Assembly: GCA_048882045.1 (NCBI GenBank)
Contig: JBHLRZ010000012.1
Location: 1 to 64,000 of the forward strand
Direction of reading: 5' to 3'
DNA from: Candidatus Thorarchaeota archaeon
GTDB taxonomy: Archaea; Asgardarchaeota; Thorarchaeia; Thorarchaeales; Thorarchaeaceae
Length of the DNA: 64,000 bases
Positions 1 through 64,000 of the stretch are shown one piece after another. Both the position numbers and the translations under genes were made by a program. The notes below the pieces were generated by a model. It did not search any database. It had not been told where the DNA came from and was given only the letters and a program-made list of their open reading frames with translations. Numbering within the stretch: position 1 is the stretch's first letter; each line of letters starts with the position of its first letter.

Positions 1-141
1 TCAAAGGTATGGCTGAATACAGTGCCCTTTCTAGTGGAAGCAATCTCTCTTTATGAGAAGAATGGTTTCAAAAAGTGCGCCTATTTGAGGAAGCATCTCT
101 GGGGTCTAGATGATGAGCTCTATGAGTTGGTCTTTGATTGA
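1..141 (+). CDS. GNAT-family acetyltransferase, C-terminal fragment (5' end outside window)
   Basis: Manual translation of frame 1: SKVWLNTVPFLVEAISLYEKNGFKKCAYLRKHLWGLDDELYELVFD*. The A..LYEK.GF pattern is typical of GNAT C-termini. Not in the ORF track. Confidence 0.7.
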   Translation, partial: SKVWLNTVPFLVEAISLYEKNGFKKCAYLRKHLWGLDDELYELVFD

Positions 142-375
142 ATCAATCTTCAGAACATCGCGAAGCGAATATGAATAATATACAAAAGAAGCTATTACAA
201 GATAGATATAGAATAGCAGAGCTAGAACTCCAACCACTGCTGGATCTCCAATCACAAGAAGCATCGCAATGGTCGTGACTGTCGCAATCAAGAATAGAAT
301 GGTCTGACAAATGATAATGTATCTCATTTCCTGAATCTGTTTTTAGATCCTATCAAATCTATCATCGTTTGACAA
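106..375 (-). pseudogene. Small two-TM membrane protein, probably inactivated by an in-frame TAA at 343-345
   Basis: TTG at 375 follows a GAGGG RBS-like motif and reads MSNDDRFDRI*KQIQEMRYIIICQ..., continuing into the 106..327 ORF. Same architecture as the 1984..2211 protein. Confidence 0.45.
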
Positions 376-461
376 AACATATCCCTCATTGCTATTATCT
401 TTGTGAATCACTGTAATGATTCTTATCAAAACGAGATGAGTTTGCTGATTGAGAACTGAAA

Positions 462-484
462 TAGTAGGCTAAGAAAAACTTGAA
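462..484 (-). repeat. Highly decayed copy of the tRNA-Ala 3' end (att-like)
   Basis: TAGTAGGCTAAGAAAAACTTGAA vs TGGTGGACCGGGCGAGATTCGAA is 12/23 ungapped, and 10 of the 11 mismatches are transitions. It is followed by CGGATGATTATTATCCAACTTC, exactly as the perfect copy at 5168 is. Confidence 0.6.
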
Positions 485-546
485 CGGATGATTATTATCC
501 AACTTCCAACATTAGGACTCCGATAGGTTAGGAACAAGGAGTTGTC

Positions 547-2019
547 TTGATGAAACGACGCGGTTTGCTTGTAGCTACGTCTGCTGTTCTCTTGCTTTTG
601 TTGGTTTCCCTCCTGTATCTTGCTTTACTGGGATTCTGGAATGGGACGACTGATTCTTCGCCTGACATAATCATACATAATGGAGAAATCTTGACTATGG
701 AGCAAACTCCGGCACAAATCGAAGCACTAGCCATCAAAGGCGAGTATATTGTCGCTGTAGGCGATGAGAGTGACATCTTAGCACTGGCTGGTCCAAACAC
801 TCAATTCATCGACCTTGAAGGAAAGACGCTTCTTCCGGGTTTTAATGATGCTCACTCTCATCACATAGGTGACCGGAGTTATGTGAACCAATCAACGTCA
901 GACGAAGTGATTGAATCAGTACTTAGCGCTGGTTGGACCAGCATCTCTGAACTATTTGTGAATCAAGATCGATTGGACGAGCTCATAACTCTGAATCAAC
1001 AGGACACTCTTCGCATACGTGTCAATGCATATCTTCCATTGTCATGGCAGTTTGAGAGGTTCGGCAATTGGTATCAAGCCTATCAACCCGGGCAGGAATA
1101 TAGTTCAAAATTGAGGATAGGAGGAGTGAAGATTTTCATGGATAGTTGGTACTATGAACCGCTTCAGTACTTCGATCAGACTGAACTGGATTCATTGGTA
1201 CAACAAGCCCATGATGATGGATTTCAGATTGCTATTCACAGTGTGGTTGACAATTCCACAGACATTGTTCTAAACGCTCTAGAATCCGCCTTGGACGGAG
1301 AATCAAACCAACTGTACCGTCACCGAATAGAGCATCTTGTTATGCTCAGAGATGACCAGATACAGAGATTGGCTGACCTAGGAATTATTGCGTCTATCCA
1401 GCTCACTTGGATCAACTCAGATTGGACCCAGGCAGTGTCATGGCCAGTTTTGCAAAATTATCCGCACCTTGCAGGTCGATGGAGAAACATTCTTGATGCT
1501 GGGATTCCCTCTCAGGGAAGCACTGATTTTCCCTGGCTTTTAGGATCTGTGAATCGATCAGCTATGTATGCAGTTTCGAGTTCTGTCACCAGGGTTGGTG
1601 GACTAGGGCTTACCCCTACAGATTGGATGCTAAATCAGACCATAAGTGTGGAACAGGCTCTGCGGCTTCTAACAATTGACGCAGCATATGGTACGTTTCA
1701 AGAGGATGTTAAGGGGAGCATCAAGGTGGGGAAATTTGCAGACTTAGTAGTTCTTTCTGACAACCCTTTGACGGTTTCAGAAAACACGCTCGCTGACATA
1801 GAGGTATTAATGACGATGGTTGGAGGAGTAGACGAATACACTGCGCCTGGACAGCAGTCTTTCTCTGCTGAGTACATGGTATCCAATAGTCGAACGATAG
1901 AACAATCAGGCCAACCGGTTATGATTGAGATGATGAATGCTCCAAATCATAAGGACAAATGGTGGACCGGGCGAGATTCGAAATCATATTCCTCGCTCTT
2001 CCAGTCTACTTATTACTAG
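547..2019 (+). CDS. Membrane-anchored YtcJ-like metal-dependent amidohydrolase (Amidohydro_3), copy A
   Basis: PGFNDAHSH, GVKIF, IHSV, RIEH, STDFP and GSIKVGKFADLVVLS motifs. N-terminal KRRGLL is followed by a hydrophobic helix. The ORF reads through the repeat at 1960 (WWTGRDS). Confidence 0.9.
   Translation: MMKRRGLLVATSAVLLLLLVSLLYLALLGFWNGTTDSSPDIIIHNGEILTMEQTPAQIEALAIKGEYIVAVGDESDILALAGPNTQFIDLEGKTLLPGFNDAHSHHIGDRSYVNQSTSDEVIESVLSAGWTSISELFVNQDRLDELITLNQQDTLRIRVNAYLPLSWQFERFGNWYQAYQPGQEYSSKLRIGGVKIFMDSWYYEPLQYFDQTELDSLVQQAHDDGFQIAIHSVVDNSTDIVLNALESALDGESNQLYRHRIEHLVMLRDDQIQRLADLGIIASIQLTWINSDWTQAVSWPVLQNYPHLAGRWRNILDAGIPSQGSTDFPWLLGSVNRSAMYAVSSSVTRVGGLGLTPTDWMLNQTISVEQALRLLTIDAAYGTFQEDVKGSIKVGKFADLVVLSDNPLTVSENTLADIEVLMTMVGGVDEYTAPGQQSFSAEYMVSNSRTIEQSGQPVMIEMMNAPNHKDKWWTGRDSKSYSSLFQSTYY
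1960..1982 (-). repeat. Perfect 23-bp copy of the tRNA-Ala 3' end (att-like)
   Basis: TGGTGGACCGGGCGAGATTCGAA, identical to 6674-6696. Confidence 0.95.
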
Positions 2020-2211
2020 AGTTATTGGAATGACTATTATCACAATGACTAGAAGGTAAGAAGACCCATACGGGTTAATAATGAAGGATTGAGCTAACAA
2101 GAGGAATACTACAATACTCAAGAATATGAGACATAATCTCTGGAAATTGACGCTCTCTCGGAGATCCTTAACCTCCCTCGACAGTTCCTCAAGATCAATC
2201 TCTTCACTCAT
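1984..2211 (-). CDS. Small two-TM membrane protein (cassette gene)
   Basis: GGGAGA RBS-like motif, charged N-terminus and two hydrophobic helices. The stop codon lies 1 nt from the repeat. Confidence 0.65.
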   Translation of the reverse strand: MSEEIDLEELSREVKDLRESVNFQRLCLIFLSIVVFLLLAQSFIINPYGSSYLLVIVIIVIPITLVISRLEERGI

Positions 2212-2293
2212 GACGAATCTCCCAAAAGACTACGCTTCGATCTGAGATAAAAACTATCACTATTTTGGAATCTTTGACTCTAACAGAATGAAG

Positions 2294-2316
2294 TGATGGA
2301 CTTGGCAAAAACCGAA
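2294..2316 (-). repeat. Decayed copy of the tRNA-Ala 3' end
   Basis: TGATGGACTTGGCAAAAACCGAA is 16/23 ungapped to the consensus and is intergenic. Confidence 0.65.
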
Positions 2317-2361
2317 ACCTTTCTTCGATTATGTTAATATGTTTCCATTCTAAAATATTGC

Positions 2362-3060
2362 TTGGAGTTTCGGGAATTGTTGTTTAATCAATCTAGAAAG
2401 AGAATCGTGGCAATTGCTACTGTATTTGTTATCGGAGGAATTATCATTGTCGGGTTCTCTATTGCACAAAATCCTCCTACCAGCGATATACCCGAGCCTT
2501 CTTTCCTTTATACAAGTTTGAGTGACCTGTTCAGATATAACAATGACACCCAAGGTGGTGTTGTAACTAACTACCTGGAGTTCCACATTTCATTCGATAA
2601 TTTTCATGATGGGAATGCCTTCCTACGACTACGTACTGCCATAATCACGGTTTGGGTGGCTGATATAACAACTCACCAGCCAAACACCTCTCTGATGCAA
2701 TACGATTCATATAATTCATTGATTTTTTGCAATCCCTTTAGAGACCAGAATGAGATATTCATTAATGATAACAATGCTACTGATGGAGAATGGTGTGCTA
2801 CTGGGACCTGTACAGTATTACTGACAACCAATGAGTTGTTCGAAAATAACGTGATTTTTGTCCACTATGGCTTCATGTTGATTAACAATATTGCAAAAGA
2901 GTTTGGCGGACATCAGTTCCTTGTCAAGGTTCAAGCTGACATCACATACAATGCTTTCTACTATAGTGGACTATTGAATTCTTTTTACCAAGATGCGACT
3001 TTCAATTGGACTTTGGGTGAGGATGATCCTATCTATATGCTGCCCATCAGTCCTACATGA
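2362..3060 (+). CDS. Hypothetical membrane-anchored extracellular protein
   Basis: Single N-terminal TM followed by an Asn-rich, beta-type domain with N-x-S/T sequons. Confidence 0.7.
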   Translation: MEFRELLFNQSRKRIVAIATVFVIGGIIIVGFSIAQNPPTSDIPEPSFLYTSLSDLFRYNNDTQGGVVTNYLEFHISFDNFHDGNAFLRLRTAIITVWVADITTHQPNTSLMQYDSYNSLIFCNPFRDQNEIFINDNNATDGEWCATGTCTVLLTTNELFENNVIFVHYGFMLINNIAKEFGGHQFLVKVQADITYNAFYYSGLLNSFYQDATFNWTLGEDDPIYMLPISPT

Positions 3061-3095
3061 GCCAAATGAAAAGTGACCCGATTAAATTAGCATAG

Positions 3096-3533
3096 GTGTT
3101 TTCACAGGCTTCGAGCAAATGTTTTTCCAGTTTGGAGTTGATAACTTCTCAGAAACTTCTGGAGGTCTGTAAGATAGAGTCATCCCCGATTGATGAAGCA
3201 AAAGAAGATACACGACCTCGTTGTTCGTGGTGTGGCAAGCTGTTCACACCCAGTGTTTTTACTCCAATGGAACCGCTCTTGTACTGCTCCTCTCGATGTG
3301 CCTTTGCAGGTACCTTTTACGAATTGACTTGCATCGCAATCGTCCTGACAGGTAGCTCCATCTACATCCTCAGCGACATGTCAGGAATGAATCTTACAGA
3401 TCCAAAGGCTGGTTTTGTATTACTCCTTTGTTGGGGAGGAGCATTTGTCTTCTGGTTTCTAGCGTTTCTTGGATACAGAGAGAGGGCCACAAGAAAAAAC
3501 GAACAGCAGTATCCGCTCACTGATGAACAATAG
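3096..3533 (+). CDS. Zn-finger (CxxC...YCSxxC) plus two-TM membrane protein; start uncertain
   Basis: CSWCGK...YCSSRC followed by two hydrophobic segments. Confidence 0.6.
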   Translation: MFSQASSKCFSSLELITSQKLLEVCKIESSPIDEAKEDTRPRCSWCGKLFTPSVFTPMEPLLYCSSRCAFAGTFYELTCIAIVLTGSSIYILSDMSGMNLTDPKAGFVLLLCWGGAFVFWFLAFLGYRERATRKNEQQYPLTDEQ

Positions 3534-3593
3534 TATATTCAGATTGATAGTGAATAAGTATACTAGTGTGATTTTGTCGAAATAGACTGCTGA

Positions 3594-4100
3594 TTATTCA
3601 GGGGCTACGATCCTATCTCTGAGGGCTGAAACAAACCTTAGAGAAAGCCCCAGACCCACAAGCGAGAAAAGCAGTCCAGCTGGAGCAGCTAAGTATCGAA
3701 AGGGCGGGTTGATCATTCCAATTACCAATGAATAGATAGATGGTGCAGTTGCAAGTGCATACATAAGGACAGCAGGTCCCATAATGTTGTACGACGCAGA
3801 TCTTCTACCAAAACTCCAATAGATGACATAGATGAGTACAATCTCGAACGGCATTATGAGGATGAGCCCCCATGAAATCATTGGAGCTCCTGCAGGGGTC
3901 GGATCTCCCGATTCTGGTAATATGACACTGATAAACGGAAGCGCTATGGCATAGATAGACATCAGTATTCCCAGAAGTCTGGCATTTCTGAAACTTGAAT
4001 CACTACTTAGCCCTCCTGAGTTCATAACAATCACTCTGAATCTAGATGTCCTTTGGTTTAAGAATTTCCATCCAGATTCAACCGAGTAGCGTTGAGTCAT
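3594..4100 (-). CDS. Hypothetical four-TM membrane protein
   Basis: Four hydrophobic segments; the true start is probably downstream of 4100. Confidence 0.65.
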   Translation of the reverse strand: MTQRYSVESGWKFLNQRTSRFRVIVMNSGGLSSDSSFRNARLLGILMSIYAIALPFISVILPESGDPTPAGAPMISWGLILIMPFEIVLIYVIYWSFGRRSASYNIMGPAVLMYALATAPSIYSLVIGMINPPFRYLAAPAGLLFSLVGLGLSLRFVSALRDRIVAPE

Positions 4101-4113
4101 CTATGAACAGATA

Positions 4114-4135
4114 AGGCGGACCGGCGAGTTTCGAT
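4114..4135 (-). repeat. Decayed copy of the tRNA-Ala 3' end
   Basis: AGGCGGACCGG-CGAGTTTCGAT is 18/23 with a 1-bp deletion and is intergenic. Confidence 0.8.
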
Positions 4136-4181
4136 TTGTTTAAGTCCTACCAACTTACATCTCTCTCGTTGTGGATTTGGG

Positions 4182-4865
4182 ATGCAAATGAAGACATACA
4201 TCCTTCTACCGACTATGAAACGAGGTTGGCTTCCTGAAGAGTTTCAAGATGATGACGTCAGGTCTGCAGGGTTTCTTGTGGAGCATTTCATCGAACATTT
4301 CACAGAGCCTGGTGACACGGTCTTTGATCCGTTCGCAGGATTTGGGACGACGCTCCTTGTTGCTGAGAGAATGGGCAGGATTCCATTCGGTATTGAAGCA
4401 GATGAAAGACGGTATGAGTATACTCGTTCAAAGCTGCAAATGACGGACAACATCCTCCTAGGTGACTCTCGCAAACTGGACACATTCCCTCTCCCTGCTA
4501 TAGACTTTGTATTCACCTCTCCCATCTTCATGGGGTGTGATGAGACCAAGAATCCTCTTTCTGGATTCAAGGAGGACGGCAACTATCAGGTATACCTTGG
4601 CCAGATTCAGGATATATTCCGAAAGTTGAGTGAGTTCCTGAACCCAGAAGCCAGGGTGGTTGTTGAGGTCCAGAACCTAGCTCCAAGAAATGGACGACCA
4701 ATGACCCTCTTGGCTTGGGACATGACGTATGCGATATCCAAAGTTCTCCGATTCGAGAAAGAGATTATCGCATGTTGGCAGGGCGTGGACGAAGAAGACA
4801 CCGGTGAAACTCCAATGCTGTCTGGATATGACCACCACTACTGTCTTGTCTTTGTCAAAGATTGA
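4182..4865 (+). CDS. Small amino-(N4/N6/N2)-type nucleic-acid methyltransferase-like protein
   Basis: Motif I FDPFAGFGTT followed by a motif-IV-like FTSPIF. Confidence 0.75.
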   Translation: MQMKTYILLPTMKRGWLPEEFQDDDVRSAGFLVEHFIEHFTEPGDTVFDPFAGFGTTLLVAERMGRIPFGIEADERRYEYTRSKLQMTDNILLGDSRKLDTFPLPAIDFVFTSPIFMGCDETKNPLSGFKEDGNYQVYLGQIQDIFRKLSEFLNPEARVVVEVQNLAPRNGRPMTLLAWDMTYAISKVLRFEKEIIACWQGVDEEDTGETPMLSGYDHHYCLVFVKD

Positions 4866-4869
4866 GAAA

Positions 4870-4892
4870 TGGTGGACTGGGCGAGATTCGAA
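4870..4892 (-). repeat. Near-perfect copy of the tRNA-Ala 3' end
   Basis: TGGTGGACTGGGCGAGATTCGAA is 22/23 and starts 4 nt after the MTase stop. Confidence 0.95.
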
Positions 4893-4901
4893 TCTAAGTA
4901 A

Positions 4902-5156
4902 TTGTTAAATCAAAGAATAGACTTCTTATTTTGTGTTGGGGGACTCTGCTTGGTAGATGAACGTCAGGACACAAAATTCATTCTTCTCTTGCTAGTGTTA
5001 TATGCACTCTTTTGGATTATTGATTTTGATAGCACGATGAGCCTGTTTAGGTGGGTTCTTAACCTCAGCTTACTTGCTCTCATAATCATTGGATTCCTCT
5101 ATTTTGGTAACAAGTACATCCAACTCACACGAATGTCAGAACAGATTCAAGATTAA
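4902..5156 (+). CDS. Small two-TM membrane protein (cassette gene); likely start TTG at 4950
   Basis: Only ORF filling the 298-bp unit between two repeats; GGGGA precedes 4950. Confidence 0.6.
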   Translation: MLNQRIDFLFCVGGLCLVDERQDTKFILLLLVLYALFWIIDFDSTMSLFRWVLNLSLLALIIIGFLYFGNKYIQLTRMSEQIQD

Positions 5157-5167
5157 TATTTGAAAAA

Positions 5168-5190
5168 TGGTGGACCGGGCGAGATTCGAA
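5168..5190 (-). repeat. Perfect 23-bp copy of the tRNA-Ala 3' end
   Basis: Identical to 6674-6696. Confidence 0.95.
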
Positions 5191-5254
5191 CGGATGATTA
5201 TTATCCAACTTCAAACATTGGAATTCTATTTGGTTAGGGAAAGGAGTCAATCCA

Positions 5255-6892
5255 ATGACACGACGTGGACTGCTTCTAGCTACATCTCTCGTACTTACGA
5301 TCTTACTAGCATCTCTCTTGTATCTTGGTTTACAAGGATTCTGGAACACAACCGAAACTCCTCCCGACATCATCTTTCACAATGGCATAGTCCTTACCAT
5401 GGAAGAGTCACCTTCACAGGTCGAAGCAGTAGCCATCCAGGGTGAGTATTTCGTCGCTGTAGGCGATGAAACTGATGTTCTTGAGTTGGCTGGTTCAAAT
5501 ACTCAACTCATAGACCTTGAAGGACGGACCCTGGTACCTGGATTTATCGACTCCCATTGTCATTGGTTTCAAGATCTATCATCAATAGTGAACATATCAT
5601 CAACAGAAGAAGCAATTGAAACCATTCTAAGATCTGGATGGACGAGTGTCTCAGAACTGTATGCGTATCCAGAGCGTTTGGATTTGCTGAGAAGTCTAGA
5701 TAATCAAGGCAGCTTGCGTGTTCGTGTCAATGCCTATCTTCCATTAAACTGGCAGTTTGATAGATTTGGAGACTGGTATCAAGCCTACCAACCTGGACAA
5801 GAATTCAGTTCGAAGTTGAGGATTGGTGGTGTGAAGATATTCAATGAGGGAACTTTCTTGCATTATGATCATTTCTTCAGTCAGACTGAACTGAATTCAC
5901 TAGTACAAGAAGCCCATGACGCAGGGTTCCAGATAGCCACTCACAGCATAATCCACAATGGCACAGATATCGTCCTTAATGCCTATGAATCAGTCTTGGA
6001 TGGGGAATCGAACGAAGACTATCGACACCGTATCGAACACCTTGTCCTGTTGAGGGACGACCAAATTCAGCGAATGAGTGACCTTGGGATTATTGCCTCC
6101 TTCCAGCTCACTTGGCATAATTCAGATTACTTAGCAGCAACAGGTGAAGACCAGGTATTTGCAGACCTGCACAGTGGCGGACAACCTGTTGCTAGATGGC
6201 GAAACATCCTACAGGCTGGAATACCCTCCATTGGAGGTACTGACTTTCCTTCGTTCTTTTTCTCTAACAGTTCAGTAATGTTGACGATTTCTAAGGCGGT
6301 CACTAGGATAGGTGAGCTAGGCATCACACCTACAGATCAGATGTTGAATCAGACCATTAGTGTAGAGCAAGCACTCCGGCTCCTAACTATCGATGCGGCT
6401 TATGGCACGTTTCAAGAGGACATCAAGGGCAGCATTAAGGTGGGGAAGTTTGCAGACCTAGTGATCCTTTCAGACAATCCACTTACAGTTCCGGAAGACA
6501 CACTTGCTGACATCGAGGTACTGATGACGATGGTTGGAGGAGTAATGGAATACATAGCTTCGGGACAACAGATTCTATCTACAGATTACGTAGGAGTCAG
6601 CATTCAAAATATGGAATACTCAAGTCAACCAATCATAATGGAGCTGATTGATACTCCGAATCAGAAAGAAGAGTGGTGGACCGGGCGAGATTCGAATTCG
6701 CGCTCCGCGTCTGAGATTTACGCGGGGTCTCGCGACCTCCTCCAATTTGGTAAGTACGCTATTGCGCAACTTTTGCCAAGGAGGCGATCTCTGCCGACGC
6801 CATCGGTAATCGAGGACGTAACCGGGCTGATCTACCGGCCCACGTGCTGGTTCGGAGTTCTTGATAGAATGGTTAAAAGAATTGTGGAGTGA
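5255..6892 (+). CDS. Membrane-anchored YtcJ-like amidohydrolase, copy B; the C-terminal ~70 codons run antisense through tRNA-Ala
   Basis: PGFIDSHCH, GVKIF, THS, RIEH and GTDFP motifs; AAGGAG RBS; collinear with copy A up to WWTGRDS. Confidence 0.9.
   Translation: MTRRGLLLATSLVLTILLASLLYLGLQGFWNTTETPPDIIFHNGIVLTMEESPSQVEAVAIQGEYFVAVGDETDVLELAGSNTQLIDLEGRTLVPGFIDSHCHWFQDLSSIVNISSTEEAIETILRSGWTSVSELYAYPERLDLLRSLDNQGSLRVRVNAYLPLNWQFDRFGDWYQAYQPGQEFSSKLRIGGVKIFNEGTFLHYDHFFSQTELNSLVQEAHDAGFQIATHSIIHNGTDIVLNAYESVLDGESNEDYRHRIEHLVLLRDDQIQRMSDLGIIASFQLTWHNSDYLAATGEDQVFADLHSGGQPVARWRNILQAGIPSIGGTDFPSFFFSNSSVMLTISKAVTRIGELGITPTDQMLNQTISVEQALRLLTIDAAYGTFQEDIKGSIKVGKFADLVILSDNPLTVPEDTLADIEVLMTMVGGVMEYIASGQQILSTDYVGVSIQNMEYSSQPIIMELIDTPNQKEEWWTGRDSNSRSASEIYAGSRDLLQFGKYAIAQLLPRRRSLPTPSVIEDVTGLIYRPTCWFGVLDRMVKRIVE
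6674..6841 (-). tRNA. tRNA-Ala(GGC) with three introns (D-loop, 37/38, 53/54); CCA encoded
   Basis: Spliced model: GGGCCGG TA GATC AGCCCGGTTA GATC G CCTCC TTGGCAT GGAGG AGGTC GCGAG TTCGAAT CTCGC CCGGTCC ACCA. It has G3:U70 and A73. Introns are at about 6790-6818, 6745-6773 and 6697-6728. Confidence 0.9.
6871..6878 (-). promoter_or_regulatory. Putative TATA box of tRNA-Ala
   Basis: TTTTAACC on the minus strand about 30 nt upstream of the tRNA 5' end. Confidence 0.5.
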
Positions 6893-6937
6893 TAGTAGAG
6901 ATTAAGAAGAAACCTTCTAGGAGTATTATGTGATTGA

Positions 6938-7192
6938 GTGTTGATTCAGAGTGGATACACGGACTGGCTAGGGTCGAGCTTTGCGTTCGTGATGTTCACA
7001 TTCTCAATGCTCTTCTTCATCATACTGATTCTCTACATCAAACTGTATGTTCGAGTCTTCTACAAGGGGACATACTACCAGCATTATCGATTAGGTAAGC
7101 TGTTAAAAGAAAGTAAAGATGGTGGGACCGTTCTTCTCATTCCTCTCATCGATCGACTCGAGGTGTTTGATGAAGTCCCACCAGATCCCTAA
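6938..7192 (+). CDS. Small membrane protein resembling the N-terminal part of SPFH/stomatin proteins
   Basis: TM helix followed by YRLGKL...GG.VLLIPLIDR, similar to the FRLG...PG...IP.ID start of band-7 domains. Confidence 0.5.
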   Translation: MLIQSGYTDWLGSSFAFVMFTFSMLFFIILILYIKLYVRVFYKGTYYQHYRLGKLLKESKDGGTVLLIPLIDRLEVFDEVPPDP

Positions 7193-7256
7193 GGAGCTTA
7201 TTGGGCTCAATTCTCTATATATGAGAATGAGCCTGTAAGCTTCTTTGAGTTCTTGA

Positions 7257-7892
7257 TTATCTTCTTCTCGCTGCAAATACAACTACGATGAGAACAACAA
7301 CAACGCCAACACCAACTAGGGCGTATGTCATCAGATTTGAATCCCCAGGTGGCGGAGTCGTTGTGCCAGTAGGTGTTGTTGTGGGTTGAGTTGTCGTGGT
7401 CGGTGTAGTGGTTGTGGTTGATGCGGCTGAGACTGACACTGATATGTCAAGACTGGTTCCGACCATTCCTGATGCTCCTGCTGTCCATGCCCTGATAGTC
7501 CAGGATCCTGCGGCAGTTGGAGTGAGTGTGACTGATACAGTCACTTGATCAGAAGTTGGGTTCAGATCCGAGGGATCACCATCCTCAACACCTATCTCTG
7601 TAAATGTAAACTGACTATTGTCTGCCCATCCAGAGCGTAAACCAATCGCAACTTTTCCGTCTCCTCCAGAGTAGCCAGTCTGGTTAAACATGAGAACAAA
7701 CGGTACTCCTACTGTTGCGTCTACTGTTCCTGTTGCATTCGAAGTGAGAACAAGCACACCTGTTGCAGTGTGACAGTTTCCACACGGGTTTGTCTGGCTC
7801 GGAATCGCAGTTACAGAAAAAGCTCCAGCTGCGATCAGAGCAACTAATCCTAGCGTGACAATTAGAAATCCCCTTCTTTTCATTAAATACAC
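7257..7892 (-). CDS. Surface protein with a single CxxCH heme-binding motif, Thr-rich linker and C-terminal TM anchor
   Basis: KRRGFL signal-like N-terminus, CGNCH, TTTTTTPTTTT linker, hydrophobic tail ending in RRR. Confidence 0.75.
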   Translation of the reverse strand: MYLMKRRGFLIVTLGLVALIAAGAFSVTAIPSQTNPCGNCHTATGVLVLTSNATGTVDATVGVPFVLMFNQTGYSGGDGKVAIGLRSGWADNSQFTFTEIGVEDGDPSDLNPTSDQVTVSVTLTPTAAGSWTIRAWTAGASGMVGTSLDISVSVSAASTTTTTPTTTTQPTTTPTGTTTPPPGDSNLMTYALVGVGVVVVLIVVVFAARRR

Positions 7893-7956
7893 CTCAATAT
7901 ATGATGTGCAGTGGAAGGGTAGTACACTCTAGCGAGTAGCGTTCGATAGGAGACAT

Positions 7957-8679
7957 TTGTATAAGAATTTAATCTTAACAGGCTTAATTATCTCAAGTTC
8001 AAGGAGGATGAATTCGATGGCAAGGGTCTTGATAAGGAAAATAGTGAAGGCTTTGATGTACCTGACCTACTATAACCTCCCCCTCCTGATTTTGGCGAGT
8101 GGTATTTACCTAAACATAGTCAACCTAACCATTATCGCTCTAGACCAAATTGTCGTATTCGCAGATATAATGATACGACCTGCAACACCACTAGAAGATG
8201 CGGATACCACAACTAAGTTGGTAGGCATACTACTACTACTGCATCCATTCTTCTTGATCATTCTTTTCTATGAGAATCTCTTCCTGACCTCGATTTACTT
8301 GCCTATTCTTGATGTTCCTGTCATCTCATACATCGGTATCATTGTCTATATTGTGGGTGGGATTCTTGTTCTGAGGAGCAGAACACAGCTCGGAAGGTAC
8401 GGAGACGGGACTACTAAACTGAAGGAAGACCATCAACTCCTGACAGAGGGAATCTACAACCACATCCGTCATCCGTTGTACGCTGGAGGAATGATAGGAC
8501 GTATTGGACTTGGTCTGTCATTTCGAGGATACTTGGGTACAATCCTGTACATATTGATTTACTTCTTGATATTTAGAAAAAGGATGGAGATTGAGGAACA
8601 ATCGTTGTTGTCCGAGTTTGGAGAAGAGTATGAGGAATACATGAAACGAACGAAACGTTTCTTCCCTTACATCTACTAG
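7957..8679 (+). CDS. Isoprenylcysteine carboxyl methyltransferase (ICMT/PEMT) family membrane protein
   Basis: HQLLTEGIYNHIRHPLYAG and EEQSLLSEFGEEYEEYMKRTKRFFP motifs. Confidence 0.9.
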   Translation: MYKNLILTGLIISSSRRMNSMARVLIRKIVKALMYLTYYNLPLLILASGIYLNIVNLTIIALDQIVVFADIMIRPATPLEDADTTTKLVGILLLLHPFFLIILFYENLFLTSIYLPILDVPVISYIGIIVYIVGGILVLRSRTQLGRYGDGTTKLKEDHQLLTEGIYNHIRHPLYAGGMIGRIGLGLSFRGYLGTILYILIYFLIFRKRMEIEEQSLLSEFGEEYEEYMKRTKRFFPYIY

Positions 8680-8715
8680 CCTCAGAATGATAGAGTGGCA
8701 TGCAAAATCAGACCA

Positions 8716-9090
8716 TTAGGAGTTAGCCAGTGGCATTTCAAACTCTTTTGTAAACTCCACAATTTCGTCAGACGTTGGAAGACCTGTGATTGTCTGGTTT
8801 CCTATCTCAATCCTTGGCACAACTCCTCTGACCTTTCTTCTCTTCAGGAAACTAAAGGTCGCTATATCTATGACCTCGATTTGGCAATCAAGCTTCTCAG
8901 CAGCTCTTGATGCAGCATCCAACAAAATGAGATGCTCGTGAGGAATCATATTCCCTCCTTTCCCTACTGAGTTCCACCAGTCTGTTGCATTTGTCCTTGT
9001 ACAATTTGGATGACCAACAGTGTCCATATCAGCTGCTTGGATTGTTGCGGACTTAGACTCTATAAACACTCTGAGTACCAATTCCATCAA
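8716..9090 (-). CDS. Hypothetical protein, possible thioredoxin-like fold
   Basis: C-terminal VP.IEIG...ITGLPTSDEI resembles thioredoxin-fold ends; there is no CxxC. Confidence 0.55.
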   Translation of the reverse strand: MMELVLRVFIESKSATIQAADMDTVGHPNCTRTNATDWWNSVGKGGNMIPHEHLILLDAASRAAEKLDCQIEVIDIATFSFLKRRKVRGVVPRIEIGNQTITGLPTSDEIVEFTKEFEMPLANS

Positions 9091-9156
9091 TAAACACCGT
9101 GATCTCCTGATGGAAATTTGCTACTATAAACTGGTGTTTCAAAGCCATGAAACAGG

Positions 9157-10092
9157 TCAGGTGCGTATATCTTGTGGGGGCCAGAGGTCATGGGCGGTAA
9201 GAAGGTCAATCAACATTGTGTGAGAAAGCGTATCAGGATTGACCGATGAATATCCAATCATCACTGTAACACTCTCTATCCCCTCTTGTTTCTGAAGATC
9301 CCTTGTCAGTTCGTCTAGTTTCGTGATATCACTCATACCGAGAATAGCAAATAGCAAGGGTTCATGCATTGAAGTTCTAGAATACCAGAACTCAATTGGA
9401 TAATTCGTATTGAACCATTGCACGATCGCTACAGGAGTTGTCCTATCTGGATTGTATCTGACAGGAGCAGCTACTACAGAAGTGCCCTTGCCAAAGGGAT
9501 TCCATTTGATACCAAACAAGACCATGTCTTCTCTCACAAGTGTTTCCAAATTCTGTTCCACACTCTTAACAGACAATCCTGCACGTGCGGCAATCTCATG
9601 AATTGGCAATCTTGGATCACGTACAAGCTGACTCAAGATTTTCAGTTGCGGTGTCGTGAAATCTGTGAGTTCACACTCGCTCTCATACACCTCTGTCACA
9701 TGTATGTCAACGTTCTCCACTCCCTCAAAGTCTGTTATTTTCTTTGTAAGATTGGAGAGTTCATCCTGAGTAGTAAACATCGCTCTGAGAAGAATCTCTC
9801 CGGAAACAATCGGGAGAATCAGAAACACAGCGCGTTCATTTTGCAAACAGTCTGTAAACCGGTCGAGATCAACAGATCCGTCCGTCTTTGCAATTATCAT
9901 CGCAGTCTCAGCAGTTATGTACTTGTGTCCAAGAGTCACGATATAATCTTTGATGAATCCGACTTTAGTAAGCCTATCTATTCTCTTTTTGATTGATGGA
10001 GCTGTGAGACCGATCTTTTTTGCGAGATGGCGTAATGTCTGTCTTGAGTTGTCCATCAATTCAAAGACAATGCGTTTGTCGTATTCATCCAA
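9157..10092 (-). CDS. Lrp/AsnC-family regulator with duplicated HTH-RAM modules
   Basis: MDEYDKRIVFELMDNSRQTLRHLAKKIGLT and a second unit ILSQLVRDPRLPIHEIAARAGLS. Confidence 0.85.
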   Translation of the reverse strand: MDEYDKRIVFELMDNSRQTLRHLAKKIGLTAPSIKKRIDRLTKVGFIKDYIVTLGHKYITAETAMIIAKTDGSVDLDRFTDCLQNERAVFLILPIVSGEILLRAMFTTQDELSNLTKKITDFEGVENVDIHVTEVYESECELTDFTTPQLKILSQLVRDPRLPIHEIAARAGLSVKSVEQNLETLVREDMVLFGIKWNPFGKGTSVVAAPVRYNPDRTTPVAIVQWFNTNYPIEFWYSRTSMHEPLLFAILGMSDITKLDELTRDLQKQEGIESVTVMIGYSSVNPDTLSHTMLIDLLTAHDLWPPQDIRT

Positions 10093-10136
10093 GACAATCA
10101 GCCTATATCAACAGGCGATTCATCTTGTGAGATTTA

Positions 10137-11219
10137 TCACTTATCATTGATTGATTCGTAGTAATGACAGGCAATTTGATGCATCGAGGAAACATAGCGG
10201 AGTTCGGGTTTCTGCTCAACGCATCTCTTTTCTGCGTGAGGACACCTTGGATGAAATGAACATCCTCTTGGAATATCCCGCGGATTAGGTGGTGCGCCTG
10301 GAATCCCTCGCAACTTTGGTCTCTCTTTTCTCGCCTTTTGCTGCATCATCAGACTCGTTGGACATGAAGCCATCAAACCCTGAGTGTATGGATGACTGGG
10401 ATTGTGGAACATCTGCACCACGTCACCAACCTCGAGAATCCTACCTGAATACATGATGGCAACTCTGTCTGCTAGCTCTGCAATAATGGATGCATCATGA
10501 GACACTACCATCAATGCAACATCGAACTCATCCCTTACCATCTTCAAGACGTTCAAAATCTGAGCTTTCACTGTAACATCTAAAGCACTTGTTGGCTCAT
10601 CGGCAATGACAAGATATGGGGCTGCAATCAGGGCCATAGCGATTAGCACCCTCTGCGCCTCACCACCTGAGAATTTTCCAGGGTCGAAGGAATATCGTTC
10701 TCTTGCATCTATGAGGTTCACAAGGTCCAAGTACTCCAATACCCGCTTCTGCATCTCAGAATAACGAACATCTCCATTATGGATTTCAAGAGGTTCACAG
10801 GTTTGCATTCCAATACTGAATATAGGTGTAAGAGCCCCCTGGAGTCCTTGGGGAATGTATGAAATATGGCTTCCAAGAAATCTCGCTCGCTCAGTTTCGG
10901 GAAGTGTCAAGAAATCAATTCCCTGATACAACACCTCTCCTGATACGGTCTTGCTCCAGACCTCCTTGTCTATGTACTCTGTTTGGATAGGAAAGGTCCA
11001 TTCGGACTTTATCTTTGCATCATTATATCTGTGAGTGATCTGAAACAAACCAAGTGCAGCTTTTATCAGGGATGTCTTCCCACATCCAGATTCTCCCAGT
11101 AGACCGAGACATTCTCCTTTATGTATGGTGAGTGAAACATCATCCACACTCACTATACTTCCTTTGCTGCTTGGAATGAAAGCTCTAAGATTTCTTATTT
11201 CAAAAAGAGATTGTTGCAC
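10137..11219 (-). CDS. Oligopeptide/dipeptide ABC transporter ATP-binding subunit (OppD/DppD-like)
   Basis: GESGCGKT, FSGGEAQR, IADEPTSALD, HPYT and GCSFHPRC motifs. Confidence 0.92.
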   Translation of the reverse strand: MQQSLFEIRNLRAFIPSSKGSIVSVDDVSLTIHKGECLGLLGESGCGKTSLIKAALGLFQITHRYNDAKIKSEWTFPIQTEYIDKEVWSKTVSGEVLYQGIDFLTLPETERARFLGSHISYIPQGLQGALTPIFSIGMQTCEPLEIHNGDVRYSEMQKRVLEYLDLVNLIDARERYSFDPGKFSGGEAQRVLIAMALIAAPYLVIADEPTSALDVTVKAQILNVLKMVRDEFDVALMVVSHDASIIAELADRVAIMYSGRILEVGDVVQMFHNPSHPYTQGLMASCPTSLMMQQKARKERPKLRGIPGAPPNPRDIPRGCSFHPRCPHAEKRCVEQKPELRYVSSMHQIACHYYESINDK

Positions 11220-11225
11220 GGGAAT

Positions 11226-11702
11226 CTACTCTCCAACATAATTCCAGATAAGATAGCTAATACTGAGATGAACCAAACCGAATAGTGAAAATATCAGTGA
11301 CTTTGCAGCTGAAACCTTTCCCCATGTAAATCCTATCAATATAGCCCAAAGACCAAGTATAACTTCTATTATCACAAAGACAGCTATCACATTTGGTTTT
11401 CCAAGGAACAATGAGGACCCGAAAGAAACTGATGGCTCTTTGTATAATGCAACCTCTCCTCCGTCAACAACACTGATTTCGTGTATCCTTGGCAAAATAC
11501 CCCGAGTATGTTCAATTTCCACAAGACTGCCTATCTTTGGTATTTCGCCTCTAGACTCTTTTCCGAACTGAAAGTCCGCTCTTTCTCCACTAATAGTCTT
11601 CAATGTGAGTCTTCCAGACACGAAACCAGCCCACTCACCAATCTCATGTCCAATTAAAATTCCAGAAGTGATTGTTGTTTCTGATGAGATTTCAGCCTTC
11701 AT
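11226..11702 (-). CDS. Hypothetical protein with two C-terminal TM helices
   Basis: ORF track; co-oriented with neighbours. Confidence 0.6.
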   Translation of the reverse strand: MKAEISSETTITSGILIGHEIGEWAGFVSGRLTLKTISGERADFQFGKESRGEIPKIGSLVEIEHTRGILPRIHEISVVDGGEVALYKEPSVSFGSSLFLGKPNVIAVFVIIEVILGLWAILIGFTWGKVSAAKSLIFSLFGLVHLSISYLIWNYVGE

Positions 11703-11761
11703 TATTGAAAAGGTTCAGGCTTTTGATAATAAACAGGTGTTTCAGAGTAGTGAAACAGGGA

Positions 11762-11950
11762 TTAGCCCCGGACACGAGGGCCGTGAACTTTCTTGTGCGC
11801 CCAGTTGTACTGTCGGAGCTTTGCTGAGCGACCGTATCCACATGCAGCGCATGCCTTATGCCTCACGTGATAGGATCTTCTGCCGCATCTTCTACATCGT
11901 ATGTGGTGTGGGTTGTTCTTCTTACCTTTTGATGGTGTGCCTTTACCCAT
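11762..11950 (-). CDS. rpl37e: 50S ribosomal protein L37e
   Basis: [10 protein letters not shown]...[13 protein letters not shown]...CAACGYG. Confidence 0.97.
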
Positions 11951-11968
11951 CTTCTTTGACTCCTCTGG

Positions 11969-12226
11969 CTATTTGGGCGGAGGTGATACAAGAACGACGT
12001 TGTCGCCTCTCACAATCACAGTCTTGACCACTTCGATGATCTGTTCATCCGTTTCAGGATTGATTGAAATCTCTTCAGCATCCTCTAATATGAGGTTCAG
12101 GTGTTGATCGAATCCTCGCAGCTTTCCCTTGATTTTCTTTCTGCCTTTCAACTCAACCAGTACTTGGTCTCCGATCGAGGTCTGGAGAAGTTCCATAGGT
12201 CTGCCTGCGTTCAACATAATCACCAA
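11969..12226 (-). CDS. Sm-like (Lsm/SmAP1) protein
   Basis: GKLRGFDQHLNLILEDAEE and IVRGDNVVLVSP; conserved position next to rpl37e. Confidence 0.95.
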   Translation of the reverse strand: MVIMLNAGRPMELLQTSIGDQVLVELKGRKKIKGKLRGFDQHLNLILEDAEEISINPETDEQIIEVVKTVIVRGDNVVLVSPPPK

Positions 12227-12366
12227 CAGAATGCGTCATGTGGCCGATGGTCACCCGACGTTGGCGCTAGTTTTTGGGCTTGGCTTAAAAACATGACGAT
12301 GAAGCCAGCATACCAAGTGGCTTAAACACGTCGTAGGCTTCAAAAGGACTACTTGCACACATCAAC

Positions 12367-12876
12367 ATGATGCCAAAGATAGAAAGAATCAAGAAACGCC
12401 ATCTGTTGAAGAAGCGTGAGCAGAGAGACGAAATTGCGAGAATTGAGGGAGAGATTGGCTCTCCTATCGAGCGGCTTGATGGAAAGATCCAGCTCGAAGC
12501 CGGAGTCCTCGACGATGGCTCACGAATTCTGCTTCTTGATGGTGAAATAATCTTCTTCGAACACGAGGGCAGGATGTTCCCGACCTTGAGAGCCCTTCTA
12601 CATGGTCTTATAGATGTTCCAAGGATAACCGTCGATATGGGTGCGGTACGTTTTGTTGTGAATGGAGCAGACATAATGCGTCCTGGAATCACAGAGATAG
12701 ATCACCGAGTCCGGGAGAACTGTATCGTGGTAGTTGTGGATGAAAACCATAGCAAACCCCTGGCAGTTGGTGTGTCTAAGCTGTCAGCTGATGACTTACG
12801 TGCCGCAAGTAGTGGAAAGGTCATCAAGTCTGTTCATCATATCAACGATGATCTCTGGGTGTTCGGGAAATCCTGA
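12367..12876 (+). CDS. PUA-domain RNA-binding protein (MCT-1/Tma20-like)
   Basis: VDMGAVRFVVNGADIMRPGI...GKVIKSVHHIND. Confidence 0.9.
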   Translation: MMPKIERIKKRHLLKKREQRDEIARIEGEIGSPIERLDGKIQLEAGVLDDGSRILLLDGEIIFFEHEGRMFPTLRALLHGLIDVPRITVDMGAVRFVVNGADIMRPGITEIDHRVRENCIVVVVDENHSKPLAVGVSKLSADDLRAASSGKVIKSVHHINDDLWVFGKS

Positions 12877-12880
12877 GATC

Positions 12881-15538
12881 CTATTCGTCGTCCTCTAGCT
12901 TGGCTCTGACATGAGAGAGAGCAGCCTTGTAGACCTCTTTTGCAAACTCAGTTTCAAGTCCAGAGTTGTTCGCAAAACGGTCCCTTGCATACCCCTCTTT
13001 ACTCGCCCCTAAGTCTTTCTTGACCACTTCTGAGATTGATGTGTAACTGTTTTCATAGAGAATTCTTGCATTGTCTCTGGACAATCTACTGGATGGAGAA
13101 TCGTCACCTGGCAGAAGTTGTAGTTCAAGCAAGTCTGACCCAGCTAGATCTTTACACACTCCATACCGAACTTGTCTACTGAGCACAGTCATTCGTCTTG
13201 CAAGATTCTTTCTCTTCGTTGACACCAAGAATTGTGCTAGGTTCTCTGCACTTCTACTACAAATGCCAAGGAGCGAGTTGAGGTCTCCCTCATCCAGACT
13301 GATTCCTCGAGCCATATCAGCGGCCTCCTTTACAATTGTCGCTACATCCTGTTCCTCCAACCATCTCTCGAGGACTGCTTTCTTGACTGCCAACCGTTCA
13401 GGAACTCTCATCACGTACCACTCTTCAGGTGGTTCCAGATTCATTAGGCTCATCTCAATCTTAGATGGAACATACGATCGTGGTCTGATTGATTGGGCCA
13501 TTTTATGCTGGAGAAGCAGATCCAACAGTTCTGATTCGTCGGTATCCTCAGTAAGCTTCGTCAAGGATTCACTGATTCGAACGAAATCATCAATATCAAT
13601 ATTGGAAAGAAAAGCACTTCGTGCCATCTTGGACAATCTGTATCCCTTGTCAACTTCTTCAAAGACTTCCTCTCTGTCCAACCATTTGAAAAGTGAGGTG
13701 AAGAAACGTTTCATTCCTACTGAGTACTCCTTGTCTACAGTGCCTCTGAAGGTGCCTCTGACAAAATTCAGGAACTTCTCTTGAAGTTCATCACGAGTGA
13801 AAGTTCGTCCATTGACTGTTTCTCTTGTCAAAATACTGACGGCAAGGCTCGGGTATAATCTACCAGGATTTAGTGGTTCTATGGGTCGATGAAGTAGTTT
13901 GTCTGCCCTATCAAGAGGGTTCGGTCCATACGACTCCTCAAACGCCAGATACACCTTTCCTCCGTGTTGAGCCAGATAGTATTCTCCAATTCGTCCTGCG
14001 ACCTGTAGATATCGTGACCTGGTTACGAGATAGTACATACTCCTGTCAAAAAGAATCAGTACACAATCGAACGGAAAGCTGATACCAGAGGTAATGCCAG
14101 TTGTCGCTACAACCGTTCTGACAGTCTTGTTTCTGATCTCTCTCTCCAGTCTTTCTCTAACACCCGCATCAAGTCCAGAATGATGGAATGCAACACCATA
14201 CTTCAAGGTGTCAGCAAGTCTGTTACTAAGCGGAAGTTTCTCTCCTGAACCAACGATTCTGTTTTCAATTCCTTTGTTTGTGGATCGTGGATGGGTTCTA
14301 GCAAGTCTCCTTGCAACAGCTTGAGCTCGATACCTGGAGCTTGCTACAATCAGAATCGACTTGCCCTCGTAATCCTCCAGGTGGTCTATTACAGCATCAA
14401 GTATGTCTTCCTGTGAGGATTCTGCTCGTTGAGTCCCATCACTGCTGACAATCTCAAAGTGGTCGTTGACTATGCTCACTATAAACTCATCAGGCACAAG
14501 TTGCACATTCGGTCTAAAGACAGTCGCATCAAGCCACATGGTAACCTCTTCTGTTTCACCGAATCGCGAAGAAAGTGTGACAATCTGAGAGCTCTCCTTC
14601 ATCAATGTGATTATTGCGTCCAGCGTTGTACTCCTATCAGTTCCAAGACTTTGCGGAGTCACTTCCATGAAGGAATCAAGTTCAGTTAGTTCGTCTACTA
14701 CTGTGAGGCTGAGGTTCTCTGTCCACTTTCTCTTTTGCAATAGAGCTGTTGCAAAAGACTCATACATCGCAATAACGAGGTTTCCCTTCTCAAGCTCATC
14801 AGCAGTAGCTCTTTGAAGACCATCATGTCGAACTACCGAGTATCCCAGCTCATTGAGAAGAGTCCCATATTCTTCAACAATCTGGCGGCTCAGAGACGTG
14901 TAGGGACTGAGATATAGGCAGCGAACTCCCTGCTGTAGGCGCAATAGAATGATAATCATGGCTAGGAAGGTCTTTCCTGAACCAGGAGGCATCTGGATTA
15001 CCAGATTGCCATCGACATCCCCAATCTCTTGTATGAACTTCTCCTGAGCCGGGAGTAGACTCACGAAGTTCTTGTGCTTGAGCAGTATCTTTGCCGCATT
15101 CTGCACATCAGTTCCAGTTCCTATGGGTCCGCCAAGTTTGCCTATTGCTGCAAGTGCAAGTCTTCCCTCGTGTGTAATCATGAACCCTCTTTGCTTCCTC
15201 CCCTTTTCTCCGGTCGATATGACGAAACCTGAACGTACAAGCTTGTTCATAGTTTCATAGATGGTTCCCCCTGACATCAGAGTCTGCCGCTGTTTCTCGT
15301 ATACAGCTTGTTGCTGGGATCTCTCTGTTTGCGATGTTGAAGCTGGCTTTGTCACTCCCTCTAATGTCAGCATCCCCTCAACTATTCCATCCCATCCCAG
15401 GCTTGGGACTATCTCTCCTGTCTGAGGGCTCAGGACCTGTAGTATTTCGATTGCATGACGGTTACTGAGGGCTTTCAATTGCTCTCTCAGTTTCGAGAGG
15501 TCTTCGTCCTCCTTCCTCCGGGTCGACATTGCAATCAA
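12881..15538 (-). CDS. Divergent Ski2/Hel308-like SF2 helicase with an N-terminal winged-helix domain
   Basis: LLPAQ, MPPGSGKT, VVDEL, GVAFHHSGL and QVAGRIG motifs. The N-terminal ALSN..AIEIL...GGTIYETMNKLVRSGFV is ArsR-like. Confidence 0.8.
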   Translation of the reverse strand: MIAMSTRRKEDEDLSKLREQLKALSNRHAIEILQVLSPQTGEIVPSLGWDGIVEGMLTLEGVTKPASTSQTERSQQQAVYEKQRQTLMSGGTIYETMNKLVRSGFVISTGEKGRKQRGFMITHEGRLALAAIGKLGGPIGTGTDVQNAAKILLKHKNFVSLLPAQEKFIQEIGDVDGNLVIQMPPGSGKTFLAMIIILLRLQQGVRCLYLSPYTSLSRQIVEEYGTLLNELGYSVVRHDGLQRATADELEKGNLVIAMYESFATALLQKRKWTENLSLTVVDELTELDSFMEVTPQSLGTDRSTTLDAIITLMKESSQIVTLSSRFGETEEVTMWLDATVFRPNVQLVPDEFIVSIVNDHFEIVSSDGTQRAESSQEDILDAVIDHLEDYEGKSILIVASSRYRAQAVARRLARTHPRSTNKGIENRIVGSGEKLPLSNRLADTLKYGVAFHHSGLDAGVRERLEREIRNKTVRTVVATTGITSGISFPFDCVLILFDRSMYYLVTRSRYLQVAGRIGEYYLAQHGGKVYLAFEESYGPNPLDRADKLLHRPIEPLNPGRLYPSLAVSILTRETVNGRTFTRDELQEKFLNFVRGTFRGTVDKEYSVGMKRFFTSLFKWLDREEVFEEVDKGYRLSKMARSAFLSNIDIDDFVRISESLTKLTEDTDESELLDLLLQHKMAQSIRPRSYVPSKIEMSLMNLEPPEEWYVMRVPERLAVKKAVLERWLEEQDVATIVKEAADMARGISLDEGDLNSLLGICSRSAENLAQFLVSTKRKNLARRMTVLSRQVRYGVCKDLAGSDLLELQLLPGDDSPSSRLSRDNARILYENSYTSISEVVKKDLGASKEGYARDRFANNSGLETEFAKEVYKAALSHVRAKLEDDE

Positions 15539-15632
15539 TCAGCTCTTTGGCTCGCGTGTGTGATAAAGTTTGGCTCCGCGATATAATACTCGCTCTTTTC
15601 TTGATATTACAGGTCTATCCATATGAACTGAG

Positions 15633-16043
15633 GTGTTCACAGTGAGGTCTCTATTCAAAAGAAACCGAAAGTCAGACTCATCTGAGGAAACAACAGCCCA
15701 AAGAACCCTACCAAGTCTTGGCATCTTCTCTGCCGCCAAGGACTCCAAGCCTGAGCGACTTCTCAGTTATGATGTTAAGAGGCTTGCAGAGTTAGAACAG
15801 ATATTCATCAGATCAAAGAAACTGGAATCTCTCGCAGATGTATCATATGTTGTCAATGAGATTCGTGATGGTAACATTGTATTATTGGACATCTCACGAC
15901 TCAACGATGGGAACGATCAGACCCATCTCGAACTCCGACGAATCATCGAACGAATCCGTGGTGAAACCAGAGGCTACATGGCTGAGATTGCACTTGTCAA
16001 CGATGGTTGCATGATAGTGACACCATCGTTTGTCAGTTTCTAG
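15633..16043 (+). CDS. sepF: Cell division protein SepF
   Basis: LESLADV..VVNEIRDGNIVLLDI...MIVTP. Confidence 0.85.
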   Translation: MFTVRSLFKRNRKSDSSEETTAQRTLPSLGIFSAAKDSKPERLLSYDVKRLAELEQIFIRSKKLESLADVSYVVNEIRDGNIVLLDISRLNDGNDQTHLELRRIIERIRGETRGYMAEIALVNDGCMIVTPSFVSF

Positions 16044-16044
16044 A

Positions 16045-17964
16045 CTATCTCAGTTTCACAGTTTCTGTGACCAGGGGTGCCCTAGTTTCCACATTGAGCG
16101 CTTTGTGAATTGTAGATGCAAGACCAATTGTCTTGCTTGCTTCACCATGTGCAACAAGAACTCTTTCAGGGATTGGATTGACCCTCTTAACAAAGTTCAG
16201 GATCTGTTTTCTGTCGGAGTGTCCTGAGAAACCTTCCACAGTACTGACTTCCATATTCACTGGGACAACAGTAGTCTGTCCCTCTCGGTTTCTCATATTG
16301 ACCTCTTTCCAGCCTTTCTGGATTCGCCTACCGAGGGTGCCTTCCCCCTGATAGCTCACAAAACAGAGCATGTTCTTGTCATCTGGAGCAAGAAGTCTGA
16401 AGTAGTCTACGCTTGGTCCTCCTGCTAGCATACCTGAAGTTGCCATTATGATGCATGGTTCAGCCTCTGTGATCTCTTCTCTCTGGTCAGGATTATCCAC
16501 CTGCACAAAAATATCTGCGAGGAATGGATTCACTCCTTGGTGGAATATCATTTCTCGTATCTTCTTACTCAACGCCTCAGGGTGAGTCGTGTGTATTGCT
16601 GTGGCTTGAGCAATCATCCCCTCGATGTACACAGGGACCTTTGGTATCCGTCCTTTTGAAACAAGGTCTTCAATGACTAGCATTATCTCCTGAGCTCTTC
16701 CGACTGCAAGGACTGGAATCAGTACTTTCCCGCCTCGTTCTAGAGTACGTTTCAGTAGTGTTGCAAACTTCTTCTCAACTTCCTGTCTGGGGGGCATCTT
16801 GTCAGTAGGATGCCCGTATGTACTCTCAATGATGAGGGTTTCAAGTCTTGGAAATGTGAATGTTGCAGGTTCTAGGAGTCTGGTTCTTCCGAACTTGAAG
16901 TCACCAGTATAGGCCATGTTGTACTGACCATCTCCTATGTGAAAGTGGACTATAGCAGACCCTAAGATGTGTCCAGCATTGTGAAGTGTTAATCTTACAT
17001 CTGGTGCGATATCGGTAACCTCTCCATAGTTAAGAGGTATAGTGTGCAGGATTGCCTCTTTGACATCTCTATCACGATACGGTCTCAGCTTCCCCTCGCG
17101 CTCTGCAACCTCCAAGTAGTCCAACTGCAGAAGTGTTGCTAGGTTCAGTGTTGGATGAGTCATATAGACTGGACCCCGATAACCGTATTTGAAGAGGAAT
17201 GGAACCATTCCGCAGTGATCTAGGTGTGCATGTGTGATGACTACAGCATCCAGGTTGTCGACGCTAAACTCAGGCATGTCCAACCGTGGGAACGCCTTAC
17301 TTGGTGTACCAACATTTACACCACACTCAATCAGGACATTGCTCTCGGATGTCTGCAAGAACATACACTGTCTTCCGACTTCCCTAAAACCACCCATAGC
17401 TGTGAGTCGTATCCATCCGTTGTCGACAAGTGGAGGTCGGTGGATTCTCTTTCCGATCTCACGAAAAGACTTGTTGCGTGTCGCCGCTTCTGATTGGATG
17501 ATATACCGAATCTGCTTGATTAGCTTACTCTCGATTGGTGGAGTTCTCATGACATTGGGACGCCAGAAGGTCTGCCTAGTAATCTCTCTTAGTGTTGTGC
17601 CACTACGACCAATAACAAGTCCCGGTTTCTGGGCTTCGATTATGACCTCGCCTCTTGATATGTCAAAATCGATAGAGGTTATCTCAGCTTCATCTGGAAC
17701 TAGCTCGCGTACTGCTTTCTCAGTTTCTTCATGGGTCAATCTGACTTCAGGCGATGACCTGACCACAATGCGCTTTCGCATTTTTCGGGCTAGTGCCTTG
17801 ATTTTGTCACCATCGTCAATGAGGATCTTGGGTGCCTTTGAGTAGATTGCAATCTCTGGTCCCTCATACTCGACTGAACTTATGGCGGCTGACCTGGGTA
17901 GTGATTTCTTGACTACCTCTCTGATATCAACGTATTCTTCTTCTCCATTATTATTGGGCTTCAT
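16045..17964 (-). CDS. fttA: KH-domain beta-CASP ribonuclease aCPSF1 / transcription termination factor FttA
   Basis: N-terminal KH domains, THAHLDHCG, AGHILGS and FSGHSD motifs; adjacent to psmB. Confidence 0.95.
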   Translation of the reverse strand: MKPNNNGEEEYVDIREVVKKSLPRSAAISSVEYEGPEIAIYSKAPKILIDDGDKIKALARKMRKRIVVRSSPEVRLTHEETEKAVRELVPDEAEITSIDFDISRGEVIIEAQKPGLVIGRSGTTLREITRQTFWRPNVMRTPPIESKLIKQIRYIIQSEAATRNKSFREIGKRIHRPPLVDNGWIRLTAMGGFREVGRQCMFLQTSESNVLIECGVNVGTPSKAFPRLDMPEFSVDNLDAVVITHAHLDHCGMVPFLFKYGYRGPVYMTHPTLNLATLLQLDYLEVAEREGKLRPYRDRDVKEAILHTIPLNYGEVTDIAPDVRLTLHNAGHILGSAIVHFHIGDGQYNMAYTGDFKFGRTRLLEPATFTFPRLETLIIESTYGHPTDKMPPRQEVEKKFATLLKRTLERGGKVLIPVLAVGRAQEIMLVIEDLVSKGRIPKVPVYIEGMIAQATAIHTTHPEALSKKIREMIFHQGVNPFLADIFVQVDNPDQREEITEAEPCIIMATSGMLAGGPSVDYFRLLAPDDKNMLCFVSYQGEGTLGRRIQKGWKEVNMRNREGQTTVVPVNMEVSTVEGFSGHSDRKQILNFVKRVNPIPERVLVAHGEASKTIGLASTIHKALNVETRAPLVTETVKLR

Positions 17965-18084
17965 AGATGGTCACAATCCTTGGCTACCAATGCCCTATGT
18001 TGTCTAATGGTCGGTCCTTGCACTCCTAATGCTGGACAGACCTTCCGCGAAACTGTTTCGCTAGGTGTTCAACAAATTCAGTCA

Positions 18085-18738
18085 CTACTGGCCTTTCCAG
18101 ATCTTCATGATGGTTTCTTTGTCGATCTCTTGGTATCCATCTTTGTCAATCACACTACACAGGATTGAGTTTCCTGTGGCTGCATCTCTCTCGATAGCAG
18201 CTGCTACGGCTCGGATAGCGAGCTCAATAGCTTTCTTCTTTGGAAGATCTTCTTTGTATCCGTCCTCCAACACACCCAAAGCAACTGGAGAACCAGAACC
18301 ATTAGATGTGAATTTGTCCGGAATGACCGAACCTACAAAGTCTGTGTAAAAGACCTGTGGACCCTCATCATCGAAACCGCCAACAAGAGATCCCAGCATG
18401 TAGAGCCCTCTGCCATTGAACATAATATTGCTAAGAAGACGTGTTAATGCTTTGACACGAATCGGTCTGCTTCTCTGAATCTCAAAGAGCTTGGCCTCGG
18501 CCCTCAAGTAATCCATGATTTTCTGAGCGTCTGCAACTGATCCTGCAATCGTTGCACCAATCCGATCTGTGATTTTATAGATCTTCTGGGCTGTCTTGTT
18601 CGCTATCAGATATCCCATAGTGGCTCTCTGATCGCTTGCAAGTACGACGCAGTCTTTTCCTATTAGACCGACAGTGGTTGTTCCCGTCTTCAATTCAGCC
18701 GGGGGTTGCATATTATTTTCCATGTCAATTAACTCCAT
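18085..18738 (-). CDS. psmB: Proteasome beta subunit
   Basis: Propeptide followed by KTG|TTTVG; AGSVADAQ and GSGS motifs. Confidence 0.97.
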   Translation of the reverse strand: MELIDMENNMQPPAELKTGTTTVGLIGKDCVVLASDQRATMGYLIANKTAQKIYKITDRIGATIAGSVADAQKIMDYLRAEAKLFEIQRSRPIRVKALTRLLSNIMFNGRGLYMLGSLVGGFDDEGPQVFYTDFVGSVIPDKFTSNGSGSPVALGVLEDGYKEDLPKKKAIELAIRAVAAAIERDAATGNSILCSVIDKDGYQEIDKETIMKIWKGQ

Positions 18739-18828
18739 ATAGGAGATGAAATCTAGAGAACTAGTGACAGCCTCAAGTCCTGTTTATGATATTTTAAGGT
18801 TTTCTCAGTGACCATTGACGTACTAGTT

Positions 18829-19653
18829 TTACTGAGTCACATTCTCTGGTGGCGGTGGTCGCTTGAACAAGGTGACAATCTTGACCTCATCTATATCTTC
18901 CAATGCCTTGAGTATATCCTGTGCGATACCATATTCACCATACTGAATGTTCTCGATGAACCTGGTTTCCTCGCCCCATTCAATTGTCACAGTCTTCTTC
19001 TTCATCGTGACACTAAATCGGTCATCAGGAATTCCAGGGAGGCGTCTCTTGAGGACTGCTTCGAGTTTCTTATCCTTGTCTGAAACGATCTCTCTGATTA
19101 TGACATCATAAACCAAGGTCTTGCCAGCAAATGGACTATTGAAATCGACTCTGACTGATCTGCCAAAGTCTGTGGTGACCACACCTCGTTCGTTTCCAAA
19201 CTCAATCTTTTCACCCACATATCCCTTTGCACCATGTTTTGCAAGCTTTGCCTTGGCAATCTTCTTGATCTTGGCAGGATCTCTTACTCCAGCTCCTCTC
19301 TCAGGGGGAACCTCAATGGTCTTCGCATCTCCAACCTTCATACCAATGAGTTCTTCCTCTACTGCGGCGAGAAGCCAATTCCAACCAACCACAACCAAGA
19401 CAGGTTCGTACCTGTCACTCTCTTTGAACAAGCCCTCTTCTTTTGCCACTTCAAGGTGAGTTGTGTCGAATATTATTCCTTCTTTCTTAGTGCTCGCTGT
19501 GAAGTCAAGATAGACCATGCTCTTCTCTGTGACTACTGTTTCGACCTTCGGAGCTGCTTTCTTGGTTGTCTTTTTCTCAGTAGTCTTCTCAGCCGCTGGC
19601 TTCTTTTTAGCAGCTGGTTTCTTCTTTGGTTTGGTCTCTTTCTTCTTAGACAT
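18829..19653 (-). CDS. Long-type FKBP peptidyl-prolyl isomerase (SlyD-like) with a Lys-rich N-terminal tail
   Basis: IFDTT...AKEEG, EVPPE.G.G.RDP and VDFNSPFAGKTL motifs. Confidence 0.9.
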   Translation of the reverse strand: MSKKKETKPKKKPAAKKKPAAEKTTEKKTTKKAAPKVETVVTEKSMVYLDFTASTKKEGIIFDTTHLEVAKEEGLFKESDRYEPVLVVVGWNWLLAAVEEELIGMKVGDAKTIEVPPERGAGVRDPAKIKKIAKAKLAKHGAKGYVGEKIEFGNERGVVTTDFGRSVRVDFNSPFAGKTLVYDVIIREIVSDKDKKLEAVLKRRLPGIPDDRFSVTMKKKTVTIEWGEETRFIENIQYGEYGIAQDILKALEDIDEVKIVTLFKRPPPPENVTQ

Positions 19654-19720
19654 GTCTGGTTCCCTCGCAGAGTCTCCAAGAACAAATCTTGGCGCCGTTT
19701 GGTTTCATAAAATGGTTTCC

Positions 19721-20323
19721 CTACGGTCTATCTTTCAGCGTTCCTCTCAGTACTTGTATCTTTTCAAAGAACATTGGTTCTTCTGAAACCGTTTCGACGT
19801 ATAACCCACACTCCTCCATGGTCTTCTGGATTGCATCTCTGTCTGCTAAGGTAGAAACTACAATGTACACACGCCCTCCCTCTACCAGATGTTGTGTTAC
19901 CTGAGGGATAAACCTCTGCGTAACCTCAGCTCCCGTTTGACCTCCTATAAGAGCATGATCCAGTCCAGTTGACATATCATCTTCCGGGAGATATGGTGGA
20001 TTGAATACTACAATAGAGAATTTTAAAGACGATTTGAATGAGGTCAAAAGGTCGGTTTGAAAAACAGCACATTTTAGGTCCAATCTATTTCTTCTCAGAT
20101 TCTCCAGTGTGTTGCGAACTGCATCAAGGGAAACATCCACGCTCACAACACTCCTCGCACTTTTGGCTCCTTTCAGAGTGACCAAGCCTGCTCCGCATCC
20201 CACCTCAAGGAAATCATCGTCTGAGGTCACATGTATCGAATCTAGGAGAAGATACGTGTCGCCAGACGGGGGATAAACATCAGGAAATACGGTGAAGTTC
20301 TGATGATTGCCCACTTTTCTCAC
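19721..20323 (-). CDS. HemK2/PrmC-like protein-glutamine methyltransferase
   Basis: VYPPSGDTYLL, EVGCGAG and FNPPYLP motifs. Confidence 0.9.
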   Translation of the reverse strand: MRKVGNHQNFTVFPDVYPPSGDTYLLLDSIHVTSDDDFLEVGCGAGLVTLKGAKSARSVVSVDVSLDAVRNTLENLRRNRLDLKCAVFQTDLLTSFKSSLKFSIVVFNPPYLPEDDMSTGLDHALIGGQTGAEVTQRFIPQVTQHLVEGGRVYIVVSTLADRDAIQKTMEECGLYVETVSEEPMFFEKIQVLRGTLKDRP

Positions 20324-21186
20324 ACTCTTGGACCTGGTAGAATCTCGTCCGAAATCATCTCAAAGAGAACGTCAGCGAGATGAATCAGTGTTTCTCGATC
20401 TAGAGTTCGGAGCTTCTCAGTCCCCTCGAGATAGATAGCAGCTCGCTTCAGGATTTCCTGAGAGATCTCTTTATTATATCCGAGATTCCGTATCCAAATC
20501 TGTAGTGCTTTTCGGATGTTCTTGTTTGGATAAGGGTAGATTCCCTCAATCATCCATTGGAACACTGCATCATCCTTTGCAAAAGGACCTTCTCTTCGTG
20601 GTGTTACCTTCACAACGGTGGATTCCACTGTCGGTACAGGGTAGAACCTATCTGCCGGAACATCCATCAGTGGGTCAACATGGGCATGATATTGGACATT
20701 GACAGTCAAACGAGAATAGTCAGATGATCCTACTTCTGCGGCCAGTCTTGAAGCAAACTCCTTCTGATACATTAGGACTGCAAAGTCAAATTCGAGTTCC
20801 TTTAAAAATCGAAAGGTGACTTCTGAAGAGATGCTGTAGGGCAGATTGGCTACTATTTTGTTTACTTTTGGGAAGTCCACCTTCAGCGCATCACCCTCAA
20901 TGATATGGACGTTGTTGAATCCCTTCGCGACATCCCGAAGAGCCTCTGCAAGACCTGGTTCCACCTCTACAACGTGAAGTGTTCCTGCCTCTGCAGCTAT
21001 CCATCGCGTCAGCATTCCCAGCCCTCCACCAATCTCAAGAACCCGGTCCTGCGAATTGACTTCTGCCAGTCTAACAATCTCTCTTGCAATACTGTGACTG
21101 TTGAGGAAACTCTGCCCAAACTTCTTACTAGGTCTGACTTTGTACCTCTTCAGAAGCAAACGAATCTCGTCTGACAGAAACCTCAC
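20320..21186 (-). CDS. rsmA: 16S rRNA dimethyladenosine transferase KsgA/Dim1 (likely start GTG at 21186)
   Basis: KKFGQSFL, LEIGGGLG and VANLPYSISS motifs. The longer ORF-track start overlaps DUF655. Confidence 0.93.
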   Translation of the reverse strand: MRFLSDEIRLLLKRYKVRPSKKFGQSFLNSHSIAREIVRLAEVNSQDRVLEIGGGLGMLTRWIAAEAGTLHVVEVEPGLAEALRDVAKGFNNVHIIEGDALKVDFPKVNKIVANLPYSISSEVTFRFLKELEFDFAVLMYQKEFASRLAAEVGSSDYSRLTVNVQYHAHVDPLMDVPADRFYPVPTVESTVVKVTPRREGPFAKDDAVFQWMIEGIYPYPNKNIRKALQIWIRNLGYNKEISQEILKRAAIYLEGTEKLRTLDRETLIHLADVLFEMISDEILPGPRV

Positions 21187-21190
21187 CCGC

Positions 21191-21805
21191 TTATCGTCTT
21201 GGTGGGCGGTCACGGTGGTCGCGTTCGTTCTCTTCTCGTTTTGGTGGGCGAACAAATAACCAGCGCTTGACATCCTCTCTGAGTTCATCAATAATCCTTG
21301 CAGTTATGACCTTCTTCGGGTTCTGAAGTTTGGTGCGACTAGCGATGTCCTCGAAGCTCTTGAATGGCTCTCTCTTTCTTTCCTCCAAGATTGCCCACAT
21401 GAGTGTCTGTCCAATACCTGGAAGAAGTTGCAAGGAGTGCATCCTGGTTGTGATTGGACTGGCTTCGTTAAAGAACTGGACATACTTGTATTCGTATTTC
21501 GTTACTATTATCTCCACTACAAGAGAAAGCTCAGCTACGCTCTCTGGAACAAGGTCCTCATAGAAGATCCTTCTCTTGACATGGTCTATCTTACTCGGTG
21601 TATCGCGAGTGATTGCTACTCGTTCCTGAGGATGGGGCTTTACACCTCTTTGAGGAACCATCTCAAGTAGAGTAAAATGAGATTCTCCTATGCCCTGAGC
21701 TATAGTGTCACCTCGTGGACGTGAATCACGAAGGTATTCTTTCGGTGGGACGACTGACAGGATATAGGCGTGTGTCTCAAATGTCCTGTTTTGGGGTCCT
21801 TCCAT
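21191..21805 (-). CDS. DUF655 putative RNA-binding protein
   Basis: QGIGESHFTLLE and FFNEASPITTRMHSLQLLPGIG; conserved position after rpo4. Confidence 0.9.
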   Translation of the reverse strand: MEGPQNRTFETHAYILSVVPPKEYLRDSRPRGDTIAQGIGESHFTLLEMVPQRGVKPHPQERVAITRDTPSKIDHVKRRIFYEDLVPESVAELSLVVEIIVTKYEYKYVQFFNEASPITTRMHSLQLLPGIGQTLMWAILEERKREPFKSFEDIASRTKLQNPKKVITARIIDELREDVKRWLFVRPPKREENERDHRDRPPRR

Positions 21806-21914
21806 TGGTGTATACTCCTATAGCTACTAAGGTTCATTGTGTAACTGGTTTACCTGATTCGATAAAAACTGTTCGGACTCAGAAAGCATCTGCGCCAATC
21901 GAAACTGGTGAAGA

Positions 21915-22265
21915 CTAGGTCCTGCTCTTGATGATGAGGTCTACAATCTCAATCAGCTGTTCATCTGTTAGATTGGTTGTACGGGATGATAGTGTAGACT
22001 TGAGTTCTTCAATGGTCGTAGGAGCAATGTTCACAATCTGTACTGCTTGGGACCTTGACATATCATAGCTCTTCATGAGTTTCTCAACAACCTTTACAGA
22101 AACAGCAGGTGCCATTCGAGAAAACGCACTTGCATGTTCAAGAGTTATTGACTGTTGAAAAGAGAGTTCTCCTTCTTTCCCTCTCTGGGCAAGTAGTTTC
22201 TTGACCTGAGGAAGGGTCACTTCCTCTTCACTGATAATCTCCTTTGGCATGTTTCTTCCACTCAA
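21915..22265 (-). CDS. rpo4: RNA polymerase subunit Rpo4 (F)
   Basis: ELSFQQ..TLEHA..F and AVQIVNIAPTT.EEL; lies between rpl21e and DUF655. Confidence 0.9.
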   Translation of the reverse strand: MSGRNMPKEIISEEEVTLPQVKKLLAQRGKEGELSFQQSITLEHASAFSRMAPAVSVKVVEKLMKSYDMSRSQAVQIVNIAPTTIEELKSTLSSRTTNLTDEQLIEIVDLIIKSRT

Positions 22266-22558
22266 CCCCTACTAGGTCGGAGATGCTCGCGTCTAATGAT
22301 GAGTGTCTTTGTTGCTTTTCCAAGACCCACATCGACAACAACCGCTCGCCCTCTCAAGCCTGTCACCACACCTGTTCTTCCATGATATCTGCGATGTGGC
22401 ATTCCCCTGTGAAAACCAGAGTCGATGACAATGTCTACATTCATACCTTCCTCGTAGTCAACTAACACCTTACTCGGTGAGGCGAGACCGCGCTGTCGCA
22501 CTCTCTTGCTCATCAAGCTACGTGTTCGGGCTCTGTAGCCATGACTCTTCTTGACCAT
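22262..22558 (-). CDS. rpl21e: 50S ribosomal protein L21e
   Basis: MVKKSHGYRARTR...GMPHRRYHGRTG; ATG at 22558. Confidence 0.97.
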   Translation of the reverse strand: MVKKSHGYRARTRSLMSKRVRQRGLASPSKVLVDYEEGMNVDIVIDSGFHRGMPHRRYHGRTGVVTGLRGRAVVVDVGLGKATKTLIIRREHLRPSRG

Positions 22559-22683
22559 GGTTATCACATGCAATAGATTCAATCTCGAAATGTGAGATAT
22601 AGTCAAACTCACACCCAAGTTCCAGCAAGACCTCTTGGGTCAACACTTAAGGATTTCGCAACAGCAATCAGGTTTTCCAATAT

Positions 22684-24045
22684 TCAAGACTCATCTCCAT
22701 AGATTGCAGTCACATTCAGTTCCGTGCACACACATTCAGTCCCTATCAAACTTGCAACAGATGGCACCGTTCTTCCATCATCACCGGAAATCAACTCCTT
22801 CACATAGGTTCCTCCTTGGACTTTGAAGAATCCCTGTAGTGTCTTGTCTGATTTCTTCCTGAGACGAACCTCGTGGATCATCTTCTCTCGTACAAGATCA
22901 CTACGACGATGAGACACACGTTCTGGAGTTCTCTGCTCAATCTTGGTTCCATAGAGTTCTCTTTCGACTCTCTGTAAATCGATTTTGTCAACAATTTCAG
23001 AAGTTGCTATGATTGCTGCATACTCCTTTATGTTTGTAGAGGCATCCTCCTTCAGCTTCTGGGAACGTTCTCGGTTGGTCATCCTAAGATCAAGAACTTC
23101 GACTCGTTTCTTCGCTTTTTTGTTGATCTTCTTTGTCAACAACTTCAAGTCTGGTTTCCTTATTTTGGGTTCCGAAACCTCGACAACAAATGGTCTGCCA
23201 GTTCCCAACATGAGAACATCAACATCTTCCCTTCCTGCAGCATGAAACTTGAACCTTGAACCACCAGTGAGCTGTTGTGCAACTTCCCCTATATACTCAG
23301 ATATTGAATCGGGATATCTTCTTCCTGTACCTCCACATTCGCTACAACCTTTTCCTCCACACTCGTTACAGTCCCATCTACTCTGTGGAATTCCTCTTTT
23401 GAGTTTGAGATATCTTCCATAGATGAAAATAGGATTGATTTGCAAATCTATTCTGTCATTGGTCATGTCATAGAGAAATACTAAATGGGGTCTCTCAAAA
23501 TCCACCTCTTTCCCTAATAGACCTTGAATCTGTTTTCCAAGCTCTCTACTGTAATCTGACTTCAGAGCTTCAGCATGGAGCAGAGAGTGTTCAGCTCTTA
23601 GTTCGTCTTGTTTCTCATCGAGAACTGGGACTGAAATGGTTCCAACTAAGAATGTGTCGAATTCGATGTCTTTGCTCTGCTCTAGTGCCCTCCTAGCTAT
23701 TGAATCAATTCCGTCAAAGACTGACTTTCTATCAACATTACAGAGATGACATTGACTTCTTTGCGTGAAGTCGATAGAATTCTTCTGAGCGATTACCTGG
23801 GCTGGCTCAAACATCCCGTTCCCTGCAAGAAGGCTAATTGTTTCCTTTCCATTCTTCTCTCCCGATTTCAGTCGATCGTCAGCCATCATGGAGAGAATCA
23901 GTTTTAGTGAGTGGCCCCTATCTTCATTTGAAGTGTTTGTACTGAGCCAGGCAAACTGTCGTCCCAAGCACCTATCACATAGAGGATATTTCTCCAGCAT
24001 GCTCACTGTGGTATCAAGCACTCTGGTATCAATAGGTGCTGTCAT
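22684..24045 (-). CDS. pus10: tRNA pseudouridine(54/55) synthase Pus10
   Basis: LCDRCLGR, FHAAGREDVDVLMLGTGRPF and GGTYVKELISGD motifs. Confidence 0.95.
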   Translation of the reverse strand: MTAPIDTRVLDTTVSMLEKYPLCDRCLGRQFAWLSTNTSNEDRGHSLKLILSMMADDRLKSGEKNGKETISLLAGNGMFEPAQVIAQKNSIDFTQRSQCHLCNVDRKSVFDGIDSIARRALEQSKDIEFDTFLVGTISVPVLDEKQDELRAEHSLLHAEALKSDYSRELGKQIQGLLGKEVDFERPHLVFLYDMTNDRIDLQINPIFIYGRYLKLKRGIPQSRWDCNECGGKGCSECGGTGRRYPDSISEYIGEVAQQLTGGSRFKFHAAGREDVDVLMLGTGRPFVVEVSEPKIRKPDLKLLTKKINKKAKKRVEVLDLRMTNRERSQKLKEDASTNIKEYAAIIATSEIVDKIDLQRVERELYGTKIEQRTPERVSHRRSDLVREKMIHEVRLRKKSDKTLQGFFKVQGGTYVKELISGDDGRTVPSVASLIGTECVCTELNVTAIYGDES

Positions 24046-24087
24046 TTCGTTTCCTCAGTCAAATCGTGATTCTATTTGTTCATAAAG

Positions 24088-25281
24088 CTAAAGGAATGGA
24101 TTGATGTATCGCACTGCCTTGAGTCCTACCAATAACATCCTAGGGTCCGAGATAAGCTTCCTGATGACCCGACCCTGCATGTCCATATCGCCTTCTCTTC
24201 TCACAATACTCAGCAAGCCCATTTCTTGCGCATCTTTGATTACCGAGTCTAATCCCTTGTCAGAGAGTGATGAAAGAGCTTTTTGAGCTAAGTTCATTGT
24301 TTCAAGCTCTCTATAGAACTGGCTTTTACACCTTCTATCATATACAGAGAGGCTCTTCTTTGATACATCCCTCATCTTCAAGGCTTGGTCTACTACTGAA
24401 CCCGCCTCGAGAGCAGCCAATCCACCAATGATAACTCCTCCTCCTGTGGTTGCCTTCACCAGTCCTGCTGCATCTCCTACAATTACAACACCATCAGTTG
24501 ACAGCTTGGGTATCGGTCTGCCTACAAGTACAGTCCCACCCATGCTACGTTCTATTTTTCCGCCCTGAAGTCGTTTACTGATGATTGGATGGTTTCTCAT
24601 TGCAGCTTCCAATCTGATTTTTGACTTGTTCCTCGCTGCCAGACCGACTCTGACCCTCCTCTCTCCAATTGGAATGATCCATGCAAAGAAACCGGGAGCT
24701 AATTGTCTCCCATAGAACATCTCAACAAGGTCTTCTTCCACATCAACTCCCTTGACCTCATATTGGTATGCTGGGTGCTTGTATCCTTTCGGGACCGTAG
24801 AAAGTCCGACACTCTTCGTTAATACTGAAGATACTCCTTCTGCAATGACTGTTGTAGAGGATTGATATTCACCATCTTTTGTCTTGACAGTTCGGAAACC
24901 TCCCTCACTCTTACTGATCTCTAAAACCCGTTGTCCAGTGACTATCTCAATCCCGTTGCTTGAAGCTTCGCTAGCAAGCCAAGAATCGAATCCACTTCTG
25001 TCAATGACAAGTGCCTCTCGTTGTCCTCTTTCAACGAGGATTGAATGTCCAGATGGAGCATAGATGCGTGCACCTGTGACTGTATTCTGGATGATTCCCT
25101 CGGGTGGTTTGATCCCCAAAGTCTTCATACCTGATGAGCTCAGGAGGCCTGCACAATGATCTGGTTTCCCAACTTCTGGATGTTCCTCAAGAACAAGAAC
25201 ATCATGACCACCATCAGCTATCTTTGAGGCTGCCAGCAACCCTGCTGGACCTGCACCCACTACGATAGCGTTTCTACTCAA
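24088..25281 (-). CDS. Geranylgeranyl reductase family flavoprotein
   Basis: VGAGPAG, PGFFAWIIP and VGDAAG...TTGGG motifs. Confidence 0.9.
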   Translation of the reverse strand: MSRNAIVVGAGPAGLLAASKIADGGHDVLVLEEHPEVGKPDHCAGLLSSSGMKTLGIKPPEGIIQNTVTGARIYAPSGHSILVERGQREALVIDRSGFDSWLASEASSNGIEIVTGQRVLEISKSEGGFRTVKTKDGEYQSSTTVIAEGVSSVLTKSVGLSTVPKGYKHPAYQYEVKGVDVEEDLVEMFYGRQLAPGFFAWIIPIGERRVRVGLAARNKSKIRLEAAMRNHPIISKRLQGGKIERSMGGTVLVGRPIPKLSTDGVVIVGDAAGLVKATTGGGVIIGGLAALEAGSVVDQALKMRDVSKKSLSVYDRRCKSQFYRELETMNLAQKALSSLSDKGLDSVIKDAQEMGLLSIVRREGDMDMQGRVIRKLISDPRMLLVGLKAVRYINPFL

Positions 25282-25367
25282 TTAAGCACCCAGATAGTCT
25301 GCTTTGCGCACGTTTTTAACTCTCTCCTAAGAAGACCCATCGAGTTCAAGTAACAGAGGTCGTCGAT

Positions 25368-25736
25368 TTGATATCTCGAACTTTCACCTACAAGCAAGTT
25401 ATTGCGGTAAGAATGGACCTGAACATGAGCAGGGGAAAGATTGCTGTCCAGGTTGCCCATGGTGCCGTTTCAGCCGCAGAACAGGCTAGAGTCAACAAAC
25501 AAGCAATATGGAGAGCTTGGCTGCGAGAAGGACAAAAGAAGGTGGCTGTCAAGGTCGCGTCCGAAGAGGAGCTGCTTGAACTTCGTCGTAAGGCTGTGAG
25601 TCATGATTTGTCACATGCTTTGATCAGAGATGCCGGAATGACAGAACTTCCTCCAGGTACGCTAACCGTAATAGGTGTCGGTCCTGCAAAGTCAGAAACT
25701 ATCGATGAAGTCACTGGTGATCTCAAGCTATTGTGA
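25368..25736 (+). CDS. pth2: Peptidyl-tRNA hydrolase Pth2
   Basis: MSRGKIAVQVAHG, GQKKVAVK and DAGMTELPPGT motifs. Confidence 0.96.
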   Translation: MISRTFTYKQVIAVRMDLNMSRGKIAVQVAHGAVSAAEQARVNKQAIWRAWLREGQKKVAVKVASEEELLELRRKAVSHDLSHALIRDAGMTELPPGTLTVIGVGPAKSETIDEVTGDLKLL

Positions 25737-25745
25737 GGAATTTCA

Positions 25746-27083
25746 ATGAAGGCTGCACATCCCCTTGAACATTCTCTAGGGATGGAGCTCTATTCTACAG
25801 ACTCGCCTGGAATCGGGGGGAGGCTGAAGGAACGTTTTGAAGACTTTATTGTTCAGGAGATTACGTCTGACCAAGAGATTCTCTCACTTGAGGAGTGGCC
25901 TGAAAAGCCTATCACTCAATCAATCGATGGTGAGCGTTCTCGGTTTCTGACGTTCACAGTTCAGAAGATGGGGCTGGCAACAATGGATGTTGCTACTATT
26001 TTAGCGTCATCACTCAAGATCTCGCGGAACTATGTCACATATGCTGGTCTTAAAGACAAACGAGCGGTGACTGTCCAGTCTATGAGTGTACCAGCAAGAA
26101 CCGCTGAAATGCTTGCTACTCTGGACCTCTCACGAATTGCTATCCGTGATATTCGATACACACGTCAACCCATACAAATCGGTGACCTTTGGGGAAACCG
26201 TTTCAGTATCCATCTGAAAGACATTACTGTGGACAGTGAAACTGCATTGGCCTTGACCAAAGAACTCAGTAGAACTTCTCTTCTGAACTATTTTGGAGTC
26301 CAAAGGTTCGGTCTGACACGCCCGTATACTCATCTCGTTGGTAGAGCTCTAGTAAAGAGGGACTATGAAGATGCAGTTCGAATTATGCTGACCACAACCA
26401 GCGATTATGAGTCAGAAGAACTCACAAGCATCAGGAACAAGCTCTCTGAGGATATGACGCCAACGGAGAAAATCATAGAATCTTTTCCAATGGAGCTCAA
26501 CTATGAGAAAGACGTAATGAGGCATCTCATAAATCGACCAGGTGAATTTGAGAAGGCAATACTAAAGATTCCACCGAGAGTTCTCACACTTCTTGTGCAT
26601 GCATTTCAGTCCTACATATTCAACCGTTTGATTAGTAAACGTGCAAGAGTTGGAATGTCGATTGATCTCCCTAAGGTAGGTGATTTCATCATCAAACTTG
26701 ATGAAGCTCATTCAGGAAGGGATTCTTGGCTCTTTGTCACTGATTCATCCTTAGAAGAGAGGGAGCGACAGGTGAAGACTGGACAGTACGGAGTGGCTTG
26801 TACTGTTCCAGGATATTCCTCAAGATTACCTCCTTCTAATCAAACAGACTTACTGAAACAGACACTCAAGGATGAGGATATCCAGTTGCAAGAGTTCAGA
26901 AACTCAGAGATGAAATCCTTGGATGCTCCAGGAGGACTGCATCTCATTTCGATCTTCTTGAAGGATTTAGAGGCGTCTTCGACAGATGAGGGAATTGAAG
27001 TGCAGTTCAGTCTTCGAAAGGGCTCTTACGCTACTATTGTGATGCGAGAGATAATGAAGAATCATCCCATCAATAGGGTTTAG
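25746..27083 (+). CDS. truD: tRNA pseudouridine(13) synthase TruD/Pus7
   Basis: EDFIVQE, YAGLKDKRAVT and NYFGVQRFG motifs. Confidence 0.95.
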   Translation: MKAAHPLEHSLGMELYSTDSPGIGGRLKERFEDFIVQEITSDQEILSLEEWPEKPITQSIDGERSRFLTFTVQKMGLATMDVATILASSLKISRNYVTYAGLKDKRAVTVQSMSVPARTAEMLATLDLSRIAIRDIRYTRQPIQIGDLWGNRFSIHLKDITVDSETALALTKELSRTSLLNYFGVQRFGLTRPYTHLVGRALVKRDYEDAVRIMLTTTSDYESEELTSIRNKLSEDMTPTEKIIESFPMELNYEKDVMRHLINRPGEFEKAILKIPPRVLTLLVHAFQSYIFNRLISKRARVGMSIDLPKVGDFIIKLDEAHSGRDSWLFVTDSSLEERERQVKTGQYGVACTVPGYSSRLPPSNQTDLLKQTLKDEDIQLQEFRNSEMKSLDAPGGLHLISIFLKDLEASSTDEGIEVQFSLRKGSYATIVMREIMKNHPINRV

Positions 27084-27658
27084 AATCTCCTCTTTCTCAT
27101 TTCTTCCATTCGTTGGTCAAACTCGTCTGGAGTTTCATCCTCTTTCTTCAATCTGTCATCCTGATATTCAAAGAGAACGGATTCGCCCATCACCGCTGAA
27201 ACTATGAGGCGGAGTTCCTCTATTGTATATCTTATCCGTTCTCTGTCCTCTCCTCGGAGCATGACTATACTCTCTTTGGATCCGTCTGGAAGATAGAGAC
27301 TATTCACACCCACCTCGTTTGCAGGATGAATAAACTCTCGCACTACTCTACGGAGCTTGACGGGTCCCTCAACAATTATCGGTTCACCGAAGTAATCGGT
27401 TATCTCCTTGACCAGATCTTCCTCAGCAAGGATGAGTTCTTTCCCTCTCTTCTTGACAACGAGGACTATCTTCTCACCCACTCTTGCAGCTCTCAATAGT
27501 GTGAGATCAATTAGACTTGGATAGTCCTTCCCCTTCTCCAGCAACCACTTGCTAAATTCAATGTCAAAATGTTTGATTTCTCCTCTTTCGAGTCTTGCCT
27601 GACAATTTGTACAAAGCATGTCCGATTCCAGATCGAAGTTACAGACAGGTAGTCGCAT
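27080..27658 (-). CDS. NusA-like Zn-finger/KH protein (archaeal NusA2-type)
   Basis: MRLPVC..D....LC..CQ.RLE.GEI N-terminus. Confidence 0.7.
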   Translation of the reverse strand: MRLPVCNFDLESDMLCTNCQARLERGEIKHFDIEFSKWLLEKGKDYPSLIDLTLLRAARVGEKIVLVVKKRGKELILAEEDLVKEITDYFGEPIIVEGPVKLRRVVREFIHPANEVGVNSLYLPDGSKESIVMLRGEDRERIRYTIEELRLIVSAVMGESVLFEYQDDRLKKEDETPDEFDQRMEEMRKRRF

Positions 27659-27722
27659 CTATGTTTCCTCGCCAATCTCGAAGGCTCAGTTAAGACAGAG
27701 CTTCGGGCGAGGAAAGCATAGA
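27658..27722 (-). promoter_or_regulatory. Long intercistronic hairpin occluding the RBS and start of the nusA-like gene
   Basis: TCTATG-TTTCCTCGCC...GGCGAGGAAA-G-CATAGA, plus inner CGAAGGCTC/GAGCTTCG pairing. Confidence 0.65.
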
Positions 27723-27728
27723 ACTTGA

Positions 27729-28061
27729 CTACTTGGACAATGTTATGTCAATCGTTGAAACATTCAAGTCACTACCCTTGTCCGTTTGGACAGTTGTAGT
27801 CCCGATTTCTATGCTCTTCACTAGGAGGTCGGAAATGAACCTATGACGCGTTATCTCTGCAACATCAACAGCCCTGCTGATCAGCCTACCCCTTGCCTTG
27901 ATGACTACTTCATCTGCGCCCTTGTTGAACAAGGTCACACAAGCCAAGACATAGGACATGACATTCTTATTACCCACTAAGATACAGTCCAAATCGTCAT
28001 GGACCTTGTCCGAATCGGCTTTTTTGCTGCTCGACTTTCCGCCGGTGTTTTCCTCCGTCAA
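27729..28061 (-). CDS. albA: DNA/RNA-binding protein Alba
   Basis: [14 protein letters not shown] and [18 protein letters not shown] motifs. Confidence 0.95.
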
Positions 28062-28249
28062 CCGAAGTCTCTCCGCCTACTACTGTTGCCAGTAGACCAC
28101 AATAGGACTCAGTCTGATATAGATTTCGTTTCCAATCATAGAGTAACATCTAGACGAATTTATTATCGGAGGGACTCCTCTTAACATGGCGCTTTGCCAA
28201 ACCTTTTTCTTGGCTTGGTCTTGGCACACACCTCGGGAAGTATCAATAA

Positions 28250-29515
28250 ATGCCGAAGTTGACATTTCTAGGATCTTGCAGAGAGATTGGTAAATCCGGA
28301 TTTCTTGTTGAACAAAAGGATGAGAGTGTCCTGGTGGATTATGGTGTCAAATTCACTGATCCACCAACTTTCCCTGACATGGTGCCCACGGACAGCTTAC
28401 AGGGAATTGGACTCACACACGCTCATCTAGACCATTCGGGTGGTATTCCCAGTGTACTGTCTCATACTGAGGCATCCCTATTCTGTACACCTGCAACTCG
28501 TGACCTGAGTGTTCTTCTGCTTCGTGATATGTTCAAAATTTCCAAAGGACCACTTCCCTTTAATCGGAAGGATATCGCACTTGTCAAAAGACAATGTCAA
28601 GCCACACCCTATGAACAAACAATACCACTTGGTCATAACTTCGAGATGACACTGTTCAACGCTGGACATATTCCAGGAAGCTCCATGGTGTCAGTCAGAG
28701 TTGACGGGAAGCGGATTCTCTTCACCGGCGACTTTAACGCAACAGAGTCTCAACTGAACCTAGGTGCTAGGAAGAACCTCCCCAAACACGATATCGTTGT
28801 CACCGAGAGTACATACGCTCGTCGAGTCAATCCAAACCGGGAAGATATTGAGGTCGCCCTGATTGATACGGTGATTGAAACTCTTGAAAGGGGTGGGACT
28901 GTACTAATTCCCGCTTTTGCAGTAGGGCGAAGTCAGGAAATCATGTGCATCCTAGAACAGCATGAGATCCCTCGTAAGTATCCCATGTACATCGATGGCA
29001 TGGCTCGGGCTGTCAATGAAATTCTTGTGAAACATCCCGAATACCTTCAAAGTCCCCAATCATTTCAGAGGGCTGTGGGGAGGACTCATATCATCCACGA
29101 CAACCGAGATCGCACAAAGGCCGTTCAGAAGGGAGGCATCATCATCTCTCCAGCGGGGATGCTGAAGGGTGGTGCATCACATCTTTATTTCAAAATGCTC
29201 CATGATGACCCAAAGAATGCTATTGTACTTGTAAGTTACCAGATTCCTGGTACTCCAGGGGCTGAGATGCTTGCCACGAAAAAGGTGGTAGTAGGAAATC
29301 GGGAATTTGATGTCACAGCAGACATACGTCAGCATCATCTGTCATCTCATTCAGACTCCAAGGGTATGCTAGACATGCTCACTAGGATTCCCGGGGACCC
29401 TGAATTCTATGTTATCCATGGAGAACCAGAATCATGCGACGCTCTTGCTGAAAAGCTGGAAAAACGGAAACGTGTGGCACATGTGCCTGAGATAAACGAG
29501 AGTGTCAAAATCTAG
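28250..29515 (+). CDS. Beta-CASP metallo-beta-lactamase ribonuclease (aCPSF2-like)
   Basis: THAHLDHSG, AGHIPGS, ESTY and SSHSD motifs; no KH domains. Confidence 0.9.
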   Translation: MPKLTFLGSCREIGKSGFLVEQKDESVLVDYGVKFTDPPTFPDMVPTDSLQGIGLTHAHLDHSGGIPSVLSHTEASLFCTPATRDLSVLLLRDMFKISKGPLPFNRKDIALVKRQCQATPYEQTIPLGHNFEMTLFNAGHIPGSSMVSVRVDGKRILFTGDFNATESQLNLGARKNLPKHDIVVTESTYARRVNPNREDIEVALIDTVIETLERGGTVLIPAFAVGRSQEIMCILEQHEIPRKYPMYIDGMARAVNEILVKHPEYLQSPQSFQRAVGRTHIIHDNRDRTKAVQKGGIIISPAGMLKGGASHLYFKMLHDDPKNAIVLVSYQIPGTPGAEMLATKKVVVGNREFDVTADIRQHHLSSHSDSKGMLDMLTRIPGDPEFYVIHGEPESCDALAEKLEKRKRVAHVPEINESVKI

Positions 29516-29727
29516 GCTAAGGCTTCTCCACCTCTTGCCTCTACAACTTGACACTTGACCTGCTGGATGATTTCCTCGGCCTTTTGGGGCTCAACAACCA
29601 TTGTGTAGAGGTATTTCTTTGTGCGGAGTTTGAGCTTTACTTGGTCAGTACCTCTCTTGACCCTGCATTCCTCTGCATCCTCTGACATCTCGAGGAACTT
29701 ATCGACATCATAGATTTGTTTTGGCAT
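29512..29727 (-). CDS. rpl38e: 50S ribosomal protein L38e
   Basis: MPKQIYDVDKFL...VKLKLRTKKYLYT; ATG at 29727. Confidence 0.9.
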   Translation of the reverse strand: MPKQIYDVDKFLEMSEDAEECRVKRGTDQVKLKLRTKKYLYTMVVEPQKAEEIIQQVKCQVVEARGGEALA

Positions 29728-29754
29728 TGTTAAGCACCATTGTTTTCTGAGATT

Positions 29755-29777
29755 TGGTGGGCTGGACGAGATTTGAA
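29755..29777 (-). repeat. Inverted 22/23 copy of the tRNA-Val 3' end (positions 54-76)
   Basis: Minus strand TTCAAATCTCGTCCAGCCCACCA vs TTCAAATCTCGTCCGGCCCACCA at 30120-30142. Confidence 0.92.
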
Positions 29778-30005
29778 ATGGAATCCAACCTGAATGTCCA
29801 CCTGCTGATGGCACGGCTTATGATGTTGTTATAACTCTAACGCTATGAATTCATGTCTTTCTCGCAGTGATTTGACACGCAATATCCATCGAGTGCATTT
29901 GTGAATTTTACTAAATTGCGTGACGAAAATTCGATTGCTGCATTAAAGGTCAACAAAACTCAACGTCATTCTTATAACCGATAGACCCCCTCAAGTTCAA
30001 TGCAT

Positions 30006-30142
30006 GGGCCGGTGGTCTAGCCCGGTTATGATTTGGTCAAGTTTCTTGACCATCTAATACACGTCGCCTTCACAAATAGAGTTCCTTGGACCTCTATGGG
30101 ATTCGGCGAATATCATGAGTTCAAATCTCGTCCGGCCCACCA
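30006..30142 (+). tRNA. tRNA-Val(CAC) with two introns (23/24 and 37/38); CCA encoded
   Basis: Spliced model: GGGCCGG TG GTCT AGCCCGGTTA TGAC G TCGCC TTCACAC GGCGA ATATC ATGAG TTCAAAT CTCGT CCGGCCC ACCA. Introns at 30031-30060 and 30075-30103 each contain an internal hairpin. TATA-like CTTATAA at 29971. Confidence 0.9.
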
Positions 30143-30240
30143 CTTCTTCAAGAAACATGAGTGGTTGTTCAAGAATATTCAAACCCAGAAAATCCAATGA
30201 GATATATAGGGTAATTGATAATATCCTTTCGGGGATTGTA

Positions 30241-32085
30241 TTGGTCAAAAGGGCTTTTTCAATAATACTCATAGCTATCCTTGTAATTCTTGCTTTCAAT
30301 CAAGAGGCTGTATCTCCAAGTAACACAGAAATCAATACCATACAGTGCTTTGAGATTACAGGATATACAAGTCATGCCACGATATCAATTCAGAATAACG
30401 ATGACTTTGACTCACAGGGATGGCCGGGCAATGGCACCTCAGATGATCCTTACATTATCTCCGGATTGAATATCACTTCTGATGATCGATGTATTGTCAT
30501 AACAAACACAGATGTCTATTATAGAATTGAGAACTGCTATATCTCATCTTTAGGGGCGAGGAATCAGCTGGGCATATATCTCCTCAATGCTCCATTCGGA
30601 ACTGTAGATAATTGTAAGATAAACTCACATGAAGAAGGAATTCGTGTCCAAGATTCTCATCACTGCAATGTTACTAACAATATCCTCTACTACAATCTCT
30701 ACAATGGAATCTTCCTTTCAGTAGCGGACTATGCTATCGTGGAGAACAACACTTGCTACGATAACGACCAAGGGATTATCTTGAATAATTCGGTTCAAGG
30801 CGTTTTAAGAGATAACAATGTAACATTGAATAGAAATGGCCTTACAATATATAGTTCAGAAAATTCGCACGCTTATAACAACTCAGCAGTTGCTAATTCA
30901 GCACGAGGGTTTTCTTTGGCTTTTTCTGAATTTTGTACATTACAAGCAAACAATGCAACAAGCAACATAGAAGATGGATTCTATGTCCGTATTTCTGATA
31001 GTTGCAATCTTACAGACAATTATGCGAGAGATAATGACGAAGGATATGAATTACAAGAATCATCAAATATTCGGCTAGAATCAAATCAGGCGAAGGAAAA
31101 TTCTGGAACAGGAATTGCCTTGGATGATTCTCACAACTGTCTGTTTTTCCAAAATAATTTGTCTCAAAATTCAGGAGCGGGAGTCCAACTTTTTGGCGGT
31201 AGTTCCAACAATCATCTGGTTCTGAACAGGATTGAAGTAAATTCTCTAGGCAATGGTTTTGACTACGTTGGCACAAATCATTGGGATGATGGAGTAGAGT
31301 TTGGCAACTACTGGGGTGATTACGACGGAAGTGGTGTGTACAATCTCGATGGAACCGGTAACGCAGACGATAACTATCCATTTTCTTGTGGAGTAGTCCC
31401 GTTTCTTAATCATCCAAGAGATATCACAATTGAACTTGGTTCAGTAGGAAGCACAGTCACATGGAGCGCAAACGATGTCGACCAAGCCACTTACAAGATA
31501 TTTCAAAATACAACTCAGAAAATCTCCGAAGTGTGGGATGAGCCTTTCATTAGTGTAAGCCTGAATGGGTTGAACGTTTCCACCTACAATTTCACAATAG
31601 TAGTGACTGATACTCTAGATAATTCTGCACTTGATACAGTCTATGTTGAAGTTGTAGACACTACTTCTCCAGATGTTGATAGTCCTGTGGACATTGTATT
31701 TGAAGAAGGAACACCCGAGCAATTCATCATTTGGACTCCCTTTGATTTCGATCCGGATTCATACACAATACACAGAGATGGTATGTTGCTCATATCAGAA
31801 AGTTGGAATGGCTCTCAAGTAACAGTTAACATCACAGGATTGTCTGTGGGATCCTACACCTATGTGTTGAATCTGTATGATGGTAGTGGAAATTCAGAAA
31901 CAGACACTGTGATTGTTTCAGTAATTGAGCCTGTCACGACGGCTACAACAATCACATCAACCACAACAACATCTCCACTCACAGCTCCCATTCCTCTCGA
32001 TGCCACAACTTTGGTAGTAATTGCTTTGGGGATTGGAGTAGGGGTTATAGTCCTGGCTGTAGTTCTGATGAAGAAGAAATCATAG
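30241..32085 (+). CDS. Cell-surface glycoprotein with NosD/right-handed beta-helix repeats, Ig-like domains and a C-terminal TM
   Basis: GWPGNGT..DPYII, repeated N...N..GI.L..S, GNYW.DY and a Thr-rich linker. Likely start is TTG at 30241, since the ORF-track start lies inside the tRNA. Confidence 0.85.
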   Translation: MVKRAFSIILIAILVILAFNQEAVSPSNTEINTIQCFEITGYTSHATISIQNNDDFDSQGWPGNGTSDDPYIISGLNITSDDRCIVITNTDVYYRIENCYISSLGARNQLGIYLLNAPFGTVDNCKINSHEEGIRVQDSHHCNVTNNILYYNLYNGIFLSVADYAIVENNTCYDNDQGIILNNSVQGVLRDNNVTLNRNGLTIYSSENSHAYNNSAVANSARGFSLAFSEFCTLQANNATSNIEDGFYVRISDSCNLTDNYARDNDEGYELQESSNIRLESNQAKENSGTGIALDDSHNCLFFQNNLSQNSGAGVQLFGGSSNNHLVLNRIEVNSLGNGFDYVGTNHWDDGVEFGNYWGDYDGSGVYNLDGTGNADDNYPFSCGVVPFLNHPRDITIELGSVGSTVTWSANDVDQATYKIFQNTTQKISEVWDEPFISVSLNGLNVSTYNFTIVVTDTLDNSALDTVYVEVVDTTSPDVDSPVDIVFEEGTPEQFIIWTPFDFDPDSYTIHRDGMLLISESWNGSQVTVNITGLSVGSYTYVLNLYDGSGNSETDTVIVSVIEPVTTATTITSTTTTSPLTAPIPLDATTLVVIALGIGVGVIVLAVVLMKKKS

Positions 32086-32233
32086 GGTCAAGATTTCATT
32101 CATACCAATCATCTAGTGCATCTTCATCGAATAGCTACACTTCGTCCTCGACGAATTCAACAGTGATTTGATTTCCAACCGCTGAACCTGGCGTGAGTAC
32201 AGTGATTCCATGTTGATTTCCAGAAAACAGAGA

Positions 32234-32392
32234 TTACTTCTTTGAACGTCTCTTTGGTCTGAGGTCCTTGTTCTTGCATTTTCTGCACTTCTTTGCCTTA
32301 AGTGGATTAGTTGCTCCACAGTACCGGCAAATGGACTTGTACAGCAGATAGTGCTGTGCTAGCCTACGTTTTTCGATGTCAGCTACTGGCAT
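32234..32392 (-). CDS. rpl40e: 50S ribosomal protein L40e (below the ORF-track cutoff)
   Basis: Manual translation MPVADIEKRRLAQHYLLYKSICRYCGATNPLKAKKCRKCKNKDLRPKRRSKK*; GAGGT RBS. Confidence 0.93.
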   Translation of the reverse strand: MPVADIEKRRLAQHYLLYKSICRYCGATNPLKAKKCRKCKNKDLRPKRRSKK

Positions 32393-32495
32393 CTTATGAA
32401 CCTCATTTCATTGATGGCGAACAGAGTGGACTCTAGTTAGCCCGCTCGGCTTTCCAGCCGGGTTGTGTTTTAAAAGCTTGTGCTCTTTCCACAAA

Positions 32496-33365
32496 TCAGA
32501 GTGCTTCTTTCAAGAGTCTAGCCACATCACTCGGTCTGTCAGCCACTGCGATTCCAGCATCGTTGAGTGCCTTTATCTTTGCTGCGGCAGTCCCCGAACT
32601 CCCGCTGATGATTGCACCAGCATGACCCATACGTTTCCCTGGAGGTGCAGTCCGACCAGCGATGAATCCTACGACTGGAAGGTCGTATTCCTTCTTGATA
32701 TATGCTGCAGCCCGCTCCTCTGCGTCGCCGCCAATCTCGCCGACCAAGACCAATGCTTTTGTGTCCTTGTCAGCTTTGAATAGTTCCACTGCCTCAATTG
32801 TGGTCAGACCTACACACGGGTCTCCTCCAAGACCGATTGCTGTTGATATCCCAATACCTGCATTTGTCATTCCTGCAGCAATCTCATAGGTGAGAGTACC
32901 ACTTCTGGACATCAGACCTACATCGCCGTGTGAGAAGACATGACCAGGCATGATTCCAACCTTCTGTTTTACTCCGGGTGTGATGATTCCTGGTGTGTTT
33001 GGTCCAATCACTGTGATTCCCTTGTCTTTTGCAGCATGTATCACACGAATTTCATCCTTCACTGGGACATGTTCTGTGATTATCACTACTGGATTGAGGT
33101 CTGCTGCAATTGCCTCCAGGGCTGCATCCCCTGCAAAAGGCGCTGGGACGAATATAATCGAGGCATTTGCTTCTGTGGCTTTTTTAGCCCCACGTACACT
33201 ATCAAAGACTGGTATTCCATTGACCTCTTCTCCAGACTTTCCGGGAGTGACTCCTGCAACTATCTTAGTACCATAATCTAGCATGGCTGCTGAATGGAAT
33301 GTTCCCTGTCCACCAGTAATACCCTGTACTATGACCTTGGTGTCTTTGTTAACGAGAACCGCCAT
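32496..33365 (-). CDS. sucD: Succinyl-CoA ligase alpha subunit
   Basis: VQGITGGQG, SRSGTLTYE and GKRMGHAGA motifs. Confidence 0.96.
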   Translation of the reverse strand: MAVLVNKDTKVIVQGITGGQGTFHSAAMLDYGTKIVAGVTPGKSGEEVNGIPVFDSVRGAKKATEANASIIFVPAPFAGDAALEAIAADLNPVVIITEHVPVKDEIRVIHAAKDKGITVIGPNTPGIITPGVKQKVGIMPGHVFSHGDVGLMSRSGTLTYEIAAGMTNAGIGISTAIGLGGDPCVGLTTIEAVELFKADKDTKALVLVGEIGGDAEERAAAYIKKEYDLPVVGFIAGRTAPPGKRMGHAGAIISGSSGTAAAKIKALNDAGIAVADRPSDVARLLKEAL

Positions 33366-34511
33366 TTAGGCAACCTCCTTTACTAATTCGACCACTTTGT
33401 GGGCTGCTTCTTCCATCGTCTTGAGAAAGGGTATTCCTGCTTTGTTCAGAATCTTTTGCCCCTCTTCTTCATTGGTGCCTACCATTCGAATGACCATTGG
33501 TGCTGTAATGTCACCATCGTTCCTAGCAGCCAGAATGCCTTTTGCGACTTCATCACAACGAGTGATTCCTCCCATGATGTTGACCAATATCGCTTTCACT
33601 TTTGGATACATCAGTGCAATCTCAATCCCTTTTTCCACTCTTTCTGCATCGGCACCACCACCTAGGTCCAGGAAAGTGCTGGCTTTTCCTCCGTAGAGTG
33701 AAACTGCATCCAGTGTAGCCATTGTCAGACCTGCTCCGTTGCAGATACAGGCGATGTTTCCATCTAGTTCTACATACGCCATGTCATGGTCTGTGGCCAG
33801 TTTCTCGCGTTCGTTCTGCTCCACAGGTTCGCGTTTCAGTTTCTCGATGATGGCTTTGTGTCTGAACAACGAGTTATCATCGATGTTCAGTCGAGCATCA
33901 GCGGCAAAGAACTGACCATCCTTTGTGAGAATCAATGGATTGATCTCTGTAAGCTCGACATCGTAAGCTTCTACAATTTGCCAGAGCTTAAGGAAGAAGC
34001 TACCAAGCATGTTGATCTGCTTGCCTTTGAATCCCATTGCAATAGCCATCTGTCTCGCCTCGAAGGGCTGGAAACCCAGATTTGGATCAACGTGCATCTT
34101 GATGATTTTCTCAGGACTCTCTTCTGCTAGCTCCTCGATTGACATTCCACCGGCAGCACTACCTATCACGACGTACTTTCGTTCGTTCCTGTCAATTGTG
34201 ATTCCAGCATAGATTTCCTGCTCTATGTCGAGTTTCTCTTCAATCAGGACTGCGTCAACAGGGAGATCATTGATTCGCATCTTCAGTATCTCTTCAGCAG
34301 CCTTCTCGGCTTCCTGAGGTGTATCTGCAAACTTGACACCACCTGCTTTTCCTCTCTTTCCAGCAAGGACCATCGCCTTGACTACTACGGGCTTGCCTAC
34401 CTCAGTAGCTCGTTCCTTCGCCTCTTTTGGAGTCTTAGCAAAACCACCTGGAGGGGTTGGCATCTTGAAGGCACGGAAAATGTCCTTTGCCTCATGTTCA
34501 AACAACTTCAT
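33366..34511 (-). CDS. sucC: Succinyl-CoA ligase beta subunit
   Basis: MKLFEHEAK, RGKAGGV and NGAGLTMATLD motifs; ATG at 34511. Confidence 0.96.
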   Translation of the reverse strand: MKLFEHEAKDIFRAFKMPTPPGGFAKTPKEAKERATEVGKPVVVKAMVLAGKRGKAGGVKFADTPQEAEKAAEEILKMRINDLPVDAVLIEEKLDIEQEIYAGITIDRNERKYVVIGSAAGGMSIEELAEESPEKIIKMHVDPNLGFQPFEARQMAIAMGFKGKQINMLGSFFLKLWQIVEAYDVELTEINPLILTKDGQFFAADARLNIDDNSLFRHKAIIEKLKREPVEQNEREKLATDHDMAYVELDGNIACICNGAGLTMATLDAVSLYGGKASTFLDLGGGADAERVEKGIEIALMYPKVKAILVNIMGGITRCDEVAKGILAARNDGDITAPMVIRMVGTNEEEGQKILNKAGIPFLKTMEEAAHKVVELVKEVA

Positions 34512-34560
34512 GGACTTCACCCTGGGGCTAGGCGGCCTCAAGTCTACTCACGTAAAAATG

Positions 34561-36747
34561 TTACCTCATGGCCTCCAACAACATCACCAAATTGTCTTGG
34601 AGCTTCATACTCTCTTTTCTTGCTACGTGTTTCGTGCTCAATAGTTTGAGAAGTATCGAATTGATGTACTCAAACTCTTCAAGGCAGTTTTCAATGATTC
34701 CTGGCATATCATCTTCGCAGACAATCTCCTCAATGGTCTTTGCAGGCAATCTGTCCAGAACCCTATTTACAACTTCACTTGGAAGTGTCATTCGTGCCAA
34801 AATCACACTCTTGAGGATTTTCTTCAGGTCACTCTTTTCATCACTTATAGCTTTCATCACTTTCTTAGCGTCTTTCACTGGTACACCAAGAACTGCGACA
34901 CTCTTACCTTGCTCTGTACAGCGTGTGATATCATTGTCACGAATGATAAGACTATCATTCTCGAGGTCGTCGTAGACTTCTAGTCCCCGTAAGGCCTGAA
35001 GAATTACCCCTGCAGCATATGGTTTAGAGCTCTCATCATCCATCGCAAATCGGGCGAATTTGATAAGATGTTTGCAAAGTCTGTGTCTTTTAATTCCCTG
35101 ATACTTCCATGACTCGCAAGAACATGAAACACCATCCTTTGAACGAAGAGTAGTATAGTGCCAAATTTCTCTACTGCCGCTATGAACGAGGCCTTCGATT
35201 TTGTCCGGTCTTACAGTCACAATCTTAACACTTGAATCAGGAATATTCTTCGCTCTATCTAAAGTGGATCTTGTGGAACGTGAAGCAAGGCGGCTGTCAA
35301 CAGCAACATCGTCCTGAGTTTCAATCTGACTGAGGTCTGTCACGCGACTCTCACTTCCCCAGAGAGTGCGCTCAATGATTGAGAATGGATCCTCATCAGT
35401 TTCACCACAGAGTTGTCTGAGAACCAAATCCTGAACATTCTCGGTTTCGTCCATGACACTATCCACTTCTCCTGGAAGAGGCATAATATCGCCCTTAGAG
35501 TCAGTTTCGAAATATTTAGCCAACACTCTGGTCTTCTCATTCTCACTATCAACGACCACTATGCCAAAAGCTTCATTGTCAATCCGTCTCCGTCCTGCTG
35601 CCTCCAAGACATCACTGAGCTGCCACTCAGATAGCATGATGACAGCATCCTCTTGAGATATCTCGGTCCCAAATTTTTGCATGAACACTCCCATCAGGAA
35701 TACAACCGTCGCTCTTAGACCGCTAGCGATTGCGAAGCGGGTTGGCATGACAATGACCGGTATTATCCTATCCTCCCAAGCTGTGGAAATGATCCTCCGC
35801 TGTGACAATCCAACACCTTCGTGGAAGAATGCAACTCCCCTGGAAATCGTACTCGCCAAGTTTTTGGTTGTTCCACATTTTGGATACTTCTCTCTCAAGT
35901 CCTCCATTAGATCGATGAGGTCATCCTTCTGCTCAGGTGGGAGTTGCAGGTCAAGAGTAGCAGTACTATTTTTGATACCTGCCAGCTCCAAAGCCAGCTC
36001 TTCGGATGTGCTGATATTTGCACAGAGAATCATCACCTGTCCCTGACGATATTGCACGAACTGAGTCAGGTCTGCTATCGACTCTCTCGAATCTTCGACA
36101 GCCTTCACGCTGAAAATGAGTTTCACGTCAGTCTTTGGGTCTTCTACAACCACCGCGCTTAACCAACTACTGAGTTCACCTATGTCCTCTAGAGGTGGGC
36201 AGATTGCTACATATTGTATTTTGGGTCTTCCCAACAAAGTCACGAGAACTGTTTCAAGACTTGCTCCAATTCGTGGTTGCCCGATTAGGTCTAGTCGGTC
36301 AATGAGAACATAAACAATATCATTCAGTATATCTGGATTGACTCGAGTAGCTATGTCAAAGGAGGTGTAGGTTGTAACGATTACTCTCCCATCTACTTTG
36401 TCCTTAGTTGCCACTCTTCTTCTGATAATCTGAGAGGTCTCAATCCCCAAACGAGTACATTTGTGACTGAGAGATTGGAAGCGTTTTTCTGCCTGATAGG
36501 GATTTGGGCAGAGAACGACTGCTCTGGCTCGATGATCTGAAGCCACACGGTTGAGCAGGGCGATTTCCGCAACAAGATATGCTTCATTGTAGTCATATGT
36601 TGCTAAGATCTGACTTTTCCCTCTCATGATCCTCTGGTCCACTGCAAGAGACTGGAACTTGGTGAGTGATGTAAGTCCCTGTCTTCTTAACACCTCCAAC
36701 AAACGGGGGGCCACCTGTTGGAGTTCCAGTTCCTTGAGAGTGCTCAA
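34561..36747 (-). CDS. Degenerate Ski2/Hel308-like helicase-fold protein with a SWIM Zn finger
   Basis: LTKFQ and GVAFFHEG are retained, but the Walker A and B motifs are lost. SWIM-type CSC-x13-CKH present. Confidence 0.75.
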   Translation of the reverse strand: MSTLKELELQQVAPRLLEVLRRQGLTSLTKFQSLAVDQRIMRGKSQILATYDYNEAYLVAEIALLNRVASDHRARAVVLCPNPYQAEKRFQSLSHKCTRLGIETSQIIRRRVATKDKVDGRVIVTTYTSFDIATRVNPDILNDIVYVLIDRLDLIGQPRIGASLETVLVTLLGRPKIQYVAICPPLEDIGELSSWLSAVVVEDPKTDVKLIFSVKAVEDSRESIADLTQFVQYRQGQVMILCANISTSEELALELAGIKNSTATLDLQLPPEQKDDLIDLMEDLREKYPKCGTTKNLASTISRGVAFFHEGVGLSQRRIISTAWEDRIIPVIVMPTRFAIASGLRATVVFLMGVFMQKFGTEISQEDAVIMLSEWQLSDVLEAAGRRRIDNEAFGIVVVDSENEKTRVLAKYFETDSKGDIMPLPGEVDSVMDETENVQDLVLRQLCGETDEDPFSIIERTLWGSESRVTDLSQIETQDDVAVDSRLASRSTRSTLDRAKNIPDSSVKIVTVRPDKIEGLVHSGSREIWHYTTLRSKDGVSCSCESWKYQGIKRHRLCKHLIKFARFAMDDESSKPYAAGVILQALRGLEVYDDLENDSLIIRDNDITRCTEQGKSVAVLGVPVKDAKKVMKAISDEKSDLKKILKSVILARMTLPSEVVNRVLDRLPAKTIEEIVCEDDMPGIIENCLEEFEYINSILLKLLSTKHVARKESMKLQDNLVMLLEAMR

Positions 36748-36985
36748 ATAGTCCCACTCCGTCTTTCAAATGCGCATATGATACTATGAGGTTATAACAT
36801 ATTATCCTATTAGTTTTGCGCGCGCCTGGGCATAATTCCGTCAGACCTGTCCAAAAAAGAATAACAAATCGAGTGTGTATCAATCTTACTTAGACACATA
36901 TAAAGCCTCAAAAGCAACCACCGAATTTCCATTCATTCAGCTGTGACAGTCTAAGGATTCTTAGACCTACACACTTGAGGCGTGT

Positions 36986-37732
36986 ATGATAATGGCTTTC
37001 GTAGCTACCACTGATTCATCTTTCAAAATCATTCTAAAGAAGGATTTCAAGGTCAAACCAGGATCAACATTCATCTGTGGTTTCCATGGTCTTGGTGAGG
37101 TAGGATTCTTGAGCACAGCTCACCTCACAAGAACTCTGGAAGCAGAACGAGTCGGTTTCATCAAGAGCGACATGCTCCCACTTTTCGTATCCATGGAGAA
37201 TGAGAAGCTAGTATTACCATTTGAGATCTACTCTTATGAACCAAAGAAAATGGTATTCTTGGTTCCTCGTTTTCAACCACATCAGTCCGAACAGTGGGGA
37301 TTCATAGATCGTCTTGCAGCTTGGGTTGCTGAGAATAAATTTGCAGAAACTCTTCTTCTTGGTGGTCTGGATGCCAGCTTCAAGGAGGATGGTGAGGACA
37401 TGCGGAGTGTACCAACCAGCGCTTATGGGAAACTGCTTGAGAAATGGAATGTTCCGCTCTTGGAGGAGGGTCTCTTTGTTGCTGGTCCCTTAGCACTCTT
37501 CTTGGCTGAACTTGAGATGCATGATGCACCTGCTGTTGGTCTCCTTACCTATGCGACCCGAGGAAGACCCGATCCTCGTTCTGCAGCCACAATGCTTGAG
37601 AAGATCAATGAGGTCTATGGTGTCGGTGCCAACGTGGAGCAACTACTTGAGGAGTCAAGGGAGATTGAGAGGCTTGAGAAGATGCGTAAGTCGATTGAGT
37701 CCTCTGATCGTTCGAGCGACATGTTCGTCTAA
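36986..37732 (+). CDS. PAC2-family proteasome assembly chaperone
   Basis: GFHGLGEVGFL, LLLGGLD and PDPRSAA motifs. Confidence 0.88.
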   Translation: MIMAFVATTDSSFKIILKKDFKVKPGSTFICGFHGLGEVGFLSTAHLTRTLEAERVGFIKSDMLPLFVSMENEKLVLPFEIYSYEPKKMVFLVPRFQPHQSEQWGFIDRLAAWVAENKFAETLLLGGLDASFKEDGEDMRSVPTSAYGKLLEKWNVPLLEEGLFVAGPLALFLAELEMHDAPAVGLLTYATRGRPDPRSAATMLEKINEVYGVGANVEQLLEESREIERLEKMRKSIESSDRSSDMFV

Positions 37733-38271
37733 CCAAGACGTCTGATGAACCATCCGATATCCACGAGGTTCTTCGCTACAAGTTTCTCCTTTCCTAGGCG
37801 TTTCAGTCTGTTCCCATCTATGGAAAGTGAGGCAAGTCCTAGACATTCGCGATTTTCATTCAGAACAAGGACTCTCTGACCTCTCTTCAACTCTGGATTC
37901 AATTCCAAAACTGACTCCTTGAGAATGCTTCTCCCATAAGTGAACGCTTCTGCAGCATGTTTGGTCACTATAATGGTCTTGTCAGTCAGTTCCTTGAGTT
38001 CGTCAAGAATCTGTAGACTTAACCTGAGTTTCCCCTTAGAAATTGAACCGAGCTCTTTTCCGATGAACTGAATGTCTAGCCTTTCTCCTTCTTCAGTTGC
38101 ATGGCTCATCCACTCTGTCGGAATCAGGAATATTGTTTCGTTTTTTCCTTTTTTCAAGACTGCTGGTACACGATTTCCAAGTAGACTCTTGGTCACTCCT
38201 TCTCCATACTCTTCATCAATCCGCTCTGTTAAAGAAGTCCAATCAATTGGATCGACCAATGAAAGAGTCAT
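37729..38271 (-). CDS. Nip7-like PUA-domain ribosome biogenesis protein
   Basis: AEAFTYGRSILKESV...KNLVDIGWFIR; located after the Nop2-like MTase. Confidence 0.8.
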   Translation of the reverse strand: MTLSLVDPIDWTSLTERIDEEYGEGVTKSLLGNRVPAVLKKGKNETIFLIPTEWMSHATEEGERLDIQFIGKELGSISKGKLRLSLQILDELKELTDKTIIVTKHAAEAFTYGRSILKESVLELNPELKRGQRVLVLNENRECLGLASLSIDGNRLKRLGKEKLVAKNLVDIGWFIRRLG

Positions 38272-39266
38272 GTCGCCTCACTCTCCTTCTTCCTCAATTT
38301 GCAAATGAAGAAACCCTCAGTCCCATGTAGATGAGGAAGGAAGCGTCTCGCATGCCTTAGGGACTCGTTCAGTCTGATTCCATAAGGCTCTGAATATCCC
38401 GGAACTCCGAAGTCGAATGGTATCTCAACAATCTCCATCTCTGGATATCTCTTCAGAATATCATCCACAACGTACTCGTTCTCTTCAGGTGCAATAGAAC
38501 ATGTTGAGTAAACTATTGTTCCACCCTCCGAAAGTATGTTTATCGCTGAATCCAACATTTCATCCTCTCTGGTAGCACAAAAGCGAATGTCAGCCATGGT
38601 CTTACTGGTCTTTCTTGTTGGGTCCAGAGGTATGAGCCCTTCCCCTGAACAGGGGGCATCAAGAAGGATCTTGTCTGGTTCATATCCAATTTTGTCAAGC
38701 TTTCTTGCATCCCCTCTAATGACTAGTGAATTGGTCACTCCACATCGGATGATGTTACTCTTGAGACTGGACATCCTGATCCGGTCCTGTTCTACTGCAA
38801 TGACCATTCCCATGTTCTGCATCATTTGACCTATGTGGGTCGTCTTTCCTCCAGGTGCAGCAGCCAAATCTATGACTGTTTCTCCAGGCTGCGGATCCAA
38901 AACAATAACCGCAGTCATCGAGGGAACACCCTGCACGTAGTAAAAGCCCAACATATGTTCCAACATCGCCCCTGGAGATGAACCTTCAAAGTCAGCAAAA
39001 AAGCCATTCTCGAGCCAAGGAATCTCATCGATGACAACTGATTTCTCTCTCAGACGTTCTTGCACCAGTTCGTTTGTCGCCTTGAGCGTATTCACCCTAA
39101 AGGAGGACCTGATTGGATTCTCACAAGCTTCTAAAAACTGGAGGGTTTCCTCCTCTCCCCAGAGTGTGAGATAGCGTTCAATCATGTACTGGAGATATCC
39201 GAACTCTTTTGCCAAGTCCTTAGCCCTTGCTCGTATCTCCTTCTTTGCCAATTCCTCTCTCTCCAA
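38268..39266 (-). CDS. RsmB/Nop2-family RNA m5C methyltransferase
   Basis: DLAAAPGGKT, LLDAPCSGEG and YSTCS...EENE motifs. Confidence 0.95.
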   Translation of the reverse strand: MEREELAKKEIRARAKDLAKEFGYLQYMIERYLTLWGEEETLQFLEACENPIRSSFRVNTLKATNELVQERLREKSVVIDEIPWLENGFFADFEGSSPGAMLEHMLGFYYVQGVPSMTAVIVLDPQPGETVIDLAAAPGGKTTHIGQMMQNMGMVIAVEQDRIRMSSLKSNIIRCGVTNSLVIRGDARKLDKIGYEPDKILLDAPCSGEGLIPLDPTRKTSKTMADIRFCATREDEMLDSAINILSEGGTIVYSTCSIAPEENEYVVDDILKRYPEMEIVEIPFDFGVPGYSEPYGIRLNESLRHARRFLPHLHGTEGFFICKLRKKESEAT

Positions 39267-39279
39267 TTCTAACTTTCAG

Positions 39280-39726
39280 TCATTCTCCGATGTCTTCATC
39301 CCACAGTTTTGGATTTTCTTCAATGAACTTCTCCATGATTTCGATACATTCTGGGTCATTTAGGACGGTCACATCGACTCCTCGGTCTTTGAGATACTCC
39401 TCCGGACCCTGGAAAGTTATATTCTCTCCAACAATGACCTTTGGTATTTTGTACAGAAGAACAGCTCCACTGCACATGTCACAGGGAGAGAGCGTCGAGT
39501 AGAGGACAGATCTTTGGTAGTCCTTCGCAGTCAGTCTACCTGCATTCTCGAGACAGTCCATCTCAGCGTGAAGAACTGAACTCCCCTTCTGCATCCTCTG
39601 GTTATGACCCCGTCCCACAATCTTTCCATCGATCACGAGCACAGAACCTATAGGAATACCCCCTTCTGAAAGTCCCTTTTTCGCCTCATCAATAGCCGCT
39701 TTCATGAACTCATCCATGTTTCTCAC
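39280..39726 (-). CDS. Cytosine deaminase, FCY1-type zinc deaminase
   Basis: HAE...LENAGRL, LSPCDMC and W.EDIGE motifs. Confidence 0.9.
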   Translation of the reverse strand: MRNMDEFMKAAIDEAKKGLSEGGIPIGSVLVIDGKIVGRGHNQRMQKGSSVLHAEMDCLENAGRLTAKDYQRSVLYSTLSPCDMCSGAVLLYKIPKVIVGENITFQGPEEYLKDRGVDVTVLNDPECIEIMEKFIEENPKLWDEDIGE

Positions 39727-39730
39727 CTGT

Positions 39731-40981
39731 TCAGTAGTTGTCGAGAGCCTCCTTGAGTGCAGTTGTTTCAGGTGGTATCAATTTCACATCTGGCGTGAGC
39801 CGGTCTGGGGTGGCAAGGTCCTTGAAGCCTGACCCGGTTATTGGGACAACAACCCTATCAGATCTGTCGATGGTCCCCTGGTCGATGAGTGTCTTCAGAC
39901 CTGCGAGTGCTGCTACGCCACTTGGTTCTGCAAAGATGCCCTCCATCTTCCCCAGCAATACTAGTGATTCCTCGATAGAATCGTCAGACACTGCTATCGC
40001 ATCTCCCTTGGCAATCTTGAGATATTTCAGAGCCGCGTCTCCATCCCAGGGGAAGGGATCAGCCAAACCTCCAGCAACCGTTTCATTAGAGTCCCAAGGA
40101 GTGATGTCAAGCGGTTCTTGGTTTTCATTGAAAGCTCTCACAATTGGTGCACAACCCTCTGGTTGAACGACCACAGGTCGTGGGAGGTTTTCAATCAGTC
40201 CCATTTGTTGAAACTCCCAGAGTCCCTTCATGGTTCCTGCCATGAGTCCTCCACTTCCCGTAGGAAAGAGGATCCAGTCTGGCGGGTTCCAATCAGTCTG
40301 TTCTGCTATCTCATAACCTAGTGTTTTAGTCCCTTCGAACTGGAAGCAATTGAAGGGTCCAAATGATGGTGAAGGTGTCCATCCAAACTCTTTGCATGCT
40401 GCTAGAAGTAGGGTAGTTGTGGGATCCACACCTTCCTGTATCTTTTTTACCCTGAACACTTTGGCTCCAAGGGTCCTCAGGTGTATCAGTTTCCCTTTGG
40501 GAGCATCTTCAGGAACAAATACCACCGCCTGAAGACCACCTCTCGCAGCAAATGTAGACATCGAGGCTGCTGCGTTTCCTGAGGATGCTGCTGAAACAGT
40601 CTTCACACCGTCCTCAAGTGCTTTGCTGACACCCACACAGATTGGCCTGTCTTTGAAAGAGCCTGAAGGGTTAACCGTCTCAATCTTGAACGAGAGGTTG
40701 TCCATTTCCCATTCTTTCCCTAAACGTCTGCTCTCGATGAGAGGAGTTCCGCCTTCTCCTGCTGTCACAATGTTCTTTCTGTCATTGAGTGGCATCAGTT
40801 CAAAGTACTTCCACTGTCCTGGTACTCTCCTACTCAATTCCACTCTCGAAATGACCTCTTTGAGAAATTCCAGGTCTAGCTCGAAATCGATTCGTCCCCC
40901 GCATCCATCGTTTGGAGGAACGTCTGACATATCGTAGGTCTTACCGCACTTTGCACATTTGATAGTCTTCATCCTCGACAA
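39731..40981 (-). CDS. thrC: Threonine synthase-like PLP enzyme
   Basis: GEGGTPL, NPSGSFKDR, ASSGNAA and TGSGFKD motifs. Confidence 0.85.
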   Translation of the reverse strand: MSRMKTIKCAKCGKTYDMSDVPPNDGCGGRIDFELDLEFLKEVISRVELSRRVPGQWKYFELMPLNDRKNIVTAGEGGTPLIESRRLGKEWEMDNLSFKIETVNPSGSFKDRPICVGVSKALEDGVKTVSAASSGNAAASMSTFAARGGLQAVVFVPEDAPKGKLIHLRTLGAKVFRVKKIQEGVDPTTTLLLAACKEFGWTPSPSFGPFNCFQFEGTKTLGYEIAEQTDWNPPDWILFPTGSGGLMAGTMKGLWEFQQMGLIENLPRPVVVQPEGCAPIVRAFNENQEPLDITPWDSNETVAGGLADPFPWDGDAALKYLKIAKGDAIAVSDDSIEESLVLLGKMEGIFAEPSGVAALAGLKTLIDQGTIDRSDRVVVPITGSGFKDLATPDRLTPDVKLIPPETTALKEALDNY

Positions 40982-41091
40982 TGCGACACCAACCGTTCAC
41001 ATGAGAACTAGTCGCCGTTATTTGGCTTATGGCTCATCTATCTAATGGAAACATCTAACTGTCCTATATCATTGTCATAATCAGAAAGAGG

Positions 41092-41670
41092 TTGATACAG
41101 ATGGGAGATATCTACGAAGTCGAGGTCAAGATTGCCATTGACAACTATGAGGAGATGGAGAAGCGAATTATGGAGGTTGGAGCCCAGAAGACCAATAGGG
41201 AAACTCAGATCGACTCGTACTATGATCATCCTTGCAAGACCTTCCAAAACACAGACGAAGCACTCCGAGTACGTTCTAGGCAACCGATCAATTCCGGAGC
41301 AGTTGATCCACCAAGAGAGGAGGCTGAACTTACCTATAAAGGTCCAAGGATTGATAGTACCACCAAAACTCGCATCGAAACCTCTGTTAGCATTGATTCA
41401 GCGAAAGGAATGACCTCTATTCTAGAAAACCTCGGTTTCAAACTTGTAGCATCTATCATTAAGAAGAGGCAGTTCTTCAACCTCCCTTCGATGACAATCA
41501 GCATCGATGAAGTAGAGGATGTTGGTTTGTTCATGGAACTTGAAACAATCGCTCAAACAAAGGATGTCGATGAGGCACGACAAAATATCTTTGCTATGAT
41601 GGAGAAGCTGGGTCTCAATCCTTCCCAGTCTATTCGAGCGTCATATCTGGAGATCTATATGAACCGGTGA
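41092..41670 (+). CDS. cyaB: CYTH-domain protein (class IV adenylate cyclase-like)
   Basis: EVEVK, DEALRVR, LTYKGP and FMELE motifs. Confidence 0.88.
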   Translation: MIQMGDIYEVEVKIAIDNYEEMEKRIMEVGAQKTNRETQIDSYYDHPCKTFQNTDEALRVRSRQPINSGAVDPPREEAELTYKGPRIDSTTKTRIETSVSIDSAKGMTSILENLGFKLVASIIKKRQFFNLPSMTISIDEVEDVGLFMELETIAQTKDVDEARQNIFAMMEKLGLNPSQSIRASYLEIYMNR

Positions 41671-41673
41671 TTC

Positions 41674-42255
41674 TCATTCCAGCTCATTTTGAAGTTGGTT
41701 CACATAGGTTTCCAGTGTCTTGTGTCGTTTCTCAGCCTCAGTGCGTGATGGCTTGGTATACATCAAATCCTTCAGTTTCAGCAATTTCTCGTCTGCGTGT
41801 TTGAGAAATGCTTCTATTCCTCCTCCTCCACTTTCAGCCTGGGCAATAGCACGAAACACACCTATTGCTCCCATAGCATCGAGCTTGTCGACATCACTCA
41901 ATATCTCTCCCTCTAGTGAATTTGGTTCAAGTCCCTCACTGAATCTATGCGTCCTGATCGCATCCACGACCTGGTCTATTTCTTTATCCGTAAACCCCGA
42001 ATCGCTTAGAATTCCCCTCCCTATCTCTCCCGAGAGAATGGAATGCGAGACCCCTGTGTCATCCTCCCGAGGTCTACCGACATCATGGAGAAGTGCAGCT
42101 GCTCCAAGCACCCTGAGATTGGCATTCAGCTCTGAGCCAATCTTCATACACAATGCATAGACCCGTGTCGTATGATCCAAAGTATGAGCGCCTCGACCCG
42201 CTTTGATGAGCTCTTGCATGACGAAGTTCTCAATCTTCTCCATTTCTGATACCAT
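41674..42255 (-). CDS. HD-domain phosphohydrolase
   Basis: HTLDHTTRV, LLHDVGR and DVDKLDAMGAIG motifs. Confidence 0.9.
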   Translation of the reverse strand: MVSEMEKIENFVMQELIKAGRGAHTLDHTTRVYALCMKIGSELNANLRVLGAAALLHDVGRPREDDTGVSHSILSGEIGRGILSDSGFTDKEIDQVVDAIRTHRFSEGLEPNSLEGEILSDVDKLDAMGAIGVFRAIAQAESGGGGIEAFLKHADEKLLKLKDLMYTKPSRTEAEKRHKTLETYVNQLQNELE

Positions 42256-42474
42256 GTTTTGAACTTCCGTGTTTTAATCCGGTTGTGTTTATCTTGTTCA
42301 GAAAAGAATCTCTGCTGTAAATACGATTCGCTTTGGAACTCTTTCGATAAACGAAATCGAGTTCAGCTGAAATACCCTTTAATTGTTAGAAAAGGACGTT
42401 TGAGAGTAACTTGCGCCCCACGTATGTTACACTCGACGCCAACTCCCTACCTGGCGAAAGAGAGGAATATTGTA

Positions 42475-45400
42475 TTGAGCACCGCTACATCCACCCGTAA
42501 ACGCATGGGTCTGACAACACTCATCAGCTCACTGATTATTGTGTCAAGTCTAGTGTGGGCTGCCTATAATTTCGGGCTCATCCAGTTTGGTGTAGTTCGA
42601 GAATATCCGCCACACTATGAATACGATAATATCCCATACTGGCCTTATACAAATGATCTTACAGGCGGTAGGACTAATTGGTCTGGCAATTACAATCAAC
42701 TCCCATTGAACCAGACTCTCCCCCCTGATTTTCTCGATCAGCTAGATGACACAGTGTTTGTAGTTACACCTGAGAACCCTGGGCAGCTATGGCGGACAAG
42801 TTCGTATGACGACTATGATGGTGATACGAACCTATGGAGCAAATCTATGAGCGGAACATGGGACCTCGATGACACCCTTCAGCTGATTTCGTATGGTGAG
42901 GCGACAAACCAAATCTACACTATTTTCTTCTATGCTTCTGCAGGAGCAACGGTGGGGACAATTGAGCTTCCAAGGATATTCCCCGATATCCGTGTAATTG
43001 AAGACTCATTTCAGACCTATAGCCTTGTAGACAATGCATACGTCCCAGATGCACAAAGTCGTATAGAGAGCTATACACTGCAAACTGATAGTTATGATAG
43101 TCTTCTGTTTGAGCCTTTCATCATAGGAACAACAGGTGAGAACGTTCTGGTCAGCTTTGACCTCACATATGAGATACAGGACATCGCAAATGTCAATGCC
43201 AACGCTCGTGAAGGTCCATTTCCTGTTTACACCGAACCATATCGAAACAACGCATTCACACCCACAACTCGGGTCGAGGACGAATACAACCAATTTCTGG
43301 GGGTCGGCAATAATGTGTATGAGCGAGCAATAGCTGTACAGGTCTATTTCCAGTCCAACTTTGACCTGATAATAGACCTTAATGACCGCCCAGTTGGTCA
43401 AGAAACTACGGACTGGTTCATCGAACGCGGAGGCGGCCTTCCGATGGACTTTGCCACTGCATACTGTACCTACATGCGTGGACTAGGGATTCCTGCCCGC
43501 ATGGTCAAGGGCTATGCCATGGGTGATGCTGATCCAGATCCCCTGATAGACCAACGAACTGTCAAGATCAAACATCTTCAATTCTGGGTCGAAGTGTTCG
43601 TACCAATGGCAGGTGTCACTCCCGGTGAATGGATTCAAATCATGCCGATTCCATTACCAGACGAATATGGTGGAGGTCCTGGCATCCCTGAGAACACTCC
43701 TATTCCTGACATAGAATTGTTGATTTGGCCAACAAGTGGACAGCCATGGGAACAGTTAGGAGACCTATTCAACCTCAGCACCTCTCTCACAGTAGAGGGA
43801 ATTCCGGTCACCTCTGGAGAGTATCTAGCTGTTTACGACGAACTCGACAACATTCCAATAGGCTCATTCCTCGTTGGAGAACAAATTGAATATTTCTTCC
43901 CTTCGGATGCCACAATTGACTATCACATTTTCTCTGCTACTTGGGTGACACCTTATTACCAAATATCAAACACCACGTCCGTCTTCGCAGTTGGAACTCC
44001 AAGTCCACTGCATAGTCCCGTATTAACAAGCGACTTCGTCTTGAGCGAAACCCTCGAACTCAATGTCAGTCAGGGTGTCGACACTCATATTTCCTACTGG
44101 GAGGACACTATTCATGTCTATGGAACAATGACTGTTGGTGGAGTTCCAGTAAACAGCTCGAACTATGATAACAGGAACATTGGAATATACTGGGACAATA
44201 CTTTCTGGGGCAATGCATCTATCAATGAATATGGATACTATGAGCTCTACATCTACGTTGATCCATATGACTGGGTGGAGATGACAGTAGGACCACATGA
44301 AGTCTGGTCTTGGTACCTGGGTGACTGGGATGGCCCAATACCTCGACTGAATGAAGCACGCTCAGCTGATAACTCGACTGTTGCAGTGTGGGGTCGTGTG
44401 GGATTCGCTATGACAGTCGTCCCCACTGATGTTACAGCTGGAGGTACTATCGATTATGATGGTGTTGCCTACTTCCTAAACGGTACAGTCCTTCCAATGG
44501 GGCAACAAGTCGGAGTCTTTTTCCATTCGCAAGCCAACGCGACACGCGGTCTGAACTCAACAGGTGGCTTTACTTGGAGCTACACGATTCCAGTCAGTCA
44601 ACCTGATGGTACCTACTTTGCCTATGCAAACTGGAGTTCTCCATGGCCATATATCGCTGGTAATTGGAGTCAGTTCATCCCTGTAAATGTTGGTTCAAGC
44701 GGAACTCATCTCACAATTGGACTTGACTTTCTACCACCCTGGGATCCTCTCTATGTTTTCGAAACCATCACAATTGAAGGCTATCTAACACACGTTTCAA
44801 ACGGCACTGGTATTGGTGGTCGTGTCGTCGAAATCTATTGGAACAATGGGTCTACTTTCCTCCTAGGCACAAATGTAACTGAGGCCGATGGATATTACAG
44901 CTTTACCTACACAATTCTCCTATCGGATGAGGGACCAGTTGAATTCTGGTCGAGTTTTACATCACTGGAACCAACTCTGGCAAGTACAGAGTCGGTGCAC
45001 ATCTTCTCAACCGTGAAGAAATATGACACTTCTCTCGATCCTATCTTTGTCACTCCCGATCCTGTGGTCATCCTTCAACGAGTTGACATTCAAGGAATTT
45101 TGATAGCGCCCGAATTTCCGGCTTATCTACCGAATGAATGGATTGATTTCTGGTACCAAAACAGTACAGGAATTTACTACATTGGAAGTGTGATGACAAA
45201 CAGCACTGGTGGCTATCTTCTCCAATATACAATTCCAATTGGACAGACACCTGATCAGACGGTGTATATTTGGGCTAGCTACACATCACCCTATATCAAC
45301 GTCTATGATTGTGAGTCGTTCCATGAGCCTCTTTGGGTCGAGGCTACAGGCACACTCATCACAATCCAAGAGGACTTCACAACCTACTTTGTGAATGAAA

Positions 45401-48400
45401 CAATCCTTCTTTATGGTAATCTTCAGTTCTCAAATGGCACTCCAATTGGTTTTCAAACAGTCTACATCCATTGGTTCAATGCTTCTGGAACCTTTGTGTA
45501 CACTAAGACCACAAACGCACTTGGTAACTACTTCATGTTATACAACTGCACTCCTACAAAAGATAATCCCGGTTTAATCGATGTTTACGTCAATTGGACC
45601 TCATGGACCCTCATCTATGACGATGCGTTCAGTTCAGTGTCACCTCAGATACAGCTTCAAAGATACTATCTCGAGATAACAATGACAGAACCATCGCGAG
45701 TACTATATGTTGATGAACAGCTATTCGATTTTGAAGGTATCCTCTCCTATCAGGGTGGTGCACCCCCAATTGTTGGTGAAACGGTATCTATCCAATTCTG
45801 GGATGGCTCTGGTTGGTATGAAATAGACACTCAGACGACGAACTCAACTGGAGGATTTCTTTCATCACTTGGGTTTGTAACATATGATGAAGGTGTCTAC
45901 CTCTTCCGTGTTCAATACATCAGTACGAATCCATTGTACAATGATACAGTTGCATACTGTGATATCACTCGCATCAAGTACCAGGTCAATCTTGAAGTCA
46001 CACTCGACTTCAATCCGGTCTATCAGAATGAAACTCTCACAATACATGCATACCTCTACTTCCCGCATAATGGAACAGCTTTTTCGAATGGAGATGTGGA
46101 TATCTGGTGGGATAACGGTACAGCAGTATATCTTGGGACTATCACAACTGACGGGACTGGCCAGGGAGATCTACCATATTCTGGCATGGATTGGGACACA
46201 GTGCGAACAGGAATCCATGTGTATGGATATTATGCTGGAACTGTATTCTACGGCGCTAATGAGTCATATCACAACATACTGACACTCCAACAATGGTCCA
46301 CTGCAATATTTGGAGTCAATGTCCCTCTGACTGTCTATAGGTTGACGGAAACAGTAGTTGTCACAGGGACACTCGAGTATGATTTAGTTCCTGCTCCCTA
46401 TCCTGGAGCAACAGTCGAACTGACACTCTTCGGTTTTACACAGGCAGTCGACATCACAGACATCAATGGTGATTTCTCAATCAATTGGATCATTCCCGGG
46501 TCGACTACTCCTGGATTCTATGATTTGTTTGTGGAGTTTAACTCACCATATCCGTGGATTGCGAGCTCATCAGCCTCGGTCCCCCAGATTGAAATCATAG
46601 CCCCTGGATATAACTGGCCAGCATTCAACATTGACCCAACAACGGTATACTTGGATCAAGTTTTGACGATTTGGGGCACGGTCACATGGGACAATGGTAC
46701 ACCCTATGCCAACTCTCCAGTGGACTTCTTCTGGGGTGATCCACTAGGAACATATGATACAATACAACTCGATGTGCTAACGGACGGTTCAGGGAACTTC
46801 TACTACGAGTATACAGTTCCAACATTTCCAACATCTATACTTCCACTGACCAGACAGGTATGGGGCTACATTGACCCTGCTGGTTATGCTACATCAGGTA
46901 TCTCCACAGATGACTGGACTGTTTGGGTCACTGTTGACATCATTAGAATCAATCTCGCAACTGCAGTTAACACGACTTCGGTGTATTTGAACCATAATAT
47001 CGAGTTCTCAGGAACACTACAATTTGCAAACGGAACCCCAATGGTTGGCCATGAAGTTGAGATCTGGTGGGATGGCGGGCTCCTCACAACATTGACCATC
47101 AGTGATCCCTTGTTCGGAGCGTACAGTTATATTTACACCGTACCCTGGTCATTTGATCCAGGTGTTGTATCCAGTAACTACGCACTGTTTCGCCCTCCCA
47201 GCCTGTCATATGGGGATTTGGACATTCTAACTCCCTTCAGTGATGTAACAGTCATGGAGCTCGTAGACATAATCATGTATGGACAGACCATTACTACAGT
47301 CAGTCGTGGCGACACATTCACTGTTTCGGGTGAGGTCCGTAACGATGGAAACTTTGCTGTAGAATCTGTCACAGTAGAGGTCCTATATAATGGAACCGGA
47401 ACTCCCTTCACTAGTTTCACAGCCACTGATGGCAGTTATTCAATCTCTGTCCAAGTGCCTGCCATACAAGCTCCTGGCATCTACAATATCAGTGTCCGTG
47501 TCAATTCGCCATATCACAGATTACGGACTGGACCTGATGAATGGTTCATTCAGGTCTTCATAGATTCAATTGTAACTGCTGACATCACTATGATCGCTAG
47601 GATGCCTGGAGAGAATTTTGCTGTTGATATCACACTGTCAGATGACGATGGTAATAACCATGACTTTGAGCAAGTGTCGGTTTATCTAGGTGCTAGGTAT
47701 CTTGGAGATGTGACACTAATCACAGCGGATGGACAGAGATTCCAATTCACTGTTCCCCTTGACTGGGATAGCGGTGATGGGTCCTTCAATGTCACAGTCT
47801 ATTACAATCCTCTTCCTTCTACATTCCTCAATCCCAGTTCGTATATGTCCGCTAATTCGATTCATGTCTTCACTGATGTCACATTCACTGCGACCCCTGA
47901 AAGGGTCGATCCTGGTCAATCATTCTCTATCCAGTGTAGGTTCTTGGATTCAGATGGTATTCCAATTGCTAGACGCACCGTAGAATTACATTTCAATTTC
48001 ACAGACGATTATACACTGGGAACAGATGATAATGGGATGATCACATTTCCTGTTTCTGCTCAGGCGGCAGGGACAATTATACAGTTTTCATTCACGTTTG
48101 TTGGATTTGGAGTTAATAATATTCAGTCTAATACATTCACAATCAATATCGAAACAACAGGTGGTAATCCATTGCAAGGAACAGATTTACTCATAGCAGG
48201 TATCTTACTCTTGGGTGCAGTCATTGCCGTTCTGGCATATCTATACATAGTAAGGGGAATGTTCCGTGGTACCCCAGGAATTTCAAGAGGTATTGACATA
48301 CCCTCCAAGTTGCGAAATATCAAGAAGCTGGCAGACGCTGGGAAGTACGGTGCCTCAATCACTTTGGCGTACCGAACCTTTGAGCAGATGTGCGGCTCAA

Positions 48401-48627
48401 AGATAGGCTCAGAGCGGTCTCATAATGAAACTGCTCGTGAGTACTTGGACAGGGTGCTTCAGACAATTCCACTTGATCTTGGGACCGTTGAACAATTCGT
48501 GCAGACTTACGAAGAGGCTCGCTTCTCTCATCACGAGATGACTCGTGAGAGGTATGAAGAGGCAGTCAGAATATTCACAGATCTATATCCAAGGATCGAT
48601 TCAACCGCACCAATAGAGAAAGAGTAA
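42475..48627 (+). CDS. Giant surface protein: transglutaminase-like domain, many Ig-like repeats, TM and DUF4129-like C-terminus
   Basis: LWRTSSYD, FATAY...MRGLGIPARMVKGY, repeated T...G.F/Y modules and ETAREY...YEEARFS. Likely start is TTG at 42475 after GAGAGGA. Confidence 0.85.
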   Translation: MSTATSTRKRMGLTTLISSLIIVSSLVWAAYNFGLIQFGVVREYPPHYEYDNIPYWPYTNDLTGGRTNWSGNYNQLPLNQTLPPDFLDQLDDTVFVVTPENPGQLWRTSSYDDYDGDTNLWSKSMSGTWDLDDTLQLISYGEATNQIYTIFFYASAGATVGTIELPRIFPDIRVIEDSFQTYSLVDNAYVPDAQSRIESYTLQTDSYDSLLFEPFIIGTTGENVLVSFDLTYEIQDIANVNANAREGPFPVYTEPYRNNAFTPTTRVEDEYNQFLGVGNNVYERAIAVQVYFQSNFDLIIDLNDRPVGQETTDWFIERGGGLPMDFATAYCTYMRGLGIPARMVKGYAMGDADPDPLIDQRTVKIKHLQFWVEVFVPMAGVTPGEWIQIMPIPLPDEYGGGPGIPENTPIPDIELLIWPTSGQPWEQLGDLFNLSTSLTVEGIPVTSGEYLAVYDELDNIPIGSFLVGEQIEYFFPSDATIDYHIFSATWVTPYYQISNTTSVFAVGTPSPLHSPVLTSDFVLSETLELNVSQGVDTHISYWEDTIHVYGTMTVGGVPVNSSNYDNRNIGIYWDNTFWGNASINEYGYYELYIYVDPYDWVEMTVGPHEVWSWYLGDWDGPIPRLNEARSADNSTVAVWGRVGFAMTVVPTDVTAGGTIDYDGVAYFLNGTVLPMGQQVGVFFHSQANATRGLNSTGGFTWSYTIPVSQPDGTYFAYANWSSPWPYIAGNWSQFIPVNVGSSGTHLTIGLDFLPPWDPLYVFETITIEGYLTHVSNGTGIGGRVVEIYWNNGSTFLLGTNVTEADGYYSFTYTILLSDEGPVEFWSSFTSLEPTLASTESVHIFSTVKKYDTSLDPIFVTPDPVVILQRVDIQGILIAPEFPAYLPNEWIDFWYQNSTGIYYIGSVMTNSTGGYLLQYTIPIGQTPDQTVYIWASYTSPYINVYDCESFHEPLWVEATGTLITIQEDFTTYFVNETILLYGNLQFSNGTPIGFQTVYIHWFNASGTFVYTKTTNALGNYFMLYNCTPTKDNPGLIDVYVNWTSWTLIYDDAFSSVSPQIQLQRYYLEITMTEPSRVLYVDEQLFDFEGILSYQGGAPPIVGETVSIQFWDGSGWYEIDTQTTNSTGGFLSSLGFVTYDEGVYLFRVQYISTNPLYNDTVAYCDITRIKYQVNLEVTLDFNPVYQNETLTIHAYLYFPHNGTAFSNGDVDIWWDNGTAVYLGTITTDGTGQGDLPYSGMDWDTVRTGIHVYGYYAGTVFYGANESYHNILTLQQWSTAIFGVNVPLTVYRLTETVVVTGTLEYDLVPAPYPGATVELTLFGFTQAVDITDINGDFSINWIIPGSTTPGFYDLFVEFNSPYPWIASSSASVPQIEIIAPGYNWPAFNIDPTTVYLDQVLTIWGTVTWDNGTPYANSPVDFFWGDPLGTYDTIQLDVLTDGSGNFYYEYTVPTFPTSILPLTRQVWGYIDPAGYATSGISTDDWTVWVTVDIIRINLATAVNTTSVYLNHNIEFSGTLQFANGTPMVGHEVEIWWDGGLLTTLTISDPLFGAYSYIYTVPWSFDPGVVSSNYALFRPPSLSYGDLDILTPFSDVTVMELVDIIMYGQTITTVSRGDTFTVSGEVRNDGNFAVESVTVEVLYNGTGTPFTSFTATDGSYSISVQVPAIQAPGIYNISVRVNSPYHRLRTGPDEWFIQVFIDSIVTADITMIARMPGENFAVDITLSDDDGNNHDFEQVSVYLGARYLGDVTLITADGQRFQFTVPLDWDSGDGSFNVTVYYNPLPSTFLNPSSYMSANSIHVFTDVTFTATPERVDPGQSFSIQCRFLDSDGIPIARRTVELHFNFTDDYTLGTDDNGMITFPVSAQAAGTIIQFSFTFVGFGVNNIQSNTFTINIETTGGNPLQGTDLLIAGILLLGAVIAVLAYLYIVRGMFRGTPGISRGIDIPSKLRNIKKLADAGKYGASITLAYRTFEQMCGSKIGSERSHNETAREYLDRVLQTIPLDLGTVEQFVQTYEEARFSHHEMTRERYEEAVRIFTDLYPRIDSTAPIEKE

Positions 48628-48639
48628 GGAGAGATACAA

Positions 48640-50037
48640 ATGGGCTGGAAAGAGTACGGTCAAGTCATTCTATTCTTATTATCTTGGATGCCAGTGGCCG
48701 TTCTAGTGATTAGCCCAGTAGTTGGGACAACATCCCAGTACGACTACGACTTCTCGATCTACAATAACAGAGATTTTGGTCTTAGCCAGTTTGCCTCCAG
48801 TATCTCTGATACAGGACGAGAGGTCCTATCAATCCAGGCAAGTATGAGCGTTGCAACACGGTATAATGGCTCAGCTGTACTAGCCATCATGGGTCCTGTG
48901 AGAGACTTCACGTTAGATGCCACGTTAGTAATATTCGCGCATCTGATGTCTGGTGGAAGTCTACTCATAGCTGACGACTTTGGGTCTGCGAACTCCTCTA
49001 TGTTATTCCTAAATACAGTCTTTAGCGGACTTACTGGGACTAATACTAGCGGAGGACTACTCACATTTCTGAGAGGAGTACTCTTCGACTTAGACTCCTA
49101 CGATACAACCAAAGAACCGCGACTTCCCATAATCAGAGACCTTAGACCAGGAGCTGATGGTGGTGCCCTGACTGCAGGGATCTCTGAGATCCACCTGAAC
49201 TGGGCTTCAGCGCTCAATCCTTACAGTCTGCTTGGACAGGCAGGGGTCGCGTGGACTACTTCTCGGTCTTGGTGTGAGAAGAACATAAGCGACCCATATC
49301 CAAGTCCTGATTCTGATGAGTTGTATGGAAGTCTCCCAGTAGCAGGAGCTATCGATCTTTCTGTAGGTATCCCTGGAGCTGGTAGAATAGTCGCAGTCAG
49401 TGATCCGAGTATATTCAACAATGATATGTGGCGTCGCTGGCCTGATAACCAGAGGTTTGGTGCAAACATCATTGAGTGGCTCACCCAAGGAGATACATCA
49501 GAACCGGTGTTGTTCTGCGAACAACTCCTTGAGGTTCCACTTTCCGATAGTGAGTTCTTCTTTGGAGTCTACTTGGGTCGAGTCCTCTGGCTCTCTTCAC
49601 TGCCCTATATTTCAGCCATCTATCCTCTTTTCACTGCCCTTGGAATCAGAAAATACCTGCCTGATATCAAAAAACCAGAGGTGAAGAGTGTATCAGATGT
49701 CTTCCTCAGGAAAGGACGGACATACTTCAGCGAGCGGATGGCCTATTATCGGACAGAAGGCAACTACACGCGAGTAGTGAAAATGCTGTATAGACGACTG
49801 AGACGAGGTCTCCGAAAAGCACAGCAATGGACAGAATACAATCCCGAGAAAGTTTGGGAAGTCATGCGTTACAAGGACCACAAACTGAAGCAGGATGATT
49901 TCTTTAGGATGATCAACCGGATTGAGGAAATCTCTTCAAATCCCAATATCAAGATAAAGGAGAGCGAGATGATGGAGCTCTTCTTCTTCATGCGAAATAT
50001 CCAATCACATATGGTAGATACAACAACAAGAAAATGA
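48640..50037 (+). CDS. DUF4350-like (GATase-fold) membrane-anchored protein
   Basis: FSIYN...GLSQF, GGSLLIADDFG and GRIVAVSDPSIFNN motifs. Confidence 0.75.
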   Translation: MGWKEYGQVILFLLSWMPVAVLVISPVVGTTSQYDYDFSIYNNRDFGLSQFASSISDTGREVLSIQASMSVATRYNGSAVLAIMGPVRDFTLDATLVIFAHLMSGGSLLIADDFGSANSSMLFLNTVFSGLTGTNTSGGLLTFLRGVLFDLDSYDTTKEPRLPIIRDLRPGADGGALTAGISEIHLNWASALNPYSLLGQAGVAWTTSRSWCEKNISDPYPSPDSDELYGSLPVAGAIDLSVGIPGAGRIVAVSDPSIFNNDMWRRWPDNQRFGANIIEWLTQGDTSEPVLFCEQLLEVPLSDSEFFFGVYLGRVLWLSSLPYISAIYPLFTALGIRKYLPDIKKPEVKSVSDVFLRKGRTYFSERMAYYRTEGNYTRVVKMLYRRLRRGLRKAQQWTEYNPEKVWEVMRYKDHKLKQDDFFRMINRIEEISSNPNIKIKESEMMELFFFMRNIQSHMVDTTTRK

Positions 50038-50047
50038 GGTAGAAAAA

Positions 50048-51037
50048 ATGACAACAGAAGATGCGAACGACACTGTGATCGAGGACACCTCTGCGACGAT
50101 GTCAATCGATGAGGTCCACAAGATCACGAGTGATATTATTCGAGAATGCGGCCGCATTATCGTTGGAAAGGACGAGGCTCTCAGAGACGTACTGATTGCC
50201 TTTCTCTCAAACGGCCATGTGGTGCTCGAAGGCGTGCCGGGTCTCGCCAAGACCTACATGGCTCGGACCTTTGCATCAATCCTGGGCTGCGCATTCAAAC
50301 GAATCCAGCTCACCGTTGATACTCTCCCAGCAGATCTGCTTGGGAGCAACGTATTCAATCAGCGAACAGGAGAGTTCTGGTTCCGAAAGGGTCCAGTGTT
50401 CTCAAACCTAGTCCTGGCTGATGAAATCAATAGATGTCCTCCAAAGTCACAGAGCGCTTTGCTTGAAGTGATGGAAGAACGTCAGGTTTCGATTGAGGGT
50501 GTTACAAGAAAACTCCCACGACCATTCTTGATCATCGCCACCCAGAATCCAGTAGAACAGGAGGGTACCTATCCTCTTCCTGAGGCACAGCTGGACAGGT
50601 TCATGTTCAGACTGATTCTCGATTATCCCACTGATATGGAAGAGGCAGAAATTGTCCGCCGAAAACACCTGGGTGAAGCTTCTGACCTGAATGTCTTGGC
50701 TGATCCATCTGCGATGGTTCGAATGCAGAACACATGCAGGACAGTATTCATTGAAGAGGATGTCATCAACTACATTCGCGACATTGTAGTCCGAACAAGA
50801 AATGACCCTCAGATCCTACTCGGTGGTTCTCCCAGAGCATCACTAGTGCTCATGAATGCTTCCAAGACACGAGCTGCAATGCATGGTCGTGACTACGTGG
50901 TTCCTGAGGATGTTCGTCGCCTATCAGTTCAGACATTGAATCACCGGCTTGTCCTTAAACCAGAGGCTGAGCTTGAAGGACTGACCGTCGAACGTGTCGT
51001 ATCCAAGATTCTCGGTGAAGTAGACTGTCCCAAGTAG
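50048..51037 (+). CDS. moxR: MoxR-family AAA+ ATPase
   Basis: LEGVPGLAKT, LADEINR and ATQNPVEQEGTYPLPEAQLDRF motifs. Confidence 0.96.
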   Translation: MTTEDANDTVIEDTSATMSIDEVHKITSDIIRECGRIIVGKDEALRDVLIAFLSNGHVVLEGVPGLAKTYMARTFASILGCAFKRIQLTVDTLPADLLGSNVFNQRTGEFWFRKGPVFSNLVLADEINRCPPKSQSALLEVMEERQVSIEGVTRKLPRPFLIIATQNPVEQEGTYPLPEAQLDRFMFRLILDYPTDMEEAEIVRRKHLGEASDLNVLADPSAMVRMQNTCRTVFIEEDVINYIRDIVVRTRNDPQILLGGSPRASLVLMNASKTRAAMHGRDYVVPEDVRRLSVQTLNHRLVLKPEAELEGLTVERVVSKILGEVDCPK

Positions 51038-51062
51038 TCCGGCTAGATGGAGAAGATATAAA

Positions 51063-52385
51063 GTGATAACACAGAGAGGCTTCATGGTAGTCTTCTCAGG
51101 AGTCCTACTATTGACTAGTGGGTTCTCTTTCGTGAATTTCTACCTCGTCCTCCTAGGAGTCTATCTCGTGATTGGTTTAGTCGTCACGTTGCCTCTCTTT
51201 GCACTGACAGCCAATCTAGCTGGCATTGAAGTAGACCGTCAGATCGACAAGATCAAGGTGTTCTCAGGTGACTTCATCCGTGTACGAGTCACAATCAAGA
51301 ATGCATCCAGACGACACTTTGACTTCATTGAGGTTCATGACCAGTATCCAGAAACCTGGATTCTAGCCATTGGAGAGAACTTCATGGCTTCTCGGATTGA
51401 ACCTGGAAGTAGCATGACCTTCTCCTATATTCTCCAAGCAAGGATGCGTGGAAGATATTACTTGGGTCCAACTGAGGTTATCATGCGGGACCGCCTTGGC
51501 CTTCACTATTACAAACGAATACTCAAAGAACAGACGGAGGTTTTAGTGTATCCTACTTGGAAAGATGTCCGACGAATGGAGGCTCTCGGTAAACAGAGAC
51601 AGCTCGGTCTTATGTTCGGTGCTCATCGTACAAAGACAGTCGGAATGGGTACTGACTTTGCAGGTTTCAGAGAGTACGTTCCTGGAGATGAGTTTCGACT
51701 CATCGATTGGAAGGTCAGTGCGAAACGCGGTGATATGGTCATCAAACAGTGGGAGCAGGAGAAAAATGTCCAAGTAATCTGCATGGTGGACAGCAGCGGA
51801 AGCATGGGCAATGGATATCCTGAGAACACAAAGCTGGAATATGCCATCAGAGCTGCTGTACTCCTCACCCATATGGGTCTTGAGCGAAAGGATCTAGTGG
51901 GGACTTGTGTATTCAGCGACCTTGTTCATGGTTATATCCCCCCAGGTGCTCGACCCACTCACTTGTATGATGTTCTAGAGATTCTTGCTATGGCAGAACC
52001 GAGAGGCTGGAGTGACTATGAAACCGCAATCTCTCATGTTGTTTCTCAGAGTAAGAAACGCTCTTTGATTATCTGGATGACTGATCTTGAAGAGAGTCCA
52101 GCTCCACTGATCAACGCCATGAAGACACTCGTGGCAAACGGTCACAAGGCTATGGTGATTAGTCCTTTTGGTCCTTGGTTCGAAGCTCCTGTGGGTCAAT
52201 TCGGACCGGTGGAGAAAGTACTCTCAGAAGCTGTATCTGAGGAGCTCTGGGAGCGAAGAACAAAGATTGCTAGAGCATTGGCTCGTTTTGGCATTCAGGT
52301 GATTAACGTAGGACCTGAGGACTTCTTGCCTACAATCATCAGGACATACGAGAAGGCCAAACAGACGGGGGTGGCAACATTTTGA
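51063..52385 (+). CDS. DUF58 / vWA-domain protein
   Basis: FREYVPGDEFRLIDWKVSAK and MIDAS-like DSSGSM. Confidence 0.92.
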   Translation: MITQRGFMVVFSGVLLLTSGFSFVNFYLVLLGVYLVIGLVVTLPLFALTANLAGIEVDRQIDKIKVFSGDFIRVRVTIKNASRRHFDFIEVHDQYPETWILAIGENFMASRIEPGSSMTFSYILQARMRGRYYLGPTEVIMRDRLGLHYYKRILKEQTEVLVYPTWKDVRRMEALGKQRQLGLMFGAHRTKTVGMGTDFAGFREYVPGDEFRLIDWKVSAKRGDMVIKQWEQEKNVQVICMVDSSGSMGNGYPENTKLEYAIRAAVLLTHMGLERKDLVGTCVFSDLVHGYIPPGARPTHLYDVLEILAMAEPRGWSDYETAISHVVSQSKKRSLIIWMTDLEESPAPLINAMKTLVANGHKAMVISPFGPWFEAPVGQFGPVEKVLSEAVSEELWERRTKIARALARFGIQVINVGPEDFLPTIIRTYEKAKQTGVATF

Positions 52386-53770
52386 AGGCTGTCACTTGGA
52401 TTCTTCGGATTGCATCCATTGCTACCTTCGCAGTAATGGCATACCTCGTATATGCAATACTGGATGTTAATGACTTCTGGCACTGGGACGCTCCCTATGC
52501 ATTCATAGTCACAGTATTTCGTCTCTTGTCTCTCATCATATTTTTCTTGACAACAACGATGATTGCTGGTCTCATCAGTGCTTTTGCTGGAGGAGCAATG
52601 CCAAATGATCTAGTGGTAGGTCTGTACAATACAATCGTTCTGAGAACTTGGTATATGCAACCATATGGCGTGAGTGATCCTCTGACAAATGTTACTCAGG
52701 TATGGGCGTCATTCCAGGCCAACCTTCTGAACTCCCTCTATGCACTCTGGGACAACACCTTTCTCTTCCTGTATTTTCTCTTCGCAGGAATAGGAATTGC
52801 CCTGTTCCTCCAGTCTCTAGTTCGTATGGAACACAAGTTTGTCGGTGGCGCGTTCCTCTCGATTCAAGCAATTGTTATCATTGCTGCATACCGAATGCTT
52901 ATCGTTCCTGATCTGAGTCCTTTTCCAGCTGACTTTGTTGTTTTCATATTTCGACCAGCTCAGTTGCTGGCGCTTGTTTCATTTGCTTATCTAGAAGTCA
53001 GTTATCAGATGATCTATAGCTATTCAGTTGGAAAGCCTGTAGAAGACCGAGAAGAAACCCTGAAGAAACAACTACTTGCCCTTCGCCAAGCTACGAGGAA
53101 GCAAGATGCGATTGAACGTGGTGAGAAAGTAAGCATCACAGGTATGAGTCGTACAACTGGTGCTACTGCATTCTCGTTCCTCAGAGAAGCTATTGAACGT
53201 AAGGTTGTTGGGACTCAAGATGCCCTCGAGAGTCTTGATGCAGTTTCTGATGTTCGCAGACTACAAATCTATGTTGATGAACTACTTCAATCTGACCCAC
53301 GAGCACGAGATGAACTGACAGCAAAGGCTGCAGCCCCCTCATCATCCTATGTTATTGCCTCTACGATAACAGGTTCAATAATCAGATTCCTTACTGTTAT
53401 TGTACTTTCCTTTATTCTCATGAGTCCGAGTGTTGTATCAACCCTCCTCAACCTGCCCCTTGGAATCCAAGATAGTGTTGAACTGTTTCAACCTGAAATT
53501 GTTCTGCTGTTCTTGGTGCCTATAGTGTTACTCTTTCCATTCGCAGCAATGGTCATCAGTTGGTTTTCAAAGCGGGAAGTAATCGAGAAACCCAAGCTCT
53601 CTAAGGAAGAAAAAGAAGCCGAGAAGCAGAGAAAGAAGGATTTGGCTCGGAAGAGGCGTGAGGCTGATAGGGCTCGAAGAGAACGCGCGAGAGCAAGGAA
53701 GAAACGCAGGGGAGATGAAACTGAAGTTGATGAATGGGACAAAGCCCTTGCGGAGAGCTTCAAGCGTTAG
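52382..53770 (+). CDS. Multi-pass membrane protein of the MoxR operon with a basic C-terminal tail
   Basis: 4-bp overlap with DUF58; about 7 hydrophobic segments. Confidence 0.75.
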   Translation: MKAVTWILRIASIATFAVMAYLVYAILDVNDFWHWDAPYAFIVTVFRLLSLIIFFLTTTMIAGLISAFAGGAMPNDLVVGLYNTIVLRTWYMQPYGVSDPLTNVTQVWASFQANLLNSLYALWDNTFLFLYFLFAGIGIALFLQSLVRMEHKFVGGAFLSIQAIVIIAAYRMLIVPDLSPFPADFVVFIFRPAQLLALVSFAYLEVSYQMIYSYSVGKPVEDREETLKKQLLALRQATRKQDAIERGEKVSITGMSRTTGATAFSFLREAIERKVVGTQDALESLDAVSDVRRLQIYVDELLQSDPRARDELTAKAAAPSSSYVIASTITGSIIRFLTVIVLSFILMSPSVVSTLLNLPLGIQDSVELFQPEIVLLFLVPIVLLFPFAAMVISWFSKREVIEKPKLSKEEKEAEKQRKKDLARKRREADRARRERARARKKRRGDETEVDEWDKALAESFKR

Positions 53771-56619
53771 AGGAGCATAAGGGCACTCATCATTACCCAA
53801 ATCACTGTAACAACGGCTTCTCCAGCAACAATTCCACTCAGTATTCGACTGGTGACACTATATCCTGCATCATAGACCTCAATCTGTTGCTGTTGTAGGT
53901 CCGGAGTTTTTGGACTGAGCCCCTTTTGCTCTTTCATCTTGTAGTTGATGTAACCTCCAATCAGTATCGTGACCGAGGTGGCTGGAGGTATGAGTACTCC
54001 CACAACAAGACTCATTGGACTGAGTCCACGTTTGCTAAGTTCGCGACCAGCGAGAAAACCACCGACTGCCCATGAAAAGAGATACAGAAACATAACAAGG
54101 AGATCTACTCCCTCCAGTCCTCCCAATCCCGGTAATCCAATACCTTCACCAATCCCCTCCAGACTTGTTACAAGAAATCCAAACAGTTGTGCTGCTGGTG
54201 CAGGAAAAGCTGTACTTCCAAACCCATATACACTAAACAGTTGAAAAGTAATCAATGATCCAAACGTTGTTCCGAGCATAGCACCAATAAACACTGCCTT
54301 GACAATGTCTCTCCCACGGACTCCAGTCAACCTACCCAGTTTGAGATGGACCAGTAATGCAATTGCAGAGTCTTGTACTGCACCCAGCATCCCAATGAAA
54401 GTAGTAATCGCTGAGAAGGTGACTTTGAAGAATAGAATTGCTGGAATTGCTACAATGTCAGAAATATACCCAGCAAGCATTCCGGTTTCACTGATTGCCC
54501 TAGCAGTGAAATATGCTGAAACAAGAGCAAGTGGAGTGCCAAATATAAAGAGTAGCCAATGGATCTGTAGTGGTTCTGTTGCACTCTGCAAGAATGGTGT
54601 GAGGAACCAGAACACGATTATTCCTATCACCATAAAGATACTCATCGAAAAGAAGGCTATCCATGGAGGAATCTGACCTCTTCGTGACCGTAGATATCCT
54701 CTCGGATTTTCAACAATCTCTCTGATCTCTTCCCTAAAGGTTTCAATTGAGAACAGCTCTTCTCTTACTCTGAGGACTCTGGGTAGTTCCTTGGTCTTGT
54801 GTGGAGTATCTACTATTATCGCTCCTTCCTCTTCCTCTCTCTTTGAATGTTCCTCGAACTCTTCAGGAGAGAGATTCTTCTCCTTCCTGCCACTGAGGAC
54901 ATCTCCAAGTATTATTGTGACAAAGAGGCCCAATGCAAAATACAATATCTCCGGTCTCTTGAGGTGTGTACTATATGCAATCGTTCCATTTGCGCCCTCG
55001 ATGAATATCCAGATGAGAATCGAGATTATACTGCCTATGGCCATTATGACTGATCTTTTCCATCCTACAAAGAACCCAATGCCAGCAATCATAGGTGAAT
55101 TGCTGATTCCAATCCAATCAGGGATCGCGGCAGCCGCAGGAATGATTGGTCCCAAGGCATGTGGGACAGCGCTCAATGACGCCCCCGTAGTTCCTTCAAC
55201 GATCTTTGAAGTGCCTACCCATGCCCCGGAAGCAGCTATACCCACTCCTACTGATTTCCTTGCCTCAGAGTCGCCTCCAATTGAGTTGATACACTCAGCT
55301 TGAGGTTGAACCTGTGGCCAGGCTTCCTTCTCAAAACGATCACGAAACGGAGCCAATAGAATGAGTCCGAAGATTGCACTGATTCCTGTCGTGAAAATGA
55401 TGAAGATCAATGTGATTGTAGGATCATATGCACTGAGGGTCTTATTGAATAGGGGATTTTCAGTGTCGAAAATTGCTATTGCAGGGTATGTCATTAGTAC
55501 TCCAATAGCGACCATTGATGAGGAGTTGGCTATCGCCACCACAACAGCGTTCTCTTCTCGAGTATATACTCCATATATGCTCAGGAAAATCGCACCAAGC
55601 ATCTCAGCTCCTACCAGAAAAACAACCCCTAGTTTCAAGGCTAGGTAGATGCCCATAAACGTCATCACAATGCCTACAATCAATCCGGTACCTAAAGCGC
55701 GTTTTGTAAGGGGAAACTTTGGTTCTGCCCTGACAATTCCATAGATGGCCAATCCTCCTATAGCCATGACCACGGCCTCAGTGAAGAATGCAAAATAGGA
55801 ACTTAGGATTAGATACATAATCATCAGGAATGAAATAGCACCCAGCATTTTCTTATCAGGTGGTGGTCTAAACACTGATAGATAGAGCAGGGCTATCTCT
55901 AGGACTAATGCAAAGATCACATCTGGATGGGACCATCTCCCCTCTGCCATTAAGATTAATGTGTAAAATATCCCTGCGGAAAAGAGTCCTGCAAGGAATG
56001 ACCTCTTCGGGTCAGGTCTCACCTTTGTCGTCATTACAATGTAGATAACAAGAGCTCCAATTGTAATGATCGTCATCTCTGAGAAAATTCCGAAAAACAG
56101 ACTGAAAGGCAGATAGATTGCTGTGACAAAGACAGCTACTACCAGCTCTTTGAGCTCAAACGGCTTTCTGTACAATGTGAAATAGAGTAGTGTCGAAGTG
56201 GTCACAAGAGAGATTACGACGTCAGGATGGAACCATCTTCCCATGATCATTAGAATTATTGAGTATAACGCTCCAGCTGAGAATAATCCTGAAAGAAGAG
56301 ATTTTGTTATGACAGGTCTAAAAATTGTCGTTATTACCAGATAGAACAATGCAATTGCAATTGCGACAATAACCATCTCTGAAAAAATACCTATCAAGAA
56401 ACTGAGTGGGATATAGATTGCAGAGAAACAGAAAATCATCACACGACCTATAAAGTCTGGAGGAGGGCGGTAAAGCGAGAGATATAGGAATACAAAGGAT
56501 GTCAGAAGAGCAATGATGACAGCTGGCTCAGCATAGCGTCCCATGACCATTGCAAACAGAACATAGAAGATAAATCCTGAAAAGATATAGCTTAGGAATC
56601 TTCTAGTTCGGTCCTTCAA
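53767..56619 (-). CDS. OPT/YSL-family transporter with a triplicated N-terminal membrane module
   Basis: LTKRALGTG, YLALKLG, EEN, ETG and FPAPAA motifs; three GR[YW]..P.V repeats at the N-terminus. Confidence 0.8.
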   Translation of the reverse strand: MKDRTRRFLSYIFSGFIFYVLFAMVMGRYAEPAVIIALLTSFVFLYLSLYRPPPDFIGRVMIFCFSAIYIPLSFLIGIFSEMVIVAIAIALFYLVITTIFRPVITKSLLSGLFSAGALYSIILMIMGRWFHPDVVISLVTTSTLLYFTLYRKPFELKELVVAVFVTAIYLPFSLFFGIFSEMTIITIGALVIYIVMTTKVRPDPKRSFLAGLFSAGIFYTLILMAEGRWSHPDVIFALVLEIALLYLSVFRPPPDKKMLGAISFLMIMYLILSSYFAFFTEAVVMAIGGLAIYGIVRAEPKFPLTKRALGTGLIVGIVMTFMGIYLALKLGVVFLVGAEMLGAIFLSIYGVYTREENAVVVAIANSSSMVAIGVLMTYPAIAIFDTENPLFNKTLSAYDPTITLIFIIFTTGISAIFGLILLAPFRDRFEKEAWPQVQPQAECINSIGGDSEARKSVGVGIAASGAWVGTSKIVEGTTGASLSAVPHALGPIIPAAAAIPDWIGISNSPMIAGIGFFVGWKRSVIMAIGSIISILIWIFIEGANGTIAYSTHLKRPEILYFALGLFVTIILGDVLSGRKEKNLSPEEFEEHSKREEEEGAIIVDTPHKTKELPRVLRVREELFSIETFREEIREIVENPRGYLRSRRGQIPPWIAFFSMSIFMVIGIIVFWFLTPFLQSATEPLQIHWLLFIFGTPLALVSAYFTARAISETGMLAGYISDIVAIPAILFFKVTFSAITTFIGMLGAVQDSAIALLVHLKLGRLTGVRGRDIVKAVFIGAMLGTTFGSLITFQLFSVYGFGSTAFPAPAAQLFGFLVTSLEGIGEGIGLPGLGGLEGVDLLVMFLYLFSWAVGGFLAGRELSKRGLSPMSLVVGVLIPPATSVTILIGGYINYKMKEQKGLSPKTPDLQQQQIEVYDAGYSVTSRILSGIVAGEAVVTVIWVMMSALMLL

Positions 56620-56692
56620 TGCTGTTTTCTCCGGGTCGATCGAGGTCTATGGTCCTTCCTACATCTGGCCATCAAATCCTGTATATAACTGC

Positions 56693-56992
56693 CTATGTCA
56701 TATCTGACAGATTTTTTCTGACACTCTCAAGGCTCATTCCCTGAATAAGAAGAGTCTTCTCTCTTGACTTGTGTCCTGCAACAAGGGTGATATTACTTGT
56801 AGAGGTCGATAGTACTTTAGCCATTTTCTTAATCAGTTCTGAATTTGCCTTCCCTTCTCTTGCGGGACTATTCAGATTTAGCACTATGACCTCTGACGAT
56901 ATCTCGGCAACAAGATTCTTCTCTCTTGACCTAGGACGTACGACCACTTTGAGAAGAATTCCTCTCTCAGTTTCCCAAATTGCAGAACTCAT
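56693..56992 (-). CDS. UPF0235/DUF167 (YggU-like) protein
   Basis: PAREGKANSELI and GHKSREK motifs. Confidence 0.9.
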   Translation of the reverse strand: MSSAIWETERGILLKVVVRPRSREKNLVAEISSEVIVLNLNSPAREGKANSELIKKMAKVLSTSTSNITLVAGHKSREKTLLIQGMSLESVRKNLSDMT

Positions 56993-57108
56993 GATGATTT
57001 GTCAGCACTTGTCTATATGAGTTCTGTCACGGTACTCGTCAAAGATTTGTTTATTTGTGGAATATACAGGAGGTTCTTGTTGACCGTAGAAGTACGGGGT
57101 GAATTCAC

Positions 57109-57495
57109 ATGAGCGATCCTGTAATGGATGCATATACGCAAGCATACAATAGTTCAGGCAATATGGTTCAAGCTTTTGGCGTGATAACTGAAAGCGGACA
57201 AGTCCTATGGCAGAGTAACAACTGGGACCTTACAGCTGAGGCGTCCAGTCTAATTTCTGCTGTTAAATCGAGAAGCTCTTCAGTCGTGCAGAACTCAGTC
57301 AAATATAGCACAATGAGGTCTACTCCTGAGAGTCTAGTGGCTCGCAATGTCCAGGGGAATGGAATCCTCATCCTGACAAAGATTGACGCTGCAGGTGACC
57401 GATGGGTTGTAGCATGGGCTGATGCAAGTGCACAGCCAGATGGTGTCTACGTAGACGTTGACCGTGCTGCAAAGACCCTTCGTGGTAAGATTTAA
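57109..57495 (+). CDS. Asgard profilin-like protein 1
   Basis: G.VLWQSNNWDL, VKY and ARNVQGNGILIL match the Asgard profilin pattern; 128 aa. Confidence 0.8.
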   Translation: MSDPVMDAYTQAYNSSGNMVQAFGVITESGQVLWQSNNWDLTAEASSLISAVKSRSSSVVQNSVKYSTMRSTPESLVARNVQGNGILILTKIDAAGDRWVVAWADASAQPDGVYVDVDRAAKTLRGKI

Positions 57496-57566
57496 TCGAG
57501 AAATCAGGGGGACTTTCTGAGACGAATCCCCCTAGATTACTCCTCTCAGAATCTGGAGGCCTTCTT

Positions 57567-57941
57567 TTGAGCTCGACAATAGGAAACGAATGGACACAAC
57601 TCTACTCGAACAATCCTAAGGTCCAAGCGTTCGCAGTCGCCAAGGATGAGGCCATCATTTGGCAGACCGATAATTGGGACTTGGTAGAGGATGTAGAAGG
57701 GATCATTAAAGCAATCTCTGGTGACAAAGGTAGCGTTTCTGTTGGAGGAGTCAAATACAAACGAGTCTCATCATCAGATGACTCCTATCTTGCCACAGCT
57801 GACAACGACCAAGGACATCTTCTCATTGTCAAGATCGACGAGAATGCTTGGGCTGTTGCTTTTGCAGTCCCTATTGCAATACCTGAGCTTTCAATCATAG
57901 ACGTGAAAAAGACTGCAACACAGCTAAAAGGTCACGTCTGA
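57567..57941 (+). CDS. Asgard profilin-like protein 2
   Basis: IIWQTDNWDL, GGVKY and QGHLLI; paralog of the upstream gene. Confidence 0.75.
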   Translation: MSSTIGNEWTQLYSNNPKVQAFAVAKDEAIIWQTDNWDLVEDVEGIIKAISGDKGSVSVGGVKYKRVSSSDDSYLATADNDQGHLLIVKIDENAWAVAFAVPIAIPELSIIDVKKTATQLKGHV

Positions 57942-57943
57942 TC

Positions 57944-58738
57944 TCATTTTCCTGGAAATAGTATTTCCCTGATTCTGTATATGATATCCATATACTCCTT
58001 AGATCCTAAGGAGTAATAATCTAGCAGCATCTCATACATACTCAGAATCTCTTTGTTTGCCACATCTAGGCTGACCATCTCTGCAATCTTGGTCCTCCAC
58101 TCGTGTTGCATTTTTGCTCTTTTGACACTTAGCTCCAAGAGCTCTGTGCGCTGTTCTTCAGAGAGATTAAGGTTGAATGCGTCTAGCATCTTTAACGTGT
58201 AATCTTCAAGCTTCTCCCTGATGCGTTTCTCCTCAGTACCCCACGCACCTGTGGTCAACATAAATCCCTTCGCAGTTCTACGATAGTAATCGGTTGTTCT
58301 CTTTCCGGTTTTGACAGTACCATACTTGACAACATATCCTGCCTTTTCTAAAATTGGTAGATGGTGGTAAACCTGATTCTTCGTGATCTTTTCACCGTCA
58401 TAGCAACACTCAGGTGACTGTTTCACTATCTCGACCACAGACAAGACATTTCGTTTGACTTTTCTCCTTGTTCTGATGGTTGTATCTCCCTCAACGGTTT
58501 CTGTGGTGATGGTGTCTTCGATTCCTTTTCGTAAGACTTGCAAGATGTTGTATCGCACAATCTCATCCAAGACTTCTGCCTTTTCGTCGTCTGTCACAAA
58601 AATGATCTCTTTCTGAGGTTCCTTGCCCTCTTTCGTATACTTTATTCCTTTGAGGCTGTCCGTTTCTTCCGTCGTAAAGTCTGTGTCATCGCCCATATTA
58701 TTCTTCACCAATGCATTTCTGATCCGTCGATTCTTCAA
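57944..58738 (-). CDS. Winged-helix (ArsR-like) transcription regulator; start possibly 58696
   Basis: VRYNILQVLR and NQVYHHLPILEKAGYV...YYRRTAK. Confidence 0.75.
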   Translation of the reverse strand: MKNRRIRNALVKNNMGDDTDFTTEETDSLKGIKYTKEGKEPQKEIIFVTDDEKAEVLDEIVRYNILQVLRKGIEDTITTETVEGDTTIRTRRKVKRNVLSVVEIVKQSPECCYDGEKITKNQVYHHLPILEKAGYVVKYGTVKTGKRTTDYYRRTAKGFMLTTGAWGTEEKRIREKLEDYTLKMLDAFNLNLSEEQRTELLELSVKRAKMQHEWRTKIAEMVSLDVANKEILSMYEMLLDYYSLGSKEYMDIIYRIREILFPGK

Positions 58739-59010
58739 GCGACTCGGATAGCCCTGGAATCGTTGGTCCTCATTTTTCTCATGGGTTTTGGATTTTAAAA
58801 CCCACTAGGAGCGCTTTAAACTGCTCCTTGCTTGTTCTATAATCGTATATGGCTAAATATAAGTTTGTTGTTCAGACTATTTGTGTGCTATGTACGTGAT
58901 TTTATAACCAAATACTGAATTTTAGTGTTTAACAACAACGTAAAAAACCTAAATGGTTGGTGGCACAAACCTTATATACAATTTTAGTGTGACAGAACCT
59001 GTGAAACATC

Positions 59011-59118
59011 ATGGCTTTCGTGAGACTAACGAACAACGAACGTGAGAAGTTGAATAACAAGATGGCGAAGGTCCAAACAGCCTACGCCCTCGCATACTCT
59101 TACCAGTACAGGAGGTAA
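59011..59118 (+). CDS. Micro-ORF 1, 35 aa (MAFVRLTNNEREKLNNKMAKVQTAYALAYSYQYRR)
   Basis: Manual translation; TATA-like TTATATA about 35 nt upstream. Confidence 0.55.
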   Translation: MAFVRLTNNEREKLNNKMAKVQTAYALAYSYQYRR

Positions 59119-59125
59119 ACAAGAA

Positions 59126-59218
59126 ATGGCACTAGCTAAGACAGTCCCAAGGAAGAAGTACGTTGACAAGAAACAGATTTCTACTGAGGCTATCACTCAT
59201 TCCTACAAGTACAGGTAG
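59126..59218 (+). CDS. Micro-ORF 2, 30 aa (MALAKTVPRKKYVDKKQISTEAITHSYKYR)
   Basis: Strong GGAGGT RBS 10 nt upstream; shares the SY[QK]YR ending with ORF 1. Confidence 0.55.
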   Translation: MALAKTVPRKKYVDKKQISTEAITHSYKYR

Positions 59219-59224
59219 ATTGCA

Positions 59225-59341
59225 ATGACTCCGATCAACGAACAAATTGCATTCCTCCCTGAAAAGGAGAGCCGTTCAGTAGACGCGGACAAGCGTCCAG
59301 TACTTACTACTGAAGAAGTGCTCTTGTTGGAAGCAACCTGA
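59225..59341 (+). CDS. Micro-ORF 3, 38 aa (MTPINEQIAFLPEKESRSVDADKRPVLTTEEVLLLEAT)
   Basis: Starts 6 nt after ORF 2 with an AGGT RBS-like motif; followed by CTCTTTTT. Confidence 0.4.
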   Translation: MTPINEQIAFLPEKESRSVDADKRPVLTTEEVLLLEAT

Positions 59342-59393
59342 GCACTCCAACTCTTTTTGCCGATATACTCTGGTGATTTCTCACCAATACGCA

Positions 59394-60185
59394 TCATTTT
59401 CTGAAACTGATTTGATAGAAGGTCTCGTTCATGACATAGGTCAACTCTACATCTTTTGCCTTCTCTGGAATATGTTGTAGAGGAGGTCGTGCTGCAAAGA
59501 GTGAGTTGGCCTCTATGATTGCCTTTCCTTCCTCCGTTTCCATCTTCTTGGGTGAAAGCCCTTCATCCACAACGATAATGACTCCACCTGGCTTTGCGAT
59601 TCGAAGCATCTCGTTGAGAGAGCCTGGAATGTCTGAGAAAGTGTTGATACCACCAGAATGCAATACAATGTCGAACTGGTTCTTCTGATATGGGATGTTG
59701 AAGACGCTACCATGGGTAAGACTAACATAGAGCCCAACCTCGACAAACTTCCGTTGAGAAACAGCAAGCATCCCTGTTGAGAGGTCCATCCCATGTAGAT
59801 TGAACCTGTCCATCTGTTTCTCGAATTGATCATGAATGGCTATGAAGTTGGCTCCGGTTCCAATGCTGACATCTATTATCTTCACTGGGCCCTCTATTGG
59901 AATAAACATATGGAAATTCTGACGTTCCTTCATCAGATCTATACCTAGCCAGTCATCGTATTGTTTGACCAGCTCGTCGTAGGTTTCAGCCATCTCGTCA
60001 TATTCTGATATCCACTTAGCATCTTCATCGCTGATCGGAGGATGCACCAGCGATGGTATTCCCTTACTTACAGACCAGATGTGTCCCTTCACACAGACAA
60101 TTTCTCCCTCCATGAGGTCTCCGTTACTTCGCAGTTCTTTCCCGCACTTAGGACATCTCAGGACCTTTAGATGGGCATCATCCAT
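59394..60185 (-). CDS. Class I SAM methyltransferase (UbiE-like) with an N-terminal Trm112-like Zn ribbon
   Basis: LRCPKC...C..GH.W....GIP.L, followed by DVSIGTG and DLSTGML. Confidence 0.85.
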   Translation of the reverse strand: MDDAHLKVLRCPKCGKELRSNGDLMEGEIVCVKGHIWSVSKGIPSLVHPPISDEDAKWISEYDEMAETYDELVKQYDDWLGIDLMKERQNFHMFIPIEGPVKIIDVSIGTGANFIAIHDQFEKQMDRFNLHGMDLSTGMLAVSQRKFVEVGLYVSLTHGSVFNIPYQKNQFDIVLHSGGINTFSDIPGSLNEMLRIAKPGGVIIVVDEGLSPKKMETEEGKAIIEANSLFAARPPLQHIPEKAKDVELTYVMNETFYQISFRK

Positions 60186-60285
60186 TGTATCGCCTCACAC
60201 TACTACAGGTCATTCGGTTAAAATATGAATCGAATGAGATTTTGTACATCATAGGATATGTTATCCTAAGACGTTGGGTTTCTGA

Positions 60286-61140
60286 CTATTCCCTCATGAC
60301 ACTCTGAATCATCGCCTCGACCCCTGACAGAACTGTCTTGACAACCTGCCACTGAATCATCACGACAAGTCTGCTTCGGATGTGCAAAGCCCACGGTTGT
60401 GAGCTCTCATCACTTGGAAGAAACACTCCCACACTCTCTCTTCCATCAACGTTCATGATAAGCATCCTCGTTGGTTCCATCTCGTCTGGATGGAGATCGG
60501 GTGGCGTCTGAAATACTTCCTTGAAACTCTCTAACAGTATTTCCTTACTTGGCATTGCAATCTTGATGTCCAAGTAGTGCTTTAGATCCTCTATCTCCAT
60601 AGCCCCCGGGGTTGTAGTGTATACCTCTATTTTGACATCTCGGTTCTTAGCCGAGCTGAATGCCCCTCTCAGTCTGCCCAAGAGAACAGGTGACGCTGAG
60701 GCAATTGACACGAACTCCTCAGCCTCTTCAATTGCTGACCGTAATCCAACAATGACCTGATCCATTCCTTCAACAGCCCAGGCAAACTCCTTCGGTCGAG
60801 TATCTCTCAGTACTTGGAGTCCTTGAAGGACTTTACGGGCACTTGAGGCTGAGCTCTTCACTTTCTCTTCTAGGTGGTCTAATGCAGCATCAACAGGAGC
60901 AGGATCGAACTCTGTAGGATCACTTCCTGTGACCTTCTTGATTATCCCTCTCTTGTCTAGCATATCAAGGGTTTCATACACTTTGCTTCGAGGAATGCCT
61001 GACTCCTCTGCGATTTCTCTTGCTGTGGATCTACCAATCTTGACAAGAGCATGATACGCCTTTGCTTCATTCTTGGTAAGACCGAGGCTGGTAAGGTCAT
61101 TGACAATAGTGTCTTGAACCACATCGACCACCTTAGACAC
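60286..61140 (-). CDS. TrmB-family transcription regulator
   Basis: LGLTKNEAKAY and SGIPRSKVYETL motifs. Confidence 0.92.
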   Translation of the reverse strand: MSKVVDVVQDTIVNDLTSLGLTKNEAKAYHALVKIGRSTAREIAEESGIPRSKVYETLDMLDKRGIIKKVTGSDPTEFDPAPVDAALDHLEEKVKSSASSARKVLQGLQVLRDTRPKEFAWAVEGMDQVIVGLRSAIEEAEEFVSIASASPVLLGRLRGAFSSAKNRDVKIEVYTTTPGAMEIEDLKHYLDIKIAMPSKEILLESFKEVFQTPPDLHPDEMEPTRMLIMNVDGRESVGVFLPSDESSQPWALHIRSRLVVMIQWQVVKTVLSGVEAMIQSVMRE

Positions 61141-61167
61141 CTAATTCGATTTGAATATTAAATCTCT

Positions 61168-61186
61168 TGTCACTTTAGGAGTGACA
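61168..61186. promoter_or_regulatory. Palindromic operator candidate TGTCAC-N7-GTGACA
   Basis: Upstream of the TrmB gene; a second copy lies at 61511. Confidence 0.6.
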
Positions 61187-61194
61187 CAAAAACC

Positions 61195-61470
61195 TCATTC
61201 ATTATCTATATCTTCGCCTTCAATTATCCTTTCGATTTCATAGAGGCGACCAACGATTGCAACACCCTTGTCGGTCAGGGAGAGATACGGACTATCATTC
61301 TCTCCACGGAGGAGATAGACCAGCTCTTCTTTCACTAGTCTGTCCCGTATTTTGTCATAGTTCTCGTCTGAAGCCATGTTTGCCCTGAGGTCCTTTTCAA
61401 ACCTGTCCCCCCATATGATTTGGAAAAGAATCTCACGAACTTCCGGTCGGACTAGAAACTCAATTGTCAT
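61195..61470 (-). CDS. Small winged-helix protein
   Basis: C-terminal Y.SLTDKG..I wing motif. Confidence 0.65.
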   Translation of the reverse strand: MTIEFLVRPEVREILFQIIWGDRFEKDLRANMASDENYDKIRDRLVKEELVYLLRGENDSPYLSLTDKGVAIVGRLYEIERIIEGEDIDNE

Positions 61471-61510
61471 GTTTCTCTCTACAGGTTCCCAGCTGTAATG
61501 AAGTCTATGC

Positions 61511-61529
61511 TGTCATCCCCAGAGTGACA
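61511..61529. promoter_or_regulatory. Palindromic operator candidate TGTCAT-N7-GTGACA
   Basis: In the divergent promoter region before the ABC operon. Confidence 0.6.
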
Positions 61530-61566
61530 CCAGCATAATATGTTCTCGAGCTACTTTCATACCTAG

Positions 61567-62538
61567 GTGATTCTACTGGCTTCAATAGTTGAAATATCGA
61601 ATCTTTCCCACATCTACAGTGGCGACATCAAGGCGCTTGATGATCTTTCTTTCAGTGTAGAGGAAGGAGAGCTGATCGCTCTTCTTGGACCGAACGGAGC
61701 TGGCAAGTCAACAACTGTAAAGATGATAACTGGAATCCTGAAACCCACATCTGGTAGTGTCAAGGTTTCAGGCCACGAGGTCACAGATAGTCTGGATGAA
61801 GTCAGGAAACTCATAGGTTTCATGCCACAAGAAACTGCACTCTATCAGGACTTGACCGCACATGAGGCACTCGAGTATCATGCTGAGCTCTATGGGGTTC
61901 CCAAAGAAGAGGTAAAGGATCGTATTTCCAAGATGCTCGAATTAGCTGGTCTCACTTATCGAAAAGATGATTTGGTGAAGACCTATTCTGGTGGAATGAA
62001 GAGGCGACTAGCGCTCGTACGGTCAATATTGCATGACTCCGAACTCCTCATCCTTGATGAAATGTCATTGGGTGTAGATGTCCAGAGTCGAAACCTGATA
62101 TGGAATCAGGTTCGCAAGATGAGGGATGAAGGAAGGACAGTCATTTTCTGCACGAACTACATGGATGAGGCCGAAGCTTTGGCAGACCGAGTTGTTGTAA
62201 TTGACAATGGACGTCTTGTTGCTAGTGGGACACCTAGTGATTTGAAACGTCAATATGTTGGGGATTTTTTGATTGAGGTCTTGTTGGAAGGAATGGACTC
62301 CTCACAAGACTCAGAATGGTTGACCAAAAGCATCGGCTTTGAGGTGGAGAAGGTTTCAGACCCACTGAACGGAGGGCCCAGAACAGCTTGGATTCGTAGT
62401 CAATCGGGTCACTCAGATCTACCTCTAGTGATTGGTAAACTGTCTGAAATTGGATTGATAGTTAAGCAGGCATCCATGAGAGAACCATCTCTTGGAGATG
62501 TCTTCCTTGCGATCACTGGCTCGAAATTGAGGGATTGA
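61567..62538 (+). CDS. ABC-2 exporter ATP-binding subunit (DrrA-like)
   Basis: GPNGAGKS, YSGGMKRR and LILDE motifs. Confidence 0.93.
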   Translation: MILLASIVEISNLSHIYSGDIKALDDLSFSVEEGELIALLGPNGAGKSTTVKMITGILKPTSGSVKVSGHEVTDSLDEVRKLIGFMPQETALYQDLTAHEALEYHAELYGVPKEEVKDRISKMLELAGLTYRKDDLVKTYSGGMKRRLALVRSILHDSELLILDEMSLGVDVQSRNLIWNQVRKMRDEGRTVIFCTNYMDEAEALADRVVVIDNGRLVASGTPSDLKRQYVGDFLIEVLLEGMDSSQDSEWLTKSIGFEVEKVSDPLNGGPRTAWIRSQSGHSDLPLVIGKLSEIGLIVKQASMREPSLGDVFLAITGSKLRD

Positions 62539-62539
62539 T

Positions 62540-63673
62540 ATGCTCCGTGAGATAGTCGCAATAGTGAAGAAAGACCTGAAACAGGCCAAGAGAGACCCTA
62601 AGTTCATTGCACCAAGCCTGATCATCCCCTTTGTTTTTCTTCTTGTATACACTATCATGTGGACGTCAGTTGGAGGAGGTGAGTCTTTCGCATGTGGGCT
62701 CGTTGTAGAGGATCTATCTCCTGAAGCCAATGATATGGCCAATATCATTGAGAATATGGTGTCTACAACAAATCACACATGGTTCAGCATAGAACGTTAT
62801 GATGCTGAAACTGCTGATGAACTCTATCGGAGTACATCTCTAATCGCTTACATTTTGATACCCGCGGGATTTGGAAATAACATTACGTCAGGTCAAGATG
62901 CAGTTGTTATTATGTACATTAACAATGCCAATGATGATGTAGTTAAGAACTATGTACACAGAGTAGAAGCAGCAGTCCTACTATTCAACCAAGGAGCTGT
63001 CTATCCTGAGTTTGATCAGTCTGATGCACGAATAGCCATTGATGAATCATTTAGTCTGGTCGAAACCCCTTCCAATCTCAAATACATGGCAGCCGTAGCA
63101 ATCTTACTTTCGCTCATGGCCTGTTCTCTTGCAAGTCAGGCTATGCTGACAGCAACCGAATTCGAAACAAATGCCCTCCAAGACACTCTGAACTCTCCAA
63201 CCCCTCGACTTGCTCTGGTTCTTGGTCGAACTATAGCTGCTATTCCTAGATCCTTGTCCGCGGTCTTGATATCTGCTCCTGTGATTTGTTTCGGTATGGG
63301 TGTGTTCCCAACAGGAAACATACTCGTGCTCATCGGAATTCTATTTCTCACAATTATTGCGCTAGTGCCAATTGGCGAACTGCTTGGAATGAAGATACGA
63401 AACCGAGAACAGGCCCTGCTTGCTGCAGTTCTGTTCACAGTGTTTGCATTCTATATAGGAGGCGGCATTGCTCCTATTGGACTATCTCCAGCTCCAATAA
63501 GGGTGATTGCAGGGATTTTCCCAACCACTCATTCATACTTTCTATGGACCCGCGTGTTCTTCTCTGACACGGTTCTTGGATTGACAACAAGCTCGTTGTT
63601 TCTAGTTGGTTCATGGATTGCTTTGTCAGCTGTCGTGCTTCATCTCATGAAGAAGGAGGTAGAACGGTCTTGA
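62540..63673 (+). CDS. ABC-2 exporter permease
   Basis: One TM, a large loop and five further TMs; follows the ATPase. Confidence 0.88.
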   Translation: MLREIVAIVKKDLKQAKRDPKFIAPSLIIPFVFLLVYTIMWTSVGGGESFACGLVVEDLSPEANDMANIIENMVSTTNHTWFSIERYDAETADELYRSTSLIAYILIPAGFGNNITSGQDAVVIMYINNANDDVVKNYVHRVEAAVLLFNQGAVYPEFDQSDARIAIDESFSLVETPSNLKYMAAVAILLSLMACSLASQAMLTATEFETNALQDTLNSPTPRLALVLGRTIAAIPRSLSAVLISAPVICFGMGVFPTGNILVLIGILFLTIIALVPIGELLGMKIRNREQALLAAVLFTVFAFYIGGGIAPIGLSPAPIRVIAGIFPTTHSYFLWTRVFFSDTVLGLTTSSLFLVGSWIALSAVVLHLMKKEVERS

Positions 63674-64000
63674 ATTTGTCATTTAGAGTAGTTCGAGCCA
63701 GCCTTCTCAAAGAGATGCGAGTGTGGAAACGAAGTCCTCACAAATTGGCTTTAGTAATCCTTCTGCCACTGATGTTCTTCTCCGGATTCAGTATGCTCAT
63801 GGGAGGAGTGTATTTCGGAAGTGGTGTTGAAACAGCTGTGGTCATACAGGAACAGAATCCTGGTTTCTACACGGAGGCTCTGATTGAGATTTTAGGAGAG
63901 TATGATCCGATCCCACCAAGGCTTGACCCAATAATGATGGACTCGGAAACAGCCAATGCTCTTTTCCAGAATGGTGAGATTCTACTCGTCATTACTATCC
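63670..64000 (+). CDS. Second ABC-2 permease, truncated by the window end
   Basis: TTG at 63670 overlaps the previous stop; MNLSFRVVRASLLKEMRVWKRSPHKLALVILLPLMFF..., open to the end. Confidence 0.8.
   Translation, partial: MNLSFRVVRASLLKEMRVWKRSPHKLALVILLPLMFFSGFSMLMGGVYFGSGVETAVVIQEQNPGFYTEALIEILGEYDPIPPRLDPIMMDSETANALFQNGEILLVITI

Follow-up and report, generated by a model that had tools for sequence, protein, structure and literature searches.

The window, a stretch of 64,000 nt from a Candidatus Thorarchaeota contig (JBHLRZ010000012.1, positions 1 to 64,000), holds near its start two copies of an amidohydrolase gene, a DNA methylase gene and several short open reading frames (ORFs), set between copies of a 23-nt repeat, here called the core. 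At the far end of this stack lies an interrupted tRNA-Ala gene, from which the core derives. The features are listed below in order of position; numbers preceded by L denote loci of related Thorarchaeota.

about 417-441, plus strand: heavily decayed core, the "long-form" left boundary of cassette A; aligns with the intact cores of L004, L051, L052 and L026
462-484, plus strand: pseudo-core, an old decayed core directly before the CGGATGA of copy A; this block is kept in all long-form alleles
485-505, plus strand: upstream block of amidohydrolase copy A (CGGATGATTATTA...), likely BRE/TATA; the most conserved upstream block among 18 alleles
550-2019 (start 547/550), plus strand: amidohydrolase copy A (YtcJ-like, Amidohydro_3; PF07969, 1.5e-47)
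1960-1982, plus strand: core R1, identical to the tRNA-Ala 3′ exon in antisense
1983-4112, no single strand: cassette region B, with ORFs at 2362-3060 (plus), 3096-3533 (plus) and 3594-4100 (minus)
2290-2317, within cassette region B: core-like remnant, 63% like the repeat (family D5)
4113-4135, plus strand: decayed core with one base deleted, bounding the methylase cassette on the left; from this core onward the sequence is homologous to L052, beginning within a core of that locus (1310-1332)
4182-4865, plus strand: N6/N4 DNA methylase gene (PF01555, 8e-14), with its own TGA 4 nt before core R2
4870-4892, plus strand: core R2, one mismatch
4902-5156, plus strand: cassette C, whose ORF of 84 aa ends at its own stop, 11 nt short of core R3, and has no Pfam match
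5168-5190, plus strand: core R3, exact, bounding cassette D on the left; the homology shared with L001, L045 and L016 begins at this core
5191-5211, plus strand: upstream block of amidohydrolase copy D, likely BRE/TATA; includes the TGA (5195-5197) at which the ORF would end in a ring
5255-6892, plus strand: amidohydrolase copy D (PF07969, 1.4e-49)
6674-6696, plus strand: core R4, the genuine tRNA 3′ exon (T-loop to CCA) seen antisense
6841-6674, minus strand: tRNA-Ala(GGC) gene, 168 nt with three inserts, called by ARAGORN after removal of the inserts

Three of the cores (R1, R3 and R4) are exact and all four copies lie on the plus strand; the number of matches expected in shuffled sequence is zero. 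As R4 is the T-loop-to-CCA end of the tRNA-Ala gene, the repeat represents a tRNA 3′ exon in antisense. The uncut gene is detected by neither ARAGORN nor Rfam, and with these two no tRNA was found in the window or in ten related loci, because these genes are interrupted; at the gathering threshold Rfam gave no match in the window. Once the inserts in the D-loop (~26-31 nt), the anticodon loop (an intron of 29 nt) and the T-arm (32 nt) are removed, ARAGORN calls a full-length tRNA-Ala(ggc). The gene begins with GGGCCGG, which pairs with its 3′ end, has the acceptor stem pair G3:U70 and is preceded by TTTTAACC 30-37 nt upstream of its 5′ end. The inner edge of the 23-nt repeat coincides exactly with the T-arm insert. 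Some relatives have a tRNA gene without this insert (L046/L047 and L008), and their repeated stretch is at least 16 nt longer.

Displaced 3′ parts of other tRNA genes also occur in this genome, some of them kilobases from the gene (contig C49 at 806, 9765, 16525 and 16919; contig C2 at 94364 and 94961; window at 29755 and 30120), so that tRNA-fragment repeats are a genome-wide habit. We considered whether the spare 3′ exons might be halves of working split tRNAs and rejected this, as the copies do not differ from the 3′ exon of the gene itself, sit at cassette boundaries and decay with distance. No matching 5′ halves were seen, which also counts against the split-tRNA reading.

A purine-rich stretch precedes nearly every core copy (in the window at 1948-1959, 4858-4869, 5156-5167 and 6662-6673, and also in L001-L008). 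It is the antisense of the pyrimidine-rich trailer found after tRNA genes, and in antisense reading follows every tRNA gene of the genome. The duplicated unit is thus longer than 23 nt and encodes the QKEK or QKEE of the amidohydrolase, so that the final QKEE/QKEK codons together with WWTGRDS are att-type DNA. The core itself is open in all three frames on the plus strand.

Several core copies have decayed. The first-pass annotation, made from the letters of the window, had described an upstream repeat before both amidohydrolase copies. This is correct for copy D, where 5168-5190 is exact, but the corresponding sequence before copy A (462-484) gives no match to the core at up to five mismatches in a scan of the window. 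With 12 of 23 positions shared with the core, and transitions making up 10 of the 11 differences (repeat family D7), 462-484 is an old, decayed core copy. Alignment of upstream regions places a copy older still at ~417-441, likewise missed at up to five mismatches. The IDTPNQKE segment before the core was tried as a further decayed copy and set aside as too weak, since it matches at 10 of 23 positions and, by eye, has no clear transition bias.

Both amidohydrolase copies belong to the Amidohydro_3 family, with scores of 163.6 and 170.3 bits against PF07969 (cut-off 29.7), and both have an N-terminal membrane or signal helix followed by a full-length match to the YtcJ-like domain. The two copies are ~73% identical in DNA. 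As first annotated, both ORFs run without a stop into the downstream repeat, which they read in one shared frame as WWTGRDS. Copy A passes through core R1 and stops 12 codons past it; copy D passes core R4 and continues into a 65-codon tail antisense over the whole tRNA gene. Between the catalytic domain and the core lies an extension of ~45 residues, in which the identities at the three codon positions are 0.72/0.71/0.57 compared with 0.81/0.885/0.53 in the body of the gene. Judged by this codon pattern, the extension is probably translated and weakly constrained. More distant YtcJ-like homologues end in a C-terminal membrane anchor with its own stop, and the cassette clade differs from them in having instead this extension into att DNA.

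Three further observations concern individual alleles and the protein model. The homologue at L058:3874-5449 has a C-terminal membrane anchor and its own stop together with a cassette-type upstream region that includes a decayed core; the downstream core is absent within the contig, and L058 may be an intermediate or recombinant form. In L016 (reverse strand) the position of the amidohydrolase start codon reads ACG, not ATG, and this amidohydrolase may be inactive or start elsewhere. An AlphaFold model built from a 24-sequence alignment was poor (mean pLDDT 50.5) and uninformative on the tail.

The cassettes between the two amidohydrolase copies have counterparts elsewhere. The ORFs of region B have no Pfam match. 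Two stretches of this region, 2866-3045 and 3717-3991, each correspond to a different core-bounded cassette in L052, L051 and L050. L052 has the methylase unit (4113-4892) from core to core (82%), and in L054 and L055 the unit ends at a core (86%); in all three of these loci it directly precedes the amidohydrolase unit. Over 485-6696 the order in the window is amidohydrolase A, X (2362-3060), Y (3594-4100), methylase, C and amidohydrolase D, mirroring the order methylase, amidohydrolase, X, Y of L052. The two amidohydrolase copies are ~4.7 kb apart, and a larger composite unit may be present twice in the stack, in diverged form. Next to the tRNA lie genes for a PEMT-like methyltransferase, HTH regulators and an ABC ATPase.

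Comparison with relatives delimits the amidohydrolase unit. Homology between the copy D region and L001, its closest relative with 89% protein identity, is confined to 5164-6646 (91.5%), that to L045 to 5165-6696 (81%) and that to L016 to 5166-6722, and in each case the flanks are unrelated. The proposal that an att-type boundary lies inside the last codons of the cargo gene is borne out by this homology, which runs exactly from core to core. L051 and L052 have three core-bounded blocks in common (91-97% identity) with different cassettes between them, and strains with 97-99.9% identity in the cassettes they share differ from one another by entire core-bounded units. Arrays with the same core, in one orientation and with a spacing of 0.3-3 kb, are present in many relatives; cassette order and content vary among genomes, and the same units recur core to core across different genera. 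The gene itself is patchily distributed, being found in 21 of 87 genomes of the order and in 6 of 27 other genomes of the genus. By sequence comparison, then, the repeat-to-repeat unit is a discrete and real module. A simple tandem duplication of gene plus repeat was rejected as an explanation, since the unit is found in relatives, from core to core, with unrelated surroundings. We also observed that related contigs (L001, L005, L002, L025 and others) often end ~200 nt or less from the amidohydrolase or the core and that cassette A lies 460 nt from the start of the window's own contig; it appears that assemblies break at the arrays.

The array yielded no member of the recombinase families, and the genome, which is 93% complete, has no match to PF00589 or PF16795 (tyrosine and SSV-type recombinases), PF00239 (serine recombinases) or Cas1 (PF01867). 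Given the absence of PF00589 from this 93%-complete genome, there is no recognisable XerA-type recombinase in it either. Two related genomes have one tyrosine recombinase each, located far from the array in the one that is a complete chromosome. No relative of the amidohydrolase and no copy of the core was found in IMG/VR. Exact cores beside diverged cargo, together with unit-wise differences between near-identical strains, argue for ongoing exchange at the cores.

The sequence downstream of the core differs between alleles. L046 and L047 are 99.9% identical until 16 nt beyond the core and then diverge: the tRNA follows in one and a different cassette in the other, with tails of 21 and 9 residues. 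Neighbor-dependent C-termini thus exist in nature, and the predicted C-terminus of the amidohydrolase depends on the neighboring DNA, as the first-pass annotation had suggested.

The central claim of that annotation was that the stop codon of the cargo gene is supplied only by circularizing the cassette. The observations behind it stand: CGGATGA is present at 5191-5197 and at 485-491, and joining 6696 to 5191 gives ...WWTGRDSNG followed by a stop. To its forecast that tails past WWTGRDS would vary among homologues and CGGATGA would be conserved, the alleles conform. We compared 23 distinct junction states in related Thorarchaeota, at loci from genome and metagenome contigs, and as a feature of the cassette the ring-supplied stop is not supported by this comparison, as homologues stop before or inside the core or use other frames. 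The ORF enters the core in three frames, reading WWTGRDS (frame a), MVDRARFE (frame b) or GGPGEIRTR (frame c). Stops fall just before the core in L053, at the first core codon in L054 and L055 and inside the core in L052, L056 and L084; in the remaining alleles they lie 1 to ~85 codons past it. Among alleles with an upstream core, the predicted ring junction leads to a stop within two codons only in copy D of the window (WIN_D), L016, L045 and L083, which are related alleles with the "short" upstream form and frame a. The predicted ring stop comes after 3-17 codons in L004, L019, L026 and L050, and in L022 there is none within more than 40 codons. In L001, which uses frame b, the integrated ORF stops one codon past the core and the predicted ring is open for more than 40 codons. 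Both kinds of homologous cassette that speak against the claim therefore occur, those without the in-frame TGA (including L001) and those stopping before the repeat (L053).

A stop within three codons past the core in this frame is expected by chance at 9% of genome positions and 12% of A+T-rich ones, so that the early stop is not in itself significant. The first-pass annotation had cautioned that such a stop can arise by chance and that copies A and D, being homologous, are not independent evidence, and both cautions were justified. The exact junction pattern, the core joined to CGGATGATTA, had no matches in metagenome contigs, where the L045 allele differs inside the pattern.

The TGA lies in a block with other conspicuous properties. 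When 18 upstream regions are aligned, conservation is highest in a 21-nt block (AACGGATGATTATTA, next A or T, and finally CCAAC). The block sits 50-60 nt upstream of the ATG, with a conserved ribosome-binding stretch, AAGG.G, after it, and is equally conserved whether it abuts the core (short form) or lies 42 nt from the working core (long form). TATA-like hexamers in this genome peak at -60 to -41 before start codons led by a Shine-Dalgarno (SD) sequence. TTATTA, for example, occurs 14 times in the two bins spanning -60 to -41 before SD-led ATGs and 13 times in the twelve bins spanning -220 to -101, and the TTATTA of the block (5198-5203 in copy D) starts at -57. The simplest reading, based on position and conservation, is that the TGA of CGGATGA belongs to a BRE/TATA promoter element. 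The stop seen only in the ring is most likely a coincidence, a by-product of this promoter block.

We consider it probable that the locus is a stack of modules behind a tRNA gene, that the amidohydrolase is a read-through ORF and that the TGA is a by-product of the promoter block and not a selected stop. Small gene modules are stacked behind the intron-rich tRNA-Ala(GGC) gene, each ending in a copy of the 23-nt 3′ exon of the tRNA with the purine-rich trailer antisense. The amidohydrolase module extends from core to core, with its own putative promoter directly after the left core and an ORF lacking its own stop before the right core. As the core is open in three frames, translation would halt at the first stop in whatever adjoining DNA comes next. 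The last ~11 codons (QKEE-WWTGRDS) are thus att-type DNA and the further tail is set by the neighbor, an arrangement that is presumably tolerated. A ring would end in NG and a stop only because the promoter block (CGGATGATTATTA...) happens to hold a TGA in the frame of this sub-lineage. The modules would move by recombination at the cores, through either an enzyme or homologous recombination. Two points count against the TGA being a by-product. All four short-form frame-a alleles keep it in frame, L083 despite a change of GGA to GTA, and selection for a stop would also give this pattern, though these alleles share ancestry. In addition, the decayed pseudo-core at 462-484 indicates that a core followed by CGGATGA is the ancestral left end of the whole cassette family, so that an ancestral ring in frame a would have ended in NG and a stop.

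The idea that the TGA is a working stop and that a properly ended enzyme is made only in the excised ring can draw on the conservation of CGGATGA and on the predicted junctions, which end NG-stop for WIN_D, L016 and L045 and NV-stop for L083. We nevertheless regard this as extremely improbable. The closest relative, L001 (89% protein identity), uses another frame, in which the integrated ORF ends one codon past the core and the ring offers no stop. Elsewhere the ORF ends ahead of the core or within it, long-form alleles have the TGA 42 nt from the working core and chance alone gives such a stop in 9-12% of cases. A non-replicating ring of 1.5 kb would, moreover, probably be too short-lived for selection on its protein. 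The TGA could instead be a historical footprint, the native stop of a gene that once resided on a free circular replicon with att in its last codons and that is now vestigial. This is unlikely: no free element was found, with both amidohydrolase and core absent from IMG/VR, and frame b alleles are as widespread as frame a alleles, although the ancestral left end, the 10 of 11 transitions in the pseudo-core and the lack, in most alleles, of an ORF stop ahead of the core would be expected of such a history. The distant homologues and L058, with its cassette-type upstream region, have a membrane anchor with its own stop, which points to a replaced C-terminus. That the repeats are relics of ancient integrations, inherited vertically with no present mobility and no rings today, would accord with the lack of tyrosine and serine recombinases and Cas1 in the 93%-complete genome and with the decay of several cores. 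It appears decidedly unlikely given that R1, R3 and R4 are exact while the amidohydrolase copies are only ~73% identical, that entire core-bounded units distinguish strains whose shared cassettes are 97-99.9% identical and that cassette order and content differ among genomes. At the opposite extreme, the cassettes might live partly as expressed rings, with ...WWTGRDSNG as the native enzyme, in an integrase-less system of tRNA-exon exchange in Thorarchaeota. We give this very little credence; if true, the protein would switch between a clean and a neighbor-dependent C-terminus with the state of the module.

The stack of modules behind a tRNA gene resembles several known systems in part. In SSV-type ("suicidal") archaeal integrases attP lies inside the int ORF (PMC7253208; review PMC8371274). 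The present case is similar in having a tRNA-derived att core inside an ORF and a predicted protein that differs between ring and integrated form. Here, however, the ORF encodes a passenger amidohydrolase in place of the integrase, the gene stays in one piece and the change is limited to residues past the core; an integrase is absent from the module and none was detected in the genome with PF16795 and PF00589. Archaeal integrons, enriched in Asgard archaea, and integrase-less arrays are also known (PMC9668308). Like integron cassettes, the modules are one-gene units in one orientation with a recombination site at the 3′ end of the gene, and they are shuffled as units. The ORFs of integron cassettes often run into attC. 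In contrast to integrons, the site here is a 23-nt copy of a tRNA 3′ exon and probably not an attC hairpin, the platform is a tRNA gene and not attI, IntI was not found (no PF00589 in the genome) and the cassette seems to carry its own promoter.

Tycheposons of Prochlorococcus are tRNA-anchored islands built by successive integrations (bioRxiv 10.1101/2020.12.28.424599), and Islander-type tRNA islands are a further parallel (PMC4383910). As in these, an intact tRNA gene stands at one end (6841-6674) with displaced fragments at 5168, 4870 and 1960 and decayed copies besides, newer units pushing older ones outward while the remnants decay. The units differ from tycheposons and Islander-type islands in being only 0.3-3 kb long and mostly of one gene, in having no integrase or replication genes and in recurring across genera. 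The defining enzymes of the SSV-type, integron and tycheposon systems are absent here, and a literature search found no paper describing such a tRNA-fragment-bounded array.

The amidohydrolase cassette shows clearly that, in nature, a recombination site can lie within a cargo gene's last codons, with the same enzyme bearing different tails. In annotation such ORFs will be given arbitrary lengths, as with the 65 codons that copy D gains in antisense to the tRNA gene. For the tRNA-fragment-bounded cassette arrays of Thorarchaeota, the amidohydrolase and methylase modules provide clean, dated markers.

Follow-up and report, generated by a model that had tools for sequence, protein, structure and literature searches.

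The 23 nucleotides at positions 29755-29777 (minus strand) of the window, as we call the whole stretch of 64,000 nucleotides of thorarchaeotal DNA that was analysed, are most probably the stranded tail of an old tRNA-Val gene that was split by foreign DNA, the insert having brought along a replacement gene on the opposite strand; the fragment is, on this account, a scar and not a site in use. Comparison with relatives established a contrast between empty and occupied sites, the presence of orphan tRNA halves, the foreign origin of the spare tRNA gene and, in all assemblies, a single orientation. In a preliminary description of the same DNA, the fragment and the tail of the complete tRNA gene had been read as the arms of a candidate invertible tRNA/promoter switch, with a scar as the fallback. 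Our results leave the switch without support and support the scar.

The inverted repeat and the tRNA-Val gene on the plus strand

The locus comprises the following parts:

29512-29727, minus strand: rpl38e, coding for L38e (71 aa), left flank (Pfam PF01781, E = 4.4e-14)
29755-29777, minus strand: orphan 3' end (positions 54-76) of the ancestral tRNA-Val(CAC), forming the left arm of the repeat; assigned by sequence match and synteny
29778-29849, no strand assigned: left arm of the insert ('rem'), conserved, with the palindromic TATA-like motif TGTTATAACTCTAAC at 29827-29841
29850-29963, no strand assigned: spacer, without a blastn match in any congener
29964-29978, plus strand: conserved promoter-like motif CGTCATTCTTATAAC, preceding the plus-strand tRNA by about 30 nt
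30006-30142, plus strand: replacement tRNA-Val(CAC), exons 30006-30031, 30062-30074 and 30104-30142, assigned from the spliced cloverleaf
30157-32085, plus strand: cargo gene for a Beta_helix/NosD/PKD-like protein of 642 aa (Pfam PF13229, E = 4e-43; PF05048, E = 9e-31)
32086-32215, no strand assigned: right end of the insert, lacking the 5' orphan of the old tRNA; assigned by junction comparison
32234-32392, minus strand: rpl40e (52 aa), conserved right flank (Pfam PF01020, E = 1.1e-5, above the cut-off)

The two arms of the repeat, TTCAAATCTCGTCCAGCCCACCA at 29755-29777 (minus strand) and TTCAAATCTCGTCCGGCCCACCA at 30120-30142 (plus strand), are identical at 22 of 23 positions and separated by 342 nt, exactly as first described; widened to 28 nt, the repeat has 89% identity, and none of 100 shuffles of the window gave a comparable inverted-repeat match. 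The right arm corresponds precisely to the segment from T-loop position 54 to CCA76 of tRNA-Val(CAC). The sole mismatch between the arms falls on tRNA position 68, so that use of the left arm would result in the C5-A68 pair that had been predicted. On the scar account, the inverted repeat exists simply because the tail of the old gene and that of the spare gene face each other.

The same 23-mer terminates tRNA-Pro(CGG) on contig C11 and tRNA-Val(GAC) on contig C49, and direct copies of tRNA tails are found in rows on contig C49 and at the start of the window; fragments reaching from the T-loop to CCA are thus common in the genome of the window. Copies of the tRNA-Ala 3' end in the 54-76 register lie at 1960, 5168 and 6674, with a variant at 4870. 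The Val repeat has the boundaries of these Ala copies, and the earlier remark that the T-loop break point recurs at a second tRNA is correct. The preliminary description had also raised another tRNA-Val, beginning with GGGCTGG, as a possible better match to the fragment. No such tRNA was found in the genome of the window; the resident tRNA-Val of the outgroup does have GGGCTGG/CCAGCCC, but its T-arm is different.

The plus-strand tRNA gene was parsed by hand and the parse verified through splicing in silico: removal of the introns at 30032-30061 and 30075-30103 yields a canonical tRNA-Val(CAC) cloverleaf of 78 nt. This is the sole Val(CAC) gene in the assembly, with an anticodon arm that is unique there. 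Because of the introns, neither ARAGORN with default settings nor Rfam, in gathering-score as well as in E-value mode, reported a tRNA at 30006-30142, and ARAGORN with introns allowed detected the interval but mis-parsed it as Arg(CCT), the spliced fold being that of Val(CAC). Standard tRNA finders thus overlook the sole Val(CAC) gene of this archaeon, a gene with two introns. Its T-loop reads TTCAAAT, compared to TTCGAAT in 10 of 13 resident tRNAs. Intron 1 resembles plus-strand copies only (25/30 positions in G009) and intron 2 resembles minus-strand copies only (23/29 in G016), from which it follows that the tRNA of the window is a mosaic and that the copies exchanged sequence at some time. 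We also considered a split (trans-spliced) tRNA gene and rejected it, because the rest of the assembly contains no 5' half of a Val(CAC) of the GGGCTGG or GGGCCGG type and a complete Val(CAC) adjoins the fragment.

The two TATA-like boxes reported between the arms are present, each within a motif that is conserved in relatives (TGTTATAACTCTAAC and CGTCATTCTTATAAC), and rpl38e was correctly named as a flank (Pfam L38e, E = 4e-14). The open reading frames around the locus code for TruD, Alba, a beta-CASP protein, L38e, the beta-helix protein and SucCD; for the putative product of 30157-32085, the label 'surface glycoprotein' is plausible. A candidate for a decayed T-arm in the spacer, at 29866-29880, was dropped since nhmmer gave no confirmation. 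Reversed sequence from the regions upstream of the relatives' tRNAs was not found in the spacer, nor did nhmmer detect tRNA remains in 32086-32215.

Empty and occupied sites among the relatives

The locus was oriented in 25 congeners with data and in two more distant genomes, so that the genus is represented, including the window, by 26 genomes. All of these congeners but one (24/25) have a tRNA tail on the rpl38e strand, 26-31 nt ahead of the start codon of that gene; in the exception, G009, the tail has decayed beyond recognition. Three states of the locus were found. In the empty state (n = 13), the tail belongs to an intact tRNA-Val(CAC) on the minus strand, rpl40e lies within about 20 nt of the 5' end of this tRNA, and one strand is used throughout. 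The occupied sites with a spare tRNA on the minus strand (n = 7) read orphan tail, arm of 72-85 bp and intact minus-strand tRNA-Val, and those with a spare on the plus strand (n = 6 including the window) read orphan tail, arm, spacer, plus-strand tRNA-Val and cargo. The empty layout is also present in the outgroup family (G019) and in most of 44 Thorarchaeota loci; judged from these sequences, rpl40e <- tRNA-Val(CAC) <- rpl38e is the ancestral state. The fragment in the window is orthologous to the tail of the minus-strand tRNA-Val that is intact in 13 congeners, and it is this orthology that bears out the fallback of the preliminary description, i.e. the scar of a past integration or rearrangement.

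When the window is compared to relatives with an empty site, homology ends at 29777 and restarts at about 32215; the arm, the spacer, the plus-strand tRNA and the beta-helix gene are all absent from the locus in the empty-site genomes. The arm motif TGTTATAACTCTAAC occurs in 13/13 occupied versus 0/13 empty genomes, and the left arm of the insert in the window is homologous over relative positions 1-122 in G016, G018, G011, G005 and G009. The motif CGTCATTCTTATAAC is restricted to the 6 genomes with a plus-strand tRNA-Val, at a constant distance from the tRNA. The cargo varies from genome to genome and includes the beta-helix protein, TPR proteins, PrcB-like and CxxCxxCC proteins, and acetyltransferases; tblastx found no match to the cargo gene of the window at the locus in any congener.

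In some relatives, remains of the interrupted gene are found on both sides of the insert. The orphan tail has partly decayed in several occupied genomes (16/23 positions in G011, 15/23 in G017 and 17/23 in G018), and an orphan 5' part, reaching from position 1 to about 47, lies beside rpl40e in G017, G012 and G009. Both tRNA halves thus flank the insert in G017 and G012, G009 has the 5' half plus the decayed tail, and the window has the 3' fragment only. The 'split gene' of the window is a reconstruction from relatives, its own 5' orphan being absent. In G001, the rpl40e side lies on a separate contig without tRNA remains, and the insert is covered in part there. The D-loop of the G017 orphan equals that of the resident tRNA in its sister G007, and the D-loop of the plus-strand tRNA of G017 equals that of the G001 spare, which identifies the plus-strand tRNA as the incoming copy. 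That the plus-strand gene is the resident merely turned round was rejected, since the sequences upstream lack homology and only the plus-strand copies have intron 1.

These observations suggest the following course of events. Starting from a layout in which the CCA end of tRNA-Val lay about 27 nt ahead of the rpl38e start codon, the tRNA gene would have been invaded at the T-arm by some 2.4 kb of foreign DNA, 29778 to about 32215, the 3' break falling at 53/54 and the 5' break, judging from the relatives, at 47/48. The old gene would have left its tail (29755-29777) ahead of rpl38e, and its 5' body, kept beside rpl40e in three relatives, would have been deleted later in the lineage of the window. 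The insert would have brought the conserved arm with a TATA-like motif aimed at rpl38e, a gene that the insertion would have deprived of the tRNA promoter; on the opposite strand, a complete spare tRNA-Val(CAC) with its own promoter, an extra intron and the T-loop TTCAAAT instead of TTCGAAT; and variable cargo. The segment 29778-29849 is accordingly a putative promoter for rpl38e, a function that the arm appears to have taken over. As the insert in the window contains neither a nuclease nor a recombinase gene, any mobility at this locus is historical and the copy in the window is an immobile remnant.

On a tree calculated from the DNA of the neighbouring beta-CASP and rpl38e genes, 11 changes are needed to explain the three states among the 26 genomes, which makes the locus a recombination hot spot with at least 11 state changes in the genus. 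The plus-strand state by itself requires 5 changes, and well-supported branches make at least 4 of them unavoidable. Divergence among the arm and promoter motifs roughly follows the clades. The scattered states could possibly have arisen by repeated insertion, by one old insertion followed by many precise losses, or by exchange of the locus between species; in the case of loss, deletion between direct copies of the tail would restore the empty state.

Inversion, integration and retention as alternatives

An active switch, in which site-specific recombination between the 23-nt arms would flip the 342 bp in between, rebuild the tRNA on the minus strand and swap the promoters facing rpl38e and the beta-helix gene, is in our judgement extremely improbable. 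A protein identical to the L38e of the window was found on 8 contigs of other assemblies, and contigs retrieved via this exact protein gave, with the window itself, seven independent assemblies of the same species: 2 are NCBI MAGs (GCA_048882285.1 and GCA_048881785.1) and 4 come from Logan runs (SRR24270831, SRR30758829, SRR30758835 and SRR30758836). All seven show one orientation at 100% identity, although assemblies display the majority state only and would miss rare flipping: the 6 further contigs are 100% identical to positions 29401-30400 of the window, or up to the end of the contig (30146 in two Logan contigs), with unchanged orientation. The orientation of the tRNA relative to rpl38e does vary among congeners, with at least 5 changes on the tree, as would be expected from a switch, but a flipped cassette occurs in 0/25 congeners, where neither a reversed arm motif nor an orphan plus-strand tail was seen, and the minus-strand tRNAs of the relatives lack intron 1 and have different upstream regions. 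Likewise, the repeat lies far beyond chance, ends exactly at the T-loop and encloses two conserved TATA-like motifs, yet the remaining five plus-strand genomes have not kept the arms as a matching pair: the identity of the arms is 15-19/23 in G001, G013, G017 and G012, and the fragment in G009 is decayed beyond recognition. The 22/23 identity in the window stands above the values of the other occupied genomes (15-19/23) and may be due to gene conversion between the copies. The mosaic tRNA does imply that inverted copies once recombined, and the TTCGAA core of the usual T-loop is a palindrome; on the other hand, the tRNA rebuilt by a flip would bear the C5-A68 mismatch, and the search for a tyrosine or serine recombinase was negative, as PF00589 (Phage_integrase) and PF00239 (Resolvase) had no match in the 93%-complete assembly, with control genomes matching both. 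The working switch is thus left without support, with a single orientation in seven assemblies, no flipped relative, unpaired arms elsewhere and no recombinase found, and the case illustrates that a striking inverted tRNA repeat near promoters need not mean a switch. JGI metagenome contigs match neither the flipped nor the unflipped junction, so the species is not represented there.

Two further explanations concern the origin and the retention of the fragment. A classical integrase scar with a subsequent inversion, in which an element with a tyrosine integrase entered at the T-loop of tRNA-Val, a later att-att inversion turned the body of the tRNA and the element decayed, is unlikely. The break point in the T-loop and the 54-76 identity block would suit att sites of the T-loop type, and in 7 congeners the tail, the arm and the intact minus-strand tRNA form direct repeats with the usual look of an integration scar. 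The orphan 5' bodies, however, stop at 47/48, unlike attL/attR products. In the window, there is an insert relative to the empty site and a tRNA-derived border, as in attL/attR scars, but instead of a direct repeat with a rebuilt resident gene, the repeat is inverted and the body is gone. The tRNA module is oppositely oriented in G003 and in G001/G013, between the same flanks (the arm and an HNH gene), and inversions by integrases acting on att sites at tRNA genes are on record (PMC5495485); against this, the plus-strand tRNA differs from the minus-strand copies in its upstream region and in having an additional intron and is therefore not simply an inverted resident, and searches of the inserts of G000 (the genome of the window), G001, G003, G009, G012, G013 and G017 and of the whole G000 assembly yielded no integrase. 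Selective retention of the fragment as part of the rpl38e leader, e.g. as a processing or regulatory signal left from a tRNA-mRNA co-transcript, we regard as very unlikely. At empty sites, the stretch from the tRNA to the rpl38e start codon is too short to hold a separate promoter, so that co-transcription is likely on this layout, and the fragment is unusually well preserved in the window (22/23) and recognisable at 26-31 nt before the start codon in 24/25 congeners. The free decay of the orphan in G011, G017, G018 and G009, however, argues against a conserved role. The stranded tail of a split gene therefore remains our preferred account of the fragment.

T-loop and anticodon-loop classes of att sites were reportedly distinguished by Williams in 2002. 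As in scars made of partial tRNA genes, a 3' piece from the T-loop to CCA borders inserted DNA beside a tRNA gene in the window; in classical scars, direct repeats lie downstream of an intact, rebuilt tRNA, whereas here a whole spare takes the place of the resident gene and the repeat lies in inverted orientation. Partial tRNA genes mark integrated elements in a survey of Thermococcaceae (PMC9897764). In Thermococcus, the tyrosine integrase Int-pTN3 generates large chromosomal inversions between att sites within 60 generations (Cossu et al. 2017; PMC5495485), a genuine precedent for the mechanism behind the switch reading. The window resembles that system in its inverted tRNA-derived copies, which there are substrates for DNA inversion (PMC5495485), and differs from it in that no integrase is detectable, orientation is uniform across all assemblies and the plus-strand tRNA came in as a separate copy.

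The closest published parallel is the tRNA-Thr(GGU) locus of Caldiarchaeum subterraneum, which also differs in state among close relatives; the authors of that study propose that integration of a mobile element scatters tRNA fragments and adds introns (Sugahara et al. 2012; PMC3293823). Common to both cases are a resident tRNA left as a fragment and a complete second copy, with one more intron, beside the inserted element (PMC3293823). In Caldiarchaeum, a DNA recombinase is encoded in the short insert, and the fragment in one population is a 5' part (PMC3293823); the window, in contrast, keeps the 3' tail, has its spare on the opposite strand and has its target inside a row of ribosomal-protein genes, and the sole mobility-type gene in the relatives is one for an HNH-like nuclease. 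Thus, replacement of a split gene by an opposite-strand spare, the apparent supply of a promoter to a ribosomal-protein gene and an HNH-type companion instead of an integrase appear to set this locus apart from known cases. The 26 species provide a clean natural series of empty, occupied and nested sites, in which an insert splits and replaces an essential tRNA gene within a ribosomal-protein row.

A candidate HNH nuclease beside the spare tRNA

Homing-endonuclease genes and selfish elements that cut their target and carry a resistant copy of it are well-known classes of mobile DNA. Directly next to the spare tRNA, G012, G009 and G003 encode a large protein (5xHTH-2xHNH) that combines five HTH repeats with two CxxC...HxKDG...CxxCH..VHW modules; remnants of its gene are present in G001 and G013. 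The modules match several HNH endonuclease families of PHROGs with E-values of 1e-5 to 1e-7; Pfam, NCBIfam (sub-threshold HlpB match only) and a PDB profile search did not make this assignment, and an AlphaFold model of one HNH module, with a pLDDT of 60, was too poor for use.

An uninterrupted TTCGAAT T-loop is present in 10 of the 13 empty genomes, in 0 of the 6 with a plus-strand tRNA and in 2 of the 7 with a minus-strand spare (raw Fisher p = 0.003), the remaining tRNAs having altered loops or an intron within or next to the T-loop. When relatedness is allowed for, the association is not significant (5 independent pairs, sign test, median p about 0.125). These data raise the possibility, to which we give somewhat less than even weight, that the insert is a selfish element and owes its spread to the 5xHTH-2xHNH nuclease, which would cut naive tRNA-Val T-arms and spare the altered copy. 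More tentatively, the insert may be a decayed, integrase-free selfish element of this kind, in which the predicted nuclease would recognise the TTCGAAT T-arm of tRNA-Val genes and break the essential gene, the break would be repaired from the element-bearing copy, and the damage would be offset by a cut-resistant spare tRNA and an outward promoter for the ribosomal-protein gene; resistance of the spare would come from a changed T-loop or a T-loop intron.

Like homing and resistant-copy elements, the locus combines a nuclease gene at a disrupted target, an altered and presumably uncut copy inside the insert and a scattered distribution across species. Unlike homing elements, the copy in the window has lost the nuclease, there is no splicing out in the manner of introns or inteins, a second gene and an apparent promoter compensate for the damage, and the cleavage is a prediction. 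If the selfish-element reading is true, repeated rounds of the element would account for the at least 11 state changes among 26 species and for the nested orphan tRNA halves, and the same rounds would account for the gain of unusual tRNA introns in Asgard archaea. The HNH reading would then offer one testable mechanism for tRNA genes as hot spots of foreign DNA, for the origin of odd introns and fragments and for the collection of cargo without an integrase.

No nuclease or recombinase gene was found in the insert of the window itself. The genome of the window contains a single homolog of the 5xHTH-2xHNH protein, encoded at 848-3640 of contig C49, 20 nt after the tRNA-Val(GAC) gene, and the last 26 nt of this tRNA gene are identical to the last 26 nt of the tRNA-Val(CAC) gene in the window.

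The tRNA-Val(CAC) gene and the rpl38e leader

None of the tRNA genes of the 64-kb window, including the one for tRNA-Val(CAC), which is the sole such gene in the assembly and contains two introns, was detected by ARAGORN with default settings or by Rfam at the gathering score. The tRNA-Val(CAC) gene and the tRNA-Ala tails of the window are located as follows:

30006-30142 (+), tRNA-Val(CAC)
30032-30061, its intron in the D-arm region
30075-30103, its intron at the canonical 37/38 site
1960-1982, 4870-4892, 5168-5190 and 6674-6696 (-), a tRNA-Ala tail in four direct copies that share the 54-76 register

On the minus strand, 27 nt (29728-29754) separate the orphan tRNA-Val tail, the leftover part of the split resident gene, from the rpl38e ATG. 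A Shine-Dalgarno-like box, GGTG(C), about 9 nt before this ATG is kept in the window and in all congeners, and the 27 nt, like the same stretch in all congeners, lack a TATA box. These sequence signals make it probable that tRNA-Val and rpl38e are transcribed together in genomes where the resident tRNA gene is intact. In the spacer, the T-arm-like string CGTG-TCAAAT-CAC (29866-29880, minus strand) lies roughly where a minus-strand spare, the complete tRNA brought by an insert, would have its T-arm in relatives. Since this string was not reported by nhmmer, it may be due to chance or a badly decayed remnant.

Orphan parts and introns in congeners

In the congener G017 (locus L021), two nested orphan 5' parts of tRNA-Val(CAC) were found on the minus strand, at approximately 790-868 and 2540-2614 nt, counted rightwards from the rpl38e start. 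One is of the type of another congener, G003, and has retained its own promoter; the other is of the resident type and adjoins rpl40e. Together with the plus-strand spare, these nested parts indicate that the locus was struck at least two times in succession.

Introns of about 30 nt, located at 53/54 or within the T-loop, are present in tRNA-Val(CAC) of five congeners: G005 (locus L018), G008 (L026), G010 (L029), G001 (L025) and G017 (L021). Their site coincides with the breakpoint of the resident gene in genomes that carry the insert, and such introns would interrupt any T-arm recognition site.

Contig ends, further tRNA-Val tails and the A68 variant

Two independent Logan contigs, L035 and L036 (SRR30758835 and SRR30758836), end at window position 30146, 4 nt beyond the CCA end of the tRNA, and two others continue through. 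The T-loop inversion proposed in the preliminary description would break the k=31 graph at 30149, whereas both contigs end elsewhere; their common end suggests that the sequence 3' of the tRNA differs between co-occurring strains.

Outside the window, another contig of the same genome carries a valine tRNA gene:

C49:723-3640, tRNA-Val(GAC) and a 5xHTH-2xHNH homolog

The final 26 nt of this tRNA are identical to those of the window tRNA, and the homolog of the putative nuclease, the only one in the genome, is a convergent 931-aa ORF 20 nt past it. Further along C49 follow five direct tRNA-tail copies (9765, 13075, 13783, 16525 and 16919), one of which has the CCAGCCC variant. The resident tRNA-Val(CAC) of G019 (L050), an outgroup from another family, lies 31-126 nt upstream of rpl38e and has the acceptor stem GGGCTGG/CCAGCCC; it thus shares A68 with the orphan fragment of the window, but differs from it in the T-arm. 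The A68 of the window may be a transition that arose by chance or may go back to an old variant.
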